Source: a virus (Duplodnaviria > Caudoviricetes). From it: 64,000 nt of DNA. The notes under the pieces were generated by a model, which had not been told where the DNA came from, made no database searches, and saw only the letters and a list, made by a program, of their open reading frames with translations. Made by a program: the position numbers and the translations under genes. The stretch lies in IMG/VR virus record IMGVR_UViG_3300023174_003901, positions 64,001 through 128,000 of that record, one strand, 5' to 3'. The number at the start of each line of letters is the position of its first letter. Within the stretch, counting starts at the first letter, position 1. Below, one piece after another: positions 1 through 64,000 of this stretch.

Positions 1-1008
1 TACCTGGGAACCCGAGCAACTGACATCAACGTGGATGGTGGTGAGTTTATTGGACCTTACGAAAGCCATGCACCTGAAGAATTGGTGCCATGTTCAATGT
101 TTGATACCATGGACTTGCGTGTGTATTCGCGTCAATTTAATGTTTCTTACGGGGATGGCACTACCACCGGGCCTTACTATGCACCCACAGCATCATTGGA
201 CGTAGAAGTAGCGGTCAACAACATTATAATTTCTCCTGATGAATATACTGTTGATTATGGTGATAGCACAACCGCGGCAGTTACTTTTGATACTGCTCCA
301 GCATCGGGTGCTGTAATTGTAGTACTTGAATCTGATCCAATTACTGGTCTAGAATTACGTATCTTCCAAGACATGCGTGGAGTACAAGCCACCTACAGAA
401 TGACTTCAGCAACTACCACTACATTGACTCAGACTTTGTATACAAACAGTGACATTGTATATGTGGCCGATGCTGGTGCCCTGGCAGCGCCCGATTTGGC
501 CAACAACATCTGGGGTGTGTTAACAGTAAATGGTGAGCGTATCATGTATCGTGAACGCAATACCATAACAAATACTGTGAGCAGTCTACTCAGAGGTACT
601 GCTGGAACCGCAGTTGATCTGCATTCTACAGGCTCAATTGTTTATAATCTAAACCGAGATAATCTAGCACCAGAGATATACCAAGATCGCATTGTGGGAT
701 CTAGTGTGGTGGCAGATGGAACTACTACCATCTTTACAGCAGATGTTGATTTAAGTTTAGAAGATTCAACCTTTGATCAACAGGCTATTTTGGTAGCAGT
801 TGGTGGCATATTGCAAACCAGTGGATACACAGTGACTGGTGACAACCCAATCACAGTGGAATTTGATACAGCACCCACCGCAGGCTATCGAGTTGCAGTC
901 TTTTGCCGTCAGGGATTGGGCTGGTACGGCGCCGGCTCAACCACAGCATACGATGGCATAGGCCTGCAATATACCGATACACTGGCCGCACAGTTTTTTA
1001 GAGGCTAA
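1..1008 (+). CDS. Virion structural protein, baseplate-wedge-like; C-terminal part, ORF open at window edge
   Basis: Frame open from base 1 (YLGTRATDINVDGGEF..SHAPEELVP); beta-rich repeats; lies in tail gene block. Confidence 0.6.
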   Translation, partial: YLGTRATDINVDGGEFIGPYESHAPEELVPCSMFDTMDLRVYSRQFNVSYGDGTTTGPYYAPTASLDVEVAVNNIIISPDEYTVDYGDSTTAAVTFDTAPASGAVIVVLESDPITGLELRIFQDMRGVQATYRMTSATTTTLTQTLYTNSDIVYVADAGALAAPDLANNIWGVLTVNGERIMYRERNTITNTVSSLLRGTAGTAVDLHSTGSIVYNLNRDNLAPEIYQDRIVGSSVVADGTTTIFTADVDLSLEDSTFDQQAILVAVGGILQTSGYTVTGDNPITVEFDTAPTAGYRVAVFCRQGLGWYGAGSTTAYDGIGLQYTDTLAAQFFRG

Positions 1009-1017
1009 AGAACAAGG

Positions 1018-1023
1018 TAAATA
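1018..1023 (+). promoter_or_regulatory. T4-like late promoter core TAAATA
   Basis: TAAATA 1 nt before ATG 1025; the same motif precedes many genes. Confidence 0.55.
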
Positions 1024-1024
1024 A

Positions 1025-1183
1025 ATGATGATGCAAAAAGATCAACCTATCAAACAACAAACAAATTCAGTGCCACAAGCACAACCCAAACGCCCCAATG
1101 AGACAGGGTCAGTTTCGGTTACAGGTTTTGTAAAGATTTTTGATCCAAAAACCAAAGAAACCTTTGTGGAGACTAGAGCATGA
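1025..1183 (+). CDS. 52-aa protein resembling the N-terminus of the next gene
   Basis: Hand-translated MMMQKDQ..SVTGFVKIFDPKTKETFVETRA; ATGA overlap with next ORF; not in ORF track. Confidence 0.7.
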   Translation: MMMQKDQPIKQQTNSVPQAQPKRPNETGSVSVTGFVKIFDPKTKETFVETRA

Positions 1184-1797
1184 TTTCTACAGGCTTGGTA
1201 AAAATTGAAGGATTTGTCAAAATATTTGATCCCAATAACGGCGAAATTTTTGTGGACAAAAAGAACGCCATTCATTATGAAAACATGAGTATTAGTCTTG
1301 CTGAAACTCTCAGCAACCGTACCAGTGCCCAAGGTGGCGGCTGGATTTACGAAATGGCATTTGGCAACGGTGGGTCCAGCGTTGACCCAACTGGTATTAT
1401 TACCTACTTGCCCCCAAACACCACCGGCATCAATGCTGATCTCTACAACGAAACCTACGCCAAAGTAGTCAATGATAACTCGGCAGCCGACACAGATCCT
1501 ACCAACAACTACATGGAAGTGATACACACATCAGGTAAGGTTTACACTGATATTTTGGTCAGTTGTTTGCTGGACTACGGCGAGCCACCAGGACAGCAGG
1601 CATTTGATAATTCAACCAATTTCAACGGGGAATACGTGTTTGATGAACTAGGGCTCAAGGCCTGGGCAGGAAGTGCAACGGATCTGAGATTGCTAACCCA
1701 CGTGATCTTTCACCCTGTGCAAAAGAGTTTGAACCGTCAGATACAGATTGACTATACTGTGCGTATACAAACGCTGACTAACTTGAGCACGGCATAA
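1180..1797 (+). CDS. Putative virion/baseplate structural protein
   Basis: 205-aa ORF in structural block. Confidence 0.6.
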   Translation: MISTGLVKIEGFVKIFDPNNGEIFVDKKNAIHYENMSISLAETLSNRTSAQGGGWIYEMAFGNGGSSVDPTGIITYLPPNTTGINADLYNETYAKVVNDNSAADTDPTNNYMEVIHTSGKVYTDILVSCLLDYGEPPGQQAFDNSTNFNGEYVFDELGLKAWAGSATDLRLLTHVIFHPVQKSLNRQIQIDYTVRIQTLTNLSTA

Positions 1798-1800
1798 ATA
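1795..1800 (+). promoter_or_regulatory. T4-like late promoter core TAAATA
   Basis: Upstream of GGAG RBS and ATG 1816. Confidence 0.5.
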
Positions 1801-1815
1801 CATATGGAGTAACAC

Positions 1816-3018
1816 ATGTCATATACAATTACATTAACTGATGGCGCAATTTTTGCTGTTATAGCAGATGGTACCATCAACACTGATTCCAGCATGACCC
1901 TGGTGGGTAAAAACTGGGCAGGTTATGGACAATTCTTGGACGATAACTTTATTCGTCTATTGGAAAATGGCGCCAACACCACTGCACCTGGAGCACCGCT
2001 GACTGGTCAACTTTGGTGGAACTCAACTGCAGGTACAATGCAAGTGTACAACGGCACTGCATTCAAGACCATTGGCGGCGCCGCTGCCAGTTCAACTGCT
2101 CCAACTTCAAATGTTGCCGGTGATTTATGGTACGATACTGTGAATCAACAGTTGAATGTTTACACAGGTACTGCCTTTATTGTGGTAGGTCCTGCATTTA
2201 CTCCGGGTACAGGCACAACAGGCGCTATTGTTGCCACAATTGTAGACAACACAGCAACGTCACATTTTGTAATTGAATTATATGCCAACAACAGTATTGT
2301 GGGTATCATCAGCAAGGATCAAACATTTACTCCTTTGTCGGCTGTTGCCGGTGGATGGGGCATACAACCAGTCAATCCAGGATTGACTTTGGCCACTGGC
2401 ATTGCTAATAACGCTGTTTGGGGCAACTCAACAAATTCATTGCGTCTGAACAGTTTGACCAGTAGTCAATTCATGCGCAGTGATGCCAACACTGCTTGTT
2501 CCGGCACAATCACAGTAAATACCGGCGGTGCTGTTACTGGTATCATCAACGGTGCAGGCAACGCAATTGGTAACATTGGATCATCAGGCAGTTACTTCAA
2601 CACAATTTTTGCCACAGCAACCACAGCACTGTATGCTGACGTTGCAGAACGCTTTGCGTCAGACGAAGCGTACACACCAGGTACTGTGGTCGAACTGGGC
2701 GGTTCAGCCGAAATTACCATGGTTCGTACAGATGCCAGCAACAATGTGTTTGGTGTGATTTCTACACGCCCTGCATTTACCATGAACGGTGGCGCAGGTG
2801 AAAACGACACACACCCTCCAGTGGCCATGACAGGTCGTGTGCCTGTGCGTGTGACAGGTGCGGTACGCAAAGGCGACAGACTGATTTCAGCAGGTGACGG
2901 TATTGCTAGATCTGCTCGTCCAGAAGAAGCAAATGCATTTAATGTTATTGGCCGTGCATTGGTTGATAAATTAGATGTAGGACTTGGCACAGTAGAAGCC
3001 ATTGTCACAATTAAATAA
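1816..3018 (+). CDS. Tail fibre-like protein with C-terminal intramolecular chaperone/autoproteolysis (peptidase G2-like) domain
   Basis: G/T/A-rich; C-terminal YADVAERF..PGTVV..GVIS.RP..PVAMTGRVPVRV..KGDRL. Confidence 0.7.
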   Translation: MSYTITLTDGAIFAVIADGTINTDSSMTLVGKNWAGYGQFLDDNFIRLLENGANTTAPGAPLTGQLWWNSTAGTMQVYNGTAFKTIGGAAASSTAPTSNVAGDLWYDTVNQQLNVYTGTAFIVVGPAFTPGTGTTGAIVATIVDNTATSHFVIELYANNSIVGIISKDQTFTPLSAVAGGWGIQPVNPGLTLATGIANNAVWGNSTNSLRLNSLTSSQFMRSDANTACSGTITVNTGGAVTGIINGAGNAIGNIGSSGSYFNTIFATATTALYADVAERFASDEAYTPGTVVELGGSAEITMVRTDASNNVFGVISTRPAFTMNGGAGENDTHPPVAMTGRVPVRVTGAVRKGDRLISAGDGIARSARPEEANAFNVIGRALVDKLDVGLGTVEAIVTIK

Positions 3019-3030
3019 CAGGAAACAGCA

Positions 3031-4029
3031 ATGACTTATTCATCAGGATCACAAATACTAGCCGCAGATTACAATACCTTTGCAGGTAATACCACAGCAG
3101 GTTTGAATCGTGTGTGGAGCACAGGTGCAGGTGATGCAGGCTGGGGACAAACTGACATTGCCACAGTGACCGCTGGTACCAATACAGTAACAGCCACACA
3201 ATGGGCCACAATAGTCAACAACTTGGCCACATCAGGCACCCAAACCAGCACAACTCTTACATCAAGAACAGCACCTACCGCAGGAAACATTATTGGTATT
3301 TTGGCCAACGTACAAACAGATATTACCAGTGTCACAACCAATCGTGGCAATGCTGTGACCTCGGGCGCTGAGTACGGAACATTTACAGGCACCACAAGCC
3401 AGATTAATCCTACAGGTTCAGGACAAGCCGCCTGGACCATTACATTTACACACACTATTACATTTCCGTCAGCCAACCAAGCACGTTATTTCTGGAACGC
3501 AGGCGGAATTGTGCGTCTCAAGTATGGCAAGAGTTCTACAGGAACTGACAGTGATCCAGACTGGAATACCTTGGCTGGACAGTGCGGCACAATCAACCTA
3601 ACTGGTCGTGTGAACGGTGCGGCTCAAACTATTGCGGCTCAAAGTTACACAGGAACCACCAGACTCAGTGGCACCGGCGGCACACAAACAACACTGGCCA
3701 CCACCACAGGCTGGTACAACCTTACTGGCGTGGCCACTACAATATTCCAATTAAACAATGCCACCGCTCCATATTCAGGCGAGTACATCAGAACCACCGC
3801 CACAGCCACTTCGACCACAGTGTTGACCTTGGTCACAACCTGGGTCAGTGATGGATCATCGGGTGCAGGTACCACTGCTAACATTTCGGGCGGAACAGCA
3901 ACTGGCAGTCCTTCGACCACTATCTCAGGCACAGCACCCACAACCTTGGTCACATACCTTCCGCCATCTACTGCACAAGGTTTAAGCAACAGTTGGGGTA
4001 CCCCCACAATTGCTGCCAGCGTAGCCTAA
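3031..4029 (+). CDS. Thr/Gly-rich virion structural protein
   Basis: 332-aa T/G/S-rich ORF ending the tail block. Confidence 0.6.
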   Translation: MTYSSGSQILAADYNTFAGNTTAGLNRVWSTGAGDAGWGQTDIATVTAGTNTVTATQWATIVNNLATSGTQTSTTLTSRTAPTAGNIIGILANVQTDITSVTTNRGNAVTSGAEYGTFTGTTSQINPTGSGQAAWTITFTHTITFPSANQARYFWNAGGIVRLKYGKSSTGTDSDPDWNTLAGQCGTINLTGRVNGAAQTIAAQSYTGTTRLSGTGGTQTTLATTTGWYNLTGVATTIFQLNNATAPYSGEYIRTTATATSTTVLTLVTTWVSDGSSGAGTTANISGGTATGSPSTTISGTAPTTLVTYLPPSTAQGLSNSWGTPTIAASVA

Positions 4030-4044
4030 TTGGCAAACTCAATC

Positions 4045-4074
4045 AGGGCAAAAGGTAGACTTTTGCCCTTTTTT
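4045..4074 (+). terminator. Intrinsic terminator
   Basis: agggcaaaag-gtaga-cttttgccct followed by a T run. Confidence 0.85.
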
Positions 4075-4090
4075 CTTTTATAATACTACA

Positions 4091-4399
4091 ATGAATACCG
4101 ATGCGTTAATTGCTCATGCACGAGCACGTTTTGATCATGTGGCCGCACGTCGTGTACTAAAAGAAAAGTACGAAGCCAAGATGTTGTTTGCTCATGCCGG
4201 CGGCATGTGGCGTGCCGGTCCTGAACTGCAATGTACTTTGTTGAGTTGTGCGCAAGACAAGGACGTGGTGCTGTTAGACTTGTACGAAACTCCTGTGCGA
4301 GTAAACGTTCCGGAACTGTTTGCTCGGGCACATGGCCACTGGCAAGAACAAATGAACGCTTGGCTGGTAGAATATGAAGAACAAAGTAAGAAACGATGA
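4091..4399 (+). CDS. Hypothetical protein
   Basis: 102-aa ORF, TATAAT just upstream, ATGA-coupled to next gene. Confidence 0.7.
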   Translation: MNTDALIAHARARFDHVAARRVLKEKYEAKMLFAHAGGMWRAGPELQCTLLSCAQDKDVVLLDLYETPVRVNVPELFARAHGHWQEQMNAWLVEYEEQSKKR

Positions 4400-5205
4400 C
4401 AACGGGCGCATTGATATTTGCGTTCAACAATGAACAAACCGACTACGTTGCTATGGCTGGATGGAGTGCTGAAAGAATTCGTAGGCACCTCAAGATCCCT
4501 ACAGCCATTGTCACGGACGCAAATCCAACAGATCGACGACTGGCTGCCGCAGATCAAGTCATTAATGCGACGCCAGTTTCCGGAGGAACACGTTGGTTTG
4601 AGGATTATCAAGCGACTGTGTCTTGGCACAACGCAGGTAGAACTGATTCATATTCACTTACACCTTGGGATCAAACTCTAGTACTAGACGCTGATTATGT
4701 GGTGTGCGGCAATGAATTGCAAACGGTGATCAACAGCCCACAAGATTTTATGTGCCATAGATTGGCCTGGGACATGACCAGCATGAATGACTTCGACGGA
4801 CTCAACTGGTTTGGCAACAATCGCATGCCCATGTGGTGGGCCACAGTAATGATGTTCCGTAAAAGCAACACAGCACAATATATCTTTGATTGCATGAACA
4901 TGATACGTGCAAACTGGCGTCACTACAAAGACTTGTATCATATTGCAGGACCTACCTATCGTAACGACTATGCTCTCAGCATTGCCATGGGCATTGTGAG
5001 TGGACATACATTACAAGTAGACAACATACCATTTGGCTTGGCCAGTGTCATGCCTGAGCACACTCTTAAACAACTAGACACAGACTACTTTGAAATTGGG
5101 TACACAGGACAGGACGGGAAACCCAAAACAATGGGTTGGCACGGTATGGACTTTCATGCCATGGGCAAAAAGCACCTAGGAGACATAGTTGCCAATCCTC
5201 GCTGA
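4396..5205 (+). CDS. GT-A-fold nucleotide-diphospho-sugar transferase-like protein
   Basis: DxD motif TLVLDADY; GT8-like layout. Confidence 0.55.
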   Translation: MTTGALIFAFNNEQTDYVAMAGWSAERIRRHLKIPTAIVTDANPTDRRLAAADQVINATPVSGGTRWFEDYQATVSWHNAGRTDSYSLTPWDQTLVLDADYVVCGNELQTVINSPQDFMCHRLAWDMTSMNDFDGLNWFGNNRMPMWWATVMMFRKSNTAQYIFDCMNMIRANWRHYKDLYHIAGPTYRNDYALSIAMGIVSGHTLQVDNIPFGLASVMPEHTLKQLDTDYFEIGYTGQDGKPKTMGWHGMDFHAMGKKHLGDIVANPR

Positions 5206-5956
5206 ACGTGGCTACCTCATACCGGCTATTGACACCGACACAGTGGACTACCTTGGCTGTGCTATACAATTGGCACGATCTATTAGGCAGTGGCATCCAG
5301 ACGCCAATATTTCTGTTATATCTGTCAAACGCTGTGACAACCCAGTGTTCAATCATGTTATTCCTTTGCCTTATGGCGACCTTGGCGGTTTTGCCAATGA
5401 TTGGCAATGTTTTGCGGCCAGCCCTTACAGACAAACAATCAAACTGGAAGCAGATATGGTTATAGCCAGTCCCGTTGACCATTGGTGGACTATGTTTGAA
5501 CATCAAGATCTTGTGATATCTACTGGTGCTAGAGACTTTTATGATCAACCTGCTGACAGTAGATACTATAGAAAAACTTTTGATGCCAACCATTTGCCTG
5601 ACGTTTACAATGCTATAACTTATTGGCGAGTGAGTCGAACAGCACAAGAGTTTTTTCAACTGGTTCGAAACATTTTTGAAAACTGGACAGAGTACAAAAC
5701 ATTATTGAAGTTTCCAGATGAAAATCCCACAACTGATTTAGTATATGCCATGGCTGCACAGATCATTGGGCCAGAATTAGTTACCTTACCATTTGCAAGT
5801 TATCCTAAGATCGTGCATATGAAACGTCATATGATCGCGTCTCATACACCAAATTGGACACAGGAACTAGTATGGGAAAATAATCCCTTGAGATTCAACA
5901 CAGTGGCTCAATGGGGTGCTGTACATTATCATCAAAAGGACTGGCGCAGTGACTGA
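5189..5956 (+). CDS. GT-A-fold glycosyltransferase-like paralog
   Basis: TIKLEADM motif; similar layout to the preceding gene. Confidence 0.5.
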   Translation: MPILAERGYLIPAIDTDTVDYLGCAIQLARSIRQWHPDANISVISVKRCDNPVFNHVIPLPYGDLGGFANDWQCFAASPYRQTIKLEADMVIASPVDHWWTMFEHQDLVISTGARDFYDQPADSRYYRKTFDANHLPDVYNAITYWRVSRTAQEFFQLVRNIFENWTEYKTLLKFPDENPTTDLVYAMAAQIIGPELVTLPFASYPKIVHMKRHMIASHTPNWTQELVWENNPLRFNTVAQWGAVHYHQKDWRSD

Positions 5957-6290
5957 ACAAGAATTTTTAAACTTTTGGAAAAACATTGAATGGCCTGAAA
6001 TCAAGCCGGTTTATCTTAGACTTTACCACGATGATTCGGGTCTGCCATTGTTTTACAGTCATGAAGATCAGCCCGGTAAGTATATTGACCTTACTCCTGA
6101 ACAGTTTGCATTGAGAGACCTGCAGGTACGTGTAGTTGATGGTGTGTTAAAACCACGCAAGCGACCGGTGCCACCTAAGTTAGTGCCCAGTGATCAAGGA
6201 ACACCTTGCGACCCTAATGATGTTGCTGTTGTAGTAAGCGCACAAGAACCCAACCAACAATGGAAATTAAAACAACATGAGCAAGATTGA
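5949..6290 (+). CDS. Hypothetical protein
   Basis: Probable GTG start overlapping upstream stop. Confidence 0.6.
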   Translation: MTEQEFLNFWKNIEWPEIKPVYLRLYHDDSGLPLFYSHEDQPGKYIDLTPEQFALRDLQVRVVDGVLKPRKRPVPPKLVPSDQGTPCDPNDVAVVVSAQEPNQQWKLKQHEQD

Positions 6291-7203
6291 CATAGCAGAT
6301 TTAGACTGCATTTACCTAAGTTATGATGAACCGCAACAAGAAGAATTTTGGGTCAAGATTAAGAACATGGTGCCTTGGGCCCGACGGGTCAGCAATATAC
6401 GCGGAAGCGATGCGGCACACAAAGCCGCGGCCCTGGCTTCTGACACAGAACGATTTATCCTCGTGGATGGAGACAATCTCCCCGACCCAGCGTTTTTTAA
6501 CCAAACGCTTGATCTTCCTACATCTGAATATGAAAAGGCTGTGTTCCGCTGGAGAGCACGTAATCACATTAACGGATTGATGTATGGTAACGGTGGCTTG
6601 AGTTCATGGACAAAGACGCATGTGATGAACATGCGCACCCATGAAAACACCGATGGCGCAACAGAAACACAGATAGAGTTTTGCTTTGATCCCTTATACT
6701 GGGCCATGCATGACTGCTACAGTGTAACATATCCCAATGGATCAGCATTCCAAGCCTGGCGTGCCGGATTCCGTGAAGGGGTCAAGATGTGTTTGAATCG
6801 TGGTGCAAGACCTACTGTGGCAGAGTTTCGTGATCGTGTACACCAACGAAATCTAGATCACTTGACCATATGGCACAATGTGGGTGGAGATGTAGACTAT
6901 GGTTACTGGTCGATCGCTGGCGCAAGGCAAGGAACTTACATGACCATGCTCACTAACTGGGACTATCTACAGGTACAAAACTTTGAAGCACTTGCTGAAC
7001 TGTTTGAAACAGTAAAGAACGATCAACCTGAAATCATTGCCAATCGACTGGCAGACGAACTTGCTACACAACTAGACTTGCCCATGCACATGCTCACAGG
7101 AGAAGCCAGCAGATTCTTCAAACATCACTATCGTAGCAACTGGCATAACCAAGGCATCATGGTCAGAGAAATTGATGTCATTAGAGTACAAGAAGGTTGG
7201 TGA
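6277..7203 (+). CDS. Glycosyltransferase-like protein
   Basis: FILVDGDN DxD motif; similar to C-terminal domain of 21136..22743. Confidence 0.5.
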   Translation: MSKIDIADLDCIYLSYDEPQQEEFWVKIKNMVPWARRVSNIRGSDAAHKAAALASDTERFILVDGDNLPDPAFFNQTLDLPTSEYEKAVFRWRARNHINGLMYGNGGLSSWTKTHVMNMRTHENTDGATETQIEFCFDPLYWAMHDCYSVTYPNGSAFQAWRAGFREGVKMCLNRGARPTVAEFRDRVHQRNLDHLTIWHNVGGDVDYGYWSIAGARQGTYMTMLTNWDYLQVQNFEALAELFETVKNDQPEIIANRLADELATQLDLPMHMLTGEASRFFKHHYRSNWHNQGIMVREIDVIRVQEGW

Positions 7204-7204
7204 T

Positions 7205-8293
7205 ATGTGGGAGTGTCCTGCTATTGATCACGGAGTGACTATTTTTCCAGACGGAAGAATAAGGCCATGTTGCCAAACATCAGCAGAATATAGTAAACCA
7301 CTGAGTGAAATTAAAAATCCTGCCCGATTTCAAGATCTAAAATCTCTTGACAACCCTAATGCTTGTAAATCTTGTTGGCACAAAGAACAACAAGGTTTTG
7401 ATAGTTATCGAAAGATGTATCAAACAAAAGTTACAAACGCCGACGGCATTCAATTTTTAGATGTAAGACACAGCAATCAGTGCAATCTCAAATGCCGATA
7501 TTGTAATCCTCACTTTAGTAATCAGTGGGCAAAAGAATTATCCTACCCTATAACTTTACAACAAAGCAAGTTTGATGACTATTTAGATCACTTGCTCACA
7601 AAGGATCTGGTAGAAATTTACTGGTGTGGTGGTGAGCCATTGATCAACAGCGATCATTACAACATGCTGGAGACATTAATTGCAAATGGTCTTAGCAAAA
7701 ATATCAAATTACGATACAATACTAATTTTACAGTAATACAATACAAAGATAAAAATGTGTTTGATCTCTGGCAAGAATTTAAATCCGTTAGTATTTCTAT
7801 CAGTGTAGATGCAGTTGGTGAAATATCCAATTATATTAGATCGGGCAGTAACTGGGATACCATATCTACTAATATAGATTTGGCACTAGAAAAAATTCAG
7901 AAGAATCATAAAATATCTATTAGTCTTTCGCCGGTGGTAAGTTTGCTCAGTATATGGACACTGCCCGAGTTATACAGGTACGCTGAACATAAAAAAATAT
8001 CAGTCAGCCCAATCTTATTGCACGGACCGGACTATTTGTCATTGATGGCAATACACACCAAACTGAAGCCATTGGCAATATCTACATTAAATTCCATACG
8101 CAATCAACTTGGACAAAACTACGATCAATTCATGTTACAATTAACTGAAGACGATAATGAATATCTGTTCAATCATGCAGTAAGGCATATATTGCTATTA
8201 GACAAGTTGAGACAAGAAAAATTATTTGATTTGCTACCATTTCAACAATTAGCAATAGAACTTACATTAAAAAATTATGACTACGAATTATAA
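7205..8293 (+). CDS. Radical SAM protein with SPASM/twitch-like Cys motif
   Basis: CNLKCRYC; GGEP; N-terminal C..RPCC..CKSC. Confidence 0.85.
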   Translation: MWECPAIDHGVTIFPDGRIRPCCQTSAEYSKPLSEIKNPARFQDLKSLDNPNACKSCWHKEQQGFDSYRKMYQTKVTNADGIQFLDVRHSNQCNLKCRYCNPHFSNQWAKELSYPITLQQSKFDDYLDHLLTKDLVEIYWCGGEPLINSDHYNMLETLIANGLSKNIKLRYNTNFTVIQYKDKNVFDLWQEFKSVSISISVDAVGEISNYIRSGSNWDTISTNIDLALEKIQKNHKISISLSPVVSLLSIWTLPELYRYAEHKKISVSPILLHGPDYLSLMAIHTKLKPLAISTLNSIRNQLGQNYDQFMLQLTEDDNEYLFNHAVRHILLLDKLRQEKLFDLLPFQQLAIELTLKNYDYEL

Positions 8294-9659
8294 AAGTGTG
8301 TTTATGGGGGCAGCAGAACAAATGAAAGACCAACTTGGACACGCTTTATGTTTGGCCAAATGGAAACAAGTGAGTTTGCACTTGCCCACTGGACTCAACA
8401 ACTCCTGTTATCATCCGCCCTTGCATGCTATTCCTCAAGAGAATCTCACAAACAATCCCAGCAGTTTGCACAACACACCACACAAAAAAGAACAACGTAA
8501 AATCATGTTGCGTCAGGAGCGACCTACAGAGTGTAGTTATTGCTGGAACATGGAAGATCAGGGCAAACTGTCAGATAGGCATTATCGTTCAGGCGAACCC
8601 TGGGCCGCAGTGGACTTTGAACAAATAAAAAATTCAACAGGAGCCGAAGATGACATTATCCCTAGTTATGTTGAAGTTAATTTTAATAACGCTTGCAATC
8701 TCAAGTGTAGTTATTGTAGTCCTCAATTTAGTAGCAGTTGGGCAGATGAAGCCCAGAGAATGGGGCCTTATGCTACCAGTACTCCGCACAACAGCATGGA
8801 TCATTTTACCGGGAATAGGCGCATTATTCCTGCCCGAGAGCATAACCCTTATGTAGAAGCATTTTGGAAGTGGTGGCCCACGCTATACCCTGAATTAGAA
8901 CACTTTAGAATGACCGGTGGCGAGCCCCTAATGGACAAAAATACATATCGGGTATTTGATTATGTGTTGGCCAATCCATCTAAGAAACTGCACCTAAACG
9001 TTACCAGTAACTTTTCAGTAGAGCCAGAGTTGTTCAAACGGTATCTTGACTCGGTAAAAAACATCTGTGACGGCCGTATTGAACACTTTATGCAGTATGT
9101 GAGTGTGGACTCAGGCATACCCGCGCAGGCTGAGTACATAAGGCATGGACTTGACTACATGCGAATGTTTGAGAATGCCAACCGTTATTTAAAAGAGGTA
9201 CCATCCTATAATAGCCTCACATTTATCATTACCATGAACAATCTTTCAGTAACAGGATTAAAATCTTTACTGGGTTGGATACTGTTTCTAAGAAGAACAC
9301 ACAGTCGAACCTATCAACGGGTATGGTTTGACACCCCTGTGTTACGCACACCCACGTGGCAGAGTTTGCAAATTTTGCCCGAAAGTTATGCACTTAAACT
9401 TGAAGAAGTCAAACAGTTCATGCTGGAACACATGGAAGATCCACGGTACCCACATCAAGGATTCAAAGACTACGAAGTAGCAAGACTAGATCGAGACATT
9501 GCCTGGATGCGCAGTGCGCAGACACAAGATCATAGTCAAGCACGAGCAGACTTTTATAGATTCTTTGCGGAACATGATCAACGCCGAGGCACAGACTTCT
9601 TGGCCGCCTTTCCTGAGATGCGGTCGTGGTGGGAAGAGTGTAGATATCATGCTAGGTAA
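8277..9659 (+). CDS. Radical SAM protein (twitch-like)
   Basis: CNLKCSYC; TGGEP; N-terminal CLAKW..SCYHPP..CSYC. Confidence 0.85.
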   Translation: MTTNYKSVFMGAAEQMKDQLGHALCLAKWKQVSLHLPTGLNNSCYHPPLHAIPQENLTNNPSSLHNTPHKKEQRKIMLRQERPTECSYCWNMEDQGKLSDRHYRSGEPWAAVDFEQIKNSTGAEDDIIPSYVEVNFNNACNLKCSYCSPQFSSSWADEAQRMGPYATSTPHNSMDHFTGNRRIIPAREHNPYVEAFWKWWPTLYPELEHFRMTGGEPLMDKNTYRVFDYVLANPSKKLHLNVTSNFSVEPELFKRYLDSVKNICDGRIEHFMQYVSVDSGIPAQAEYIRHGLDYMRMFENANRYLKEVPSYNSLTFIITMNNLSVTGLKSLLGWILFLRRTHSRTYQRVWFDTPVLRTPTWQSLQILPESYALKLEEVKQFMLEHMEDPRYPHQGFKDYEVARLDRDIAWMRSAQTQDHSQARADFYRFFAEHDQRRGTDFLAAFPEMRSWWEECRYHAR

Positions 9660-10758
9660 TCGCCGACTGGTGTGCGACACTTCCTGTGAGATACATGCAG
9701 AAATACAGCATCTGACAGATGATACATTTTGGGACTTTGAGCAATACAATCCTTGTGCCAACGATATTGTTGTACTGGCTAGACAAACTGTAAATCGCTA
9801 TGCAGACCGTGTAAAAAAAATAACTGAAATCTGTTTGCCTGTGTTGGCCAATCCTTCAGAAGGATCACAAACTCTTAAACTACAATGTCAACGATTGGGT
9901 CTATTAGATTTGATTCAACAAAAGAAGTTGCTGTTGGTAGGATGTGGAGATATGGAGCCTGAACTCAACTGCATGGTCTACGATCATTATGCTTACAGAG
10001 CAACTTGTTATGCAAGTAATACAGAACAGGGTGCCAGAGCAGACGAAATCTATAGCAAGTTGCACAAGCCCTACAAATTTTTGTTTCTAAATGGTCGCAC
10101 AAGACCGCACAGAAAATACATGATAGAACTCATGCGTGATGCTGGACTGTTGGATCACGCACTATGGACCAACTTGGATACTACCCCGGTATACAATCAT
10201 ACCTATTCAACTGACCTGTTTGAAAGGCCCAGTGAGATACGTCTGTTGCCCTCTGAATACGAAGTAGAACAATTTCATGCAGGGCAGAAAGATCAATATC
10301 AACATGCCTTTGTCAAGCACGAATTGTTTGATAATACCTGGGGTGACGTGTATATTCGTGCAGAGCCTTACATAGATACCTACTTCAGTTTGGTGTCAGA
10401 AACTGTGTGCGATTATCCTTACAGCCTACGCAGTGAAAAGATCTACAAACCCATTGCTATGGCACATCCGTTTGTGGCTGTGGCCAATTGTGGCTTTTAT
10501 CGAGACCTGCACAATGCAGGATTTCAAACATTTGGGCACTTGATTGATGAATCATTTGACACAATAGACAACAATCAAGACCGATTGAATCGAATTGCAC
10601 AAGTAGTACAAGACTTGTGTGCCAGTGATCTGGCAGAATTTCTGGTTGCAAGTCGAGCCGTAACTAAGTATAATCAACAACACTTGGCGGTAGAAGGAAT
10701 CCGAATCTTTCGAGAATTTCCTGACCGTTTTGTCAATTTTATCCAAAACAATTTGTGA
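9649..10758 (+). CDS. Conserved phage protein, possible GT-B-like fold (family member 1)
   Basis: LNGRTRPHR..YFSLVSET..SEKIYKPI..GFQTF..DESFD; shared with 18809 and 19977 ORFs. Confidence 0.5.
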   Translation: MLGNRRLVCDTSCEIHAEIQHLTDDTFWDFEQYNPCANDIVVLARQTVNRYADRVKKITEICLPVLANPSEGSQTLKLQCQRLGLLDLIQQKKLLLVGCGDMEPELNCMVYDHYAYRATCYASNTEQGARADEIYSKLHKPYKFLFLNGRTRPHRKYMIELMRDAGLLDHALWTNLDTTPVYNHTYSTDLFERPSEIRLLPSEYEVEQFHAGQKDQYQHAFVKHELFDNTWGDVYIRAEPYIDTYFSLVSETVCDYPYSLRSEKIYKPIAMAHPFVAVANCGFYRDLHNAGFQTFGHLIDESFDTIDNNQDRLNRIAQVVQDLCASDLAEFLVASRAVTKYNQQHLAVEGIRIFREFPDRFVNFIQNNL

Positions 10759-12086
10759 ACGATTTAGATTTTAAACAAGAAGTATTAGACCGATTCTCAG
10801 CCAGTTTCTGTGCGGCAAAATGGTATAACGCAACCATTTGGTTAGGAAGTGGGCAGACCACAAGTTGCCATCACCCGCCAGCCCATTTGGTGGATCTGGA
10901 TCAAGTCCGCGCCAACCCTAGGCTGTTGCACAACACTGATCAAAAGAAACAGGATCGTCGCAAGATGCTTCTCGGGGAGCGTCCCTCTGGCTGTGAGTAT
11001 TGTTGGAAGATTGAAGACATGGGGTCAGATGCAATCAGTGACCGTGTGTACAAAAGCAAAATATATCCTATAGAGGCCTTGAATGAAGCATTTAATACTG
11101 CACCCGATGCCGACGTCAATCTCCGTACCTTGGAAATTGCTTTTGATCGCACTTGTCAATTTGCTTGCAGTTATTGCAACCCTGCTTTTAGCACAACTTG
11201 GGCTAATGATATCAAACGTAACGGACCCTACACTAATTTGGTCAGTGATGGCCGCAACCATTTTACTCACACTCACGACAGTGCTCAGTTGTTTAAGATC
11301 ACAGAGAGTAATCCCTATATTGATGCATTTTTTGAATGGTGGGAAACGGATCTACATCATACCCTGCAGGAACTCAGAATCACCGGAGGAGAGCCCCTCA
11401 TGTCCCACCACACCTGGCGGCTTATTGACTGGTTTAAGAGTAATACGGGCAAGAGTCACACACGCCTGGCAATCAACAGTAATCTGGGCACCGAAGTTGA
11501 TATTGACCGACTGCTTGCCAGCACACAAGGAATGGCCATTGACCTATACACCAGCAATGAGGCAACGTCAACTCAGGCAGAATACATCCGTGACGGACTT
11601 GTCTGGGACGACTGGGCCAACAACGTAGAACGCTTGCTGGACTCCGGTCAGTTCCGCGGCATACATTTGATGTGTACCATTAACGCACTATGCTTGACAA
11701 CACTGGATCAACTGTTGGAAACCATGCTACAATGGAAAACAGAATATGGAAAGGATGCGGTGAGTTTCACATTAAACATCTTGCGTTTTCCGTCATTTCA
11801 ATCGCCATTGATTTTGCCCGATGATATTCGCACTGGATACATGTTGTTACTACGTGACTGGCTGTTAAACAACTGCGGCAGCGAATTCTTGCACGAGCAT
11901 GAGATTAATCATCTACAACGTCTGATAGACTATTTGGATGTGGTCAAAACTCCGCACTCAGAAGCATTTGATCGTCCCCGGTTGCTGAACGATTTTCGTC
12001 AGTTCTACACGCAGTATGATCAACGCAGGGGCAAGAACTTTACGGCGACATTCCCTGAACTAAAAGAATGGTACAACTCATTATGA
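10755..12086 (+). CDS. Radical SAM protein (twitch-like)
   Basis: CQFACSYC; TGGEP; N-terminal CAAKW..SCHHPP..CEYC. Confidence 0.85.
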   Translation: MNDLDFKQEVLDRFSASFCAAKWYNATIWLGSGQTTSCHHPPAHLVDLDQVRANPRLLHNTDQKKQDRRKMLLGERPSGCEYCWKIEDMGSDAISDRVYKSKIYPIEALNEAFNTAPDADVNLRTLEIAFDRTCQFACSYCNPAFSTTWANDIKRNGPYTNLVSDGRNHFTHTHDSAQLFKITESNPYIDAFFEWWETDLHHTLQELRITGGEPLMSHHTWRLIDWFKSNTGKSHTRLAINSNLGTEVDIDRLLASTQGMAIDLYTSNEATSTQAEYIRDGLVWDDWANNVERLLDSGQFRGIHLMCTINALCLTTLDQLLETMLQWKTEYGKDAVSFTLNILRFPSFQSPLILPDDIRTGYMLLLRDWLLNNCGSEFLHEHEINHLQRLIDYLDVVKTPHSEAFDRPRLLNDFRQFYTQYDQRRGKNFTATFPELKEWYNSL

Positions 12087-13747
12087 AAATATTAGGCACA
12101 ATAGATCTTGCACAGTTTTCAAAACAAGATTATGACACTGGAAAAAAATGGTTGCGAGACCAATTAAAAAATTTACGTAAAGATCATTTTGAAACAGACG
12201 AAAGAATCATTGTTGTTCATTCTTGGGATTACTATGTGAAAGAACACGAGCAGGCTGGGTTGATATTAAAAAATTTGCAAGTGATACTCAATGAAGAAGA
12301 TATATCCTGTTGTTTTGTTCAGTTACAAACTACCAACCCCAACATCGAACAAGAACTCACAGAGATACAAAAGATAAATGTAGATTATAACACCATAGAA
12401 CATCAGATAATTCCCGGACCATACGATCGTCAACTGTTGAATCGTTATCCCTACAGTAGAGAAGAAGAATATCAATATGGTTCAGCCAATCCAGTCAAGG
12501 TAAATCTTGCCAGTTTGTCTTTAAAAGAACAGCATCTATTGAGCCAAAGCAAGACTTTCTGTATGTATCCTTGGGTACACTTACACGCTTGGCCCAATGG
12601 GCAAGCATATCCTTGCTGTCACGCTGAATCAACTCCGCAATTTGGATCCACTAGAACACAGTCACTGGCAGAGATCTGGAATGGCCAGCCAATGAAAAAA
12701 TTACGTCAAGACATGCTGACAGAAACGCCCAACAGCACATGCACACGTTGTTATGAACAGGAAGAGTCAGGGTTCTTTTCTGGCAGACAAAGCAGTAACA
12801 AGCACCACGGACATCACGTGGATCGAGTTGCAAAAACTTTGCCTGACGGGCATGTTGAACAATTTGAAATGACATATTGGGACATTCGTTTTTCAAACTT
12901 ATGTAACTTAAAGTGTAGATCATGCGGGCATATATTTTCAAGCCAGTGGTATCAAGATCAAGCAAAACTTGCAGGACCCGAATGGAAAGACCGCAACACA
13001 GTTCTCAACTATGCAGGCCGCACAGAAACAGACATGTGGACGCAGTTAGAGCCACATTTGGACTATGTAGAACAAATTTACTTTGCAGGTGGTGAGCCAT
13101 TGTTAATGGAAGAACACTACAACATTCTTGAAGAACTGGTCAAGCGCAAACGTTTTGATGTACGACTGATCTACAACACCAACTTCACGCACACCGATCT
13201 AAAGGGCAGGTCAGTATTTGAATACTGGCGGCAGTTTGAAAGCGTGGCCGTAGGTGCCAGTCTAGATGGCATGGGACTGCCTGCTGAATATATTAGAAAA
13301 GGCACCAAGTGGTACGACGTTGTTCAAAATCGTCATCGAATGATTGCAACATGTCCCAATGTGGACTTTTATATTAGCCCCACACTCAGCATAATGAATG
13401 CATGGCACTTGCCGGACTTTCATAGAGAATGGGTAGCACATGGACTGATTCGCGCACAGGATTTAAATGTAAATATATTGCAAGATCCCCCACACTATAG
13501 AATAGATATTGCACCAACTGAATACAAACAACGCTTGGAAGAAAAGTATTTGAAACACCTATCCTGGATGAGCGACAGAGATTCGTTAAGCCGTGCCACA
13601 CAAGGATTCCGAAGCGCCATTGCCTTTATGAACGCAACAGACAACACACAACTAATAGACACATTCTGGCGCAAAACAAATGAGTTGGACGAAATTAGAA
13701 ATGAATCGTGGCGTCACGCATTGCCAGAATTGGCGGCATTAAAATGA
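12083..13747 (+). CDS. Radical SAM/SPASM-like protein with extra ~150-aa N-terminal domain
   Basis: CMYPW..PCC..CTRC; CNLKCRSC; AGGEP. Confidence 0.85.
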   Translation: MKILGTIDLAQFSKQDYDTGKKWLRDQLKNLRKDHFETDERIIVVHSWDYYVKEHEQAGLILKNLQVILNEEDISCCFVQLQTTNPNIEQELTEIQKINVDYNTIEHQIIPGPYDRQLLNRYPYSREEEYQYGSANPVKVNLASLSLKEQHLLSQSKTFCMYPWVHLHAWPNGQAYPCCHAESTPQFGSTRTQSLAEIWNGQPMKKLRQDMLTETPNSTCTRCYEQEESGFFSGRQSSNKHHGHHVDRVAKTLPDGHVEQFEMTYWDIRFSNLCNLKCRSCGHIFSSQWYQDQAKLAGPEWKDRNTVLNYAGRTETDMWTQLEPHLDYVEQIYFAGGEPLLMEEHYNILEELVKRKRFDVRLIYNTNFTHTDLKGRSVFEYWRQFESVAVGASLDGMGLPAEYIRKGTKWYDVVQNRHRMIATCPNVDFYISPTLSIMNAWHLPDFHREWVAHGLIRAQDLNVNILQDPPHYRIDIAPTEYKQRLEEKYLKHLSWMSDRDSLSRATQGFRSAIAFMNATDNTQLIDTFWRKTNELDEIRNESWRHALPELAALK

Positions 13748-14949
13748 ATTTGCCACATAGCAAATTTTGTGTGTTGCCTTGGGTCAGTTTAGAAGCATCT
13801 CCCATTGGGACTGTGCGCCCGTGTTGTTTGGCCGATGACGAAATTTTAGACAACACTGGTAACAAATTTAATCTTACTACTGCTAACTTTGCAGACATAC
13901 AATCTAGCAGTCACATGCAGAGCCTACGACAACAGTTTCTTGATGGAAACCAACCTGCTACTTGTCGCAAATGCTGGTCAGAAGAAGATGCTGGACGCAC
14001 CTCAAAACGCATGCACACCTTGGATAGACTCAAACACATGGGCATCACGGCCGAGTGGACTCACGACGCCAAGCCACTCATGTTCTTGGATCTCAAACTG
14101 GGCAACATCTGCAACTTGAAATGTCGTATATGCGGATCATGGTCCAGCAGTAGTTTTGCTGTGGAAGAAATTGCCAACTCAGTAGAAGCACATAGTAAGA
14201 CAAGTTTTGCTTATCAGATGTTAAAAGCCGGACGCTGGCCCAGAGAGAACGATACCTTTTGGGCAGAGATTGATACAGTTGTTGATGACATACGCTATAT
14301 TGAATTCACGGGTGGCGAGCCATTCATGATTGCAGAGCATTTTGATATGTTGCAGGGCATGGTGGATCGCGGTATTGCACAGCAGGTAGAAATACACTAC
14401 AACACAAATGGCACACAGTATCCTGAACACGCCATTGAAATCTGGAAGCATTTTAAAACAGTAGAAATAGCATTCTCCATTGACGACTTGTGTGAACGAT
14501 TTGAATATCAGAGGTCAGGCGCCAAGTGGGTAGACGTGCAAAGAAACATTGAATTGTTTCGTCAAATGCGCCAGACGCATAAAAACATTCAATTGCAATG
14601 TTGCTCCACAGTAAACATATTCAATGTGCGTTACATAGATCAATTGGCACACTGGATCAGTGTTCAAGGCTTTGACTTTGTGTACTGGAATATCATGCAT
14701 GACGCACCGTATTTTTCCATTGCAGCCTTGCCTGACTCGGCCAAGCAGGCCGTTGCTGAATATTTGTCAACAGCGCGGACAGGATACCAAAAAGACTTTG
14801 AGGGCATTGTAGATTTCATGATGCAAGGCCAATCAACTGATGGAGTTGAAACATGCCAGCAAATACAAAAACTAGATCGCTGGCGTAATCAGAACTTGAC
14901 AGATGTTGCACCCGAACTAGCCAAACTGCTAAATTATGTCAAAGCCTGA
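13744..14949 (+). CDS. Radical SAM/SPASM-like protein
   Basis: CVLPW..RPCC..CRKC; CNLKCRIC; TGGEP. Confidence 0.85.
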   Translation: MNLPHSKFCVLPWVSLEASPIGTVRPCCLADDEILDNTGNKFNLTTANFADIQSSSHMQSLRQQFLDGNQPATCRKCWSEEDAGRTSKRMHTLDRLKHMGITAEWTHDAKPLMFLDLKLGNICNLKCRICGSWSSSSFAVEEIANSVEAHSKTSFAYQMLKAGRWPRENDTFWAEIDTVVDDIRYIEFTGGEPFMIAEHFDMLQGMVDRGIAQQVEIHYNTNGTQYPEHAIEIWKHFKTVEIAFSIDDLCERFEYQRSGAKWVDVQRNIELFRQMRQTHKNIQLQCCSTVNIFNVRYIDQLAHWISVQGFDFVYWNIMHDAPYFSIAALPDSAKQAVAEYLSTARTGYQKDFEGIVDFMMQGQSTDGVETCQQIQKLDRWRNQNLTDVAPELAKLLNYVKA

Positions 14950-16225
14950 TACCATGTGTTTGGCACCCTGGGTGCATACATATCTTTCACCGCAAACCGA
15001 GCGCAGAATATGTTGTGCGTCACGTGAACCTGCACAGAACTTTAAACAGTACATAGATACGTCAGCAGGCACAGGTCAGTACATACCCGTGACTCTTGAG
15101 GCGCATTGGAATTCAGAGCATATGAAAAGTGTGCGTCGTAGAATGATGGCTGGAGAAACTCTTCCAGAATGCGAAGTATGCAATGATAAACTACTTAACA
15201 CATCCGTATATCGCGATTATTTTTCACAATTGTTCGGCAGAAGACTTGATCGAGTATGGGATAGTACTGACCCAGATGGATCGACTACTATGCGCCCTGT
15301 GTCGTGGGATTATAGGTTCAGCAACCTGTGCAACTTTAAATGCAGAACCTGTGGAGACATGTTATCCTCGGCCTGGGAAAGTGAGCAGAAACAACATAAT
15401 ATGGTCAACTGGGCTGATCCAAAAAATAATTGGATGCGAGCAGATATACGCGGAGAAATACAATCATTCCAGCAAGATCAAATTGAAAGCGAATTCAGTA
15501 GTGCTGTGGAGCAACACCTGGTAGAAGAAGTATACTGGGTGGGCGGCGAGCCGCTGATGTATGAACAGCACTGGCGTTATATGAAAAGAATTGTGGAGTT
15601 AGGAGATGGATCTAAACTATATGCCAGATACAATACCAACCTTAGCAGAATTAATTATCGCGGCACTGATCTTTTTGGTGATATTCTCAGCCATGTCCGA
15701 GACTGGCAAATATGTGCTAGCCTGGATGGAACTAACGAGATTGGGGAATATATTCGTACAGGATTGAATTATGAACAGTTCTGTCGTAATTTTGAACACG
15801 GCCTACAGTACGCAACACACCCCAGACAAATGCGTCTTGATTTTACACTCACTCTCCCTGGAATGTTCGAAGTTGATGCAATGGAGGCATTATCACAGAA
15901 GTATGGAGTACAACTGTTAGCCAAAGTTATATTCAGTTTCTCACCAGATATCATTATGAGTCCATTGGCCCTGCCTAGAGAGTTATTAGATTCATGGGTT
16001 GACGAACTAGCAGGCCGCTCCGCAGGTGCCATGCGTGATGTACTGCTACAATTAAAACAGCGTCCGACATTTGAGGAACAATGGCCGGATCAATACCAAG
16101 CAGGGCTGAGTAAAGGCAAAGCCCGTGTGTTACGACTAGAGCAAATAAGAACACAAAGTGTGACAATGACAGATATCCTGGGCGCACGTCCAGAAGTACT
16201 AGAATGGTGGATGAAAATTGCTTGA
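14936..16225 (+). CDS. Radical SAM/SPASM-like protein
   Basis: CLAPW..ICC..CEVC; CNFKCRTC; VGGEP. Confidence 0.85.
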   Translation: MSKPDTMCLAPWVHTYLSPQTERRICCASREPAQNFKQYIDTSAGTGQYIPVTLEAHWNSEHMKSVRRRMMAGETLPECEVCNDKLLNTSVYRDYFSQLFGRRLDRVWDSTDPDGSTTMRPVSWDYRFSNLCNFKCRTCGDMLSSAWESEQKQHNMVNWADPKNNWMRADIRGEIQSFQQDQIESEFSSAVEQHLVEEVYWVGGEPLMYEQHWRYMKRIVELGDGSKLYARYNTNLSRINYRGTDLFGDILSHVRDWQICASLDGTNEIGEYIRTGLNYEQFCRNFEHGLQYATHPRQMRLDFTLTLPGMFEVDAMEALSQKYGVQLLAKVIFSFSPDIIMSPLALPRELLDSWVDELAGRSAGAMRDVLLQLKQRPTFEEQWPDQYQAGLSKGKARVLRLEQIRTQSVTMTDILGARPEVLEWWMKIA

Positions 16226-17255
16226 CCAAATTGAAATAGACTTATGTGGTAATAACGATCAATTATTGACTGTGTACATAGACGTTGCGGACAACAGTCT
16301 CAGCCGTAAATGGCTGGCCGCACTGAATGATATTGTTCAGAATGATCTACATTTAGAAAAGAATTATTGTTGGCTGGGCTGGGCAGAAAGTGCTCGTTCG
16401 GCAGAGTATTTGTGTACACAGATCAACCGATCAATTAATGTCATCAACTCCAGCAGTTTAGATTATCGCATACAAGACTTCTTTAGTCCCAGCAACGTGA
16501 TCGAAACAAATTTAGGCATCAATCACAGCAAAATGAATCAGTTGCATCGTTACTTTGAAGACTTACAAGGTACAGCAGGTGCAATGAGCCCTTACTACAA
16601 TCAAGCAGATGATTACACACGATGGCATATACGCCAATTAAATTTGTTGTGCCATGAACTAGAAAGTTTGGTCCTCAGCATGCGTAAAGCAAAAACTGCT
16701 CCAGAGTGGCGCAGGCCTAGCCAACTCATGTGTTGGTTAAATGCTCCGAGATTTGAATTAGAGGCGGAAGATTATGATCTCTTTGGTATCGATACTATTA
16801 ATCGTTGTATGGGCGGTGTGTATGTGGGAGTTAACAAAGCAGTGGGCAAGCACCATTGGGAAGTGTTCCAGGATGAAGGAAGGGATAGCCGTATTGGCGA
16901 ACTTATTACTACAAGTTTGCGGTCGCAAACTCAAGCCGCTGGGGACTTTGATATTGAATGGTCACGTGATCCCGGCGCATACCCTTGGCAAATCCAACAT
17001 CTGGCAGAGTTTCGAGAATGGCTTGAACGGAATGGATTCGACCCAGATGAACCGAGTCTTACAATCGGCCACCCTCAAGTCGGGTCGGTTGATCTCCAGA
17101 GGTCGTTTGGTACAGAAAACTGGGAAAACATATACTCGCAATTGAGTCAGCATCAAGACGTGTATAAAATACGTACCAGCACAGCCGAGGCTACATACAA
17201 CTACCACTGGAGTGATCCAGATTATACCGAACAACAAATTAGGAGTTTAAAATGA
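16218..17255 (+). CDS. Hypothetical protein
   Basis: 345-aa ORF coupled within the operon. Confidence 0.7.
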   Translation: MLDQIEIDLCGNNDQLLTVYIDVADNSLSRKWLAALNDIVQNDLHLEKNYCWLGWAESARSAEYLCTQINRSINVINSSSLDYRIQDFFSPSNVIETNLGINHSKMNQLHRYFEDLQGTAGAMSPYYNQADDYTRWHIRQLNLLCHELESLVLSMRKAKTAPEWRRPSQLMCWLNAPRFELEAEDYDLFGIDTINRCMGGVYVGVNKAVGKHHWEVFQDEGRDSRIGELITTSLRSQTQAAGDFDIEWSRDPGAYPWQIQHLAEFREWLERNGFDPDEPSLTIGHPQVGSVDLQRSFGTENWENIYSQLSQHQDVYKIRTSTAEATYNYHWSDPDYTEQQIRSLK

Positions 17256-17353
17256 ATTGGTTTAAAAGACTTTGGTCAAGAATTACACTAGAAATACGCT
17301 ATCGTAAAAAACTAAAAGAACTACGCAAACGAGATCCATTTATCTACAAATGA
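17252..17353 (+). CDS. 33-aa basic/aromatic peptide MNWFKRLWSRITLEIRYRKKLKELRKRDPFIYK
   Basis: ATGA overlap at both ends; GGAG upstream; not in ORF track. Confidence 0.75.
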   Translation: MNWFKRLWSRITLEIRYRKKLKELRKRDPFIYK

Positions 17354-18825
17354 ATATCTTAGGTATTTCGGCAGGCTTTCATGATGCGGCTGCCACAGTC
17401 ATAAGTCCCGACGGGGAGATACTGTTCGCTGGCCATTCGGAGCGATATAGCAAAAAGAAAAATGACCCTGACCTACATGCGCATCTATTGCAAGATGCAT
17501 ATTTTTGCGGGCTGGTTGGACATACTGCCTATTACGAACGCCCTTGGAACAAACAATTTAGACAATGGTACGCAGGTCAAGGCATTGAATGGCACAAGAT
17601 AACAACACGACAAATACTTGAACAGCAACTGGGATCGGTTCCGCGTAGTTACAGCAGTCATAATCATCATTTGAGCCATGCGGCAGCAGGGTTTCAAACC
17701 AGCCCATTTGAACGTGCCACAGTTGTGGTCGTAGACGCTATAGGTGAATGGGATACCATCAGCATATGGGGTGCAACGTATGATCAACAGGGTCGAGCAC
17801 GGTATAAGAGACTATGGCGGCAGGTTTATCCGCACAGCATTGGACTGTTCTATAGTGCTGTTACTCAACGAGTTGGCCTGCACCCACTGGACGAAGAATA
17901 CATCACCATGGGCATGGCTGCCTGGGGCAAAAATCTCTGGTATCATGACATGCGTGAGCACGTGATTGCCAACGAGCGTGATATTGAATTACGACACAAC
18001 TTTCACACAGGCATGAGCGAAGATTTTCTAGTGGGTGCCAGCAATGAAAACATTGCGGCCGCTGGGCAAATGGTAGCAGAGGATCTTATTCGACAAGTAA
18101 TGATTCGTGCTAGAAACACGGGTTTTAGTCAAAATCTGGTATATATGGGTGGAGTGGCTTTGAACTGCACAGCCAATCGTATGCTAGGAGAATACTTTGA
18201 GAATATTTGGATTATGCCTTGTCCTGGTGATGCCGGTAGTAGCCTTGGTGCTGCCGCTTTGGCTCTTGGACGTAGAATTAACTGGACCAGTGCTAGTCTC
18301 GGGCATGATATTCCTGGGCCTTATCCCGTTAATGGCCTTTTGGATCGGTTACTTACTGAACAGATTGTGGGAGTTGCCTCCGGAAGAGCCGAGTTCGGTC
18401 CCCGCGCACTGGGAAACCGTAGCCTCCTTGCAGACCCTAGAGGCAGCACGATCAAGGAGAAAGTAAATGAAATCAAACGTAGACAACAGTTCAGACCCTT
18501 TGCGCCTGTTATTCTGGAGGAGTTGGCTGACACTTACTTTGACATGCCTTGCGGCTTCGGTCACAGTAGGTATATGCAGTCAATCGCTCGTTGTAGGGTT
18601 CCTGAGTTATTTCCTGCTATCGTTCATGTTGACAATACCAGTCGTGTACAGACTGTGCCAAAGGACGGATCTGGCATTAGAGAACTGCTGGAAAAATGGT
18701 ATGTGTTAACTGGTTGTCCTATGTTGCTTAACACGTCATTGAACATACGTGGAGAACCCATGGTCAACGATCGAGCAGATGCTGATCGTTTTGAACAGTT
18801 GTACGGCGTCAAAGTTTGTAGTTGA
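17350..18825 (+). CDS. Carbamoyltransferase (NodU/CmcH/TobZ family)
   Basis: FHDAAA, HHLSHAA, GRAEFGPRALGNRS, LNTSLN.RGEP. Confidence 0.92.
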   Translation: MNILGISAGFHDAAATVISPDGEILFAGHSERYSKKKNDPDLHAHLLQDAYFCGLVGHTAYYERPWNKQFRQWYAGQGIEWHKITTRQILEQQLGSVPRSYSSHNHHLSHAAAGFQTSPFERATVVVVDAIGEWDTISIWGATYDQQGRARYKRLWRQVYPHSIGLFYSAVTQRVGLHPLDEEYITMGMAAWGKNLWYHDMREHVIANERDIELRHNFHTGMSEDFLVGASNENIAAAGQMVAEDLIRQVMIRARNTGFSQNLVYMGGVALNCTANRMLGEYFENIWIMPCPGDAGSSLGAAALALGRRINWTSASLGHDIPGPYPVNGLLDRLLTEQIVGVASGRAEFGPRALGNRSLLADPRGSTIKEKVNEIKRRQQFRPFAPVILEELADTYFDMPCGFGHSRYMQSIARCRVPELFPAIVHVDNTSRVQTVPKDGSGIRELLEKWYVLTGCPMLLNTSLNIRGEPMVNDRADADRFEQLYGVKVCS

Positions 18826-19996
18826 TACGATCGACCACTGCTTGTAGTCTATGCCGCATGCCTGCCGCAAACACCTGATGATTGTGTTGTATTTCGGGTC
18901 TTAATTCATGGTAGATTGAGTGCAACTCTGACAAAGGTTTTGCACACAAACTCTTGGTAAGTGCCAGCACAGCCTCAAATCTTTCTTGATTGTTTTCAAT
19001 TGAATCGTAGTGTTCATCTATCACACGTCCAAATGTTTTGTATCCTAGATTACGCAGGTGCGCCAGGTGATTGTGACTACTCACCGCCACAAAGAATTGA
19101 TTGTTGAATATGGGCTTGAATGTTTTTTCTGTTATAAATTGACCACCTGAGTTGTCTATATCAATCATGGTCTCCAACACAATGTTAAAATAACTGTTAT
19201 TATAAAGGTCAGTCATGTTTGCAGTATAGTTGTTGTGAGCATCTGCATCTAGGTCATCCACACGAAATGGACCTGCTGTAATAAATTGATCGACTTGAGT
19301 TTGTTTGCTGGCCAAATAATCATTGCGCAACGCACAACCAAAGTAGTCATCCTCTCCGCCTAGCAAGTGCTGAGTGTAACTAAAGTATCCATTATGATGT
19401 AATCCATTGGTCCACAATTCACTCATGAACACTTTACGCCATAGTTTATCTATTCTACACAGGCCAGTGAACGCTTGGCTTCTTGGTTGTGAATGATATT
19501 GGGCACCTGCTGATTGATCCACAGTGCGCCAGTACATAAATTCCAGTTCAGGCCAATACACACAACCAGGCACTGAATCTGCTGAACTGTTGCCGCTTAT
19601 TAACCATACTTGTTCAGGATCTATTCCATGATTTGCACACAGTTGATTGATGCGTTCTCGCATGTGAACAGGATTATCGCCCTCGTGATAGGTAAACACC
19701 AACTGCATTTGTTTTTGTTGTATGCGAGTATATGCTGTAGAACTGATCATTGCAAGATAATCTGCGTAAAAATCAAAAAACCCAATTACCACTGGATACC
19801 AGGCACCGGGCGGTGCTTGCTCAGTTTCTACTATTTGTTGAGGAATACGGCACTGATGTAGATAATATATGATTCTAGGATAATCCAGTCGATGTCCGTC
19901 CATCTGTTCAATCAAATGATGTTGCTCTAATGGAATACCATTGGGCATGGGCCTGCCTGTCGCAGGATCTCTATGATCAATTGCTAGATAGATCAC
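18809..19996 (-). CDS. Conserved phage protein, possible GT-B-like (family member 2)
   Basis: YFNIVLET..ITEKTFKPI..GYKTF..DEHYD. Confidence 0.5.
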   Translation of the reverse strand: MIYLAIDHRDPATGRPMPNGIPLEQHHLIEQMDGHRLDYPRIIYYLHQCRIPQQIVETEQAPPGAWYPVVIGFFDFYADYLAMISSTAYTRIQQKQMQLVFTYHEGDNPVHMRERINQLCANHGIDPEQVWLISGNSSADSVPGCVYWPELEFMYWRTVDQSAGAQYHSQPRSQAFTGLCRIDKLWRKVFMSELWTNGLHHNGYFSYTQHLLGGEDDYFGCALRNDYLASKQTQVDQFITAGPFRVDDLDADAHNNYTANMTDLYNNSYFNIVLETMIDIDNSGGQFITEKTFKPIFNNQFFVAVSSHNHLAHLRNLGYKTFGRVIDEHYDSIENNQERFEAVLALTKSLCAKPLSELHSIYHELRPEIQHNHQVFAAGMRHRLQAVVDRINYKL

Positions 19997-21137
19997 CGTT
20001 TATTGCTGCCTTGAGATTGTGTAACATTGTGGTAAGTTCTGTCCATAACATTTTTTCAAACCCGCCATTATAAAAGTGATTCCAGTTATGCTCAATAATC
20101 GGAATGCATTTTTTAAACATTTTGTTTTTTTCTTGTTCACTTTGTTGATCGAGTTTTTTTAATAATCGAGTTAGCATTGCGATTCGGATAGTGTCATCAG
20201 TTACTGTATCGTAATGCTCATCCCAAATAGTGTCAAACGTTTTGAAACCATATTGTCGAAGATACGCTAGACTGCCTGCAGGCGCACTCAATACAAAAGG
20301 CATACCCATAGCAATGGGTTTGAAAGTTTTTTCGGTTAGATGCTGTCTACGACCAAAAAATACAGTCTCACTCACATGGTATATCATACTTTCGGCACAC
20401 AAGTCAAATTGATCTAGCCAACAACTGCTCATACGTTGTGTGTCCTCTCCAGAGAATAATCTTGGTAAATCCATCTGAGAAATAGTTTCTAGTATGCCAC
20501 CTTTAAATTCCTCTTGTCCTGGAGACCAATTGTCAGGATATCTGTGTCTATAAAATTTTGCAATATCAACGATATCTTTGTTTTCAACAGGACATACTTT
20601 TGGAGCACTAATATGATTATGCATGAGATCAAACAGTTGAAAAAAGTACAGTTGAATCACTCGATGGCTACGCTCCCCTCCAATTATTCGGTTGGCACTA
20701 AAGAAAGTTTTTTTGATATGTCTTTGCTCAGGCGGCGTAATTAGAAATGCTCGATCATATCCTCTATACCAATCCAGTGCGGCCCAACCGTGGAAGAAAT
20801 AATAAAAAGGTTGCAATCCGTACACTTTGCATATATAATCTACATTGTCACTATTGGTTTCGCTTGTGACTAAGAATTTTTTTTCACTATCGTCATATGC
20901 ATGTGTGCTACTTAAATTGAAAGATTGAAAAGTAGGTAAATGAACACTAAGTTGTACAGGTTCTTGATCAAAAAAGAATATGTTATTTTTTTCTCTACCT
21001 TCTGGTGACCCTCTACACAAGATACTATCAGGATCGCTACGCCCAAATGGATCACAGTAAAATATTGCAGTATCAGGACAGTTTTTTCTTACCCAAGGTA
21101 AAAATGTATTTTCATAAATTTCGTCTATTCTAATCAT
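19977..21137 (-). CDS. Conserved phage protein, possible GT-B-like (family member 3)
   Basis: HVSET..LTEKTFKPI..GFKTF..DEHYD. Confidence 0.5.
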   Translation of the reverse strand: MIRIDEIYENTFLPWVRKNCPDTAIFYCDPFGRSDPDSILCRGSPEGREKNNIFFFDQEPVQLSVHLPTFQSFNLSSTHAYDDSEKKFLVTSETNSDNVDYICKVYGLQPFYYFFHGWAALDWYRGYDRAFLITPPEQRHIKKTFFSANRIIGGERSHRVIQLYFFQLFDLMHNHISAPKVCPVENKDIVDIAKFYRHRYPDNWSPGQEEFKGGILETISQMDLPRLFSGEDTQRMSSCWLDQFDLCAESMIYHVSETVFFGRRQHLTEKTFKPIAMGMPFVLSAPAGSLAYLRQYGFKTFDTIWDEHYDTVTDDTIRIAMLTRLLKKLDQQSEQEKNKMFKKCIPIIEHNWNHFYNGGFEKMLWTELTTMLHNLKAAINGDLSSN

Positions 21138-22743
21138 GTTTGATGTATTTTACACAGGCACACCGCCCAAATTGTTTCCGCATGAGCAGCAGGTAGACTC
21201 AATCGAGCAAGCACAACAGCAGAGCCGTACTAGATATTTCTGGTGGATAAATTACTTATCGGACTACTCTGCGTTTGATTTTCTTTGGCAACCTGTGCCT
21301 TGGGAAAGTGATCAGATGCATGTGTGGCCCAGCCAGCATCAGTCCAATGGCGGGACTGCATTGGTGCCACGTGAGTACGATCATGTGAATAGATCACACC
21401 CTGTAGTGCCTCGACGAATCGGTGCGCCGCGCTTGCATATTAAACACAACCCAGATAGTGATAATGCTGGTGATATTAATGTGCGTTATGTGTCTGATTA
21501 CCTGGGTACTATGCGTAGGGTATTGAGTAAGACCAAATGGGAATATTGTTGGATCACCAGCGATGTTTGTGATTATGCCGACTTTGACTTCTCCTGGCAT
21601 CCTAGCGAGTGGCAGTTAGATATGCTTCATGTATTTGCCAGCAATGAACAAAAATTCGGGGATACATTCTATGTACATGTGCCCAGTTTCTTGGCCAAGA
21701 CCAAAAATTTAAAAGTGCTAGAATGGTTTGAAACTTTGAACTTTATCAAGGACCGACCAGTACCCAGACTACCAATGCCCCAAGTCAAGTACATAGATGA
21801 TAGTATTGCCACAGCAGTATGGAAACACGAATTTGCAACTCCATTGGTTGAATTCTGTCAAACAGTGACTTTGGGCAACCATGTACCTACAGTAAGTCTA
21901 TGGCAAGAGAGTACTAAAACAGTGATGCCTCTCAGTAAAGGACATGCTACCGCTGTTGTACCCAGAGAGTGCAAGAATTACATCAAGACACAGATTTACG
22001 ATTATCCTTACATTGACAAAACTAAAATCACTCTAAATGAAACTCCGATGGATATTGTGTTTATTTCAAACGGAGAAAACGAAGCCGAAACCAACTATCA
22101 ACGACTCATGCAAAGTACCAAGGCCTGGTACAACAGTAGCCTTAACAAGATACATCGAGTGCAAAATGTTAACGGCCGTGTGGCTGCCTATCATGCAGCC
22201 GCTGAAGTTAGTACAACACCTTGGTTCTTTGCTGTTTTCGCCAAACTACAAGTTGAACAAAACTTTGATTGGTCGTGGCAGCCAGATCGCATGCAACAGG
22301 CCAAGCACTATATCTTTCATGCCAAGAATCCTGTGAATGGTCTGGTATATGGGCACCAGGCCATGATTGCCTACAATCGTCGACTGACCCTGGCCAACAC
22401 AGGACATGGACTAGACTTTACTCTTGACGATTTACACGAAGTTGTGCCTATCTTGTCGGGCACGGCCAACTACTACACAAGTTCATGGATGTGTTGGCGC
22501 ACAGCATTTCGAGAGGTGTTAAAATTACGGGCCAGTTTGCCCGATGTGGAAAATGAGTATAGATTGAATCAGTGGCTGACCAAAGATAACACTCCCGACC
22601 AATGGAGTATCAAAGGTGCCCAGGATGCTGTAGAGTACTATGAATCAGTCAGTGGAGACTTTGAACAACTGAGAAAGAGTTATGAGTGGGCTTGGTTGGC
22701 CACTTATGCCTTGATCAAACGAGGTCTAACAACTGATCGATAA
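21136..22743 (+). CDS. Multi-repeat glycosyltransferase-like protein
   Basis: Repeated FDF.W.P..W motifs; C-terminal domain like 6277..7203. Confidence 0.5.
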   Translation: MFDVFYTGTPPKLFPHEQQVDSIEQAQQQSRTRYFWWINYLSDYSAFDFLWQPVPWESDQMHVWPSQHQSNGGTALVPREYDHVNRSHPVVPRRIGAPRLHIKHNPDSDNAGDINVRYVSDYLGTMRRVLSKTKWEYCWITSDVCDYADFDFSWHPSEWQLDMLHVFASNEQKFGDTFYVHVPSFLAKTKNLKVLEWFETLNFIKDRPVPRLPMPQVKYIDDSIATAVWKHEFATPLVEFCQTVTLGNHVPTVSLWQESTKTVMPLSKGHATAVVPRECKNYIKTQIYDYPYIDKTKITLNETPMDIVFISNGENEAETNYQRLMQSTKAWYNSSLNKIHRVQNVNGRVAAYHAAAEVSTTPWFFAVFAKLQVEQNFDWSWQPDRMQQAKHYIFHAKNPVNGLVYGHQAMIAYNRRLTLANTGHGLDFTLDDLHEVVPILSGTANYYTSSWMCWRTAFREVLKLRASLPDVENEYRLNQWLTKDNTPDQWSIKGAQDAVEYYESVSGDFEQLRKSYEWAWLATYALIKRGLTTDR

Positions 22744-23809
22744 TGTATTCCACTTCCAAGTCTGACAACTCAGGGTAGATAGGCAAACTCAAACAGCGTC
22801 TGCTTAGTGATGATGCTGGACTTAGTAAATCTGGGCCAGTAAGATTTCGATAAGCAGGCAATTCATGCAAAGGCTCAGCATAGTGTACCTTGGTTTCGAT
22901 CTTGCGTATGGCAAGATTACGTTGCACAATATCTCTGGCATCCACCTCAATCACAAACTTGTGATAGCAATGCGTTGAGAAGTTAGTATCGTCGATCAAG
23001 GTGCGTATACCAGTGTTCTTTAATCGTTCGATCCAGTGACGGGCAATCTCAGCCCTGCGTTTTTGCCAAGCATCAATATAACGTGTCTTGATCATCATCT
23101 GAGCACAGTCTGTTTCGCTCATCCTTGAATTTGATCCAGTTTCAGCGTGTCGAGTATGCTTGCCGTTGTTCACCCAGTTTCTTGCATAGTCCAAGAGATT
23201 TCTATCATCTGACACTATGGCACCGCCATTGCCGTAGTTGCCTAAATTTTTCATAGGGTCAAAACTGATGGTCGCGGCACCACCTTGTCTCTTACACCCG
23301 TTGCTTAACCAGTGCTGGGCCGCATCTTCAATCAACAATGCCCGACTTTCGATTAGTTGTATGTCACGCAAGGCCGCACCATACAAGCCCACAGCACACA
23401 CAGCATGGTAGTGTGTGTCCATGTCACTGAGCAACTTTCTCACGTCAATCTGACCGTAGTAGTCAGTATCCGCAATTATGACCTGCCAGCCTGCTCGTAT
23501 GAAAGCATTAGCAGTGGCCGGATAGGTCAAGGCAGGTACAACCACAGTGGGAGGCTTAACAAACGCCAAGTCCTGGTCACGATAGAACCCGGCTATGATC
23601 TCAAGTGCCTGTGTGCCCGAGTGACAAGTCACAGCATAACTCACGTGATTTTTCTTGGCCAGCCAGTTTTCAAATTCAGCAGTATAGTTGCCGCCCATAA
23701 GAATACCCGAACGCAACACTTCATCTGTTGCATCCAGGATTTCTGTTCTCAGGGTATTATACTGCTTTCTTAGACCAGTAAAGGGGATAGTAAGGCCGGT
23801 GGTTGTCAT
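22715..23809 (-). CDS. DegT/DnrJ/EryC1/StrS sugar aminotransferase
   Basis: IEDAAQ, SFDPMKNLG PLP lysine, LSLPIYP. Confidence 0.92.
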   Translation of the reverse strand: MTTTGLTIPFTGLRKQYNTLRTEILDATDEVLRSGILMGGNYTAEFENWLAKKNHVSYAVTCHSGTQALEIIAGFYRDQDLAFVKPPTVVVPALTYPATANAFIRAGWQVIIADTDYYGQIDVRKLLSDMDTHYHAVCAVGLYGAALRDIQLIESRALLIEDAAQHWLSNGCKRQGGAATISFDPMKNLGNYGNGGAIVSDDRNLLDYARNWVNNGKHTRHAETGSNSRMSETDCAQMMIKTRYIDAWQKRRAEIARHWIERLKNTGIRTLIDDTNFSTHCYHKFVIEVDARDIVQRNLAIRKIETKVHYAEPLHELPAYRNLTGPDLLSPASSLSRRCLSLPIYPELSDLEVEYIIDQLLDLV

Positions 23810-24765
23810 TTGTTCCAGTAAGGCGATTCACTCAACCACTTGTAGTAATTTTGGAATCCTTCTTCAACGTCTACTTTGGGATCAAATCCCAAAATCACTC
23901 GTGCGCGATCGATACACAATGCACCACGTGTGGGAAAGTCCGCATCTCTATCACGACATTCAATTGTGCCCTTACCCACAATCTTCACAATCATTTCTGC
24001 GGCTTCTAACAAACTTACCGAGTGTGATTTGGTAATATTATATGTGCGATTTGCCGCCATAATTCTTGTGGCTGCCGCAACAATTCCATCTGCCGCATCA
24101 TCAACATAGGTGAAGTCAAGTGTTTCTGCGGCTCCGTTAACTCGTAGAACATCACCACGCATGGCCTGGAGCATAAACTTTGCAACCACCCGGTCTTCCA
24201 CATCAAGTGGGCCATACACAGCACTAGGGCGAACAATAGCATAATCGAAAGCGCCGCGTCTGTGGTAGTCTTTGACAATGTCTTCTCCTGCCAGTTTCAT
24301 GATGCCGTATTGACCAATGGGTCGGCACTCTGCTTCTTCTTCCACTTGGTCTGCAAAGTCACCATACACCATGCTTGAACTTATATATACCACACGCTCT
24401 ACACCGTGCTTTTTGGCACCCTCACAAATGTTCATCAAACCTTCCATCATGACCCTGGCACCCACAGCAGGGTTGGCATTGACAACTTTCTGTCTAGGGA
24501 AACTCGCCATGTGGATAATAACTTCGGGTTTGTGATTCTTTACAATTTGATCAAACTTGACGCCATCGACGATGTCTGTGTAGTATACATCTGTTGGATT
24601 AATCTTTTTCCAACGTTCCGCCATCAAGTAATCTAGTTCGTCTTGTGGTATGATACCATATGTAGTGCGGTTATCTACAATCACAACATCGTCGCCGCGT
24701 TTTTGCAAACGTTGCACTACATTGTGCCCAATAAGACCTAGTCCACCTGTTACTAAAAATTTCAT
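23806..24765 (-). CDS. NAD-dependent epimerase/dehydratase
   Basis: TGGLGLIG; YGIMK (YxxxK); DFTYVDD. Confidence 0.9.
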   Translation of the reverse strand: MKFLVTGGLGLIGHNVVQRLQKRGDDVVIVDNRTTYGIIPQDELDYLMAERWKKINPTDVYYTDIVDGVKFDQIVKNHKPEVIIHMASFPRQKVVNANPAVGARVMMEGLMNICEGAKKHGVERVVYISSSMVYGDFADQVEEEAECRPIGQYGIMKLAGEDIVKDYHRRGAFDYAIVRPSAVYGPLDVEDRVVAKFMLQAMRGDVLRVNGAAETLDFTYVDDAADGIVAAATRIMAANRTYNITKSHSVSLLEAAEMIVKIVGKGTIECRDRDADFPTRGALCIDRARVILGFDPKVDVEEGFQNYYKWLSESPYWNK

Positions 24766-25088
24766 TTTATGCTACTCCATTTGAGTTTAAAATAAGTTTG
24801 ATCTGCTTCTTTCAACCTGGCCACAACATAGTAGCGATACCCAAATGATTCCATGTCTGGCTGCCGAGTCCAAAAAGGAGGCTCTACAGCATGCGCCATA
24901 ACCCAGGCACCGGCTTCGCTTTGTTGCCAGTCGTATAAAGGTTGTGACGCATACATGTCCGGATCTTCTACATCGCCCATGGGAAAGTGATGCACAACCA
25001 CATCACTATAGGCAACCGCAACACCATCAATTACTTTGACTTCTCGGGGTTGGGATAGATTGGATTGTTCGGAAAGATATTTGGCCAT
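24762..25088 (-). CDS. Hypothetical protein
   Basis: 108-aa ORF, coupled. Confidence 0.65.
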   Translation of the reverse strand: MAKYLSEQSNLSQPREVKVIDGVAVAYSDVVVHHFPMGDVEDPDMYASQPLYDWQQSEAGAWVMAHAVEPPFWTRQPDMESFGYRYYVVARLKEADQTYFKLKWSSIK

Positions 25089-25108
25089 ACACTAGTATAG
25101 CAGATGGA

Positions 25109-25780
25109 TCAAGTTTTTGCAACTAGATCTTTAGCCATTGGAAAGATTGCGGCAATGGCTCGAGCACATTCAACTGCCACCGCTTGGTGTTCTAGTTGTG
25201 TGCCATTACCTGAACGTAGTTCAATAAAATGAATCCATGATCGTAAGGTGCCGTTCATGTACAAACGGCTTTGAATCAAGCCTTCAGGTAACACTGCACG
25301 TGCCTGTTCTTTGGCAATACCGTTCTTGATAGCCCATTCGTACTCGCGTCTGGCAGCATAGATGACCCGCTGTTGAGCACGATACCATTCGTTCTCCAAC
25401 AAGTTATCGTCGTGCTCTATGCTGTTTTGTCGATTCTTTGCGTCTTGAAGTCTTCCACTGCGGGTAACGAATTCAAGATCCGTTGTCGGGTCAGCATATC
25501 GTTGACTGAATTCTTGGAAACTGAAACTTCTGTGTCTGAGGATTTGCCGTGCAATATCTCGTGTTGTCGTAATTTCCATGCAAGCACTGACCATTTCGAG
25601 TGGACTCCAGTGTTGGTGTCGCACAAGGTATCGGATGAGTTTTTCGCTGGTTTCATTGTTGAACTGGTTGGAGGGATTGGATACTCGTGCGCAGAAAGCG
25701 ATAAGTTCTTGAGCATCGTCAATGCCCTGGGCTCTAAAGTCTTCTGTTGGTTGTGAATAGGAGACAAGTTTGACATTCAT
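25109..25780 (-). CDS. thyX: Flavin-dependent thymidylate synthase
   Basis: H.SPLE and RHRSFSFQEFSQR signature. Confidence 0.95.
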   Translation of the reverse strand: MNVKLVSYSQPTEDFRAQGIDDAQELIAFCARVSNPSNQFNNETSEKLIRYLVRHQHWSPLEMVSACMEITTTRDIARQILRHRSFSFQEFSQRYADPTTDLEFVTRSGRLQDAKNRQNSIEHDDNLLENEWYRAQQRVIYAARREYEWAIKNGIAKEQARAVLPEGLIQSRLYMNGTLRSWIHFIELRSGNGTQLEHQAVAVECARAIAAIFPMAKDLVAKT

Positions 25781-26079
25781 AGATCTTTTAATAGTTTATC
25801 AGTTTCGGGTTGGATCAGCCGAGCCACAGCATTGACATCAACTGCAAAGTCAATATCACGCACTAGGTCACCAAGTTCAATGAGATTTCTAGTGAGATAC
25901 GATTCAATTTCTTCTAGATCAAAACCATCGCGTTTGAGTCGAGCAAGGTTAATGGTCTTTCGACGACCACTTTGCAGTCGAATAACAATTTTGTTAATAC
26001 ACTCTAACGGAACTTCGGTTTTGTCTACACCGGAAATTATATGATCCCACTGCTTAAGAAATTCATCACTCAGTTGCAT
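25777..26079 (-). CDS. Hypothetical protein
   Basis: ORF, probable start MQLSDEF. Confidence 0.65.
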   Translation of the reverse strand: MQLSDEFLKQWDHIISGVDKTEVPLECINKIVIRLQSGRRKTINLARLKRDGFDLEEIESYLTRNLIELGDLVRDIDFAVDVNAVARLIQPETDKLLKDL

Positions 26080-26803
26080 GAGCCACAGCAGGTTTACGTC
26101 CACGCTTTTTGGGCGCAGGTGTTTCTGTTTCTACTGTGGGGATTGGAGACATCTTGGGAAGGTCCATCATCTTCACACCAGGAAACATTCTCTCTGCTTC
26201 TTTGCGCATACGTGCGGCTTCGTTGATCATACCAGTGGCTTCGTTGTGCATGCGCACAGCCTGTGTCAGCATGTTGGCAGCCAGGCTCTTGTCATCCAAG
26301 GCACCATCTGATGGTGCGGCAGTATAACCTGCTTGTGCTTTAGGTGCTTGTTGTTCGGCTTTGTATTGTGCTTCTGCGGCACGTTTTTGTTTGGGATCAA
26401 CCAGGCCTCTTGCGCCGTCAATCTCGGCCATCTTGCGCACAGCGTCTTCGCCTTTTTTCATTTCATTAAGGATCTTGTTGAGTTCAACCAGTTTGACATT
26501 GCTGTTCATAGTAGGTGTCATCAACACTTGTTCGGTGTTCACACGTTTCATCATGCGTTCAGCATGTAATGCATTTAAGATATTGCGACCATCTGGTAGA
26601 AAATTGCGGTTGAGTGCGTCAGCGAACTCTTCAGCGGCTTGTCCTACTGGACTTTCTAACACTCTCATGATGGTGTCGTGCCAGTGTGACGCCAACAGGT
26701 CTGGATAGATGCACAAGCACATGTGATCGTCACCTGGGATTTGTCTAAAAATAATAACAACCTTACGGTCGCCGTGTTTGCCTATGTGTTTTAAAAATGC
26801 CAT
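26066..26803 (-). CDS. Hypothetical protein
   Basis: Start MAFLKH after GGAG RBS. Confidence 0.7.
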   Translation of the reverse strand: MAFLKHIGKHGDRKVVIIFRQIPGDDHMCLCIYPDLLASHWHDTIMRVLESPVGQAAEEFADALNRNFLPDGRNILNALHAERMMKRVNTEQVLMTPTMNSNVKLVELNKILNEMKKGEDAVRKMAEIDGARGLVDPKQKRAAEAQYKAEQQAPKAQAGYTAAPSDGALDDKSLAANMLTQAVRMHNEATGMINEAARMRKEAERMFPGVKMMDLPKMSPIPTVETETPAPKKRGRKPAVAHATE

Positions 26804-26804
26804 G

Positions 26805-27047
26805 CTATTCTCCTTGAGTTGGTGTGGCTGGCTCAGTAGGCTCTTGTTCAGCGTCCGGAGCCTGGGCTTGTGCTTCGGCGGCTTCTTGGGCACTGATAAT
26901 AAAGTTAGTCAGGCGTTCAAATATCAGCCCCACATCCTTCATCTCTTCCCCACGAAAAGCGCCGCGCTGGCAAGCCAGGTCGATGATGTTGCGTATTCCG
27001 GCAAGATCAGCAATAGTGAATTGTGTTGATTCAGTCGTGTCGTTCAT
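26805..27047 (-). CDS. Small acidic hypothetical protein
   Basis: 80-aa ORF with TAAATA upstream (27053-27058). Confidence 0.7.
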   Translation of the reverse strand: MNDTTESTQFTIADLAGIRNIIDLACQRGAFRGEEMKDVGLIFERLTNFIISAQEAAEAQAQAPDAEQEPTEPATPTQGE

Positions 27048-27062
27048 ATAGATATTTACAAC

Positions 27063-27098
27063 AAAAAATCCCCGTAGTTATATTTTTACAGGGATTTT
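27063..27098 (-). terminator. Intrinsic terminator
   Basis: aaaatccctgta..tacggggattttt. Confidence 0.65.
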
Positions 27099-27286
27099 GG
27101 TAAAATTGGCACTGCTGACCTCCATTTGATATATCCACCATTGGTCGCACTCCACGGACAATATTGTTCCCATAGTTCTTGGCCTGTGTCGGAATTCTCT
27201 TTGATCAGTTGGTCTATACCGGGTCGAGTCGTATATCCGTCCAAACTCCAGTTGTGATTTTTCAGCGCAGTTTCAAGTTCATTCAC
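27086..27286 (-). CDS. Hypothetical protein
   Basis: 66-aa coupled ORF. Confidence 0.55.
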   Translation of the reverse strand: MNELETALKNHNWSLDGYTTRPGIDQLIKENSDTGQELWEQYCPWSATNGGYIKWRSAVPILPKSL

Positions 27287-27513
27287 GATGCAACTCCAAA
27301 ATGTTCTTTAATTCTCATGCCGTTTGTTTTGGTAATATATCCACAACCAACTGAATTGGATCTCTCCGTATCGGAAATCTCAGCACATTCTTCTACAATC
27401 AATCGGGCGAATTTCTCAATATCAAAGTGCTCGTCAATCATGAATGTTCTGTTGCCATACACTTGATTCCAGGCACCGCACTCACGTGCAAATTTTTCTA
27501 TGCGTTGGTTCAT
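27283..27513 (-). CDS. Hypothetical protein
   Basis: 76-aa coupled ORF. Confidence 0.6.
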   Translation of the reverse strand: MNQRIEKFARECGAWNQVYGNRTFMIDEHFDIEKFARLIVEECAEISDTERSNSVGCGYITKTNGMRIKEHFGVAS

Positions 27514-28781
27514 TACTCGGCCTCGTCATAGTAGGCATATTGACCCCAAGGTGGCTCAATGGTTGTGGTACCATGCAAGATCCAAACAGTATCTGCATAG
27601 TTCTCATCACCCCAAGATCCAAAAGGGTAGCCGTCTGTGAACACAACCAGGCGCTTGGGCTCAATTTCATTGTCCTTTAAATACTTGAACATGCAATCAA
27701 AGTCTGTGCCACCACCACCTTGTATCTCGTATCCAGTAATGTCTTCCAGGTTGTCCGAATCGTATTGCTGTGGGTTGTACACTTCGGTATCAAAACTTGC
27801 CACATGGATTCGGTATGCTGGAAACGATTCCATAATACTGGCAGTCTCGCTTAAAATATCCTTGAGCATGGCATCGTCCATTGAGCCCGAAGCGTCAATC
27901 ATGAGTGCAATATCAATCATGGGATCCAGTTTCATACCGGGCATGACCGCATCCATGTGCCAACCTTTGCGGCTGGCTCTCATCCAGGTGTAGTCACTCT
28001 TGATAGTGCTCTCTAATTGCATGCGCAACAATTCACGCCAGTCCATCTTGGGCTCAGTTAGATCCTTGATCAGTCGCTTGACGCCTGCCGGAATATTGCC
28101 TGCATCTGAAGCACTGGCGGCTGCCAACATGGCCTCTTTGATCTCGTCCTTGATCTGCTGACGATCTTCTTTGCTCAAACGCGGACGACCTTTGCCTTCT
28201 TGGTCGCCAGCACCACTGCCATCTTGCTCGTCGTCACCATCTATATGCTCGTCGATCATCTTGTCCAAAAGGCTACTGATATCAATCTTGTCTGCTTTTT
28301 CGTACAAGATATCATACACTTCTTCGGCACTCATGCCATCATACTTGTGATCGTATAAACATGGAACTGAAGTAATAAACTCACCCACATGGTGCTTCTT
28401 CAAGTCTGCGTTCACACAGAAGTCATCAGCAATGTTCCACAACTGTGGATTACGGTCGCCCCTGCGTCCAAAGTGATCATAAACACAATGCAGGACCTCA
28501 TGACCAAACAAGAACTCAACTTCTTTGGGACGCAACATCTTGATGAAGCGAGCATTGTAGTAGAAATTGCGACCGTCTGTTGCGGCAGTGGCACACCACT
28601 CGTCAGCATTAACCAGTTTCAAACGAGTTGCAAGGTTGCCAAAGAAACTGGCCTTTAATAGCAAACCCACCCGAGCAGTGATCAAGATTTCACGCACCTC
28701 TCGGTCTAGTTTGGGATCAGTTGGACCAATAAGGTCAGCGAACTTTTTAGCGTCTTCTTTTGATACTGTGGTTGTGGTCAT
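27513..28781 (-). CDS. HExxH metallopeptidase-like + vWA domain protein (DUF2201-like)
   Basis: HEVLH; IDASGS MIDAS; GGGT; FTDG. Confidence 0.85.
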   Translation of the reverse strand: MTTTTVSKEDAKKFADLIGPTDPKLDREVREILITARVGLLLKASFFGNLATRLKLVNADEWCATAATDGRNFYYNARFIKMLRPKEVEFLFGHEVLHCVYDHFGRRGDRNPQLWNIADDFCVNADLKKHHVGEFITSVPCLYDHKYDGMSAEEVYDILYEKADKIDISSLLDKMIDEHIDGDDEQDGSGAGDQEGKGRPRLSKEDRQQIKDEIKEAMLAAASASDAGNIPAGVKRLIKDLTEPKMDWRELLRMQLESTIKSDYTWMRASRKGWHMDAVMPGMKLDPMIDIALMIDASGSMDDAMLKDILSETASIMESFPAYRIHVASFDTEVYNPQQYDSDNLEDITGYEIQGGGGTDFDCMFKYLKDNEIEPKRLVVFTDGYPFGSWGDENYADTVWILHGTTTIEPPWGQYAYYDEAE

Positions 28782-28807
28782 TGCAGTCCTCTATTGTCTA
28801 TGTATAT

Positions 28808-28836
28808 ATTATAACACTTCATGAATATGTAGTCAA
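28808..28836 (-). promoter_or_regulatory. sigma70-like promoter
   Basis: TTGACT-N17-TATAAT. Confidence 0.8.
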
Positions 28837-28872
28837 ACACAATAAAAATAGGACCCAGGGGCCCTATCCTGT

Positions 28873-29955
28873 TTAGGCTGATGCCTGCAAAATGTACTTG
28901 CCATAACGCTGATGGAACTCGTCAAAGTTCTTCAACTTGCTGGGCTGAAACGGCAGGTTGTATGTAGTAAGTGCAATTCTGGCACCCATCACAACCAACT
29001 CTGTTTCAAAGTTCTTCATCATGTAACCAAAGAAGTTGTCACTCATCTCGTGGAACTTCTTGTCTTCGACCTTGGTTTCTACTGCACCTTTGAGTTCATA
29101 GCACATGGAGATGACCAAACTGTACATGGCACTGACTTCTTTTACGTTCAAGTCCTTGACCTTGCCTGACAAGATGTCAGTTGGATTGGGCATCTTTGAC
29201 GCAACCTTGCGGTGAGCCATAAACTTAACCGCCAAACCTTCGCCCACAGTACCAGCAATCAAGTTGGTCACAGTATCGTTGTCTTCTTCCTCGTCCAACA
29301 ACTGGCTCACAAAGGTCCACGAACGTGGTGTAGCAAAGGCACGGCTGGCACTCTTTGCATCAAAGTCGTACAGGTCCTGCTTGGCAAAACTCAAGTAACC
29401 CACCACGTCTTTGTGGATGTTATTGTTCACTGCCCACTCTTGCCAACTAGGAAAGTCCACTTTCATCTCTTGGTGGATGAAGCGGTTTGCCAGCGGAGTT
29501 GGCATTCTATAAGTAACACCCTTGTCGCTCTCACGGTTACCTGCGGCAACCATTACAACATTGCTGGGTAACCGATACTTGCCAATGCGTCGATTCAAAA
29601 TTAGTTGATAAGCGGCACTCTGGACAGACGGTGCGGCACTATTCAGTTCGTCCAAGAACAGCACCACAACAGGATACTGGCTGGCAGTGACCTCATCGGG
29701 CAGTTCCACAGGCTCGGCCCAGTCCATCTTGCCAATGTCCTTGTTGTAAAAAGGAATACCGCGGATGTCTGTGGGCTCCATCTGACCCAGACGCAAGTCA
29801 ATCATCAAGCCACCAAGATCTCGGGTAATGCCTTCTACCAATTCGCTTTTGCCAATGCCGGGAGGGCCCCACAAGAACAACGGGCGTTGAACTTTGAATG
29901 CACGGAGCAAACTTTTACGAGCCTGAGCGGCTGTAACGGTGCGTGTTTCTGACAT
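28873..29955 (-). CDS. MoxR-like AAA+ ATPase
   Basis: GPPGIGKS Walker A; LFLDE Walker B; AGNR; PLANRF. Confidence 0.9.
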   Translation of the reverse strand: MSETRTVTAAQARKSLLRAFKVQRPLFLWGPPGIGKSELVEGITRDLGGLMIDLRLGQMEPTDIRGIPFYNKDIGKMDWAEPVELPDEVTASQYPVVVLFLDELNSAAPSVQSAAYQLILNRRIGKYRLPSNVVMVAAGNRESDKGVTYRMPTPLANRFIHQEMKVDFPSWQEWAVNNNIHKDVVGYLSFAKQDLYDFDAKSASRAFATPRSWTFVSQLLDEEEDNDTVTNLIAGTVGEGLAVKFMAHRKVASKMPNPTDILSGKVKDLNVKEVSAMYSLVISMCYELKGAVETKVEDKKFHEMSDNFFGYMMKNFETELVVMGARIALTTYNLPFQPSKLKNFDEFHQRYGKYILQASA

Positions 29956-30012
29956 TGTGTGTTTCCTTTGTTAGTTAAGATAAGTCAATTATATGCGAAA
30001 TGCAATTTTGTG

Positions 30013-30501
30013 TCAAACAGTTTCTGTAGTCTCAACATCTGCTTCTGCAAGGGCTTCGGACAACAGCACCAATTTCTTGTAGAAACGAGCGTCACTTGAG
30101 TATGTGTTGCCACAATACCACACACCATCTTGCATGACATAGTACCACTCACCGCCACCGTTTTCCACTTGTTCAAATAACTCCTCGAAGGTGTGGGCTA
30201 CTTTCCACTCACAGCCAGTCTCGCCGCGATCGCGACCGTAAAAAGTACACCAGTTTTCTGTGAGTGTCTTGAATGCTTCTACTTCATCAGCAAGCAAATC
30301 AAACTGACTGAACGCATGTTTCTCACCAATCTCGGCTCGTAGGCTACTCATGTCGCCCAGGGCTACCAGGTGGTTGGCTTTGGAGGAATCATAATGCTCT
30401 TGCAAAATGGCACCATTGTGTTCCAGATAGCCGTCCCAATGACAGTAAACTGACTTGGCAACTGGACCGTGCATGACTGCAATGCGACTGCGTGTACCCA
30501 T
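30013..30501 (-). CDS. Hypothetical early protein
   Basis: Start MGTRSRI downstream of sigma70 promoter. Confidence 0.7.
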   Translation of the reverse strand: MGTRSRIAVMHGPVAKSVYCHWDGYLEHNGAILQEHYDSSKANHLVALGDMSSLRAEIGEKHAFSQFDLLADEVEAFKTLTENWCTFYGRDRGETGCEWKVAHTFEELFEQVENGGGEWYYVMQDGVWYCGNTYSSDARFYKKLVLLSEALAEADVETTETV

Positions 30502-30531
30502 TTCAAACCCCTTTTTAGTTTCTATACAAGT

Positions 30532-30560
30532 ATTATAGCAAAATGGGTATTTCCAGTCAA
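30532..30560 (-). promoter_or_regulatory. sigma70-like promoter
   Basis: TTGACT-N17-TATAAT. Confidence 0.8.
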
Positions 30561-30562
30561 CC

Positions 30563-30593
30563 AAAAAAATACCCTACATTGCTGTAGGGTTTT
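30563..30593 (-). terminator. Intrinsic terminator
   Basis: accctaca-gcaa-tgtagggt-a-T7. Confidence 0.85.
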
Positions 30594-30613
30594 GATAGTA
30601 CTTGAGTATTACT

Positions 30614-31531
30614 TTAGTTGACCGTAATGTTTAACCGTTTGATATAGTTAATTTGTTCGTCAACGTAACGTTTTATGTCAACCTTTTTAATACTAAACCC
30701 AGCATCATTTAGACTTTGCACAAATTCAGTGTCGCGTTGTGCTGTGGCAATTGCCTGTTGAACTTTTGTTAATGTTTTTATTTTGTCTGTACGGTTATGA
30801 TAAATCCCCCACCAAACAGGGGTGGGAAATGTTCCTCGACCCAGTTCGGTATAAGCCGGCACTTGCGGCAACTCAGGCAACCGATTGTCTGTCAACACAA
30901 GAATTGGCTTTAAGTTTCCAGTGTTGATGTTCTGAATAGTTGTGCTAATAAAATCAATCATCACATCCACATGCCCGCCCACAACATCAATTTGGACAGG
31001 TGCAAGTCCTTTGTACCCGATTAGATTAAAATCAACACCAATACCTTTTTGCAAACTAATTGCAGCCAACCAGCCACCACTCAGTTGACCTGCATGCCCA
31101 AGAGAAACTGGTTGTTGACGACTTCGATCCACGATTGATTTTACAGTCAACAGGGCTGAATTTTTACTGGTCACCAACACCATTGGGCTGGTTCCTGTAT
31201 AGGCCAGTGGAACTAGGTCTTGATGCATTATCCAAGCAGGTGATGCAACTGCGTAGGTAGTAATAATTTGACTACTGGTATGCAACAACACCAATTCATC
31301 ACTGGACTGCCGTGTTACAAAATTAACACCTACTTGCCCACCACCACCGGGCTTGTAATCAGGAACCAATTTGATGTCATCTTTTTGCAGTGTGGTATTC
31401 AGTCGATCTATCCACATCAGTGCCAGTGATGCAGTGGCCCCACCAGGCGCAAAAGGAACAACCACTTTGACAATTTCTGTTGCATGAACAGAACAACAAA
31501 ACATCAATAATGATAAGAATAATTTTTTCAT
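30614..31531 (-). CDS. Tripartite tricarboxylate transporter substrate-binding protein (Bug/TctC family)
   Basis: Signal peptide MKKLF..; VVPFAPGG, KPGGGG, YKG.AP...DVVGGHVD, P.LP.VP, WWGI. Confidence 0.85.
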   Translation of the reverse strand: MKKLFLSLLMFCCSVHATEIVKVVVPFAPGGATASLALMWIDRLNTTLQKDDIKLVPDYKPGGGGQVGVNFVTRQSSDELVLLHTSSQIITTYAVASPAWIMHQDLVPLAYTGTSPMVLVTSKNSALLTVKSIVDRSRQQPVSLGHAGQLSGGWLAAISLQKGIGVDFNLIGYKGLAPVQIDVVGGHVDVMIDFISTTIQNINTGNLKPILVLTDNRLPELPQVPAYTELGRGTFPTPVWWGIYHNRTDKIKTLTKVQQAIATAQRDTEFVQSLNDAGFSIKKVDIKRYVDEQINYIKRLNITVN

Positions 31532-32667
31532 GATAGATAATAAGTTTTTGACCACATGCCTTTGGTACCACGAGTTATTTGATCAACGTCGTTGAGCCAG
31601 TACTCCTGTGCAATTGTTTTGATTGCATCTAAACTGAGTTTGTAAATTTCAAACTCTTTGGAAAATTCACTTTTTGTAAAAAACCATGTGTCCCGAGGAC
31701 TGGCCAGCGGAGTCAGGAATTTGCCAATGGTAAATGTATTGGTATCCCAGGTTGGGTAAATCAACTGGTTCAACGCATGAGATGTTAACCAATATTGCTC
31801 ACCGTTGATCACTTTTGCAGGAAACAATGTTTGTGTTTTGACTAGACCCGGAGTATGCTCGGTTGCACTTTCTAAAAACTTGCGCACTGCATGGGCTTGC
31901 TTGATTATTATTTTAGGCAAGTCCGGAGTCCAATAAAACAGTTCGTGTTGTTCCTCTTGGTTGGTATTACGCATGATCCCAACGTCAATATTGTTTGATA
32001 TCAAGACATCCAAAAATTTCAAACAGTAACGATTGTTTTCAAAATACACACGTGGCTTGTCTATGCCATTGATCATACCAATGGTTTTGCCCGAGTCAAG
32101 TATGCGTTGCCATTCGGGCACCTGATCTTTTATCTTTGTTAGACCTAAATGATTTGGAGTCCACATATCATTGATATCATACACCAGATCGAATTTTTTG
32201 CGTTTGTCTCCGTAGTATTTTACCACAGACTCAGTGAGGTCAACTTCTCTAAGTTTAATGTTGGGGTGTTGTTCGCACACAGCCCTGGCCACTGGCAGTG
32301 CTACATTGAATATCTCAACTTCGCCTGCCGCAAGTTTGTTTTGCGAACCTTGGTACATATGGTAGCACAATATCTCATCGACATGTATGCCGTTTTTTAT
32401 AAAACTATCTAAAATGTTGGTGCTGTCAGCACCTCCGCTGAAAAACAGCACAAGGTAGTCATACTTCTCACGCAACTGTTGAGCACGTTGACAATAAATT
32501 TCCCACAAACTTTCACTGGGCTCTTGAGTCCAATCCACAGTGCCAAACACTTCGTCGTTGAAATTCCAAGTTGGGTGTATGCCTGTTTTGTGGTGGAGTT
32601 CTATGGCCTCCATTTTGCTCACCGTGGTGAGAGATCCGATTTGATAAAATCCAAATTTTTTGTTCAT
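31528..32667 (-). CDS. PP-loop (adenine nucleotide alpha hydrolase-like) protein
   Basis: LFFSGGADS motif. Confidence 0.55.
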   Translation of the reverse strand: MNKKFGFYQIGSLTTVSKMEAIELHHKTGIHPTWNFNDEVFGTVDWTQEPSESLWEIYCQRAQQLREKYDYLVLFFSGGADSTNILDSFIKNGIHVDEILCYHMYQGSQNKLAAGEVEIFNVALPVARAVCEQHPNIKLREVDLTESVVKYYGDKRKKFDLVYDINDMWTPNHLGLTKIKDQVPEWQRILDSGKTIGMINGIDKPRVYFENNRYCLKFLDVLISNNIDVGIMRNTNQEEQHELFYWTPDLPKIIIKQAHAVRKFLESATEHTPGLVKTQTLFPAKVINGEQYWLTSHALNQLIYPTWDTNTFTIGKFLTPLASPRDTWFFTKSEFSKEFEIYKLSLDAIKTIAQEYWLNDVDQITRGTKGMWSKTYYLS

Positions 32668-32719
32668 GGTAATAATTTACCCAAGTTGTATTTTATTGCT
32701 TGTAGAAGAACTCTACTCA

Positions 32720-32806
32720 CAGCCGGCGTTCCATGTGTATCACAATGGTAAAGGAGTAGACTACTCCGAGCGTCTAAGATGCTGGCGTCGGACCTTCCGG
32801 CGTTGC
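32720..32806 (-). ncRNA. Candidate structured RNA downstream of a late promoter
   Basis: Stems gccgg/ccggc, ccga/tcgg, ggagta/tactcc, ccattgtg/cacatgg; TATAAATA at 32812-32819; strand uncertain. Confidence 0.4.
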
Positions 32807-32834
32807 AAAACTATTTATATTAACTGTTGTTAGG

Positions 32835-32996
32835 CTAATTTTTTTTGTCGTGACTTCTTGGCTGGTGTTGACGTCCATACAAGTCGGCTTGAATCACTGT
32901 GCGTTTGATTTCATTACGTTTGTTACGATCAATGTATGAAGCCAACATGACCTTGTTGGGGCGGCTCATCTTGTAAGTGGGTCCCGGTTTAAGCAT
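32835..32996 (-). CDS. 53-aa basic hypothetical protein
   Basis: Hand-translated MLKPGPTYKMSRPNK..; GGAA RBS; not in ORF track. Confidence 0.65.
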   Translation of the reverse strand: MLKPGPTYKMSRPNKVMLASYIDRNKRNEIKRTVIQADLYGRQHQPRSHDKKN

Positions 32997-32998
32997 GA

Positions 32999-33232
32999 TT
33001 AATATTTCCTGTGATGACTTGTGGTTGATAAATCTTGTTTCTTGTAGAGATAACTGCGATCCACAACACCTGCTTCGATCTCCAGCAGGGCTGTGCTGAT
33101 GTTGCTCTGTCCTGGATCGACCCGGGGCATATCGCCACGGCTGAGTTCTCGGGCACGACGACTGGCAACCAAGATTAAATCGTAACGATTGCCAATTCGT
33201 TCTACTGCTAGTTCACTGCTGAGTCTTGACAT
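32999..33232 (-). CDS. rpoZ: RNA polymerase omega subunit-like protein
   Basis: IGNRYDLILVASRRAREL..TALLEIEAG matches the omega consensus. Confidence 0.85.
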   Translation of the reverse strand: MSRLSSELAVERIGNRYDLILVASRRARELSRGDMPRVDPGQSNISTALLEIEAGVVDRSYLYKKQDLSTTSHHRKY

Positions 33233-33267
33233 GGTGTTTCCTTTGTTGATAAATAATTATAACACAC

Positions 33268-33924
33268 TTATTGAGCATGAGCAATCTCAATATAGTAGAT
33301 TTGGCATTCTTGATCTAGATGAAAGTGTTTGGGACTAGGCCAAGAATCCAGCACTTGTAGGCCAGATCGTTTGATCATGGGTTCAAAATCTGCCAAGGTA
33401 CTGCCACGTTGATTTTCTTGTAGAATGATCACACCATCAGAAGCAAGATGTTGCTTTACATGCTGAAAAAAGTTCAGGTGACTGGCCCAACCTGGATCGG
33501 CTTCAATACGTCCACCGTGATCTGCTGTGTGTACTATGGCAGTACCATATGGTTCATGTGGAGGATTGGCCACAATCAAATCAAACTGGTAGTGTATGGG
33601 CAACAGGGCCACATCTCTGAACAACAAGGCCTCCACTCGATCTACAACACCTGCCCGACGAGCAGTCTCTTTGGCCAGTTCCACAGCCGGATCGTAAATG
33701 TCGGACAACAACAGTTGTTGGCAAATGTCATGATCCAGCATACTGAAACCAATAAAGCCTGGACCAGCACACCATTCCCAGCAATGGGCAAACTGTCGTC
33801 CAGGATAGCGTTCCTTGACAACTTCGATCAGTTCCTGTCCAAACCAAGTGCCACCACCGTCAGTTTCGGGCAGGTGAAATACTGTGTATTGATTAGGTCC
33901 TGTTGTGGTAAATTCGTGTATCAT
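33268..33924 (-). CDS. Class I SAM-dependent methyltransferase (PrmC/MTS-like)
   Basis: EWCAGPGFIG; DLIVANPPH. Confidence 0.8.
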   Translation of the reverse strand: MIHEFTTTGPNQYTVFHLPETDGGGTWFGQELIEVVKERYPGRQFAHCWEWCAGPGFIGFSMLDHDICQQLLLSDIYDPAVELAKETARRAGVVDRVEALLFRDVALLPIHYQFDLIVANPPHEPYGTAIVHTADHGGRIEADPGWASHLNFFQHVKQHLASDGVIILQENQRGSTLADFEPMIKRSGLQVLDSWPSPKHFHLDQECQIYYIEIAHAQ

Positions 33925-34688
33925 AATCGTTGAGGTCGGTTGGGTTCACGCCACTCGAATGAGTGACCTGCGGTCATTGAGTCTGTTATATGTTGTGCCC
34001 AGGTTCTTGTTTCTGCACTGACCATAAACTCGGGTAGGATCCGGTCACAGTATTCAATGTGCTCCACAGGAGTAGGATGAAAGTCTCTTGTGCGTGGATC
34101 AAACCCATCTGGTATGCCCGGGCGACTACGCCAGTCAGAATTGAAAACAGTTTCGTAAACACTGGGACGTATCAGACTCAGTGTATCTTTGTAAAGTTCA
34201 GCCACGTCTTGTGTGTAACTGTTGGGATCTTCAGGATTGTGACCCAGGCCGCTGAGTTCATTTGAGTAATGTAACGGAATCATGCTAAGGAATCGATATT
34301 GGCAACCCCAATGCTCCAGCAGGTGTCGCACTGCGGTAATAATGGCCATGTCTCTAATGAAGTAGCCACGTTCACAAGCAAACTGTTCAACCCAACCTTT
34401 GGGATATTGACTGCCTGATGACCAATATACGTTGCCGCCTTCTATCCAACGATTGCCCACATAACGATCTTCTCTGGCGGTATTGGTCCACATGATCAAC
34501 ACAGTATCATCAGTACCGAGATTGTGGCGTTGGTTACATTCCAGTAGATTGTATTGTATAGCAGGGTTGCCTGTGCCACAGATGCCCCAGTTTTCAAACT
34601 GATCGAATTCCTGACCGATCATGTCTGCCCAGGTCGGCCAACGCCAGTATTGTGTAAAACTACAACCAAATGTAAAAAGTCTCCGCAT
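33921..34688 (-). CDS. Hypothetical protein, SGNH-hydrolase-like start
   Basis: FTFGCSFT; DFHPT. Confidence 0.5.
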   Translation of the reverse strand: MRRLFTFGCSFTQYWRWPTWADMIGQEFDQFENWGICGTGNPAIQYNLLECNQRHNLGTDDTVLIMWTNTAREDRYVGNRWIEGGNVYWSSGSQYPKGWVEQFACERGYFIRDMAIITAVRHLLEHWGCQYRFLSMIPLHYSNELSGLGHNPEDPNSYTQDVAELYKDTLSLIRPSVYETVFNSDWRSRPGIPDGFDPRTRDFHPTPVEHIEYCDRILPEFMVSAETRTWAQHITDSMTAGHSFEWREPNRPQRL

Positions 34689-34696
34689 GAAGGTAT

Positions 34697-34939
34697 TTAC
34701 ATTTCTGTTAGTTTAGAGATATCTTGATGCCGGACAACAATCACGTTGCGTACTTGTTGTTCATGCTTGATAGGCAGATCCAAGTGAATGGTCACTTGTG
34801 GCCCGGTGTTGTCAATCACACGATCGTTGCCCACAGTACCAACAAACGGAATCTTGTTCCAGTGTCCAAATACTCTATCGCCAATTTGGTACTTGGCTCG
34901 ATATCCAATGCGTTCAAAATAGTCTGTTTGATTACCCAT
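34697..34939 (-). CDS. Hypothetical protein
   Basis: Start MGNQTDYF just below a TATAAT. Confidence 0.6.
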   Translation of the reverse strand: MGNQTDYFERIGYRAKYQIGDRVFGHWNKIPFVGTVGNDRVIDNTGPQVTIHLDLPIKHEQQVRNVIVVRHQDISKLTEM

Positions 34940-34988
34940 ACAACATATTATACAGGAATTGTGTAAAAAATCAACGAGTTTGGTAGGA

Positions 34989-35177
34989 CTACTTTCGACG
35001 ACTGCAAGCAGGGTCTTTGCAGACAGTGCTTCGCTTGCGATCACAATCTGGGCAGTCTTTTACTCGCATCCAGTTGATCATGGATTTGGGTATTTCATTT
35101 TTACCGGGTTTTTCCCAACTGTCGCATTTGGCGTTGTATTTCATCAATGTCTCCTTGACATACATATACAACGCCAT
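34989..35177 (-). CDS. Small Cys-rich hypothetical protein
   Basis: CPDC..C...C; start uncertain. Confidence 0.4.
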   Translation of the reverse strand: MALYMYVKETLMKYNAKCDSWEKPGKNEIPKSMINWMRVKDCPDCDRKRSTVCKDPACSRRK

Positions 35178-35202
35178 AGCCCTACAAAGGGTTTACATAG
35201 TC

Positions 35203-35231
35203 AAAAAAATAGGCTCCGAAGAGCCTATTTT
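35203..35231 (-). terminator. Intrinsic terminator after tmRNA (possibly bidirectional)
   Basis: aaaataggctc-ttcg-gagcctattttttt. Confidence 0.85.
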
Positions 35232-35570
35232 GGTGGTTTCTGTTACGAGGTATTTCCTACCCTAGGCGGCTGTTAAGCGGCCAATGCGAACTGTTCGTCG
35301 TTTGCTTTTACGTTTTTTGTTGTCTTCGGCCAGGAACTCCCAACCCTACGGCTTCCACATTGCCGAGCGCCATTACCCCTACTCTTTGCCCTGTCGAAAC
35401 TATGCAGGCCCATCAAAAAAAGAAATGTAATATGATGACAAATATTAATAGTGTTATTACTACTACATCACATGTTCTACATTTGTCCATAACATATCCT
35501 CTTTTGGTGGACCTGGGGGGATTCGCACCCCCGTCCAGAACACTTTTCTTGATAACAGTTTACGCTGTTT
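35232..35570 (-). ncRNA. ssrA: Circularly permuted (two-piece) tmRNA; acceptor piece ends CCA at 35505, coding piece starts 35411; tag ANDEQFALAA* at 35305-35273
   Basis: GGGCCUG/CAGGUCC-A-CCA acceptor with G3:U70; T-arm GGGGG-UGCGAAU-CCCCC; 3' half upstream of 5' half; canonical tag. Confidence 0.92.
35413..35490 (-). CDS. Candidate 25-aa membrane micropeptide in tmRNA intervening segment (MDKCRTCDVVVITLLIFVIILHFFF)
   Basis: AGAGGA RBS; ORF fills the intervening segment and stops 2 nt before the coding piece. Confidence 0.45.
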   Translation of the reverse strand: MDKCRTCDVVVITLLIFVIILHFFF

Positions 35571-35579
35571 GAGTATTTA

Positions 35580-35873
35580 TTATTGATAAATCACTACGTC
35601 TTGGAAGTCTTCACCGTTGACACAGAGTGCGTATTCACGTTTGGCATTATAGCCTTTCTTTAGCACAACCATACCGTCTGCTGTGGTAAAGATTACTTTG
35701 GTACCAATGGTCATACGACCTAGACCCAATTCTCTACGCTCAAATTCAGGATCGTTCATGATCTTGCCACTGCCAAAATCAATACCGTTGTAAACAGCAG
35801 GCACTCGCTCGCCGTTGACCAATAGTACGTATTGGCTGTTTTTGACTAACTTGCTAGGGATAATCTTACGCAT
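35580..35873 (-). CDS. Hypothetical early protein
   Basis: 97-aa ORF, AAGGA RBS, TATAAT upstream. Confidence 0.7.
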   Translation of the reverse strand: MRKIIPSKLVKNSQYVLLVNGERVPAVYNGIDFGSGKIMNDPEFERRELGLGRMTIGTKVIFTTADGMVVLKKGYNAKREYALCVNGEDFQDVVIYQ

Positions 35874-35972
35874 GGCTGTTTCCTTTTGTGTTGCTAAGTC
35901 ATAATTATAGCATATGAACCATTAAATGGTCAAACGGAAAAAAGTAATACTCAAGTATTACATGCTACATTT

Positions 35973-36638
35973 TTAGTTGCCAGCCCAAGGGTCATTAAAT
36001 ACCGGAATCCATCCTCGATACATGGTGTTTGAAGCAATGTCTAAATCGTCTACATTGTGCTCGCTACCAACTAGTTCACGAGCATCCTCTAGAGATTTAT
36101 ACACTTGACGTACACCAGGCCCGTATTTTTGGTCAAAAAATTCTTGGTTATTTTGCGTTTGCCAAAAGTCCCGATTTGGATCATACTTGGGACCTAGTTT
36201 GGTTGTTTTGTTTAAGAAAGGAATATTGACAGGTTCGGGTGACAGTTTCTCGGTGGGAATCATAATCCAATCACTTTTGCCTACCCGCACAGTACGGACC
36301 GGACCAAATCTCGGAAAATGTCGTCGGATGGCTGGATCTTGTATTTTAGCAACGAAATTCACAAATTCAACTGGATTACTTGTGTCCTCTCTAGATCCGG
36401 GTGTGTTTTTTTTGTAAAATTTTATTACCTGATTATTTTTTTCCGCCACCACAGCATAACTACCTTTGCCTAGTGTGTTCCATCCACGCTCACGCAAGAA
36501 GTTAACTATTTCATCTTTTTCTCCGGGCCACACGCCTTGGACCCTACCTGCCGCTGGTGTCTGGACCAGGGAACTTGGGTTGGCTATCTCATTTAATACA
36601 TTAATATTAGACTCGGTGAAGATTTCTTTAAAACGCAT
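35973..36638 (-). CDS. Protein kinase-like protein
   Basis: LGKGSYAVV Gly-loop, VIK lysine, DLDIASNTM..FNDP; start MRFKE after TAAATA. Confidence 0.6.
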   Translation of the reverse strand: MRFKEIFTESNINVLNEIANPSSLVQTPAAGRVQGVWPGEKDEIVNFLRERGWNTLGKGSYAVVAEKNNQVIKFYKKNTPGSREDTSNPVEFVNFVAKIQDPAIRRHFPRFGPVRTVRVGKSDWIMIPTEKLSPEPVNIPFLNKTTKLGPKYDPNRDFWQTQNNQEFFDQKYGPGVRQVYKSLEDARELVGSEHNVDDLDIASNTMYRGWIPVFNDPWAGN

Positions 36639-36645
36639 GTAGTAT

Positions 36646-36825
36646 TTATTTGGTGCTGAGATGACACGACGCCACAATCTGTTTGTTTTGGGCCCGGAAC
36701 TCTTCACGTTTCTGGACTCGGGCCTGCTCGCATTCTGCTTGGGTTTTGAACTTGGCTTGTTCGCCATACTCAGGCACTGGCCCTAGCACACTAAACGATA
36801 ATACCCAGATCAATGTCCGGCTCAT
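36646..36825 (-). CDS. 59-aa hypothetical protein
   Basis: Hand-translated MSRTLIWVLSFSVLGP..C..C; TAAATA and GGA upstream; not in ORF track. Confidence 0.6.
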   Translation of the reverse strand: MSRTLIWVLSFSVLGPVPEYGEQAKFKTQAECEQARVQKREEFRAQNKQIVASCHLSTK

Positions 36826-36850
36826 AGCAAATTCCTAATTGTGATATTTA

Positions 36851-36926
36851 TGGTGCCCCCTCCAGGTTACGCTCCTGGCTTTCAGGATTTTCAGTCCTGC
36901 ACTTTCACTAGATTAGTTTAAGGGGC
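36851..36926 (-). tRNA. tRNA-Phe(GAA)
   Basis: Cloverleaf, CCA, variant T-loop AGCGUAA. Confidence 0.9.
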
Positions 36927-36929
36927 AAC

Positions 36930-37004
36930 TGGCGGGTCCTGCAGGAATCGAACCCACATCTCCAAGTTCGAAGCATGGCATTCTATCCATTGAACTAAAG
37001 ACCC
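36930..37004 (-). tRNA. tRNA-Arg(UCG)
   Basis: Cloverleaf, CCA. Confidence 0.9.
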
Positions 37005-37012
37005 ATAAGTAA

Positions 37013-37717
37013 ATGATGACAGAATTCATATACACCTTAATCGCAACACACATCACCATAGCATGTGTTACACTGTACCTGCATCGCGGACAAGCACATC
37101 GATCAGTGACGTTTCATCCTGTGATCGAACACTTTATGCGAGCCTGGCTATGGCTCACAACAGGCATGGTCACCAAGCAATGGGTGGCCATACACCGCAA
37201 GCATCACAGATACAGTGATCGAGCCGGTGACCCACACTCACCACATGTGTATGGGATTGGGCAGGTATTTTTTAAAGGAGCGATGTTATATCATGCGGCA
37301 TCAAAAGATAAAGATATGGTTAGTACATATGGTCGTGGCACTCCTGCTGATTGGGTGGAGCGCAACATATACACTCCTCACAGTAGACTTGGCATTGGCC
37401 TGGTCCTTGTGTTCAACACCTTGATATTTGGTTGGTGGGGTATACTCGTCTGGGGCATTCAAATGATCTGGATTCCACTCTGGGCCGCGGGAGTTATCAA
37501 CGGCCTAGGTCATTGGGCAGGATATAGGAACGGAGAAACTCGTGATCTCAGTCGTAATCTTGTGCCTTGGGGCATTGTGGTTGGCGGTGAGGAACTACAC
37601 AACAATCATCACCTGGATCCGGCTAGTGCTCGCCTTAGTAGGCGTTGGTGGGAGTTTGACATAGGTTGGATGTATATCTGCATCTTTAAGAACCTAAGAT
37701 TGGCCACTGTCAAATAA
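37013..37717 (+). CDS. Membrane fatty acid (acyl-CoA/lipid, delta9-like) desaturase
   Basis: His boxes HRGQAH, HRKHH, HNNHH; TM segments; WWEFD. Confidence 0.9.
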   Translation: MMTEFIYTLIATHITIACVTLYLHRGQAHRSVTFHPVIEHFMRAWLWLTTGMVTKQWVAIHRKHHRYSDRAGDPHSPHVYGIGQVFFKGAMLYHAASKDKDMVSTYGRGTPADWVERNIYTPHSRLGIGLVLVFNTLIFGWWGILVWGIQMIWIPLWAAGVINGLGHWAGYRNGETRDLSRNLVPWGIVVGGEELHNNHHLDPASARLSRRWWEFDIGWMYICIFKNLRLATVK

Positions 37718-37718
37718 T

Positions 37719-37792
37719 TGGTGCTCTCACCGGGTAACGATCCTGGGTTTCTACATTACCAATGTAGTGTAATGCCTTTATACTATGAGAGC
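37719..37792 (-). tRNA. tRNA-Thr(GGU)
   Basis: Cloverleaf, CCA, T-loop AUCGUUA. Confidence 0.9.
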
Positions 37793-37799
37793 AATGAAA

Positions 37800-37983
37800 T
37801 AAAGAAAGCACTACCTGATGTTTAAGGGTGCGGAATACATGTCTGCACTCCCTTCCCTCCAGCAACATGACACGACTGTGACTGGCAGTCTACCGCGGCT
37901 TTCGCCCGTTCAGAGGCGCTGGATCTAATAAGGTCCCTGGTAGTTAGGCCCATAGTCAATGAGTTTCTAACACGCTTTCTTTA
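37800..37983 (-). ncRNA. Candidate ~184-nt structured RNA
   Basis: 12-bp closing stem (2 G-U pairs on minus strand), GAAA tetraloop hairpin, more stems. Confidence 0.5.
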
Positions 37984-37990
37984 CTCAACT

Positions 37991-38011
37991 TGGAGCGGGA
38001 TATTATCCCGC
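37991..38011 (-). pseudogene. tRNA acceptor-stem minihelix/remnant
   Basis: GCGGGAU-AAU-AUCCCGC-U-CCA. Confidence 0.45.
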
Positions 38012-38017
38012 ATTGCT

Positions 38018-38107
38018 TGGCGGAACGTTAGGGAGTCGAACCCTATCAGCGGCTCGTCACCACCGCGGGATTAGCAATCCCGTGCCTTACCATCCGGCCC
38101 ACGTTCC
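38018..38107 (-). tRNA. tRNA-Ser(GCU)
   Basis: Long variable arm, CCA. Confidence 0.92.
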
Positions 38108-38115
38108 TCTATGTA

Positions 38116-38144
38116 ATTATACTGCAATCAATCTCTGTTGTCAA
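38116..38144 (-). promoter_or_regulatory. sigma70-like promoter inside tRNA array
   Basis: TTGACA-N17-TATAAT. Confidence 0.85.
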
Positions 38145-38147
38145 TTC

Positions 38148-38223
38148 TGGAGCGGAAGGCGAGATTCGAACTCGTCTATTTCAGTTTGGAAGACTGACGT
38201 GTAACCCAAAACACTTCATCCGC
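38148..38223 (-). tRNA. tRNA-Gly(UCC)
   Basis: Cloverleaf, CCA. Confidence 0.88.
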
Positions 38224-38230
38224 GGTTGTT

Positions 38231-38707
38231 CTATGCTGCCTTGCTCAGTACCCAGTCAAGTCTGTCTGCGGCATAACTTGCGGCAAACGCTCGAGGTTTG
38301 ACCATGGGGATCACATTGCAAGTGCCTTTGATGTAGCCAATGGCTTGATTGACCACTATACTAGACTTGTGCATTTGATCAGGGTTAATGTCAAGGTGAA
38401 CTTCTACTAGTCGATCTTCCAGCACATCTGCCAGGCGCTGAAACAATTCACTTACCTTGTACACTTCGTTCATGAGTCTCATGCTGGGTCTATCGCTACG
38501 TTGATCCCAGTCTTGTTCTCTCACAACTTCTCCAAAGATTTTGCAACCATGGCAACTGTCAATGTGTACCACAACGGCCAGAGCATAGTCAGCGTACCAA
38601 CGTCCATTGACTTTGACACGTTCACTATCACAGCCGAGGTAAACAGCAGTTTCTGGACTTTGTGCATCAATATAGGCTTTGACTTGGTCTAGATCAAGTT
38701 TTTTCAT
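38231..38707 (-). CDS. RNase H-like YkuK (DUF458) family protein
   Basis: YLGCDS..EVHLDIN..KP.AFAASYAAD. Confidence 0.75.
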   Translation of the reverse strand: MKKLDLDQVKAYIDAQSPETAVYLGCDSERVKVNGRWYADYALAVVVHIDSCHGCKIFGEVVREQDWDQRSDRPSMRLMNEVYKVSELFQRLADVLEDRLVEVHLDINPDQMHKSSIVVNQAIGYIKGTCNVIPMVKPRAFAASYAADRLDWVLSKAA

Positions 38708-38731
38708 ATTTGCTTTCTTTTATTTATAGAG

Positions 38732-38806
38732 TGGTCCGGCTAGCAGGAATCGAACCCACATTCATCGGGTAGAAGCCGACGGTATTATCCATTATACTAT
38801 AGCCAG
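38732..38806 (-). tRNA. tRNA-Arg(UCU)
   Basis: Cloverleaf, CCA. Confidence 0.9.
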
Positions 38807-38972
38807 AATAAATAGGATTATGAGATTTGACAACGAACACGGCATTGAAGCATTGTACCAAGTGGCTGCCGAGGGGGTGTATCAAGAACACTGGTTCTCT
38901 ACTGTACGCAGAGACTTTGTGATTGATCCTCAGTTGATAAATCCCCTACGTGAATTTTGTTTAGACACTACA

Positions 38973-39056
38973 TGGTGCAAGCACCCGGAGTCGAACCGGG
39001 ATGCCATAAGCGGTGAATTTTAAGTCCACTGGGTCTGCCGATTCCCCCATGCTTGC
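38973..39056 (-). tRNA. tRNA-Leu(UAA)
   Basis: Variable arm, CCA. Confidence 0.9.
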
Positions 39057-39059
39057 AAT

Positions 39060-39135
39060 TGGTCTCCGATGAGAGATTTGAACTCCCGCTTCATGGTCCC
39101 AAACCACGGGTACTGCCAGGCTATACTAATCGGAG
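39060..39135 (-). tRNA. tRNA-Pro(UGG)
   Basis: Cloverleaf, CCA. Confidence 0.9.
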
Positions 39136-39374
39136 TTGATTCTTTGCTTGATCCACATGCCAAACAACGTGCCACAGTAGGCACCTAGCAGGGCTGGAAT
39201 CAAGGCCCAATGATCTGCTGTGTAGTTGATCACCGCCACACTGGCAGTAAAGGTCACTGCTACTGACCACCATGCGGCCATCATTGGGCGATTGTCTTGT
39301 ATTGATCTCACAAAGTATACGTAGATCAAGTCAGTGGCAAATACTGCAAAAAAAGTCACAACATAATCTAGCAT
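39126..39374 (-). CDS. Small membrane protein
   Basis: 82 aa, three hydrophobic segments; last 10 nt overlap tRNA-Pro 5' end. Confidence 0.65.
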   Translation of the reverse strand: MLDYVVTFFAVFATDLIYVYFVRSIQDNRPMMAAWWSVAVTFTASVAVINYTADHWALIPALLGAYCGTLFGMWIKQRINSD

Positions 39375-39388
39375 ACAAACTTTCTAGA

Positions 39389-39462
39389 TGGTGCCCCTAG
39401 AGAGAATCGAACTCCCGTCCTCGGATTACAAAACCGATGTTCTGCCATTTAACTATAGGGGC
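39389..39462 (-). tRNA. tRNA-Thr(UGU)
   Basis: Cloverleaf, CCA. Confidence 0.9.
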
Positions 39463-39466
39463 TGAT

Positions 39467-39540
39467 TGGATGCGGGGGACAGATTCGAACTGCCGATGCA
39501 CCTGGCTTATGAGACCGGTGTGGTGACCTCCCTCCCCGCG
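39467..39540 (-). tRNA. tRNA-Met(CAU), initiator-like C1:A72 mismatch, degenerate D-arm
   Basis: CGCGGGG/CCCCGCA, loop CUCAUAA, CCA. Confidence 0.75.
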
Positions 39541-39544
39541 GTAA

Positions 39545-39697
39545 TTAACTTGGAATAATATGTGGAATATACGGAACTGCTCTTGGACCACCGTATTGTT
39601 GTTCAAAAAGTTTTTTAGCCTCTTGCGGTGTTGCCGCATAGATACGCTTCTTTTCTTCACCTTGTGGTGTTCTCACAGTTGTTTCATACATTGGCAT
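39545..39697 (-). CDS. 50-aa hypothetical protein (MPMYETTVRTPQGEEKKRIY..)
   Basis: GGAG RBS; hand-translated; not in ORF track. Confidence 0.7.
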   Translation of the reverse strand: MPMYETTVRTPQGEEKKRIYAATPQEAKKLFEQQYGGPRAVPYIPHIIPS

Positions 39698-39717
39698 ATA
39701 ATTCTCCTAATATAATG

Positions 39718-39937
39718 CTCTGCGTCCCTCGGCGGTAATTATATCGCATCAGAAATTTCGTCAAGTTGCCCCAACTAGTCTATTCATCACGCACGACCTC
39801 CACCCGCTTCCCGACAGGGACCGTTCTCGTATTGCTAACGCCGGTTGAGGCTAGACCGCAGTATTGCTACTGTGAAGATTCAACTCTTCAGAACCGCCCG
39901 TGTGTGTCATCACACTTCTCATCCTCCGGGACCAGAG
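39718..39937 (-). ncRNA. Candidate ~220-nt structured RNA
   Basis: Closing stem cucug-guccc/gggac-g-cagag; hairpins gaaga/ucuuc, cagu-agcaau-acug, aguug/caacu. Confidence 0.55.
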
Positions 39938-39959
39938 TATCCAGTGACGCTGGAACGTT

Positions 39960-40037
39960 TGGAGCACTGGGCTGGATTTGAACCAGCGACTTTACGGATT
40001 TGCAATCCGTTGCATTGGACCTCTCTGCCACCAGTGC
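39960..40037 (-). tRNA. tRNA-Cys(GCA)
   Basis: Cloverleaf, CCA. Confidence 0.9.
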
Positions 40038-40056
40038 GTTGTTTCTATTTACATGT

Positions 40057-40085
40057 ATTATACACAATTATCTATTGTGTGTCAA
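40057..40085 (-). promoter_or_regulatory. sigma70-like promoter inside tRNA array
   Basis: TTGACA-N17-TATAAT. Confidence 0.85.
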
Positions 40086-40159
40086 TGGTACCTCGTGACA
40101 GAATCGAACTGCCGTAACCGCCGTGTAAAGACGGAGTTCTACCATTAAACTAACGAGGC
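40086..40159 (-). tRNA. tRNA-Val(UAC)
   Basis: Cloverleaf, CCA. Confidence 0.9.
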
Positions 40160-40162
40160 AAG

Positions 40163-40250
40163 TGGTGGAGGTAGATGGATTTGAACCACCGAGGCCCCGT
40201 AGGGCGCAGGATTTACAGTCCCGTGCAATCGACCGCTATGCGATACCTCC
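40163..40250 (-). tRNA. tRNA-Tyr(GUA)
   Basis: Variable arm, CCA. Confidence 0.92.
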
Positions 40251-40258
40251 GAATTTTT

Positions 40259-40333
40259 TGGTGGACCGTCCTGGGTTCGAACCGGGGACTGAGGCTTGCA
40301 AAGCCACTGTGTTCCCAACTATACCAACAGCCC
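40259..40333 (-). tRNA. tRNA-Ala(UGC)
   Basis: G3:U70, CCA. Confidence 0.9.
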
Positions 40334-40340
40334 AAATTTT

Positions 40341-40414
40341 TGGCGACTCGTGATGGAATCGAACCACCGCTAGAAGTTTTGGAGACTTCCGCACTGCCAC
40401 TATACTAACGAGCC
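40341..40414 (-). tRNA. tRNA-Trp(CCA)
   Basis: Cloverleaf, CCA. Confidence 0.9.
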
Positions 40415-40420
40415 ATATCT

Positions 40421-40498
40421 TGGTGCCCTAGGAGAGACTCGAACTCTCAAAACCTGGTTTCTAAGACCAGTACGTATACCAAATTCCGTCACCAGGGC
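40421..40498 (-). tRNA. tRNA-Leu(UAG), short variable loop
   Basis: 78 nt, anticodon loop CUUAGAA, CCA. Confidence 0.85.
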
Positions 40499-40508
40499 AA
40501 AACTATCT

Positions 40509-40583
40509 TGGTGGATGAGAGTAGAGTCGAACTACCACTTGACTCCGTATGAAGGAGGCGCACTACCATTATGCTACTCATCC
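40509..40583 (-). tRNA. tRNA with CAU anticodon (elongator Met or Ile2)
   Basis: Loop UUCAUAC, CCA. Confidence 0.8.
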
Positions 40584-40587
40584 AGTT

Positions 40588-40664
40588 TGGGGTGCCTGAT
40601 GGGATTCGAACCCACGCATATCGGAATCACAACCCGAGGTCTTAACCACTTGACGACAAGCACC
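40588..40664 (-). tRNA. tRNA-His(GUG)
   Basis: G-1:C73, CCA. Confidence 0.92.
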
Positions 40665-40765
40665 ATATAGAAACACACTGCTGATATCAGGCTAACGTTA
40701 TGACATATTGGGTTTACTGCCGTATTCCCAGGCTACTCATAAACTCGCCACAATGTGTTTTTATA
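40665..40765 (-). ncRNA. Stem-closed RNA cassette A
   Basis: uauaaaaacacauug/cagugugUuucuaua closing helix exactly filling the gap between tRNA-Lys and tRNA-His. Confidence 0.5.
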
Positions 40766-40955
40766 TGGTAGGACCGCCGAGATTCGAACTCGGGATTGGC
40801 AGATTAAAAGTCTGCTGTGATACCGCTTCACCACGATCCCTTACTTTGCATGATCGACGAACTGCTTTGTTTGTCTTTCGATGGCTACCCGCTTTTCTTT
40901 TCAATGCCAATGCAACGAAGGAGTTACGTTGCTTGACGGTCATCTTGCGTTTCAT
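40761..40955 (-). CDS. Lys/Arg-rich small ORF that reads through tRNA-Lys on the same strand
   Basis: GGAG RBS; MKRKMTVKQR..; stop lies just after the tRNA CCA. Confidence 0.45.
   Translation of the reverse strand: MKRKMTVKQRNSFVALALKRKAGSHRKTNKAVRRSCKVRDRGEAVSQQTFNLPIPSSNLGGPTI
40766..40840 (-). tRNA. tRNA-Lys(UUU)
   Basis: Cloverleaf, CCA. Confidence 0.9.
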
Positions 40956-40973
40956 CGCATTCTCCTTAAAAAT

Positions 40974-41047
40974 TGGTACCCCCGGGAGGTAACGCTCCTC
41001 CGATTGCCGCTTATCAAGCGGCTGTTATACTTTTTAACTAAAGGGGC
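40974..41047 (-). tRNA. tRNA-Ile(GAU)
   Basis: T-loop AGCGUUA, CCA. Confidence 0.85.
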
Positions 41048-41049
41048 GT

Positions 41050-41124
41050 TGGTGCCTTTGTATGGAATTGAACCACAATCGCCGGCTTCGTAGACCAGTG
41101 TATTATCCATTATACTACAAAGGC
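41050..41124 (-). tRNA. tRNA-Arg(ACG)
   Basis: Cloverleaf, CCA. Confidence 0.9.
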
Positions 41125-41128
41125 AAAT

Positions 41129-41204
41129 TGGCTCCCCAGCGTGGGATCGAACCACGGACACCTTGATTAACAGTCAAGTGCAACTACCGCTGTGCTACTG
41201 GGGA
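41129..41204 (-). tRNA. tRNA-Asn(GUU)
   Basis: Cloverleaf, CCA. Confidence 0.92.
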
Positions 41205-41215
41205 ATAAAAAGGGA

Positions 41216-41276
41216 GAAGCCACGGTTGCAGGATCTAGTGCCTTTTGCAAGGGAAGTATCCAGGCGATGTGGCTTC
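41216..41276 (-). ncRNA. Small stem-closed element
   Basis: Perfect 8-bp gaagccac/guggcuuc closing stem. Confidence 0.3.
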
Positions 41277-41285
41277 AAAAAAACT

Positions 41286-41360
41286 TGGCGGTCCCAAGGG
41301 GTAACGATCCCCTTCTTCGAGCGTGACAGGCTCGTGTGCGTCCATGAACACTTTGAGACC
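41286..41360 (-). tRNA. tRNA-Asp(GUC)
   Basis: T-loop AUCGUUA, CCA. Confidence 0.9.
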
Positions 41361-41361
41361 A

Positions 41362-41518
41362 AGATATTATAGTCAAGCACCGAGAATGCCAATTTAGGAG
41401 TCCGGTGCTTCCGTTCCAAAGCCGATGCAGTTATATCAGGATCAGTCGCCGGCCGCTGTGACCCGAATAGTGTTGGCGTCCCAACACGATACCTTATCGA
41501 TGCTTGACTATAACATCT
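41362..41518 (-). ncRNA. Stem-closed RNA cassette D
   Basis: 18-bp closing helix agauguuauagucaagca/ugcuugacuauaauaucu (1 G-U). Confidence 0.55.
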
Positions 41519-41521
41519 AGC

Positions 41522-41591
41522 ATATAAAAACACACTGGACGAGGCGACCCTGTGGCCACAAGTTCCTGCTTATCTCCAGTGTGTTTACATA
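41522..41591 (-). ncRNA. Stem-closed RNA cassette B
   Basis: uauguaaacacacugga/uccagugUguuuuuauau closing helix starting right after tRNA-Glu CCA. Confidence 0.5.
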
Positions 41592-41667
41592 TGGTAGTGG
41601 GTACCGGATTCGAACCGGTGTGAATGCCGTGAAAGGGCACTATCCTAGGCCTCTAGATGAACCCACC
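41592..41667 (-). tRNA. tRNA-Glu(UUC)
   Basis: Cloverleaf, CCA. Confidence 0.92.
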
Positions 41668-41891
41668 ATATGAAAAAACATTTGGGAACCATTGTGGATC
41701 TCTTTCTGCTTGGCTTGCGAGGCCAAGTCACCACGGTCATTACTGCCAGACGATCCGCCGCTTTTCTGGATCTACTTGTTACAGTAGAGAGCCGGCTTCA
41801 TGACTGGTAGTAAGTGGGTACCCGCCGGTACCAATTGGACACTTCTACCAATGCCTCTAACGGGTCTGGTAACCCTAATGTGTTCTCATAT
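41668..41891 (-). ncRNA. Stem-closed RNA cassette C (~224 nt)
   Basis: auaugagaacacauuaggg/cccaaauguuuuuucauau closing helix; internal hairpins gguacc/gguacc, ucuac/guaga, gaucc/ggauc, cuuggc/gccaag. Confidence 0.55.
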
Positions 41892-41976
41892 AGTGCCTGC
41901 GAACAGGACTACATATACGTAATTTTTAAAGATCTCTACAACTGTCTCGATCGACTTTGTTGCTTTGTTAAGTTCT

Positions 41977-42005
41977 ATTGTAGCATCAACCGATTTATTG
42001 GTCAA
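41977..42005 (-). promoter_or_regulatory. sigma70-like promoter inside tRNA array
   Basis: TTGACC-N17-TACAAT. Confidence 0.7.
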
Positions 42006-42037
42006 TGCTGAGTGTTGCGTTTTCACAACAATTGTTT

Positions 42038-42111
42038 TGGCACGGGAACTAGGGCTCGAACCTAGAATGACAGAGTCAAAGTCTGTAGTGTTACCATTAC
42101 ACTATTCCCGA
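42038..42111 (-). tRNA. tRNA-Gln(UUG)
   Basis: Cloverleaf, CCA. Confidence 0.9.
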
Positions 42112-42120
42112 ACAATCCGG

Positions 42121-42209
42121 CGGAAGACGGAGGAGTCGAACCCCATCCGATTTCTCGGAACCTGGTTTTCAAGGCCAGTCGCGGTACCAATACCACTGCA
42201 TCATCTTCC
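42121..42209 (-). tRNA. tRNA-Ser(UGA), 3' end CCG instead of CCA
   Basis: Long variable arm. Confidence 0.85.
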
Positions 42210-42213
42210 AACA

Positions 42214-42297
42214 TGGTACCCTTGGTGAGATTCGAACTCACATATTATACTCCTCTGTTTGAGAGAGGCGACTTTACCAAAATTTGTCCACAAGGGT
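42214..42297 (-). tRNA. tRNA-Leu(CAA)
   Basis: Variable arm, CCA. Confidence 0.88.
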
Positions 42298-42311
42298 CTA
42301 ACACACTGTTG

Positions 42312-42480
42312 CCAATGTGTGTATCGAAACACTCTACATGGATGAACCCACTTGCCTCGCGGCCTGAGAATGCTTCGATACGCTGTAATTTTTCACACTA
42401 GAAGAAGTGCTTCATCCTACAGGCCGCCCATTTGCCGGATGTTTTAAGTGCCCAGCAGGGTCTCGTTCCCTACACACACT
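42312..42480 (-). ncRNA. Candidate ~170-nt structured RNA (cassette E)
   Basis: agugugugua/uacacacauu closing stem; internal 8-bp gcggccug/caggccgc. Confidence 0.5.
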
Positions 42481-42488
42481 TTGCGATG

Positions 42489-42644
42489 TTAACGGTTCTC
42501 TTGGAGAACCTCTCGCTTGCTTCGAGCATTGTCATATGCTTGAGCACGTTCTAACTTCTCTGCAATTATCTTGCGAAGATCTTGTTGAGTTAGGGTGTGC
42601 TGTCGCGTAAACTCTGCTTGCCTTTTTAATTTTGTATCTGTCAT
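42489..42644 (-). CDS. 51-aa basic protein, first gene after the attenuator terminator
   Basis: AAGGA RBS; MTDTKLKRQAEFTRQH..; not in ORF track. Confidence 0.7.
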   Translation of the reverse strand: MTDTKLKRQAEFTRQHTLTQQDLRKIIAEKLERAQAYDNARSKREVLQENR

Positions 42645-42662
42645 TTTCCTTGTTCCAAAAAC

Positions 42663-42692
42663 AAAAAACCCTGGAGTTTTTAGTTCCAGGGT
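42663..42692 (-). terminator. Intrinsic terminator (attenuator)
   Basis: accctgga-N9-tccagggt followed by a T run. Confidence 0.85.
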
Positions 42693-42744
42693 CCTTTGAA
42701 GTCTGAGTATGCGGTTGAACTATACTCTGTCTCCTTGGACCCTG
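42687..42744 (-). promoter_or_regulatory. Antiterminator hairpin spanning the leader stop codon
   Basis: cagggucc(42744-42737)/ggacccug(42694-42687) plus inner gaguau/auacuc; sequesters the terminator 5' arm. Confidence 0.7.
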
Positions 42745-42863
42745 ATTCTATCTAATGTGCGACCATTATTCATGCTCTCAATCGCAAACCACAAGGCGGG
42801 GCAGGTGCCCAGACTTAGCGTCGGCTGATAGAGTGATATGGAATAATGTGCGGAATGTTTCAT
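42720..42863 (-). CDS. 47-aa candidate attenuator leader peptide (MKHSAHYSISLYQPTLSLGTCPALWFAIESMNNGRTLDRIRVQGDRV)
   Basis: Starts right after the promoter; all 20 aa; 41 distinct codons of 47; 3' end overlaps the antiterminator. Confidence 0.7.
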   Translation of the reverse strand: MKHSAHYSISLYQPTLSLGTCPALWFAIESMNNGRTLDRIRVQGDRV

Positions 42864-42872
42864 CTTGTGCTT

Positions 42873-42901
42873 ATTGTATAGGTTTATTTATACCTTGTCA
42901 A
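42873..42901 (-). promoter_or_regulatory. Head-of-array promoter: sigma70-like with nested T4 late TATAAATA
   Basis: TTGACA-N17-TACAAT; TATAAATA at 42892-42885. Confidence 0.8.
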
Positions 42902-42938
42902 CCCCTTGTTTGAGTTTTTATTTATCTTTTGTAAAAAT

Positions 42939-43556
42939 TTACATTGTGGGGCCGTTGCCGGATTTGAATCCAACCACGCCACCTTCTGCTTCGATGTTAC
43001 GAATAACATCTTCAAACAAGATGGGAGTGAAGTCAGTTTGCTCCACGCATACACAATGATATCGGGGATCAATCTCAGTGCTGTACAACACAGTTCCGGT
43101 CTTGGCGTCTACGCCACGTGCCTTCTTAACACGACTGGCATGCAAGTGTCCGTGAATGTTCACACCAAAGCGGCCCAACGAAGCCTCATGCACAGGAATA
43201 TGGCTCAAGATCATGCCGTTCATCACATGGTACGCCCGTAACTCACGAAAGTACTCGCGATATTCGTCATCACGGAAGATGTCATGGTTGCCACGGATCA
43301 ATACCTTGTCACCGTTCAATCTAGACAAGGTCTTCAAGGCCTTGCGGTTGATCACCACGTCACCCAAGTGATACACCTTGTCGTTGGGACCTACACGATC
43401 GTTCCAATTCTTGATCATGGCTTCGTCCATCTCATCAGGATCGGTCCACGGACGCAATTTTACATTGGCGTCATCTGGGTGCGTGAAGCGACAAACACCA
43501 GCGTGTCCGAAGTGCGTGTCACTTGTTAAAAATACTGCTGGCATCATGTTCTCCAT
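42939..43556 (-). CDS. Calcineurin-like metallophosphoesterase
   Basis: SDTHFGH, HLGD, GNHD, HGHLH. Confidence 0.9.
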   Translation of the reverse strand: MENMMPAVFLTSDTHFGHAGVCRFTHPDDANVKLRPWTDPDEMDEAMIKNWNDRVGPNDKVYHLGDVVINRKALKTLSRLNGDKVLIRGNHDIFRDDEYREYFRELRAYHVMNGMILSHIPVHEASLGRFGVNIHGHLHASRVKKARGVDAKTGTVLYSTEIDPRYHCVCVEQTDFTPILFEDVIRNIEAEGGVVGFKSGNGPTM

Positions 43557-43566
43557 CTAATACGTA

Positions 43567-43595
43567 ATTATAGCACATGTGAAGATTTTGGTCAA
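43567..43595 (-). promoter_or_regulatory. sigma70-like promoter
   Basis: TTGACC-N17-TATAAT. Confidence 0.8.
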
Positions 43596-43629
43596 GTAAT
43601 ACTAAAATATTAATTATATCTCAGGAAAA

Positions 43630-45273
43630 TCATGCTTGGCTAATCAGCCATTCTGAGAAAGTTTCTGTGCTATGATCTATGCTTTGTATTTTTGGTATGG
43701 TCAATTTCTTGAATATTAAATTTTTATATGCAATCATTCTTTGCATTTTTTTCTTATCTAATGCATGCCAGTCAACCTGGGGGTTCGTTTTGTTAAAACT
43801 GGTTGATAAATCAACTCCTAGCCCTGCTATGCTAAATGCCGCAAGCCCACTGACATTATTTCGTATGGTTTGAGATTTTTGTTGTATGTCCTCTACCATT
43901 TTTTGAATTTCCAATCGATCAGTATGCTCATTTTTCCAAATCAACTGACCTTGCTCATTTCTATTTTGAGTATAAATTGATCCGCGACTTTCGTCGTTGC
44001 CTATCACACTATAGCCATATTTGGAATAGTTCTTGTCAAGATCACTGAGGAAGTCGTTAGAGTAGGTTTGATTATTTGGCCTGATACTCAGTGCTTGAAC
44101 TATCCAAGAGTCCAATGGGTTTTTGTCACTCATTAAAAAATCTGTAGTTTCTTGCAAACTGCTCAATGATTCGTGTGGCAATCCGTATATAAAAGACCCG
44201 TGCAAATTTACATGATTTCCGTATTGTTGTTTTATTTTTCGAACAGTATCAAACAAACGAGTACGATCGCCTCCTTTGCCAATGGCACTAGCGGTCTTGG
44301 GGTTAAGAGTTTCGATTCCAAAAAATGCTGAACGTAGGCCGCTTTCAAACAACCACTCAACAGTTTCTGGGTGTGCTGTCAACAAATCCAGTCTGATATA
44401 TCCCCACCACTCTAACTTAAATGGCAATCTCTTGCTCATGTCATAAATCATCTGACATTTTTCAGGACTGTCGTTCACAGTGTCATCACAAAAAATATAT
44501 CTTGTGATTCCAAATCGTTCATAGTTGTCGACCAATTCTGCATAGATGTAATCCATGTTCCGTATAAAATCCAATTTTTTCTTTCCATTCATTGGATAGG
44601 AACAGAATGCACATTTAAAAATACAACCACGTGCAACTTCTAACAGCAAGGTTTCTCCGGGCAGAATTGCATCATGATCTTCGTAACGCATCTGGCATTC
44701 GTTAAAATCATAAGTCTCTGCTCGGCTATCATTGATTATAATAGACCCGTGTACGCTTTTGTGTGCTTTTTGTAAATCTATGTTTGTGTCACAAAGATGC
44801 TGTGCTAGATTAACTATTGATGTTTCTGAGTATCCGATACACTGATAATCAAAAATTTTGTTGTATTCAACATCTCTAGCAGTAGGACCACCTAGAGTTA
44901 GTTTACAGTTGGGATTGCAGTCACGGATTAGATTTTTGATAATCTCATTGTATTGAGGGCCATGTGGTAATATACAACCGGGCGCAATGTTTTGTAAAAT
45001 CACACCCCCGTTCTCAGACCTGTTTGGATTTGCAATATCAGCATAAAAGAAGTTGTTAACTCCTACAAACAGAGTTTTGTCTGAAATAAGGTTACGCAAT
45101 ATGTGACAAATTTCCTCAACAGTAAACACACTGAGATGATGTAGAACTGCGACTTGAAACCCTTGACTTCTCAAGGCCTGGGCAACTTTATAAGGTCCCA
45201 GGGTCTTGCTCAAAGTAATTACATCAGTCTTGTCAGACAGTAAAATTACATTGGGAAAATTTTTGTCAAACAT
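43630..45273 (-). CDS. B12-binding-domain radical SAM protein
   Basis: EVARGCIFKCAFC; FCDD; FFGIE. Confidence 0.8.
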   Translation of the reverse strand: MFDKNFPNVILLSDKTDVITLSKTLGPYKVAQALRSQGFQVAVLHHLSVFTVEEICHILRNLISDKTLFVGVNNFFYADIANPNRSENGGVILQNIAPGCILPHGPQYNEIIKNLIRDCNPNCKLTLGGPTARDVEYNKIFDYQCIGYSETSIVNLAQHLCDTNIDLQKAHKSVHGSIIINDSRAETYDFNECQMRYEDHDAILPGETLLLEVARGCIFKCAFCSYPMNGKKKLDFIRNMDYIYAELVDNYERFGITRYIFCDDTVNDSPEKCQMIYDMSKRLPFKLEWWGYIRLDLLTAHPETVEWLFESGLRSAFFGIETLNPKTASAIGKGGDRTRLFDTVRKIKQQYGNHVNLHGSFIYGLPHESLSSLQETTDFLMSDKNPLDSWIVQALSIRPNNQTYSNDFLSDLDKNYSKYGYSVIGNDESRGSIYTQNRNEQGQLIWKNEHTDRLEIQKMVEDIQQKSQTIRNNVSGLAAFSIAGLGVDLSTSFNKTNPQVDWHALDKKKMQRMIAYKNLIFKKLTIPKIQSIDHSTETFSEWLISQA

Positions 45274-45323
45274 TGGTTGCCTTGATCATATCATGCTATT
45301 ATAGCAACAAGTATCAATCAATG

Positions 45324-45830
45324 TCAACTATTCAAAACCTTGGCAACTGAGTTCATTACTGCGGCAATACGGCCAATGTCACGAAGTTGTTCTACAGTGT
45401 AGCCTTCTGTCTTGAGTGTTTCATAATGTGACCGAACACAAAAGTGACACTTGCCCACAATGCTTGCTGCCAAACTGAATGCTTCAAAGTTACTCTTGGT
45501 AGTTCCGCCATGTGACGCAATAGCGTTCATGCGTAACTGTGCTGGCAATCCTGTTAGGTTAGGATCATCAGCCATTTCAACGTAGGGGTACCATACATTG
45601 TTCTGTGACATAATACTTGCGGCTGTCATTGCTGACTCTGCATGTACTGGCGCATCTGCTAATAGGATACTCAGTACCTTCCCGTTGCCAGTTGCAGCCA
45701 GTGCGGCCACAGCACAACCCATGGCCACATCTGCATCCAAAGTGCTACGTACAAGAACAGCATCAAGATTTAACTTGGTGTCCTTGGCGTAGTCTGGCAA
45801 CGCTGATTTAACTGCGTCGATAAATGCCAT
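45324..45830 (-). CDS. ahpD: Alkyl hydroperoxide reductase AhpD
   Basis: NNVWY..KCHFCVRSH (CxxC); adjacent to ahpC. Confidence 0.9.
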   Translation of the reverse strand: MAFIDAVKSALPDYAKDTKLNLDAVLVRSTLDADVAMGCAVAALAATGNGKVLSILLADAPVHAESAMTAASIMSQNNVWYPYVEMADDPNLTGLPAQLRMNAIASHGGTTKSNFEAFSLAASIVGKCHFCVRSHYETLKTEGYTVEQLRDIGRIAAVMNSVAKVLNS

Positions 45831-46390
45831 TATAGTGTCTCTCCGCCCACTGTGCGGTTACAAGCACACAGTTCGCCAGTTTGCAATGCGTCTAATACAC
45901 GCAGAGTTTCTTCTGGGCTACGACCCACGTTCAAGTTGTTGACAGTGACATGTTGGATGACGTTGTCTGGATCCACAATGAATGTGGCACGAAGTGCGGC
46001 ACCTGCTGGAGCATAGAATACGCCCAACTGTTCAATAAGGCTTACGCTACCACGCTCTTCGCCGGGTTGGTGACGAGCAGTGTCAGCAAACTGATGATGT
46101 GTGATCTTACGCAAATCATCGTGACTCTTTTGCCATGCTACCTTGCAAAACTCGTTGTCTGTTGAGCCTGTTAGCAATACTGCATCACGATCAGCAAAGT
46201 CTTGTGCCAACTTGTCGTAGGCTACGATTTCTGTAGGGCAAACAAATGTAAAGTCCTTTGGATAGTAAACAATCACTTTCCACTTGCCTTCAAACGATTT
46301 TTCTGTAATCGTATAGAAAGCGTCTTCTGGTTGTCCAGGTTTGACGCCTGTTACTGCAAATTTTTCTAACTTATCGCCAACTGTTAACAT
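45830..46390 (-). CDS. ahpC: Peroxiredoxin AhpC
   Basis: YPKDFTFVCPTE; GRSPEETLR; LCAC. Confidence 0.95.
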   Translation of the reverse strand: MLTVGDKLEKFAVTGVKPGQPEDAFYTITEKSFEGKWKVIVYYPKDFTFVCPTEIVAYDKLAQDFADRDAVLLTGSTDNEFCKVAWQKSHDDLRKITHHQFADTARHQPGEERGSVSLIEQLGVFYAPAGAALRATFIVDPDNVIQHVTVNNLNVGRSPEETLRVLDALQTGELCACNRTVGGETL

Positions 46391-46518
46391 ATTTTCTCCT
46401 TGATTAAATGAAACTCAGTATTTGTACTGAGCGTTTATTATAGTAGTATATATCAATGAAGTCAAGCAAAAACAAGATTTTTGCTATTGTTTGTGTCAAT
46501 GCCAGCAATAGAAAATTT

Positions 46519-46998
46519 CTAATCTTCGGCCTCTAGCACAATCCAGCCCAAACGAAATAAGTCTTCACGGATTTGATCTGTTACTGTGCCTTCTGGCACA
46601 TGTCCTAAGTCCACCCAATCATCATCAGGTTCGCCTTGTATGCCCGAGCAGTACCACTCGACATAGTCGCCTTCTTCACGCATGTCGGCAACAATACCCC
46701 CGGCATGACGCCAACTACAACCCCATGTTTTATTTTCAAGCCTGGGCCATACTTCGTTTTTTTGAAAATCATTGTTGCACAAGGCCGCATACAAGTTTTG
46801 AGCGTAGGTCTTGGTACTTTTGGCACTGTCACAGATCCATTTGGTACTACGCAAATCCCATTCCAAGTTGTCTTTCTGCCATTCAGGGTTGGCCAAGTTC
46901 TTGCGATCTTGGTTGCGTATGGATTCCAACACCTCGGCCAACTCATCACGAGAGTGTTGAAATGTGTGTCGTTGGGGACTGGAATTTACTTTAGTCAT
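46519..46998 (-). CDS. Hypothetical protein
   Basis: Start MTKVNSS right after tRNA-Ile2. Confidence 0.65.
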   Translation of the reverse strand: MTKVNSSPQRHTFQHSRDELAEVLESIRNQDRKNLANPEWQKDNLEWDLRSTKWICDSAKSTKTYAQNLYAALCNNDFQKNEVWPRLENKTWGCSWRHAGGIVADMREEGDYVEWYCSGIQGEPDDDWVDLGHVPEGTVTDQIREDLFRLGWIVLEAED

Positions 46999-47009
46999 GA
47001 TATTAAAAA

Positions 47010-47086
47010 TGGTGCGCCCAACAGGACTCGAACCTGTGACCAATCGATTATGAGTCGACTGTTCTAACCAACTGAACTATAGGCGC
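47010..47086 (-). tRNA. tRNA-Ile2(CAU, lysidine type) likely
   Basis: ileX-like body (UAGUUCAGUUGGUUAGAACA..CUCAUAAU), CCA. Confidence 0.85.
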
Positions 47087-47118
47087 ATTTGTTTATTATA
47101 ACAAAAAAATATTTAGTG

Positions 47119-47427
47119 TCAAGCCTGTATCCACTTGACCCTATCTCTTAATTCGATGCTTTCAGCACCATCGTATTCATTCACCCGAAAAAAAGTACCT
47201 TCAGGAATCCACTCTATTTTCAATCCCACTATACCACCATCATAGATGCCGGGGTACTTGAGAGTGACATACATCTCTAGTTCTTCATCTTGATTTTTTT
47301 CTACGAATTCAACAATGGCAGGATCAAACAAGATTCCAGGATGCTTGGGATTCCAAGTTGACCAGCCCCCGCCGTATTCGGGCGAGTAAATTACTGCTAC
47401 CCGACCGTCACGGATCAATTTGTTCAC
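47119..47427 (-). CDS. Hypothetical protein
   Basis: 102-aa ORF. Confidence 0.65.
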   Translation of the reverse strand: MNKLIRDGRVAVIYSPEYGGGWSTWNPKHPGILFDPAIVEFVEKNQDEELEMYVTLKYPGIYDGGIVGLKIEWIPEGTFFRVNEYDGAESIELRDRVKWIQA

Positions 47428-47711
47428 TTCAAGTCGCCTTTAAGGGTGTGCCAAACAACAGGATCACAGTTGAGATAGATTCGATATTTTACATTGTTGC
47501 GCCAACGTGTAAATTCGTTTATCTTGCGCTCTACAAAGTTAAACATTGAATCACGAAACCAAAACGGATTCAAGATGGCCGCAATCATGGCAATGGCTAA
47601 GGGCGGCATGAGAACGGCCACAGTGACCCAGTGGAAGGTCATGGCACGATAGAATCGGCCACCTGTGGGTGTGAGTGTTATTTCTTTGTTCATCGCTGTA
47701 CCTTTTGACAT
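47424..47711 (-). CDS. Hypothetical membrane protein
   Basis: One hydrophobic segment. Confidence 0.6.
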   Translation of the reverse strand: MSKGTAMNKEITLTPTGGRFYRAMTFHWVTVAVLMPPLAIAMIAAILNPFWFRDSMFNFVERKINEFTRWRNNVKYRIYLNCDPVVWHTLKGDLK

Positions 47712-47887
47712 TCAAAAACGCCGGGAAACATCTTGTTCTCCCGTACCAACTTGTCCATGTATACAACCATGGAAGTCTTGGTCTTTTCACAGTCCTCTAG
47801 TTCTCTAAACTGACTCATGCGTTCTATGTGAAAGCCTGGAACCCCGGCCTTGGTCACAATCAAAAATGTAAATATTAGTTCGTACAT
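47690..47887 (-). CDS. Hypothetical protein
   Basis: 65-aa coupled ORF. Confidence 0.55.
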   Translation of the reverse strand: MYELIFTFLIVTKAGVPGFHIERMSQFRELEDCEKTKTSMVVYMDKLVRENKMFPGVFECQKVQR

Positions 47888-48111
47888 GGTTCATATCCTA
47901 AGTTCGTTGCGTATTCTCGAACAGACGGCGCCCCGTTCAACCCATCTTCATCTGTGAACACCGGATCGCTGGCATGCATATACCCATCCAGGAATGAGAT
48001 AAACCAAGCGGGTTCACCATAACTCACACAAGGTGTGGCCTGCCCTACTCGCCTGCCATTCACATAAGGTGGCCGATCGATACTGACGAGATACTGACTA
48101 ATCTGATTCAC
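47875..48111 (-). CDS. Hypothetical protein
   Basis: 78-aa coupled ORF. Confidence 0.55.
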   Translation of the reverse strand: MNQISQYLVSIDRPPYVNGRRVGQATPCVSYGEPAWFISFLDGYMHASDPVFTDEDGLNGAPSVREYATNLGYEPCTN

Positions 48112-48332
48112 GATTCAACCTCGTAGTTCTTTTTGATGTGCTTGGCAATGGTGTAGCCTTGTCCCAGTGTAAGTCCATCAAAGCGATAGGCAGTATCGGC
48201 ACAGTCGCGGATCAACAATTCAGCAAAGTGTTTCACAAACTTTTCCAAGTCTTCGGGCGTCATGGTGCTCCAAGTTTCCTTGAACTTGTCGTCCAGTGTC
48301 TGTCCCATTAGTTGTTTGATACGCTTGTTCAC
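48108..48332 (-). CDS. Hypothetical protein
   Basis: GTGA-coupled start. Confidence 0.55.
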   Translation of the reverse strand: MNKRIKQLMGQTLDDKFKETWSTMTPEDLEKFVKHFAELLIRDCADTAYRFDGLTLGQGYTIAKHIKKNYEVES

Positions 48333-48532
48333 TGCGATCTCCGCTTCATCCATGTGTAGTCTACTCCGTCTGGACACTTGCCATTTCGAATGCTATCAGC
48401 GCCAAACACACCCACAATCTCCATACCGTTGCCTGTGATAGTAACAAACTCACCCAACGCCCGGGCATACGCCATGGCCTGATCCAAAGATTCAAAATCT
48501 TGTTGTTGAGTGGGGCTTGCTACATTATACAT
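48329..48532 (-). CDS. Hypothetical protein
   Basis: 67-aa ORF. Confidence 0.6.
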   Translation of the reverse strand: MYNVASPTQQQDFESLDQAMAYARALGEFVTITGNGMEIVGVFGADSIRNGKCPDGVDYTWMKRRSQ

Positions 48533-48715
48533 TTAATCCATTAGACTGTAAAGTCTATCTTCCCAATAAAATTCATAACTTTGGCATTGTTCGGCAACTT
48601 TGCCCACAAGGCTGGCACGTTGTAGATAAGTTCTACTTGTTTTTGCCGCTTCTAATTTGGCAATCAGCGCATCAATGTCTGCATTCATACGCTCGTCAAG
48701 TGGTGATAGTCTCAT
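48533..48715 (-). CDS. Hypothetical protein
   Basis: 60-aa ORF, AAGGA RBS. Confidence 0.6.
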   Translation of the reverse strand: MRLSPLDERMNADIDALIAKLEAAKTSRTYLQRASLVGKVAEQCQSYEFYWEDRLYSLMD

Positions 48716-48724
48716 ATGATTTCC

Positions 48725-49072
48725 TTAATCTAAACGGCTACCAGCGTAGGCAGTAAAGCCGTATCGCTTAAACACATCAGCCGCCGCTTGGGCACCTGCT
48801 TCCAGGGTGTCTACGTTTTGCACGTACATATTGGCTGGGTTCCAAATTTGGAATGCTCCAGTATGGCTCTTGCTCACGCCTGCTTCTTTGAGAGCACGGC
48901 CCAGTTTGGTATTGCCCTTGACACCAAAGATGTCAACCCAGGCAAAGCCACAGGCAAACTGATCTCGTCCGCCAAGTTTTTCCTGGAAGAAACGTTCAGC
49001 GGCCTCACGAGCGGCTGACTTGGCTTCGGCTACGATTGTGTCTACTTTGACACCGTTTACTGTTACTGTCAT
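48725..49072 (-). CDS. Hypothetical early protein
   Basis: 115-aa ORF, GGAG RBS, sigma70 promoter. Confidence 0.7.
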   Translation of the reverse strand: MTVTVNGVKVDTIVAEAKSAAREAAERFFQEKLGGRDQFACGFAWVDIFGVKGNTKLGRALKEAGVSKSHTGAFQIWNPANMYVQNVDTLEAGAQAAADVFKRYGFTAYAGSRLD

Positions 49073-49101
49073 GGAGGGCTCCTTTTAGTTTCTATACAAG
49101 T

Positions 49102-49130
49102 ATTATAGCAAAATGGGAATTATTGGTCAA
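49102..49130 (-). promoter_or_regulatory. sigma70-like promoter
   Basis: TTGACC-N17-TATAAT. Confidence 0.8.
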
Positions 49131-49467
49131 CCGTTTTTGTACGCACGTCGGTGTTGAGTGCAGGTGTATACTTTCGTATTAGTTCACGCTCTAGGGTGTG
49201 TGCTTGGGTCTTGCCACGCACAATGTCAACGATCGCAAAGTTCACAGCCGACTCACCAGCGGCGCGAATTGCTTCATACAGGCGCCAAGATTTGTCTTCT
49301 GTGCGTGAGCGATAGATGTGCTTGTTGATGCGTGAACGCAGGCTCATTGTGATGGTGCGTTGAGTTTTTGCTGTAACACCAATGTAGTACTCCAGGCCAA
49401 TTTGGATGAAGTAAACAATGTGTGTACGGTCCACTCGTTTTTTGCGTGATTGCTTTTTAAGTTCCAT
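49120..49467 (-). CDS. GIY-YIG-like nuclease domain protein
   Basis: IVY..YYIGVT..R...H..LE...I..LN. Confidence 0.55.
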
Positions 49468-49473
49468 ACATGT

Positions 49474-49502
49474 ATTATAACCGAAATTGCTTTTTTGGTC
49501 AA
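49474..49502 (-). promoter_or_regulatory. sigma70-like promoter
   Basis: TTGACC-N17-TATAAT. Confidence 0.8.
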
Positions 49503-49562
49503 CCAAAATCAAGTACTACAAAAGTACTACTTTTTGCGGGTTACAAAAGTAGTACTTTGGGT

Positions 49563-49922
49563 TTAACTGTAATTTTCCAGGAATCGGCTCAAGTCCCCGT
49601 ACAAGTTGGCCAGCAAGGCCTCGCGACTGCCGTAGAATTCAATCCAGGGCTTGCGTCGATCGGCTTTGAGAAAATATGGATCATGCAGTCGTTGGTCCAA
49701 CATGACCAACAGTCGGGGTGTGAGTTTGTCTGGGTTGATGTCAAAGTGATAACTCTCTACACCCAATTGTTTCATAACTGCATAACCTTCTGCAGTCAAT
49801 CGTAGACCGGAACCATCTCTAATGTTCTGCCACCAGTCACGCATGGCCGAACGGATGCCAGGACGGTCATCAGGCTTGAGTTGTGCAATTACGGCTTGAG
49901 TGATGGCAAGTTTATCTCGCAT
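49563..49922 (-). CDS. Hypothetical protein
   Basis: ORF, start uncertain. Confidence 0.6.
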   Translation of the reverse strand: MRDKLAITQAVIAQLKPDDRPGIRSAMRDWWQNIRDGSGLRLTAEGYAVMKQLGVESYHFDINPDKLTPRLLVMLDQRLHDPYFLKADRRKPWIEFYGSREALLANLYGDLSRFLENYS

Positions 49923-50208
49923 TGGGATAGATCTTATCCCCACTCTTTAACAACACCACAGTGAACTTGTCGGTCTTGAATTGTACATTGAGTTTGCGAG
50001 CCAAGTTGATGGCATGACCACTGTTGCTGAAACTGACCTTTTTGTACTTGGGGCCAGGATACTGAGTCAACAGATTGGCAGTTTTGAGATTGATAGGCTG
50101 GTTGTCAAAGAACACCGCCCAGATGCCTTCGGCCGCAAGTACCTGTTCCGTCTTGTAGGTCTGCTTGTTTGTGTGCTCAATCAGCACTTGTGGCTTGGGT
50201 CTGCTCAT
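49912..50208 (-). CDS. Hypothetical protein
   Basis: 98-aa ORF, TAAATA and GGAG upstream. Confidence 0.7.
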   Translation of the reverse strand: MSRPKPQVLIEHTNKQTYKTEQVLAAEGIWAVFFDNQPINLKTANLLTQYPGPKYKKVSFSNSGHAINLARKLNVQFKTDKFTVVLLKSGDKIYPNAR

Positions 50209-50251
50209 TCATTAAACTCCTACATTTATTTATCTCAAAATATACGTAGTT

Positions 50252-50461
50252 TTAGAAGTCTTTGCCGGCCACTTCCACTGTGATTATGGACTCCTGTTGT
50301 AGAGCCTGAACTTGAGACTGTAAGTTAGTGACAACCAACAACAATTTGGTTATATCAGCATGTAGATCTTTGGCATCTCGCATGGGGCACATGAAGTCCT
50401 TGGCATTGCGACTTTCGTGTGCTTTGATGTTGTCTATGAATCGGTTTATGTGTAGACTCAT
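50252..50461 (-). CDS. Hypothetical protein
   Basis: 69-aa coupled ORF. Confidence 0.6.
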   Translation of the reverse strand: MSLHINRFIDNIKAHESRNAKDFMCPMRDAKDLHADITKLLLVVTNLQSQVQALQQESIITVEVAGKDF

Positions 50462-50826
50462 TGCCGCTTCAAGAAAGGTTTCAAATCAGGTGGTTCCCAG
50501 CCCAAAGGCTTGAGTACCTTGCCATCTTCACGCTTGCGAACCTTGCCTGTTTCGTGATCAATCTTGGCAAAGTTGGTCTTCATGACTTCCTTCCACGCAC
50601 CTTCTGCATCAAACCCTGCTGAGTGTATGGCACCAATGGTCACAACCAAGATATCGATCAGTGCATCCAATGCTTCTACATCATCGTTGGCTGCCAATGC
50701 GGCCACGAGTTCTTTGTGTTCTTCTTCGATGAGATTGCAGTACATATCAAACTGAGCACCTGGTGGCCCATCAACTGTTTGATCACAGGCTCTCATAAAT
50801 TTTTCTTGATCACGGAAGGGGTTCAT
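50458..50826 (-). CDS. MazG-like NTP pyrophosphohydrolase (PRA-PH-like)
   Basis: EEH.EL..DAL.D..V..IG; MKTNFAK; REDGKVLKP. Confidence 0.8.
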   Translation of the reverse strand: MNPFRDQEKFMRACDQTVDGPPGAQFDMYCNLIEEEHKELVAALAANDDVEALDALIDILVVTIGAIHSAGFDAEGAWKEVMKTNFAKIDHETGKVRKREDGKVLKPLGWEPPDLKPFLKRQ

Positions 50827-51268
50827 TACGTGCCTCGTCTTCGGTATGAAAGGGACCTTGGTAAGCATAACGCTCCAGGGTAATAAGTTTGGGACTCTGA
50901 GTCACTGCCCAGGTCTTGCGTTGACGCACTTGATACCAGCCGGCCGCAAACCACGACTTTGATTTGCGTTTCTTGGTAAACAATGGTAAGCCTTGTTGTA
51001 CGTCCCATACAGGGTTGTATACTCGACTGCCCGATGGATAGCCTTGCACTTGATAACTGGCCGGCTCTCGATTGGGCTTGTTGCCAATGGCTTCAAACTC
51101 AATGTTGGCTCGTTGCCGAATCATGTTGATAGTTTTGAAACTGGTAATCTTGTTATCAATCTTTACAGCGTAGCCATCATCAGTGGCCTCTATGTTGCCG
51201 ATCTTGCGATCGTCTTGTTTCAAAATCCAAAACTGATTATCAACTACCGGTTTGGCTACTATGTTCAT
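50810..51268 (-). CDS. Hypothetical protein
   Basis: 152-aa ORF. Confidence 0.65.
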   Translation of the reverse strand: MNIVAKPVVDNQFWILKQDDRKIGNIEATDDGYAVKIDNKITSFKTINMIRQRANIEFEAIGNKPNREPASYQVQGYPSGSRVYNPVWDVQQGLPLFTKKRKSKSWFAAGWYQVRQRKTWAVTQSPKLITLERYAYQGPFHTEDEARNEPLP

Positions 51269-52262
51269 TTAAGCGTCCTTTGTAAGTTTCGTTGAGCCAG
51301 CGAGCATATTGTTCTGCTGACTCTGAAAGTTTGTTCAACTCGTATTTGCCACAAAATTTCATAAATCTGACTCCTACCTGTCCCACGTCCTTGTGACTGA
51401 CGTTCTCATGTATGGCCATGTCCACTTTGTGCTTGATCTCTGCAGGCTGTGCGGTAAGGTCAACCAAGGTACAGTTGCGTTCGTAATCATCTTTCACACG
51501 ATGTTCTAGACCGTTGTGGTCGGACCAACGTTGGAGCATGAGATTGTTCCACGCATACCCTTTATCATTGCGATCCGCGTAGGCTTCACGGAGACCAACT
51601 TTATTCTTTGTGCCTTTCTCACGTACTCCCGGATATGCACTAAAAACATTGTCGGAGGAGTCCCCACGCATACACTTCTCAAATAACAGCCAGGCTGGGT
51701 CTGGTACCGTTTTTGGCTGTTTAGTTTTTTTATCAATGACCTGTCGACCTTTAGCATCAAAGATTCCTTCCAAGGTATGAAGTTCGTCGGTTATGCCATT
51801 GTACTGGCTGACATTGGGAGCAAGCAATTGTATGAAATCTGTGTCTGAACTGATAATGTAGTGTTCGTCCAGTGGGTGCAATGCAATCCAGCGAGCAATC
51901 ACATCATCTGCTTCAGCCTCTGGGTGACGTATCACGCTACAGTTTGTGTTGTCACTCAAGTATTTAGTCAGGCTATCAAACGTCTCCCAGAACAACTGAT
52001 CTTCTTCTTTTTCAGTTTCTGTCAAAGCCGCACGAGCCACAGCACGATTCTTCTTGTAAGGCTCGTAATAGTCCTTGCGCCACGAGCGTCCTTCCAGTGC
52101 GAATACCACGTGATCTGCTTCAAATTTGCGGTGCACCTTGTTGATACTACTCATTACAATATGCAGAGCATAGCCTACCTTTTCCCAAGGATCTGCGGCT
52201 CGGAAAGCCGAATGACGGGCACGAAAAAATGTGTTAGCAGTATCAATCAGCAAGTATCGCAT
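51240..52262 (-). CDS. 5'-3' exonuclease/flap endonuclease (T4 RNase H-like)
   Basis: LIDTAN, SWRK..Y..YKKNR, EADD, SSDTD, GDSSDN. Confidence 0.88.
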   Translation of the reverse strand: MRYLLIDTANTFFRARHSAFRAADPWEKVGYALHIVMSSINKVHRKFEADHVVFALEGRSWRKDYYEPYKKNRAVARAALTETEKEEDQLFWETFDSLTKYLSDNTNCSVIRHPEAEADDVIARWIALHPLDEHYIISSDTDFIQLLAPNVSQYNGITDELHTLEGIFDAKGRQVIDKKTKQPKTVPDPAWLLFEKCMRGDSSDNVFSAYPGVREKGTKNKVGLREAYADRNDKGYAWNNLMLQRWSDHNGLEHRVKDDYERNCTLVDLTAQPAEIKHKVDMAIHENVSHKDVGQVGVRFMKFCGKYELNKLSESAEQYARWLNETYKGRLNEHSSQTGS

Positions 52263-52264
52263 GT

Positions 52265-52966
52265 TTAAACCAAGTTGTTGTGTTTGATGTAGTTTAACAC
52301 ATGTTCCGCCCAAAAGCAATGGGCAGCCTCACCAAAATGCCAAGAATCCGGGCGTACAGTAGCAAAACCACTGTTTCTTAGTACTCGATCGTAGGTATTG
52401 TCCGGATCATAAGGTGCCATGTAGTTCACACCCCAGTCGTGACGATTTGTCACACCTGAGAAATCCGAATTACCATTAAAGAACACATGCCGAACATGGT
52501 TGAGTCGGAGTTCACGATGAAACTGCCAGATTTCACTGTGTGCGTGTTGTCTACATTCCTGCCAATCAACCTCGGATATAAACCGCCGATATCGATCCTG
52601 TAGATCTATGGGCACATGATCTACGCCACTAGCATTGACTTGATACCAGGTATTATCATGCAACCATTCTTGACGTTCCCAAGTTGACCATTGTATGACG
52701 ACTAGAGTATCTTCAAAACTATCTTGCTGTTGCAACCAGGCTCGGGTGGTGCGCATGATTCGAGCATTGCTGGAGGCACTTTCTGCATCACAATGTAGTA
52801 TGGCTCTGAGATAGTTGGCCAGATCGCAACCCCAACTCACACGCTCGTTATCTGGATGTGGCCTACGTCCTAGCCCATAATACAAGCCATCATCTTCGGC
52901 AAAGGCATATGAGTTAACTGCTTCGGCAGCGGCAGTATGGCTATCACCGTTGACATACAGTATCAA
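52265..52966 (-). CDS. Hypothetical protein, SGNH-like start
   Basis: VNGDSH; DSWH. Confidence 0.5.
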   Translation of the reverse strand: MILYVNGDSHTAAAEAVNSYAFAEDDGLYYGLGRRPHPDNERVSWGCDLANYLRAILHCDAESASSNARIMRTTRAWLQQQDSFEDTLVVIQWSTWERQEWLHDNTWYQVNASGVDHVPIDLQDRYRRFISEVDWQECRQHAHSEIWQFHRELRLNHVRHVFFNGNSDFSGVTNRHDWGVNYMAPYDPDNTYDRVLRNSGFATVRPDSWHFGEAAHCFWAEHVLNYIKHNNLV

Positions 52967-53358
52967 GAGACCTCTGTGCGTCCGTCACCAAGGTCGGTGG
53001 TACGAACATAAATGCCTGATTTCTTGATGGCTTCTTCTTGTTCCCATGTTTCCATTACAACATGGCGGCAAACATTTTGGAACCAGCGGTCCACAATCTC
53101 TGCGTCTGTGTCTTCTTTTTTGATTTGATATCCTGCACGAATAAGATTGAAGATGAACTTGTCATTCCAGTCTAGTTCAAACGCTCCTTGATGCAGATTT
53201 TCAGGATCAATGTCCATGCTTAAAATTGCCACCCAGGGCTCGCCACGTTCAGTGGCCAGTTGCTTTTCAGTCTTGACAGGTTCCTTGGGCTTGGGTTCGG
53301 CCTTGACCTTGGGAGCCGGTTCGGGTTTTTTCTTGAACCAATCACGTATTCCCATCAT
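52963..53358 (-). CDS. Hypothetical protein
   Basis: Coupled ORF. Confidence 0.65.
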   Translation of the reverse strand: MMGIRDWFKKKPEPAPKVKAEPKPKEPVKTEKQLATERGEPWVAILSMDIDPENLHQGAFELDWNDKFIFNLIRAGYQIKKEDTDAEIVDRWFQNVCRHVVMETWEQEEAIKKSGIYVRTTDLGDGRTEVS

Positions 53359-54203
53359 GTGCCCCATTCGTTTTTAAACAGTGGCACTTGTAGTCTATCA
53401 CTATACCGCCAGCCTTTTCGCATGGCCATCTCTGCCACTGCACGATTGTTAAGGGTATACACCCGCTCAACCCCACCAACAGGCATGACATACACAGGAC
53501 CCGTAAAGCCTGCTGTGCGATACTCCAACACTGCTTGTTCAGCATCTGTTAAATCCTGTTCTGTTGCCACCACTAGTTTCAAGTAAGTATAACCAACTTG
53601 TTCGTACTCACATACCACTTCTGGGCATATTGCTTCTTCCCACCGCTCACCTGAACCAGGAAGTTTAGCACTTACGGAGAATGTGATTTCACGTTGTGCT
53701 CTCCATCTCTGCAGATATTCTTTAAACTCTGGAGTGAGTTTTTGGGTGCCGTTGGTTTCAAATGTGATTTCTTTGAGACCATGCATGCTGTCGTGATCCA
53801 GCAAGTCCGGATAAGCACGTTGCCAACCCAGCAATGGTTCACCACCTGTAATAACCAAGTGTTCTTCTTCCCAACGCCGATGTGGAAGTATCTCCATAAT
53901 ACGATCCACAATAGCATTACTTTCTAACATGGGACTTAGGTCCTTGAAGTCTGGATGCCATGACGCATAACTATCACATCCTGTACTAACCAAAGGCAAG
54001 TCTTCGTACTTCTCAAATGCCCGGATCATTGTATGTGTGGCCGCAAGGTCAGTAGCCTCGTGGCTTGCTTCACCACGTGGCATACCAAAGCCGGCACATT
54101 TAAAGTTGCAACCAAACGTTCTCAAGAACACCGACGGCACACCCATATATCTGCCTTCGCCTTGGATTGAATAAAATAATTCTGCTATTTTGAGTTTACT
54201 CAT
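53355..54203 (-). CDS. queE: 7-carboxy-7-deazaguanine synthase (radical SAM)
   Basis: ELFYSIQGEG..G.PSVFLRTFGCNFKC..CDS; ITGGEPL; ETNG; RLQ. Confidence 0.9.
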   Translation of the reverse strand: MSKLKIAELFYSIQGEGRYMGVPSVFLRTFGCNFKCAGFGMPRGEASHEATDLAATHTMIRAFEKYEDLPLVSTGCDSYASWHPDFKDLSPMLESNAIVDRIMEILPHRRWEEEHLVITGGEPLLGWQRAYPDLLDHDSMHGLKEITFETNGTQKLTPEFKEYLQRWRAQREITFSVSAKLPGSGERWEEAICPEVVCEYEQVGYTYLKLVVATEQDLTDAEQAVLEYRTAGFTGPVYVMPVGGVERVYTLNNRAVAEMAMRKGWRYSDRLQVPLFKNEWGT

Positions 54204-54982
54204 ATTTTCTTTGCTTTGATTAATAGATGCCAACCTAGATATTCTTTTACTGCTTCACGCATTTCTTCTGACATGGCCGCAAACCATGGCTCTAGTTCGT
54301 AGATACCTTGTCGGTACTTGGGTACATTATACATGAAACAATGTGCTTGTCTAATCCTTAGGACCTCAAATTTACCTTTTAGTAAATCATAAATTTCTTC
54401 ATTTGAGTAGGCCTGTGCATACGGACAACCTGCTTGTGCCTCAAATTGATCCAGACCTTTTCGAATCATGGCATACTTCCAGGAATTCTTTGCGTATACC
54501 AACATTCTAAACTCACCGTCTGGTTCTAAGGCGGTGTGAATGTTGTCAAGGCAAGTGGTCATGTCCGGATAGTGATGTAGCACACCACATGAATACACCA
54601 GGTCAAACTGGCCCAGGGTGGCCATGCTTTTGGTATCAGCGGCATCCATGTTATGAAACTCACCTTCTAGACCAAACAAGTCAAATCGTTGACGGCTCAT
54701 GGCTACAGACTCTGCTGAAAGATCAATACCCACATACTCAGCACCGTGACGCACAAACTCCACAGCGTCCGAACCAATACCAGATCCTACTTCCAACACA
54801 CGCTTGCCGCGCCATTGATGAAACCCAGCCAAGTCACGCAGGTGTGGTTCTACAAAATATCTACGCTTGCTTATTTCATTCCAGTATTGTTCTGTTCCGG
54901 GCTCACTTAGGCTGTGTTTGACATTACACGGCTGTGTATTCCAATAATTTTTAATACGGTCAATCAGTTGATCATTATTCAC
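54200..54982 (-). CDS. Class I SAM-dependent methyltransferase
   Basis: VLEVGSGIG; FDLVYSCGVLHH. Confidence 0.85.
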   Translation of the reverse strand: MNNDQLIDRIKNYWNTQPCNVKHSLSEPGTEQYWNEISKRRYFVEPHLRDLAGFHQWRGKRVLEVGSGIGSDAVEFVRHGAEYVGIDLSAESVAMSRQRFDLFGLEGEFHNMDAADTKSMATLGQFDLVYSCGVLHHYPDMTTCLDNIHTALEPDGEFRMLVYAKNSWKYAMIRKGLDQFEAQAGCPYAQAYSNEEIYDLLKGKFEVLRIRQAHCFMYNVPKYRQGIYELEPWFAAMSEEMREAVKEYLGWHLLIKAKKI

Positions 54983-54983
54983 G

Positions 54984-55823
54984 TTAGGTTTTCCATTGTT
55001 TTAATCGTTTATGCGGGTCAGCAAGATTCATCTTGCACCAGATGTCATATTCGTTTCCTTGATCATCCTTACCTTCAATCCCCCATTTGAAATGATTCAT
55101 GTCATGTCCTAGCGGTGCAAGATGCTGTGACAACTTCATGCACTCGTCAATTCGGGTTTTGCGCCAGGTGACATGATTGAAGTCTCGTGGATTAGATGGA
55201 TTGCCTTCTAGCATGGGACGATTCTTGAACACCTCATCACCATTCTTGCCTGTAAGATCATAACGTTCGTGATCTACCAGTACCGGAATATTTTTAACAA
55301 TATCCAACATCCAGGCCACTTGACTGACCCAGGCATCATTGATCTGATGTGGAGATAAATGTCCAGTGATCTCTACCCACTTGCGGGGCACAATAGGAAA
55401 AATTGCATAAGGATGTTCGTGATTGGTTTCTGCACGTAATAATGCAAACTCACCGTCGTGATCCATGATTGCTTGATCCCAGTCCTGTGTGGTCATCACA
55501 GCATCATCATTCCAGAAAAACATCCAGGCGCCATGGCTGTGTTTGGCCAACTCATTTAGATACTCATTGAGCCTAATGTAGCCCAGACGTTGGAATTGCA
55601 TGGCACTGTACCGTACATCCATGTCGTCCAGGTAAGGTGCAATATTTTCAACAAAGTAATCAATTGTGTCTGTATCGTCGTCGTCAAATGCAATTAACAC
55701 TTCAATACGCTCAGGATTTTTTGCCCGATCGATCAGTGTGTGCAAACACTTTTCCATGGGCTCGGGTCTGCCACGCACAGGCAATAAGATACTGATATCT
55801 ACGGTAGGGTCACGCTCGGGCAA
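54984..55823 (-). CDS. Glycosyltransferase family 2-like (start uncertain)
   Basis: ISILLPVRGR; FFWNDD. Confidence 0.7.
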   Translation of the reverse strand: MPERDPTVDISILLPVRGRPEPMEKCLHTLIDRAKNPERIEVLIAFDDDDTDTIDYFVENIAPYLDDMDVRYSAMQFQRLGYIRLNEYLNELAKHSHGAWMFFWNDDAVMTTQDWDQAIMDHDGEFALLRAETNHEHPYAIFPIVPRKWVEITGHLSPHQINDAWVSQVAWMLDIVKNIPVLVDHERYDLTGKNGDEVFKNRPMLEGNPSNPRDFNHVTWRKTRIDECMKLSQHLAPLGHDMNHFKWGIEGKDDQGNEYDIWCKMNLADPHKRLKQWKT

Positions 55824-57759
55824 GTTCTGCGTTGTGGACACGATCTCGGGTGATATTTGTTTTTCCAAAGTTTCTCTTTCTAGCAAAATACATGTTTTCA
55901 AGAAAACGATCCATACTCATGTTTTGATCTTCTACAGTATCGAACATGTATGTACAGGTTTGTTTGATTGGCTCATTGTCCAAGATATAACCAAGAAAAT
56001 CATAATCAAATTCTTGTTTAATTGGCAAAGATTTAAGATCACGATAATCAATCACATAGTTTCGTTGAAACCGCATGAGTTGATCTAGTATGTCCTTGTT
56101 GATATTATAATGACTTTTTACAAATCTGTCAACACTGTCGAACACATAAGCCACTCTATCTTGTTTTTGCATGTACAAGGTAGTACGATGCACTAGATTC
56201 CATCCAAACACTTGAATGTTGCCAATAGGAGGATGATCGATGGATCCTTGTTTGGTCCAGTTGGCAAAATAGTTTCGAGTTTCTTCAAACTGCTCGCGGA
56301 ACCAGTCGTCCTTTTGCACCCACTGATACAGATCATCATAGAACTTGCTGTATTCAATACCGTGTGCTTTGTCCAAGTATCTTGCAATGTATGTGGTCAG
56401 TCCGTTGATGTGGAAAGTTTGAATAAAACTGTTCCAGACCAAGGTATCCAACATTTCTTCCTTGGGAATATCTTTGGTGCTCACAACCACATCCACGCAT
56501 TCGTTAAGATCAGCATCGCCATAACTGCCACTCATGTAATCATACACCGGGACTGAATCAATCTTCCACATGCGTTTTTGTAGCAGATTCATTTCGGCAT
56601 TTTCCAATAACTGTGCTTGCAGTATGTTTATGCCAGTGTGATTGCCAGCACGGAAGATTTTCCAGAATGCATCTTTCCATGATTTAACAGTTTCTCCAGG
56701 CAGGCCAAGAATTAACTCTGTGTACACAGGAATATTGTTGCGATCACACAAGGCAAAGATTTCATCAATCTTGTGCTGATCTAGATTTCTACGTTTGATA
56801 TTTTCCAACACATCATGATCCATTGATTGCACACTAACAGTAAGGCCTTGACCAAAGTTTGGACTTTCTTCAATTAACTTCTTCACAATGTCAACAACTT
56901 CGTTCTTTTGGTTCTTGGCCCAGGTCATTGAGAATGAGGCCAATTTGCCCCATCGCTTTTGCACTTCAATTAACTTGTCCACGATCATGTTGTCACGTTC
57001 TACAAACATGCCAAAGTTGGCATCAGTGATTGTGACAAAGCCACAGTTGGCTCCAATCCAGTCCATCTCGTGGAATACTCGAGTGAGTTCAAACTTCTTG
57101 ACCTTGTTGTAGGTCAAACTGCCCCAGTCACAAAATGTACACTGATAAGGACAACCACGATTGGTTTCCAATGTAGCATTCCAAATCACGTCAGGATTGT
57201 CTTCAATGATCTGATCAAAGATGCCTGTGAGATACGGACTGGGTATTTGGTCCAAGTCATCAATTCTAGCACAGTCTCCGGTGTTGGCCAGGCCAGTGGG
57301 GGTGTTTATCAGTAATCCGGGTATGTGGGTGAAGTCAGTATCAAAGTCTTCCATGATACGTTTGAATGTGATCTCGCCTTCCATCTTGCTGACCAAGTCC
57401 ATGAAAGGTTCTTTTTCAAACAGTTCGGGATCTTCAATGGCAGGCTCTGGACCACCAAATATGATTGTTACACTAGGATTGATTTCTTTGATGCGTCGTG
57501 CTAGTTTGTAGTTGTACCTGTGATTCCAAACATATGTGCTAAAGGCCACAATGTTGTTCTTGGCCAATCGAGGTGCAAGTTCTTCAATGTCTTCTCTACG
57601 CCAGATCAACTGGTCTACAGCCCAGGCCTCACGTATGTGTTCAAAACCCATGGCATAACTCAATATTACTCCTGCTGAATAAGGCAAGTAATAGGCATTG
57701 AATTCCTTGGGGCCTTGTTGAAAGTTAGGCTGTACAAAACTTATAGTTTTTTTGGTCAT
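55810..57759 (-). CDS. B12-binding-domain radical SAM protein
   Basis: ETNRGCPYQCTFC; TDANF; GLPGET. Confidence 0.85.
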   Translation of the reverse strand: MTKKTISFVQPNFQQGPKEFNAYYLPYSAGVILSYAMGFEHIREAWAVDQLIWRREDIEELAPRLAKNNIVAFSTYVWNHRYNYKLARRIKEINPSVTIIFGGPEPAIEDPELFEKEPFMDLVSKMEGEITFKRIMEDFDTDFTHIPGLLINTPTGLANTGDCARIDDLDQIPSPYLTGIFDQIIEDNPDVIWNATLETNRGCPYQCTFCDWGSLTYNKVKKFELTRVFHEMDWIGANCGFVTITDANFGMFVERDNMIVDKLIEVQKRWGKLASFSMTWAKNQKNEVVDIVKKLIEESPNFGQGLTVSVQSMDHDVLENIKRRNLDQHKIDEIFALCDRNNIPVYTELILGLPGETVKSWKDAFWKIFRAGNHTGINILQAQLLENAEMNLLQKRMWKIDSVPVYDYMSGSYGDADLNECVDVVVSTKDIPKEEMLDTLVWNSFIQTFHINGLTTYIARYLDKAHGIEYSKFYDDLYQWVQKDDWFREQFEETRNYFANWTKQGSIDHPPIGNIQVFGWNLVHRTTLYMQKQDRVAYVFDSVDRFVKSHYNINKDILDQLMRFQRNYVIDYRDLKSLPIKQEFDYDFLGYILDNEPIKQTCTYMFDTVEDQNMSMDRFLENMYFARKRNFGKTNITRDRVHNAELARA

Positions 57760-58583
57760 ACTTTATTTAACCGTTCTACGGTCATGGTGGTTACTTGTTT
57801 ATTGGGGTCGTTGGCCCGCATTTTAACCCAAGGATCGCGTGTGCCTTTGCAACAATCTGCAAAGAAACTCATGTCTTGATTTTTTACATCCTGGAGCCAT
57901 TGTGCTAGGGCGGCTGCATCTTGCATTCTAAGTGCCACAACTTCTGGATAATTAAAATCTAACGGATTTGCCTTGTCACCTTCTAATACGGTTCTGCGTT
58001 GATATGTATCGTCATTGTTGGTACCGGTAAGATCAGCACGTTCGTGATCACAATAGATGGGAAGTCTTTCAAAAATGTCTAATGCGTAAGCAATGCAACT
58101 GACCCAGGCATCGTTAAGACTGTGTTGACTGATGTGCCCCAGCGTTTCGTACCATGCACGTGGAATGATAGGAAAGATTGAATAAGGGTGTTCGTTGTGT
58201 GTTATCACACTTAACAGTTTGAATTCGCCAGTTTTGGCACGTATGTATGTGTCCCAACCCTGTGTTTTCATTATAGCATCATCGTTCCAGAAAAACAGCC
58301 ATGGGCTTTTGCTACTTTCGGCCAGGCCGTTTAGATAACGATGCAGATTGTGATAGCCCATGGGTTCAAATATCACAATTTTGTGTGCTATATTGTGTTG
58401 CTCAATCCAGGGTATCACATGATGCAACATGTTTTCAAGTCCTACAGCATCGTTGTTGTCCATTCCGAATAAAATTTCGATAGTGGAAAAGTCGGTAGCC
58501 AAATCATGCAGGCTGAACAGACTACGCATGAGCATGTCTGACCTACCACGTGTGGGCAATAGGATTGAAATATCTATGCTCAT
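57756..58583 (-). CDS. Glycosyltransferase family 2-like, paralog of 54984..55823
   Basis: ISILLPTRGR; FFWNDD; HNEHPY; LNDAW. Confidence 0.7.
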   Translation of the reverse strand: MSIDISILLPTRGRSDMLMRSLFSLHDLATDFSTIEILFGMDNNDAVGLENMLHHVIPWIEQHNIAHKIVIFEPMGYHNLHRYLNGLAESSKSPWLFFWNDDAIMKTQGWDTYIRAKTGEFKLLSVITHNEHPYSIFPIIPRAWYETLGHISQHSLNDAWVSCIAYALDIFERLPIYCDHERADLTGTNNDDTYQRRTVLEGDKANPLDFNYPEVVALRMQDAAALAQWLQDVKNQDMSFFADCCKGTRDPWVKMRANDPNKQVTTMTVERLNKV

Positions 58584-59095
58584 GCAAACAAATCTTCATT
58601 CCACTCGCGATGACCTTCTCGGAAAGCCATGTTGCTCTGTGTTTCACGCACTTCCACACGGTAGCACCAGAGCCGCTTGGCTTCACCTTCTCCCCAATAG
58701 TCAGGAATGTAAACCCCGTTCACAAACTTGTACAATTGATCAGCAAGCCCTTCGCATCCAAGTCGGGGTAATATAGTTAGTTTGGCAATGTTGCGACGTT
58801 GCATTTCTTTGTAGAATTCTAGTTCAGGATCATCTTCGGCAACTAACAATGTGTGATCAAATTGATCTTCAAGAACGTGTTTGAGTTCTTTGAGACCACC
58901 GTAATCAGCGGCCCAGTTACGCACATCCAGATGGTCGGTGCCAAAGTAGAACTTCATTGAGAAACTGTAACCGTGGATCAGATTGCAGTGGCTGTCGGCT
59001 CGCCACTGTCTATAGGCGCATGGAAATGCGTCGTGGTATTCTTTGGTACTGGTGTATTTGTACTGGCGAGGAATTGGTATTTGTATATGATTCAT
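58580..59095 (-). CDS. queD: 6-carboxytetrahydropterin synthase (PTPS/QueD family)
   Basis: CNLIHGYS; DYGGLK; FDH; VEVRET. Confidence 0.85.
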   Translation of the reverse strand: MNHIQIPIPRQYKYTSTKEYHDAFPCAYRQWRADSHCNLIHGYSFSMKFYFGTDHLDVRNWAADYGGLKELKHVLEDQFDHTLLVAEDDPELEFYKEMQRRNIAKLTILPRLGCEGLADQLYKFVNGVYIPDYWGEGEAKRLWCYRVEVRETQSNMAFREGHREWNEDLFA

Positions 59096-59114
59096 GCTGT
59101 TTCTCCTATGTTAA

Positions 59115-59143
59115 ATTATAGCATAGGCGGCAGAGTTTGTAAA
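59115..59143 (-). promoter_or_regulatory. sigma70-like promoter with extended -10
   Basis: TTTACA-N17-TATAAT with TGn. Confidence 0.7.
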
Positions 59144-59167
59144 GCGGGAGTGACGCCAAGACCGCTT
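59126..59167 (-). ncRNA. Candidate pseudoknotted leader upstream of queD
   Basis: aagcgg/ccgcuu stem; loop uggcg can pair with downstream ugccg/cgcc; TAAATA at 59175-59180. Confidence 0.35.
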
Positions 59168-59177
59168 AAAGAAATAT

Positions 59178-59579
59178 TTATGCTGGCTGTTTGTAGCCAC
59201 CAGTTTTGTAGTTCTGTTGTTCGGGAATTACGCCACGCACACCACCTACAGGGTCTGTACAGTCTCCAGTTCTACGAGGGATCAAATGAATATGTGGGTA
59301 CATTACTGTTTGTCCAGCGGCAGGACCTTGATTGATGCCAATGTTGTAAGCATCACACTCGCCCAGGTTGACCATATCCTCACCGGCCCGTTGAGCACTA
59401 TAAAATGCCTCATTGATCACTTCAGTGGTGTTGTAGTTGGGCACAAATAACAAATGACCGTTGGTGACCGGAAAGCGATCGCGGAACACAGTGACATGAA
59501 AGTCCGACAGTTCTTCTACTCGCAAGTCCCAAGGTGCCGCTCCAGCGGCGTGTGCTGATTCTAGTGTTTCGTATTTCAT
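59178..59579 (-). CDS. HIT family nucleotide hydrolase
   Basis: GHLLFVP; GQTVMYPHIHLIPR. Confidence 0.9.
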   Translation of the reverse strand: MKYETLESAHAAGAAPWDLRVEELSDFHVTVFRDRFPVTNGHLLFVPNYNTTEVINEAFYSAQRAGEDMVNLGECDAYNIGINQGPAAGQTVMYPHIHLIPRRTGDCTDPVGGVRGVIPEQQNYKTGGYKQPA

Positions 59580-59689
59580 AGTTCAATCAAGTGATATTGC
59601 GAATGTGGATAGTGTTGTTGTAACCATTCCAACAGGCCAGGTTCCACAGGCAGTTGAATGCTTCCATCGCGGTTGGAGATGCAACTCAT
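59576..59689 (-). CDS. 37-aa hypothetical protein
   Basis: MSCISNRDGSIQLPVEP..; ATGA overlaps on both sides; not in ORF track. Confidence 0.6.
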   Translation of the reverse strand: MSCISNRDGSIQLPVEPGLLEWLQQHYPHSQYHLIEL

Positions 59690-59880
59690 TTTTTTCTCGT
59701 TTTAAGTTCGTGTATATCTTGTTTCAAACTCTCACTGAGATTTTTGTAATAGTCAAATTCCTTGCCTATTTCTTCTTCAACCTCTCGACGAGTTTTACGA
59801 TAACCTTGCCAATCTCGTTCTTGGGCATAAGTCATGCCACCTAAAAATCCTGCCACTATACACGCAATTTCTAATAGCAT
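59686..59880 (-). CDS. Small membrane-anchored hypothetical protein
   Basis: N-terminal hydrophobic segment. Confidence 0.55.
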   Translation of the reverse strand: MLLEIACIVAGFLGGMTYAQERDWQGYRKTRREVEEEIGKEFDYYKNLSESLKQDIHELKTRKK

Positions 59881-59883
59881 AAG

Positions 59884-60585
59884 TTATCTCGGTGCAAACT
59901 CTTGTTGCAGTTTGATGTTGTCAAAAAATTCTTTCTTCACGCTTGGGTCGGTCTTGAATGCACCATGAAGTACTGTGGTTTGGGTGAGACTACTGTGTGC
60001 CATAATACCGCGATTCTCACAACATCCGTGGGTAGCCTGTATATAAACCGCAACATCGGATGACCCAGTGGCAACCCCAATTTCTCGAGCAATATCCATG
60101 CATAGTTCTTCTTGTAAGGTTCCTCTCCGAGCACACCATTGAGCAATACGTGTGTACTTGGACAGACCAATGAGTTTTGGTCCAGCAATAATTCCAATAT
60201 AAGCCACACCCGACACAGGTTGATGATGATGCGAGCACATGCTTTTGAGTTCAGAACGAACAACCAACATGCCTTCGTACGCACCGTCTGTATCATTTGG
60301 GAAAGCCGTAGCGTTTGGTGACTGTTCATATCTACCTGCCATTATTTCGTTGAAGTACATCTTGGCCAAGCGTTTTGCTGTGCCTTTGGAGTTGGGATCA
60401 TTTTCTCTGTCAATCAATAATGTATCTAGCACACGTTCAAATGCTACAGTTGCTTCGTCAATCAGTTGCGATTTTGTTTCATCATCCACATAGTCACTGA
60501 TGTTGTCTCCAGCCCAAAAACGTTTACCGCTAGACTTCATTTGTTCACGTATTGCTTGTGATAAGTTTTTACTTGTGTCTGTCAT
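59884..60585 (-). CDS. folE: GTP cyclohydrolase I
   Basis: SMCSHH; GLSK..R; LQE; HGCCENRG. Confidence 0.95.
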   Translation of the reverse strand: MTDTSKNLSQAIREQMKSSGKRFWAGDNISDYVDDETKSQLIDEATVAFERVLDTLLIDRENDPNSKGTAKRLAKMYFNEIMAGRYEQSPNATAFPNDTDGAYEGMLVVRSELKSMCSHHHQPVSGVAYIGIIAGPKLIGLSKYTRIAQWCARRGTLQEELCMDIAREIGVATGSSDVAVYIQATHGCCENRGIMAHSSLTQTTVLHGAFKTDPSVKKEFFDNIKLQQEFAPR

Positions 60586-60586
60586 C

Positions 60587-61183
60587 TTAATCCTTGATTG
60601 TGATAGTTCTTAAATCTTGATAGTCAACATGTCTTGGTTCAGGACAAAATTCTTTAAGACCTTCCAACAATGCCAAACCTTGAATGGCTTCTTCTGGTGT
60701 AGGTTTATAATGATATCCAACTCGAAATTCATGTTGTGCAATCCAGGGTGTGATATTTAGGTCACGACCATCATACCGCATACGAATTATTGCATCATAT
60801 GCTGTGCGGTCATCTAGTATTATAGCACCACCACGGCCTATATGTAAAGGCTTATCATGTCCGAAACTTACACATTGCATGGTTCCGGAACGATACATAT
60901 TCCGTTCTAACCGCCTTGCACTATCCCAAATTCGTGTGTTTAGAAAAGGATACTCGCCTACCCAACGTTGCCAAGCATGATCCGAGTATGCATATTTGAT
61001 CCCTAACTTGTGCATGAGCATGGGAATACTTAGGTAAGTGTAAGGAGTGAACTCACATTCCTGAATCTGATCGTGTCGCAGGCACAATTCGATTGCGTGT
61101 GTACAACAATCGGTCATGATGGCATACGGTGCTCCAGTGAACTCTGCCAGTTCGTGTTCAAACTTTAGTATCTTATCGAACAT
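60587..61183 (-). CDS. Short DegT/DnrJ-like aminotransferase
   Basis: CTHAIEL; WDSA; SFGHDKPL; only 198 aa. Confidence 0.7.
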   Translation of the reverse strand: MFDKILKFEHELAEFTGAPYAIMTDCCTHAIELCLRHDQIQECEFTPYTYLSIPMLMHKLGIKYAYSDHAWQRWVGEYPFLNTRIWDSARRLERNMYRSGTMQCVSFGHDKPLHIGRGGAIILDDRTAYDAIIRMRYDGRDLNITPWIAQHEFRVGYHYKPTPEEAIQGLALLEGLKEFCPEPRHVDYQDLRTITIKD

Positions 61184-62120
61184 ACCATGCCCAAGAATGG
61201 CGGATTATGTCATCTAGTATGTGATGTCGCCACTTGCCTACAACGGATGCAAACTTTGCATCGCTGGCTGTTAACACAGCAGGATCTCCTTCACGACGAG
61301 CACCGACTATGACATTTAATGGCTGTTGTGTTTCATCTAGCGCGGCTTCAATAATGCCTCGATTGCTTGTGCCCATGTTAGAACCAAGATTGTAGACACC
61401 AGGTTCGATCTTTCGATCCAGGGCCAGCACATGAGCGCCGGCAATGTCTTCTACGTGTACATAGTCACGCACACATGTTCCATCTTCTGTGGGGAAATCA
61501 TCGCCGTTTAACACAAACTCTTTTTGATCTCTAATGCTTTCTAGCACACGAGCAATGATGTGTGTGGCACCAGGTGCCTGTCCGTGCCTGCCAAGGCTGT
61601 CGGCACCGCAGGCATTGAAGTAACGAAACGCCACATAGTCCAGACCGTAGGCTCGATGATAACTCTCTAAGATTTGTTCTACCATGAGTTTGCTTTGACC
61701 ATAAGGTGAAACAGGCTCACAAGGATCTACTTCCTGACAAGGATTTATAATAGGTTCACCATAGGTGGCAGCACTTGAACTAAAGATAAATCTTGTTCTG
61801 GGTAGACTATTTTTAACAATGTCCAACAGTCGCAAGGTTTTGACCACGTTGTTGTTGTAATAGTCAGCAGGATTCTTCATACTAGGACCCACAAGACTAG
61901 TACCAGCACAATGTATAATAGCATCTGGTTGTTTGCCGATGATCCAACTCAAGGCCACATCTGACGCAAAGTCCTGATACAAAAACTTATCGCATACTCC
62001 CAACAGGTGCTTGGGAGGTTCTTGTCGATCAATGCCATAAACTGTATGTCCTGCATCTTTCAACTGCAACATGATTTGGCCACCAATGTAGCCGCCTGAT
62101 CCAGTGACTATAACGTTCAT
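61173..62120 (-). CDS. galE: UDP-glucose 4-epimerase
   Basis: TGSGGYIG; FSSSAA; YGQSK; RYFNACGA; DGTCVRDYVHV. Confidence 0.9.
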   Translation of the reverse strand: MNVIVTGSGGYIGGQIMLQLKDAGHTVYGIDRQEPPKHLLGVCDKFLYQDFASDVALSWIIGKQPDAIIHCAGTSLVGPSMKNPADYYNNNVVKTLRLLDIVKNSLPRTRFIFSSSAATYGEPIINPCQEVDPCEPVSPYGQSKLMVEQILESYHRAYGLDYVAFRYFNACGADSLGRHGQAPGATHIIARVLESIRDQKEFVLNGDDFPTEDGTCVRDYVHVEDIAGAHVLALDRKIEPGVYNLGSNMGTSNRGIIEAALDETQQPLNVIVGARREGDPAVLTASDAKFASVVGKWRHHILDDIIRHSWAWYVR

Positions 62121-63298
62121 TAGTATTTGGCCCCTGCTATGTGATTACGATACCTATTGCCTGAACGGTTCCACTTCTCGCCTGAACCTTGGATGATATC
62201 AACAATACGATCAACTGTGCCGTTGTTCCAGTCACTGATACGACCCATACTAGTATGTGGCGAAACCAACAACGGATCTAACTTGTTCATAGCATCAGCC
62301 ATGCTCCAAGGAACATAAAGACGTTCCGGATCATTGGCAAAGGTCTCAGGGAAACTACGATAAGCAGGGTAAAGAACATTACACCCTAGAGTATCAGCCT
62401 CAGAGACGGTGTTGCTGACCCAATCTTGAAGGGCACAATTAAAGAGACAACGAGTATCATTAAGCAAAGCGTAGTATTCATTTTTGTTCAAATTCTCATG
62501 TATTTCTAACAAGCCGGCGGCTGCCAATGCTCGAGCACGATACACATAGTCTGGATTGTTTGATCTCAGTGGACCACCTTGAAAGATAGCAAACTTCACA
62601 CTAGGGTCGGTTGCCTGATACTGTTCAGCCAGGTCCATGAAGAAGCCGGGCTGTTTCTCTTGATCAAATCTTGCGGCAAAGCCCACACGCAGTTGACGCT
62701 CGTGGAATAGTCGAATGTTGTTGGCACCGTCAATGCGTTCCAGAACTTCTGCCTTGCCAAATGCTAGGCCACTAATATTGTATATAGGAGCATGCCATCC
62801 AGCAATGCGCATATGAGCAACCATCTCTTCGTTCGTGGCGAGAACTCCTGTCGCAAACTCATTAACCATTTGTTCGTAGAGCCCCATCCATTTTGCCATA
62901 CCCCATACATGTACGAAATCATCAGGATCAATGGACTGAGCAAGACACCTAACATATACACGGGGACGTTGATCAGCAGTAACTTGATCAAGAATATAGG
63001 GCAGGCTCTCGATTCCAGGTTGAAACATGTCTTCAAAGTAGATAACATCTTCATTGGTAACTTCTCCGTTCTTCATCAACTGAACCAGGTTCATCATCTG
63101 GCTCATGCCAAAGTAACTGCGACCATGTGCATCCAACACTTGCCCTACACTGATAGCCTGTGTGTTGTCAATAGTGACACCTGGAACATAAACCACGTCC
63201 AGACCTCTACGGTCAAAAACTCTTCGGTTCCACTCTGTCAGTTGTAGTGTGTAGCGGCCTTGATAACTTTCAAGACCCATGTAGTATAGTTTTCTCAT
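62120..63298 (-). CDS. GT-B glycosyltransferase-like protein
   Basis: FAARFDQEKQP; ALQDWVSNT..EA...GC..LYP. Confidence 0.6.
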   Translation of the reverse strand: MRKLYYMGLESYQGRYTLQLTEWNRRVFDRRGLDVVYVPGVTIDNTQAISVGQVLDAHGRSYFGMSQMMNLVQLMKNGEVTNEDVIYFEDMFQPGIESLPYILDQVTADQRPRVYVRCLAQSIDPDDFVHVWGMAKWMGLYEQMVNEFATGVLATNEEMVAHMRIAGWHAPIYNISGLAFGKAEVLERIDGANNIRLFHERQLRVGFAARFDQEKQPGFFMDLAEQYQATDPSVKFAIFQGGPLRSNNPDYVYRARALAAAGLLEIHENLNKNEYYALLNDTRCLFNCALQDWVSNTVSEADTLGCNVLYPAYRSFPETFANDPERLYVPWSMADAMNKLDPLLVSPHTSMGRISDWNNGTVDRIVDIIQGSGEKWNRSGNRYRNHIAGAKY

Positions 63299-63519
63299 CA
63301 GAACCTCGATGCAAAGCGACGTGTGTCTTCGTCCCACATGTTCTTGGCAGTCTTGCCCTGGACATGTTTATTAAACTGCTGGAACGCATAACTGCGGAAG
63401 TTATACAAGTCCGCTTCGTTGAAGCGATATCCGTAGTCTTGTACAAACTCGCGATAGCGATCCAGATCCTCCCATACTTGTTGAGTTCGAGCATTGAGTT
63501 TGATTTGTGGCTTGGCCAT
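63298..63519 (-). CDS. Hypothetical protein
   Basis: Start MAKPQ with AAGGA RBS. Confidence 0.65.
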   Translation of the reverse strand: MAKPQIKLNARTQQVWEDLDRYREFVQDYGYRFNEADLYNFRSYAFQQFNKHVQGKTAKNMWDEDTRRFASRF

Positions 63520-63529
63520 TTTACTTCCT

Positions 63530-64000
63530 TTAAAAATAATAACTAGACATTTGATTGTTGGCACGCCATTGATCATGCAGGCGTTGTGCTGGTGCTAGAT
63601 CAATGTTGATACCGAGAAAACTATTTAGACGATCCCATGTGCCATTGTAATTTATAACACTATGCCATAGATCTGTCAATGGAAACGAGAATATATCACA
63701 CTCTTGACCGGTGAAATAAGTGCTGTACATTTGTGGTTGATACAAAAAATATTGTTCTTCATGTAGATAATAGTCATGACTTTGTTGGCCCAATCGTTTC
63801 TGACGATGTTGTAACACTCGACGATCCTGCGGAGTATCGATGTTTACAATCACAAATCTTTTGTTTTGTATATTGTTGATTGTTTCTCTAAATGGAGACA
63901 GTTCACCAAAGTGTCCGTGTAGAATAAAATCTCCCGAACTAGACAATGCATCAGCCATGCGATATTGATTCATGTTACGACCGGATGTGCTGTGAACTTC
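63530..64000 (-). CDS. Hypothetical protein, probably partial (frame open to window end)
   Basis: Frame continues upstream of ATG 63973. Confidence 0.55.
   Translation of the reverse strand, partial: EVHSTSGRNMNQYRMADALSSSGDFILHGHFGELSPFRETINNIQNKRFVIVNIDTPQDRRVLQHRQKRLGQQSHDYYLHEEQYFLYQPQMYSTYFTGQECDIFSFPLTDLWHSVINYNGTWDRLNSFLGINIDLAPAQRLHDQWRANNQMSSYYF

Follow-up and report, generated by a model that had tools for sequence, protein, structure and literature searches.

The closest described counterparts of the locus reported here are the attenuators of amino-acid operons, among them trpL, hisL, leuL, thrL and pheL and the multivalent ilvGMEDA and thr leaders. To our knowledge, leader-peptide attenuation has been described only for amino-acid, synthetase-related and drug-resistance genes, and in each case with one or a few sensing codons. 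Among antibiotic-resistance leader open reading frames (ORFs), ermBL (PMC8274638) and mef/mel (PMC4335068) have been described, and the bmrB leader of B. subtilis bmrCD is reported to signal stress on translation in general through ribosome-mediated attenuation (PMC4191407). A literature search found nothing relevant on an attenuator or leader peptide placed before phage tRNA genes.

The locus lies in the window, by which we mean the whole 64,000-nt stretch of viral DNA that was analysed, itself part of a 200-kb record. It shares with the amino-acid operon attenuators a promoter-proximal short ORF, an antiterminator whose 3′ arm is also the 5′ arm of a terminator, an arrangement in which a ribosome at the stop would block the antiterminator and an upstream stall would permit it, and downstream genes without a promoter of their own. 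From its observed anatomy, conservation, covariation, compositional selection and linkage to tRNA arrays, we infer with moderate confidence that the cassette attenuates transcription into the phage tRNA array by a ribosome-mediated (leader-peptide) mechanism at the point where the array is entered. A preliminary description of this DNA had proposed an attenuator of the trp/his type; the kept ORF, the covarying antiterminator and terminator, the placement of the stop and the tRNA-array linkage support that reading, on comparative grounds only and without an experiment or informative RNA data.

The cassette in the window

The elements of the cassette and the array that follows it are collected in Table 1. 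The promoter, the short ORF, the long hairpin with its overlapping 8-bp terminator, and the order of genes up to the next promoter had all been noted in the preliminary description, and each was recovered where it had been placed. The promoter, which carries ATAAATA inside its spacer, is unique within the window and is the sole leader promoter of this copy; it is conserved in two related loci, L016 and L020. The leader ATG begins 9 nt past the −10 hexamer, leaving a 5′ leader of only ~2–3 nt, so that the message would be near-leaderless, and no Shine–Dalgarno sequence was found at this ATG (duplex −0.7 kcal/mol).

Table 1 Positions of the cassette and of the tRNA array within the window
Feature	Position	Strand	Details
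Promoter, sigma70-type	42873..42901	−	TTGACA-N17-TACAAT; 11/12 consensus matches
Leader ORF	42720..42863	−	47 codons + TAG; all 20 amino acids, 41 distinct codons
Possible upstream hairpin H0	42753..42791	−	TGGTTTGCGATT 42791–42780 / GGTCGCACATTA 42764–42753; Trp codon and ‘DRTP’ region
Antiterminator hairpin H1 (putative function)	42687..42744	−	5′ arm CAGGGTCC 42744–42737; 3′ arm GGACCCTG 42694–42687
Intrinsic terminator T	42657..42692	−	stem ACCCTGGA 42692–42685 / TCCAGGGT 42675–42668; loop ACTAAAAAC, then TTTTTTGTTTTT
51-amino-acid basic helical ORF, first read-through gene	42489..42644	−	Shine–Dalgarno and ATG start 13 nt past U tract; no own promoter
Conserved structured RNA, kind unknown	42312..42480	−	by homology; transcribed only by read-through
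First tRNA block under the switch	42038..42297	−	tRNA-Leu(CAA) 42297–42214, tRNA-Ser(UGA) 42209–42122, tRNA-Gln(UUG) 42111–42038
Whole tRNA array	36854..42297	−	26 tRNAs, jointly all 20 amino acids

The codon content of the leader is extreme. Its five Leu codons contain no repeats, and neither do its three Ile, three Ala, three Thr and three Gly codons. Uniform draws for a 47-codon ORF give 32.9 ± 2.27 distinct codons (P(≥41) ~2e-4), in agreement with an earlier hand calculation of about 33 ± 2.3. A stricter null, taken empirically from 47-codon windows across the whole 200-kb record, gives 28.8–29.4 ± 3, with a maximum of 40 outside the leader ORF. The preliminary description had named, as a refuting outcome, diversity within the range of random intergenic ORFs of similar composition; the leader falls far outside the other ORFs of the genome.

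The 5′ arm of H1 is encoded within leader codons 40–43, its inner stem is GAGTAT/ATACTC, and the leader stop TAG (42722–42720) falls within the 5′ half of the hairpin. H1 is part of the minimum free energy fold of this copy (dG −25.4); the 8-bp stem of T has a dG of −12.3 and is flanked on its 3′ side by T6GT5. The 5′ arm of T and the 3′ arm of H1 have 6 nt in common. Folding with and without ribosome-masked segments, as had been suggested beforehand, switched the prediction from H1 to T: free RNA folded into H1, placing a ribosome at the stop or masking the 5′ arm of H1 gave T, and T appeared only when that arm was masked. In equilibrium folds with the ribosome early in the ORF, H1 was not the uniform outcome. 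A further hairpin, H0, can be drawn upstream (UGGU..GCGAUU / GAUCGC..ACCA); its pairs are near-invariant in the family described below, with only one-sided changes (G–C to G–U), and its pairing is broken in L016 and L020. That H0 is a candidate pause hairpin is a weakly supported conjecture.

Read-through of T would lead into the 51-amino-acid ORF, the structured RNA and the first three tRNAs; no promoter was found between 42657 and 42005 in the window, and the promoter that follows this block is at 42005–41977. The 51-amino-acid ORF has no match in Pfam or PHROG and the structured RNA none in Rfam. Homologues of the former lie directly 3′ of T in 41 unique family loci, and the structured RNA does so in many relatives. 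The structured RNA is represented by abundant contigs in one RNA library, among them contigs of relatives in which T is connected to it. Six RNA runs with small shares yielded contigs of relatives that cover tRNA-Gln, T and the structured RNA; the leader ORF is left without coverage, and no transcript end can be made out.

The array, to which further analysis added the Phe-GAA, Ile-GAT and Ser-UGA tRNAs, is the only one in the 200-kb record, and no second copy of the switch was found there. Internal promoters at 42005, 40085 and 38144 bypass the switch, a caveat already entered in the preliminary description and correct. Because of such bypass, in the window and in 14/57 relatives, control of the switch over the whole array is partial at best.

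A family of putative switches ahead of tRNA arrays

A search with a 15-nt pattern from the 3′ arm of H1, followed by a protein profile, recovered more than 100 loci in IMG/VR; most matches to the 15–16-nt patterns were due to chance, and these were filtered by blastn. The design is shared by hundreds of related phages. Clustering the leader peptides gives 179 groups at 90% identity and 158 at a 50% threshold, with no match in Pfam, PHROG, Rfam or PDB. Rfam gave no match to the RNA at E ≤ 1 for the window region or at E ≤ 0.1 for three relatives, and on that result a T-box riboswitch, tried as a candidate, was rejected. The region had no blastn match among GenBank phages, and the phage is without a close cultured relative. 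Its tmRNA is of beta-proteobacterial type, which suggests a host within the Burkholderiales. When relatives were approached through the neighbouring phosphoesterase gene, the cassette was present there only in L016 and L020 among 80; synteny with the phosphoesterase is not a family feature, because the junction is hypervariable.

What does accompany the cassette is the tRNA array. Co-oriented tRNAs lie just downstream in all 57 unique loci with enough flank, bearing out the earlier placement at the head of the array, and the first tRNA stands 206–1048 nt past T. A tRNA within 1.5 kb upstream of the cassette was seen in only 4 loci, and in 11/11 distant loci all tRNAs were downstream. Near-consensus promoters precede the cassette in every locus, mostly as a pair, and tandem promoters at about −186 and −87 were recorded in 61/61 family loci. 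Of the 57 loci, 43 have no promoter with at least 10/12 matches in the interval from T to the first tRNA and the remaining 14 do; internal promoters are present in later parts of the arrays. Little would be gated in L016 and L020, where the next promoter is within ~60 nt of the terminator.

Across 63 unique elements the switch keeps the same geometry. In H1 the 5′ arm starts 20–33 nt (median 20) before the leader stop and the 3′ arm 20–35 nt (mean 28.7) after it, a placement by which a terminating ribosome would cover the 5′ arm of H1 and not its 3′ arm. Across the family, dG is −25.5 ± 2.5 kcal/mol for H1 and −12.6 ± 1.0 kcal/mol for T. The outer stem of H1 is paired in 99.8% of cells, and two of its seven outer pairs show compensatory change (the pair at the base of the stem is A–U 46, G–C 10 and G–U 4; there is also one C–G to U–A change); its score was reached by 0/500 shuffles. 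The inner part of H1 is hypervariable in sequence and always folds (z = −3.3). The stem of T is 8–9 bp long and G+C-rich, is followed by a U6GU5 tail and has three covarying pairs in its 9-bp form. A base that takes part in both hairpins changes in concert with its partner in each. The two hairpins are mutually exclusive, and covariation in both, with compensatory changes in relatives, is what the preliminary description had proposed to look for.

The leader ORF is kept as well, again as anticipated, and is open in 65/65 unique DNA versions and in 180 peptides, at lengths of 40–53 codons with many in-frame length changes. This bears on whether the unit from promoter to terminator could be an untranslated small RNA, ~200 nt long, in which the ORF is fortuitous. 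The unit does have its own promoter and Rho-independent terminator, and the conserved 3′ hairpins, the more variable 5′ part and the constraint at nucleotide level would all suit such an RNA. However, the frame stays open despite its changing length, the stop is fixed relative to H1, there is no Rfam match, and the compositional selection reported below would be meaningless for a non-coding RNA; we find this explanation barely tenable.

Composition and constraint of the leader

Of the 180 unique peptides, 151 contain the full set of 20 amino acids, compared with 29 ± 2.8% under a column-shuffle null. Among representatives at 50% identity, 100/144 contain all 20 and 96% contain at least 19. Depending on the set, 69–84% of family peptides (about 47 amino acids) are complete, against 1.9% of genomic 47-amino-acid tiles; in 54/63 elements all 20 are encoded upstream of the H1 arm, against 0.8% of 41-amino-acid genomic tiles. 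The adjacent small-ORF family has 14–18 different amino acids and never 19 or 20. The rare residues wander: Cys is spread over 19 alignment columns, with exactly one Cys in 82% of peptides, His occupies 13 columns and is never absent (expected absence 21%), and Tyr occupies 15 columns and is likewise never absent. Completeness extends to decoding classes, as 92% use both Leu codon boxes where 63% would be expected, 86% use both Arg boxes where 38% would be expected, and members cover 26.8 of about 31 NNY/NNR half-boxes against 20.2 ± 2.5 in the genome.

The number of distinct codons behaves differently. The nearest relatives have only 31/40 and 34/43 distinct codons. Synonymous diversity given the amino-acid sequence is only mildly raised in the family (z +0.69 against the uniform null, +1.38 against genome usage) and ordinary in the sisters of the window copy; codon diversity was therefore rejected as a conserved trait. 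What is conserved and selected is completeness, both of amino acids and of decoding classes, and not the largest possible number of distinct codons; the extreme 41-codon count is peculiar to the window copy. The idea of a codon-sampling leader, as first proposed, thus survives for amino acids and for decoding classes and fails as a claim of maximal codon count. A strict one-to-one match between the amino acids of the leader and the tRNAs of the array was also rejected: one locus (L115) has tRNA-Cys in its array and no Cys in its leader.

A stronger proposition is that the leader is a ‘pangram’ of ~47 codons, selected to include each of the amino acids and the majority of wobble classes, such that slow decoding of any codon class would open the complete tRNA set of the phage and the cassette would act as a universal decoding-capacity sensor in giant lake phages. 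At present we see this as evenly poised between true and false.

The leader is also constrained in ways that completeness does not demand. The peptides share a core, W...DRTPE, in which W never varies across 96 peptides and each of G, I, D, R and P is at least 90% conserved, and which a pure sampling model does not require. The constraint is largely on nucleotides: codon-position entropies are 0.78 / 0.71 / 0.79, without periodicity, whereas those of the next small ORF are periodic (1.10 / 0.95 / 1.33), and pS and pN are 0.31 and 0.185 in the leader core against 0.68 and 0.40 in that next ORF at the same loci. Third codon positions of the core motif are as conserved as first and second positions. 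Synonymous constraint without periodicity is as in cis-regulatory leaders. RNAalifold and an all-pairs covariation scan found no helix with real covariation within the coding region, and the synonymous-site constraint remains unexplained because no covarying helix was found inside the ORF. The preliminary description had proposed to test relatives for high codon diversity despite low amino-acid identity; what they keep is completeness, and the low identity does not hold for the core, conserved as it is largely at nucleotide level.

The core raises the possibility that the RNA switch is as described and the leader is a sequence-specific arrest peptide, in which F/Y-W-S/L-A-I ... D-R-T-P-E stalls the ribosome in response to one signal (a metabolite, factor or drug) and completeness is secondary. 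A ribosome parked at DRTP would leave H1 free, and the motif ends 1–3 codons upstream of the 5′ arm of H1, where a stalled ribosome would not obstruct the arm. The degree of conservation of the core is in keeping with this, as is the absence of a predicted fold, expected of a peptide acting in the ribosome tunnel (AlphaFold with the 96-sequence alignment, pLDDT 57, pTM 0.20). Yet the spacing from W to P varies between 10 and 14 residues, the equally conserved third positions and a pN/pS of about 0.6 in the core motif point to constraint on RNA over constraint on peptide, the clade of the window copy lacks DRTP and still keeps H1 and T, and the wandering single Cys, His and Tyr are left unexplained. 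We judge an arrest peptide quite unlikely.

Much of the same evidence applies to a second alternative, that the ORF encodes a small trans-acting protein, for example an anti-defence peptide or a helix-turn-helix regulator of minimal, XRE-like kind, with T a leaky terminator that sets the ratio of this gene to those behind it and H1 a stabilizing or processing hairpin. The family is large and has a recognizable core, which resembles the ‘IS.IE.G.R.P’ region of a recognition helix, and many members have a purine-rich ribosome-binding region (in the main family, a weak-to-moderate Shine–Dalgarno with a mean of −3.5 kcal/mol against −1.4 at random). Weak matches to HTH_19 were found in 4/96 members (best E = 0.004), all below the curated cut-off; with no PDB match and no confident fold, an XRE-type helix-turn-helix was rejected. 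A protein under selection is also hard to reconcile with an overall pN/pS of 0.6–0.8, rising to 1.2 in the tail, in a frame without the periodicity of the neighbouring small ORF, or with a C-terminal frame that shifts relative to the RNA arm, the frame over the GGGTCC arm varying by subfamily (RV versus GS). Neither the bases shared by H1 and T, with covariation towards both partners, nor the selection for all 20 residues is explained by a trans-acting product, and we hold it unlikely without discounting it.

The window copy is a diverged member of a small side clade, found in only three further contigs, that has lost the 5′ untranslated region and the Shine–Dalgarno sequence; because of these losses its translation is less certain than that of the main family. 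In this clade DRTP is replaced by GRTL, GSES or GSEP, and the closest relatives of the window copy have lost several amino acids and encode 16–17 of the 20 upstream of the arm. Taken together with the short distance from the −10 hexamer to the ATG, these features would fit a relic, for the window copy only, that is barely translated and has H1 always formed and the terminator overridden, leaving a constitutive promoter plus leader whose 41-codon diversity is a chance extreme of drift. Against this, the leader is open in all four clade variants, with three indels (6, 6 and 9 nt) all in frame; its pS within the clade is 0.31, compared with 0.62–0.68 in the adjacent phosphoesterase gene, so that the sequence is still constrained; and both hairpins remain whole, with compensatory changes inside the clade. 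In L020 an additional ATG coincides with the predicted transcription start, which is suggestive of genuinely leaderless initiation. A relic is thus an improbable but live account of this copy, whose response may be different from, or weaker than, that of the main family.

Proposed response and comparison with known systems

In the attenuator that we favour, translation of the leader, coupling of ribosome and RNA polymerase, the direction of the response and its trigger are all inferred. The transcript from the promoter would carry the short ORF, with its last seven codons and stop in the 5′ half of H1. A leading ribosome that reached the stop would occupy the 5′ arm of H1 and free the 3′ arm, T would form, and transcription would stop ahead of the 51-amino-acid ORF, the structured RNA and the first tRNAs. 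Were the ribosome delayed in the first ~35–40 codons, or were initiation to fail, H1, which is predicted to be twice as stable as T, would form first and block T, and RNA polymerase would enter the array. Since all 20 amino acids and most wobble classes are encoded upstream of H1, shortage, cleavage or non-charging of almost any tRNA could increase read-through. The switch would then be a general sensor of decoding capacity that feeds back on tRNA supply, with host anticodon nucleases or host tRNA decay as conceivable triggers.

The hardware of leader-peptide attenuation has apparently been wired to viral tRNA genes. If true, this would explain how tRNA output is adjusted to demand in phages that carry large tRNA arrays, would tie those arrays to host defences that target tRNA, and would offer a small natural element for reading out decoding capacity as a whole. 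It is rare for selection to act on composition over position, as it does here in keeping all 20 amino acids within about 41 codons, and the family, with its 158 clusters at 50% identity and wandering single Cys, His and Tyr, is a clean data set for the study of compositional selection. Because the promoters match the sigma70 consensus, the cassette is directly testable in E. coli.

Set beside the amino-acid operon leaders, the phage leader differs in having no run of regulatory codons; it contains all 20 amino acids, with rare ones once each, and is conserved at the nucleotide level. The cassette would control viral tRNAs, a small ORF and an RNA of unknown kind, not biosynthetic enzymes. It also has no clear 1:2 anti-antiterminator hairpin, and for that reason absence of translation is expected to give read-through and not super-attenuation.

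The bmrB, ermBL and mef/mel leaders resemble the proposed phage attenuator in that stalling in a leader ORF leads to terminator read-through with no need for a specific amino-acid signal. They differ in sensing ribosome-targeting drugs and in controlling transporters or methylases, and neither selection for amino-acid completeness nor control of tRNA genes is reported for any of them. T-box riboswitches, as is proposed for the phage cassette, convert the state of the tRNA pool into antiterminator formation and read-through of an intrinsic terminator; unlike it, they are untranslated, recognize a single uncharged tRNA by direct binding and regulate genes for aminoacyl-tRNA synthetases or amino-acid genes.

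The leader cassette and its tRNA array

The 200-kb IMG/VR virus record of which the window forms bases 64001–128000 has an estimated completeness of about 58%. Relatives of the phage are 345–383-kb contigs from lakes, and window DNA was also found in lake and freshwater metagenomes from about 15 studies. The type of its tmRNA suggests a Burkholderiales-like host. The single tRNA array, on the minus strand, holds 26 tRNAs; ARAGORN with a lowered threshold adds Phe-GAA, Ile-GAT and Ser-UGA, and the array then serves all 20 amino acids. The Phe and Ile tRNAs that complete this set are unusual, as their acceptor stems are near-identical (GCCCCTT../..GGGGGCACCA) and their D arms short. Upstream of the array by 4 kb, and outside the switch, is a lone tRNA-Met(CAT), which also occurs upstream in two relatives (L082 and L084); it may be an initiator tRNA that is kept constitutive.

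At the head of the array, the promoter, 47-codon leader open reading frame (ORF), antiterminator hairpin (H1) and intrinsic terminator (T) of a preliminary description were all found in place.

Features of the leader cassette and associated RNA genes in the window
Feature	Position	Strand	Remarks
Promoter TTGACA-17-TACAAT	42901-42873	-	
Leader ORF	42863-42720	-	47 sense codons, 41 distinct, all 20 amino acids
H1	42744-42687	-	Stop TAG inside its 5' half
T	42692-42657	-	6 nt common to H1 3' arm
51-aa ORF, basic, probably helical	42489-42644	-	Shine-Dalgarno sequence and ATG begin 13 nt past U tract
Conserved structured RNA, kind unassigned	42312-42480	-	Directly after T in many relatives ('..AGTGTGTATAGGGAACGCGACCCTGCTGGCAC..GGGCGGCCTACCGGATGG..')
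tRNA-Ile(GAT)	40977-41047	-	Missed by ARAGORN at default settings
tRNA-Phe(GAA)	36854-36926	-	Missed by ARAGORN at default settings
Lone tRNA-Met(CAT)	47010-47086	-	Promoter 47122-47095, perfect 12/12
Two-piece (permuted) tmRNA, beta-proteobacterial type	35205-35616	-	Rfam beta_tmRNA 120 bits, tmRNA_permuted 118 bits; tag ANDEQFALAA

A search pattern of 15 nt taken from the 3' arm of H1 led to distant copies in other giant-phage contigs. Each has one or more sigma70 promoters and, after a leader rich in purines, an ORF of some 45–50 codons whose peptide can be aligned with that of the window; a GGGTCC...GGACCC hairpin enclosing the stop and the terminator CCCTAGGATTAAAAACCCTGGGGTTTTTT complete the cassette. 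A profile of the leader peptides (consensus MQSNFRHQQFNTMPKQAGVIASNWLSINCGSLSYDRTPEITRVREGWDG) gathered 179 clusters at 90% identity and 158 at 50% identity, all annotated 'hypothetical', and searches of Pfam, PHROG, PDB and Rfam gave no match to the family. Two leader sites show a coupled swap, ..T-M-P-K..V-I-A-S.. versus ..(T/S)-I-A-(K/Q)..(V/F)-M-P-S.. (ATGCCC...ATAGCC versus ATAGCC...ATGCCC in DNA), with Met and Pro present whichever site carries them.

For linkage to tRNA genes, a further 80 IMG/VR loci came from a protein-pattern scan, which is blind to tRNAs. Co-oriented tRNAs followed in all 57 cassettes with enough downstream sequence (61 unique cassettes), the first lying 206–1048 nt (median 421) from T, and only 4 loci had a tRNA within 1.5 kb upstream; in 11 loci whose flanks are long, all tRNAs (as many as 33) were downstream. 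Near-consensus promoters precede all cassettes, usually as a tandem pair at about -186 and -87, and no promoter of at least 10/12 lies between T and the first tRNA in 43/57 loci. These tandem sigma70 promoters of the main family, about 100 nt apart (for example, L186:1314-1446; a side clade including the window copy has one), recall the P1/P2 promoters of stable-RNA operons.

What immediately follows the U tract is either a conserved 48–59-aa ORF, beginning with its Shine-Dalgarno sequence and ATG, or a structured RNA that is likewise conserved, and both are present in the window. The ORF follows T in 41 unique relatives (motif ..HTL(S/T)..(D/E)F.K(L/M)I.EK.ER..), belongs to no Pfam or PHROG family, and its product may be the most directly gated. 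The structured RNA has no Rfam match; in one lake metatranscriptome its contigs are plentiful, at depths reaching about 315, and include relatives' forms joining T to the RNA. RNA data over the cassette matched relatives' contigs only, with none over the leader. Direct control in the window was anticipated to be limited by internal promoters, and this was borne out: only the 51-aa ORF, the structured RNA, tRNA-Leu(CAA), Ser(UGA) and Gln(UUG) precede the promoter at 42005.

Alternative hairpins and evolution of the leader ORF

The geometry of the switch was compared across 63 unique elements, in which the H1 5' arm begins a median 20 nt before the stop and the 3' arm a mean 28.7 nt after it, with folding energies of -25.5 ± 2.5 kcal/mol for H1 and -12.6 ± 1.0 for T. 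Relatives keep the leader ORF and, with covariation, both hairpins; their absence there would have counted against the attenuator first proposed. Across its seven outer pairs H1 is 99.8% paired; the pair at the base is A-U in 46, G-C in 10 and G-U in 4 sequences, and one C-G to U-A change occurs; none of 500 shuffles reached the observed covariation, and slid partners fell to 15–60% paired. Three pairs covary in T. The nucleotide after GGACCC pairs with A/G in H1 and with G/A in T, varying in step with both, as would be expected if the RNA made use of both alternative structures. The H1 interior, although hypervariable in sequence, folds in every case (z = -3.3, with 89% of the sequences scoring below -2).

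In its minimum-free-energy fold, the free transcript forms H1 and not T, and folding with a ribosome footprint on the stop codon gives T, in keeping with the proposal that a ribosome reaching the stop favours termination. The part of that proposal concerning stalled ribosomes held less uniformly: a ribosome at codon 30 gives H1 in the window and L186 and T in L231, and at codon 10 gives H1 in L186 and L231 and T in the window.

The cassette might instead encode a non-coding sRNA. Judged by sequence evolution alone, the ORF is translated: its frame is open in 65/65 unique DNA versions, although these differ in length in many places. A second alternative is a trans-acting mini-protein ahead of a leaky terminator. 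Codon positions 1, 2 and 3 of the leader are equally variable (0.78, 0.71 and 0.79 bits), and its core before the H1 arm has pS 0.31 and pN 0.185 (for the leader in three pairwise comparisons within the side clade, 0.31 and 0.135), whereas the adjacent small ORF, in the same locus pairs, shows normal periodicity (1.10, 0.95, 1.33) with pS 0.68 and pN 0.40; a neighbouring phosphoesterase gene, with the window compared against L016 or L020, has pS 0.62–0.68 and pN 0.09. Leader tails read the same GGGTCC arm in different frames (..RV.. versus ..GS..), and AlphaFold with 96 sequences gave pLDDT 57 and pTM 0.20. Lack of periodicity, low pS, a shifting frame and poor structural scores are what characterizes a cis-regulatory leader; in its evolution the ORF is unlike a protein.

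Strong conservation extends to synonymous sites of the leader core (for example, window 42753-42791; family codon columns 13–43), where ACA CCA of 'TP' is almost invariant. No helix inside the ORF covaries and the source of this constraint was not found; candidates are a pause signal, a binding site and the hairpin H0, a plausible though unproven pairing of the Trp-codon and DRTP regions. A sequence-specific arrest peptide acting on the same switch also remains a rival to sampling by the leader.

Composition of the leader peptides

All 20 amino acids occur in 151/180 unique peptides (mean 48 aa), against 29 ± 2.8% (maximum 39%) under a column-shuffle null, and in 100/144 representatives less than 50% identical to one another, 96% of which have at least 19. 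The same is true of 1.9% of 47-aa and 0.8% of 41-aa genome tiles; the adjacent small-ORF family has 14–18 amino acids, never 19 or 20. At 30% divergence, 21/26 clusters are mostly complete. Rare residues move between columns but stay present: Cys occupies 19 alignment columns, with exactly one copy in 82% of peptides, and His (13 columns) and Tyr (15) are absent from none, where absence was expected in 21% and 20%. All 20 are encoded ahead of the H1 arm in 54/63 elements, a location at which ribosome stalling would not obstruct H1.

Decoding classes follow the same pattern, with both Leu boxes in 92% of members (expected 63%), both Arg boxes in 86% (expected 38%) and 26.8 NNY/NNR half-boxes covered versus 20.2 ± 2.5 (maximum 27) in genomic tiles. 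Once the amino-acid sequence is given, synonymous diversity shows just a mild increase (z +0.69 or +1.38), its extremes being the window (+2.26) and L208 (41 of 48 codons distinct). The preliminary estimate for uniform codon draws was reproduced (32.9 ± 2.27 distinct codons, P ~2e-4). The genome's own ORFs average 28.8–29.4 ± 3 per 47-codon window, with a maximum of 40 elsewhere in the 200 kb, making the leader the record's most codon-diverse ORF window. The sampling idea thus extends family-wide for amino acids and decoding classes, but the 41-codon count is peculiar to the window copy.

For that copy alone, a decayed, constitutively open relic has to be considered. In its small clade (window, L016/L084, L020 and P0095), the single promoter directly adjoins the ORF, a Shine-Dalgarno sequence is lacking and the DRTP core has decayed. 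Fewer amino acids are encoded before the H1 arm: 19 in the window (Val in the arm only), 17 in L020 and 16 in L016. In the latter two, T is followed by another promoter within about 60 nt. The ORF is nevertheless intact and constrained. The L016 and L020 copies are 76–81% identical to the window across promoter, ORF, H1 and T, with three indels (6, 6 and 9 nt) all in frame and compensatory changes in T. Leaderless translation is suggested by an extra ATG in L020 that coincides with the predicted transcription start.

These two contigs (also L082 and L083, respectively; L084 is another contig with a near-identical copy of L016's) were among 80 recovered through the adjacent phosphoesterase gene (82–94% amino-acid identity), and in all others homology stops at its stop codon. 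The junction (window 42939; equivalent point in L002–L081) is hypervariable, holding terminators, different genes or tRNAs, and the leader cassette in 3 contigs only; close relatives thus appear to differ in where the tRNA island is placed or in how it has been rearranged.

Proposed attenuation and known systems

Ribosome-mediated attenuation at the head of the tRNA array is the best-supported reading. Anatomy, conservation, covariation, linkage to tRNA arrays and compositional selection are shown, whereas the coupling, the direction in which the switch responds and its trigger are matters of inference. Efficient translation up to the stop would let T form and terminate transcription, while delay at any sensing codon, or no translation, would favour H1 and read-through, so that the net effect would be negative feedback on tRNA supply.

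A literature search for an attenuator or leader peptide before phage tRNA genes found no paper describing such a system. The family contributes one leader that by itself spans the full set of 20 amino acids, with statistical evidence that completeness is selected. The phage cassette has the same hardware as trp/his-type attenuators; but where these are defined by a run of cognate codons, the phage leader has completeness instead, and its cargo is a viral tRNA array.
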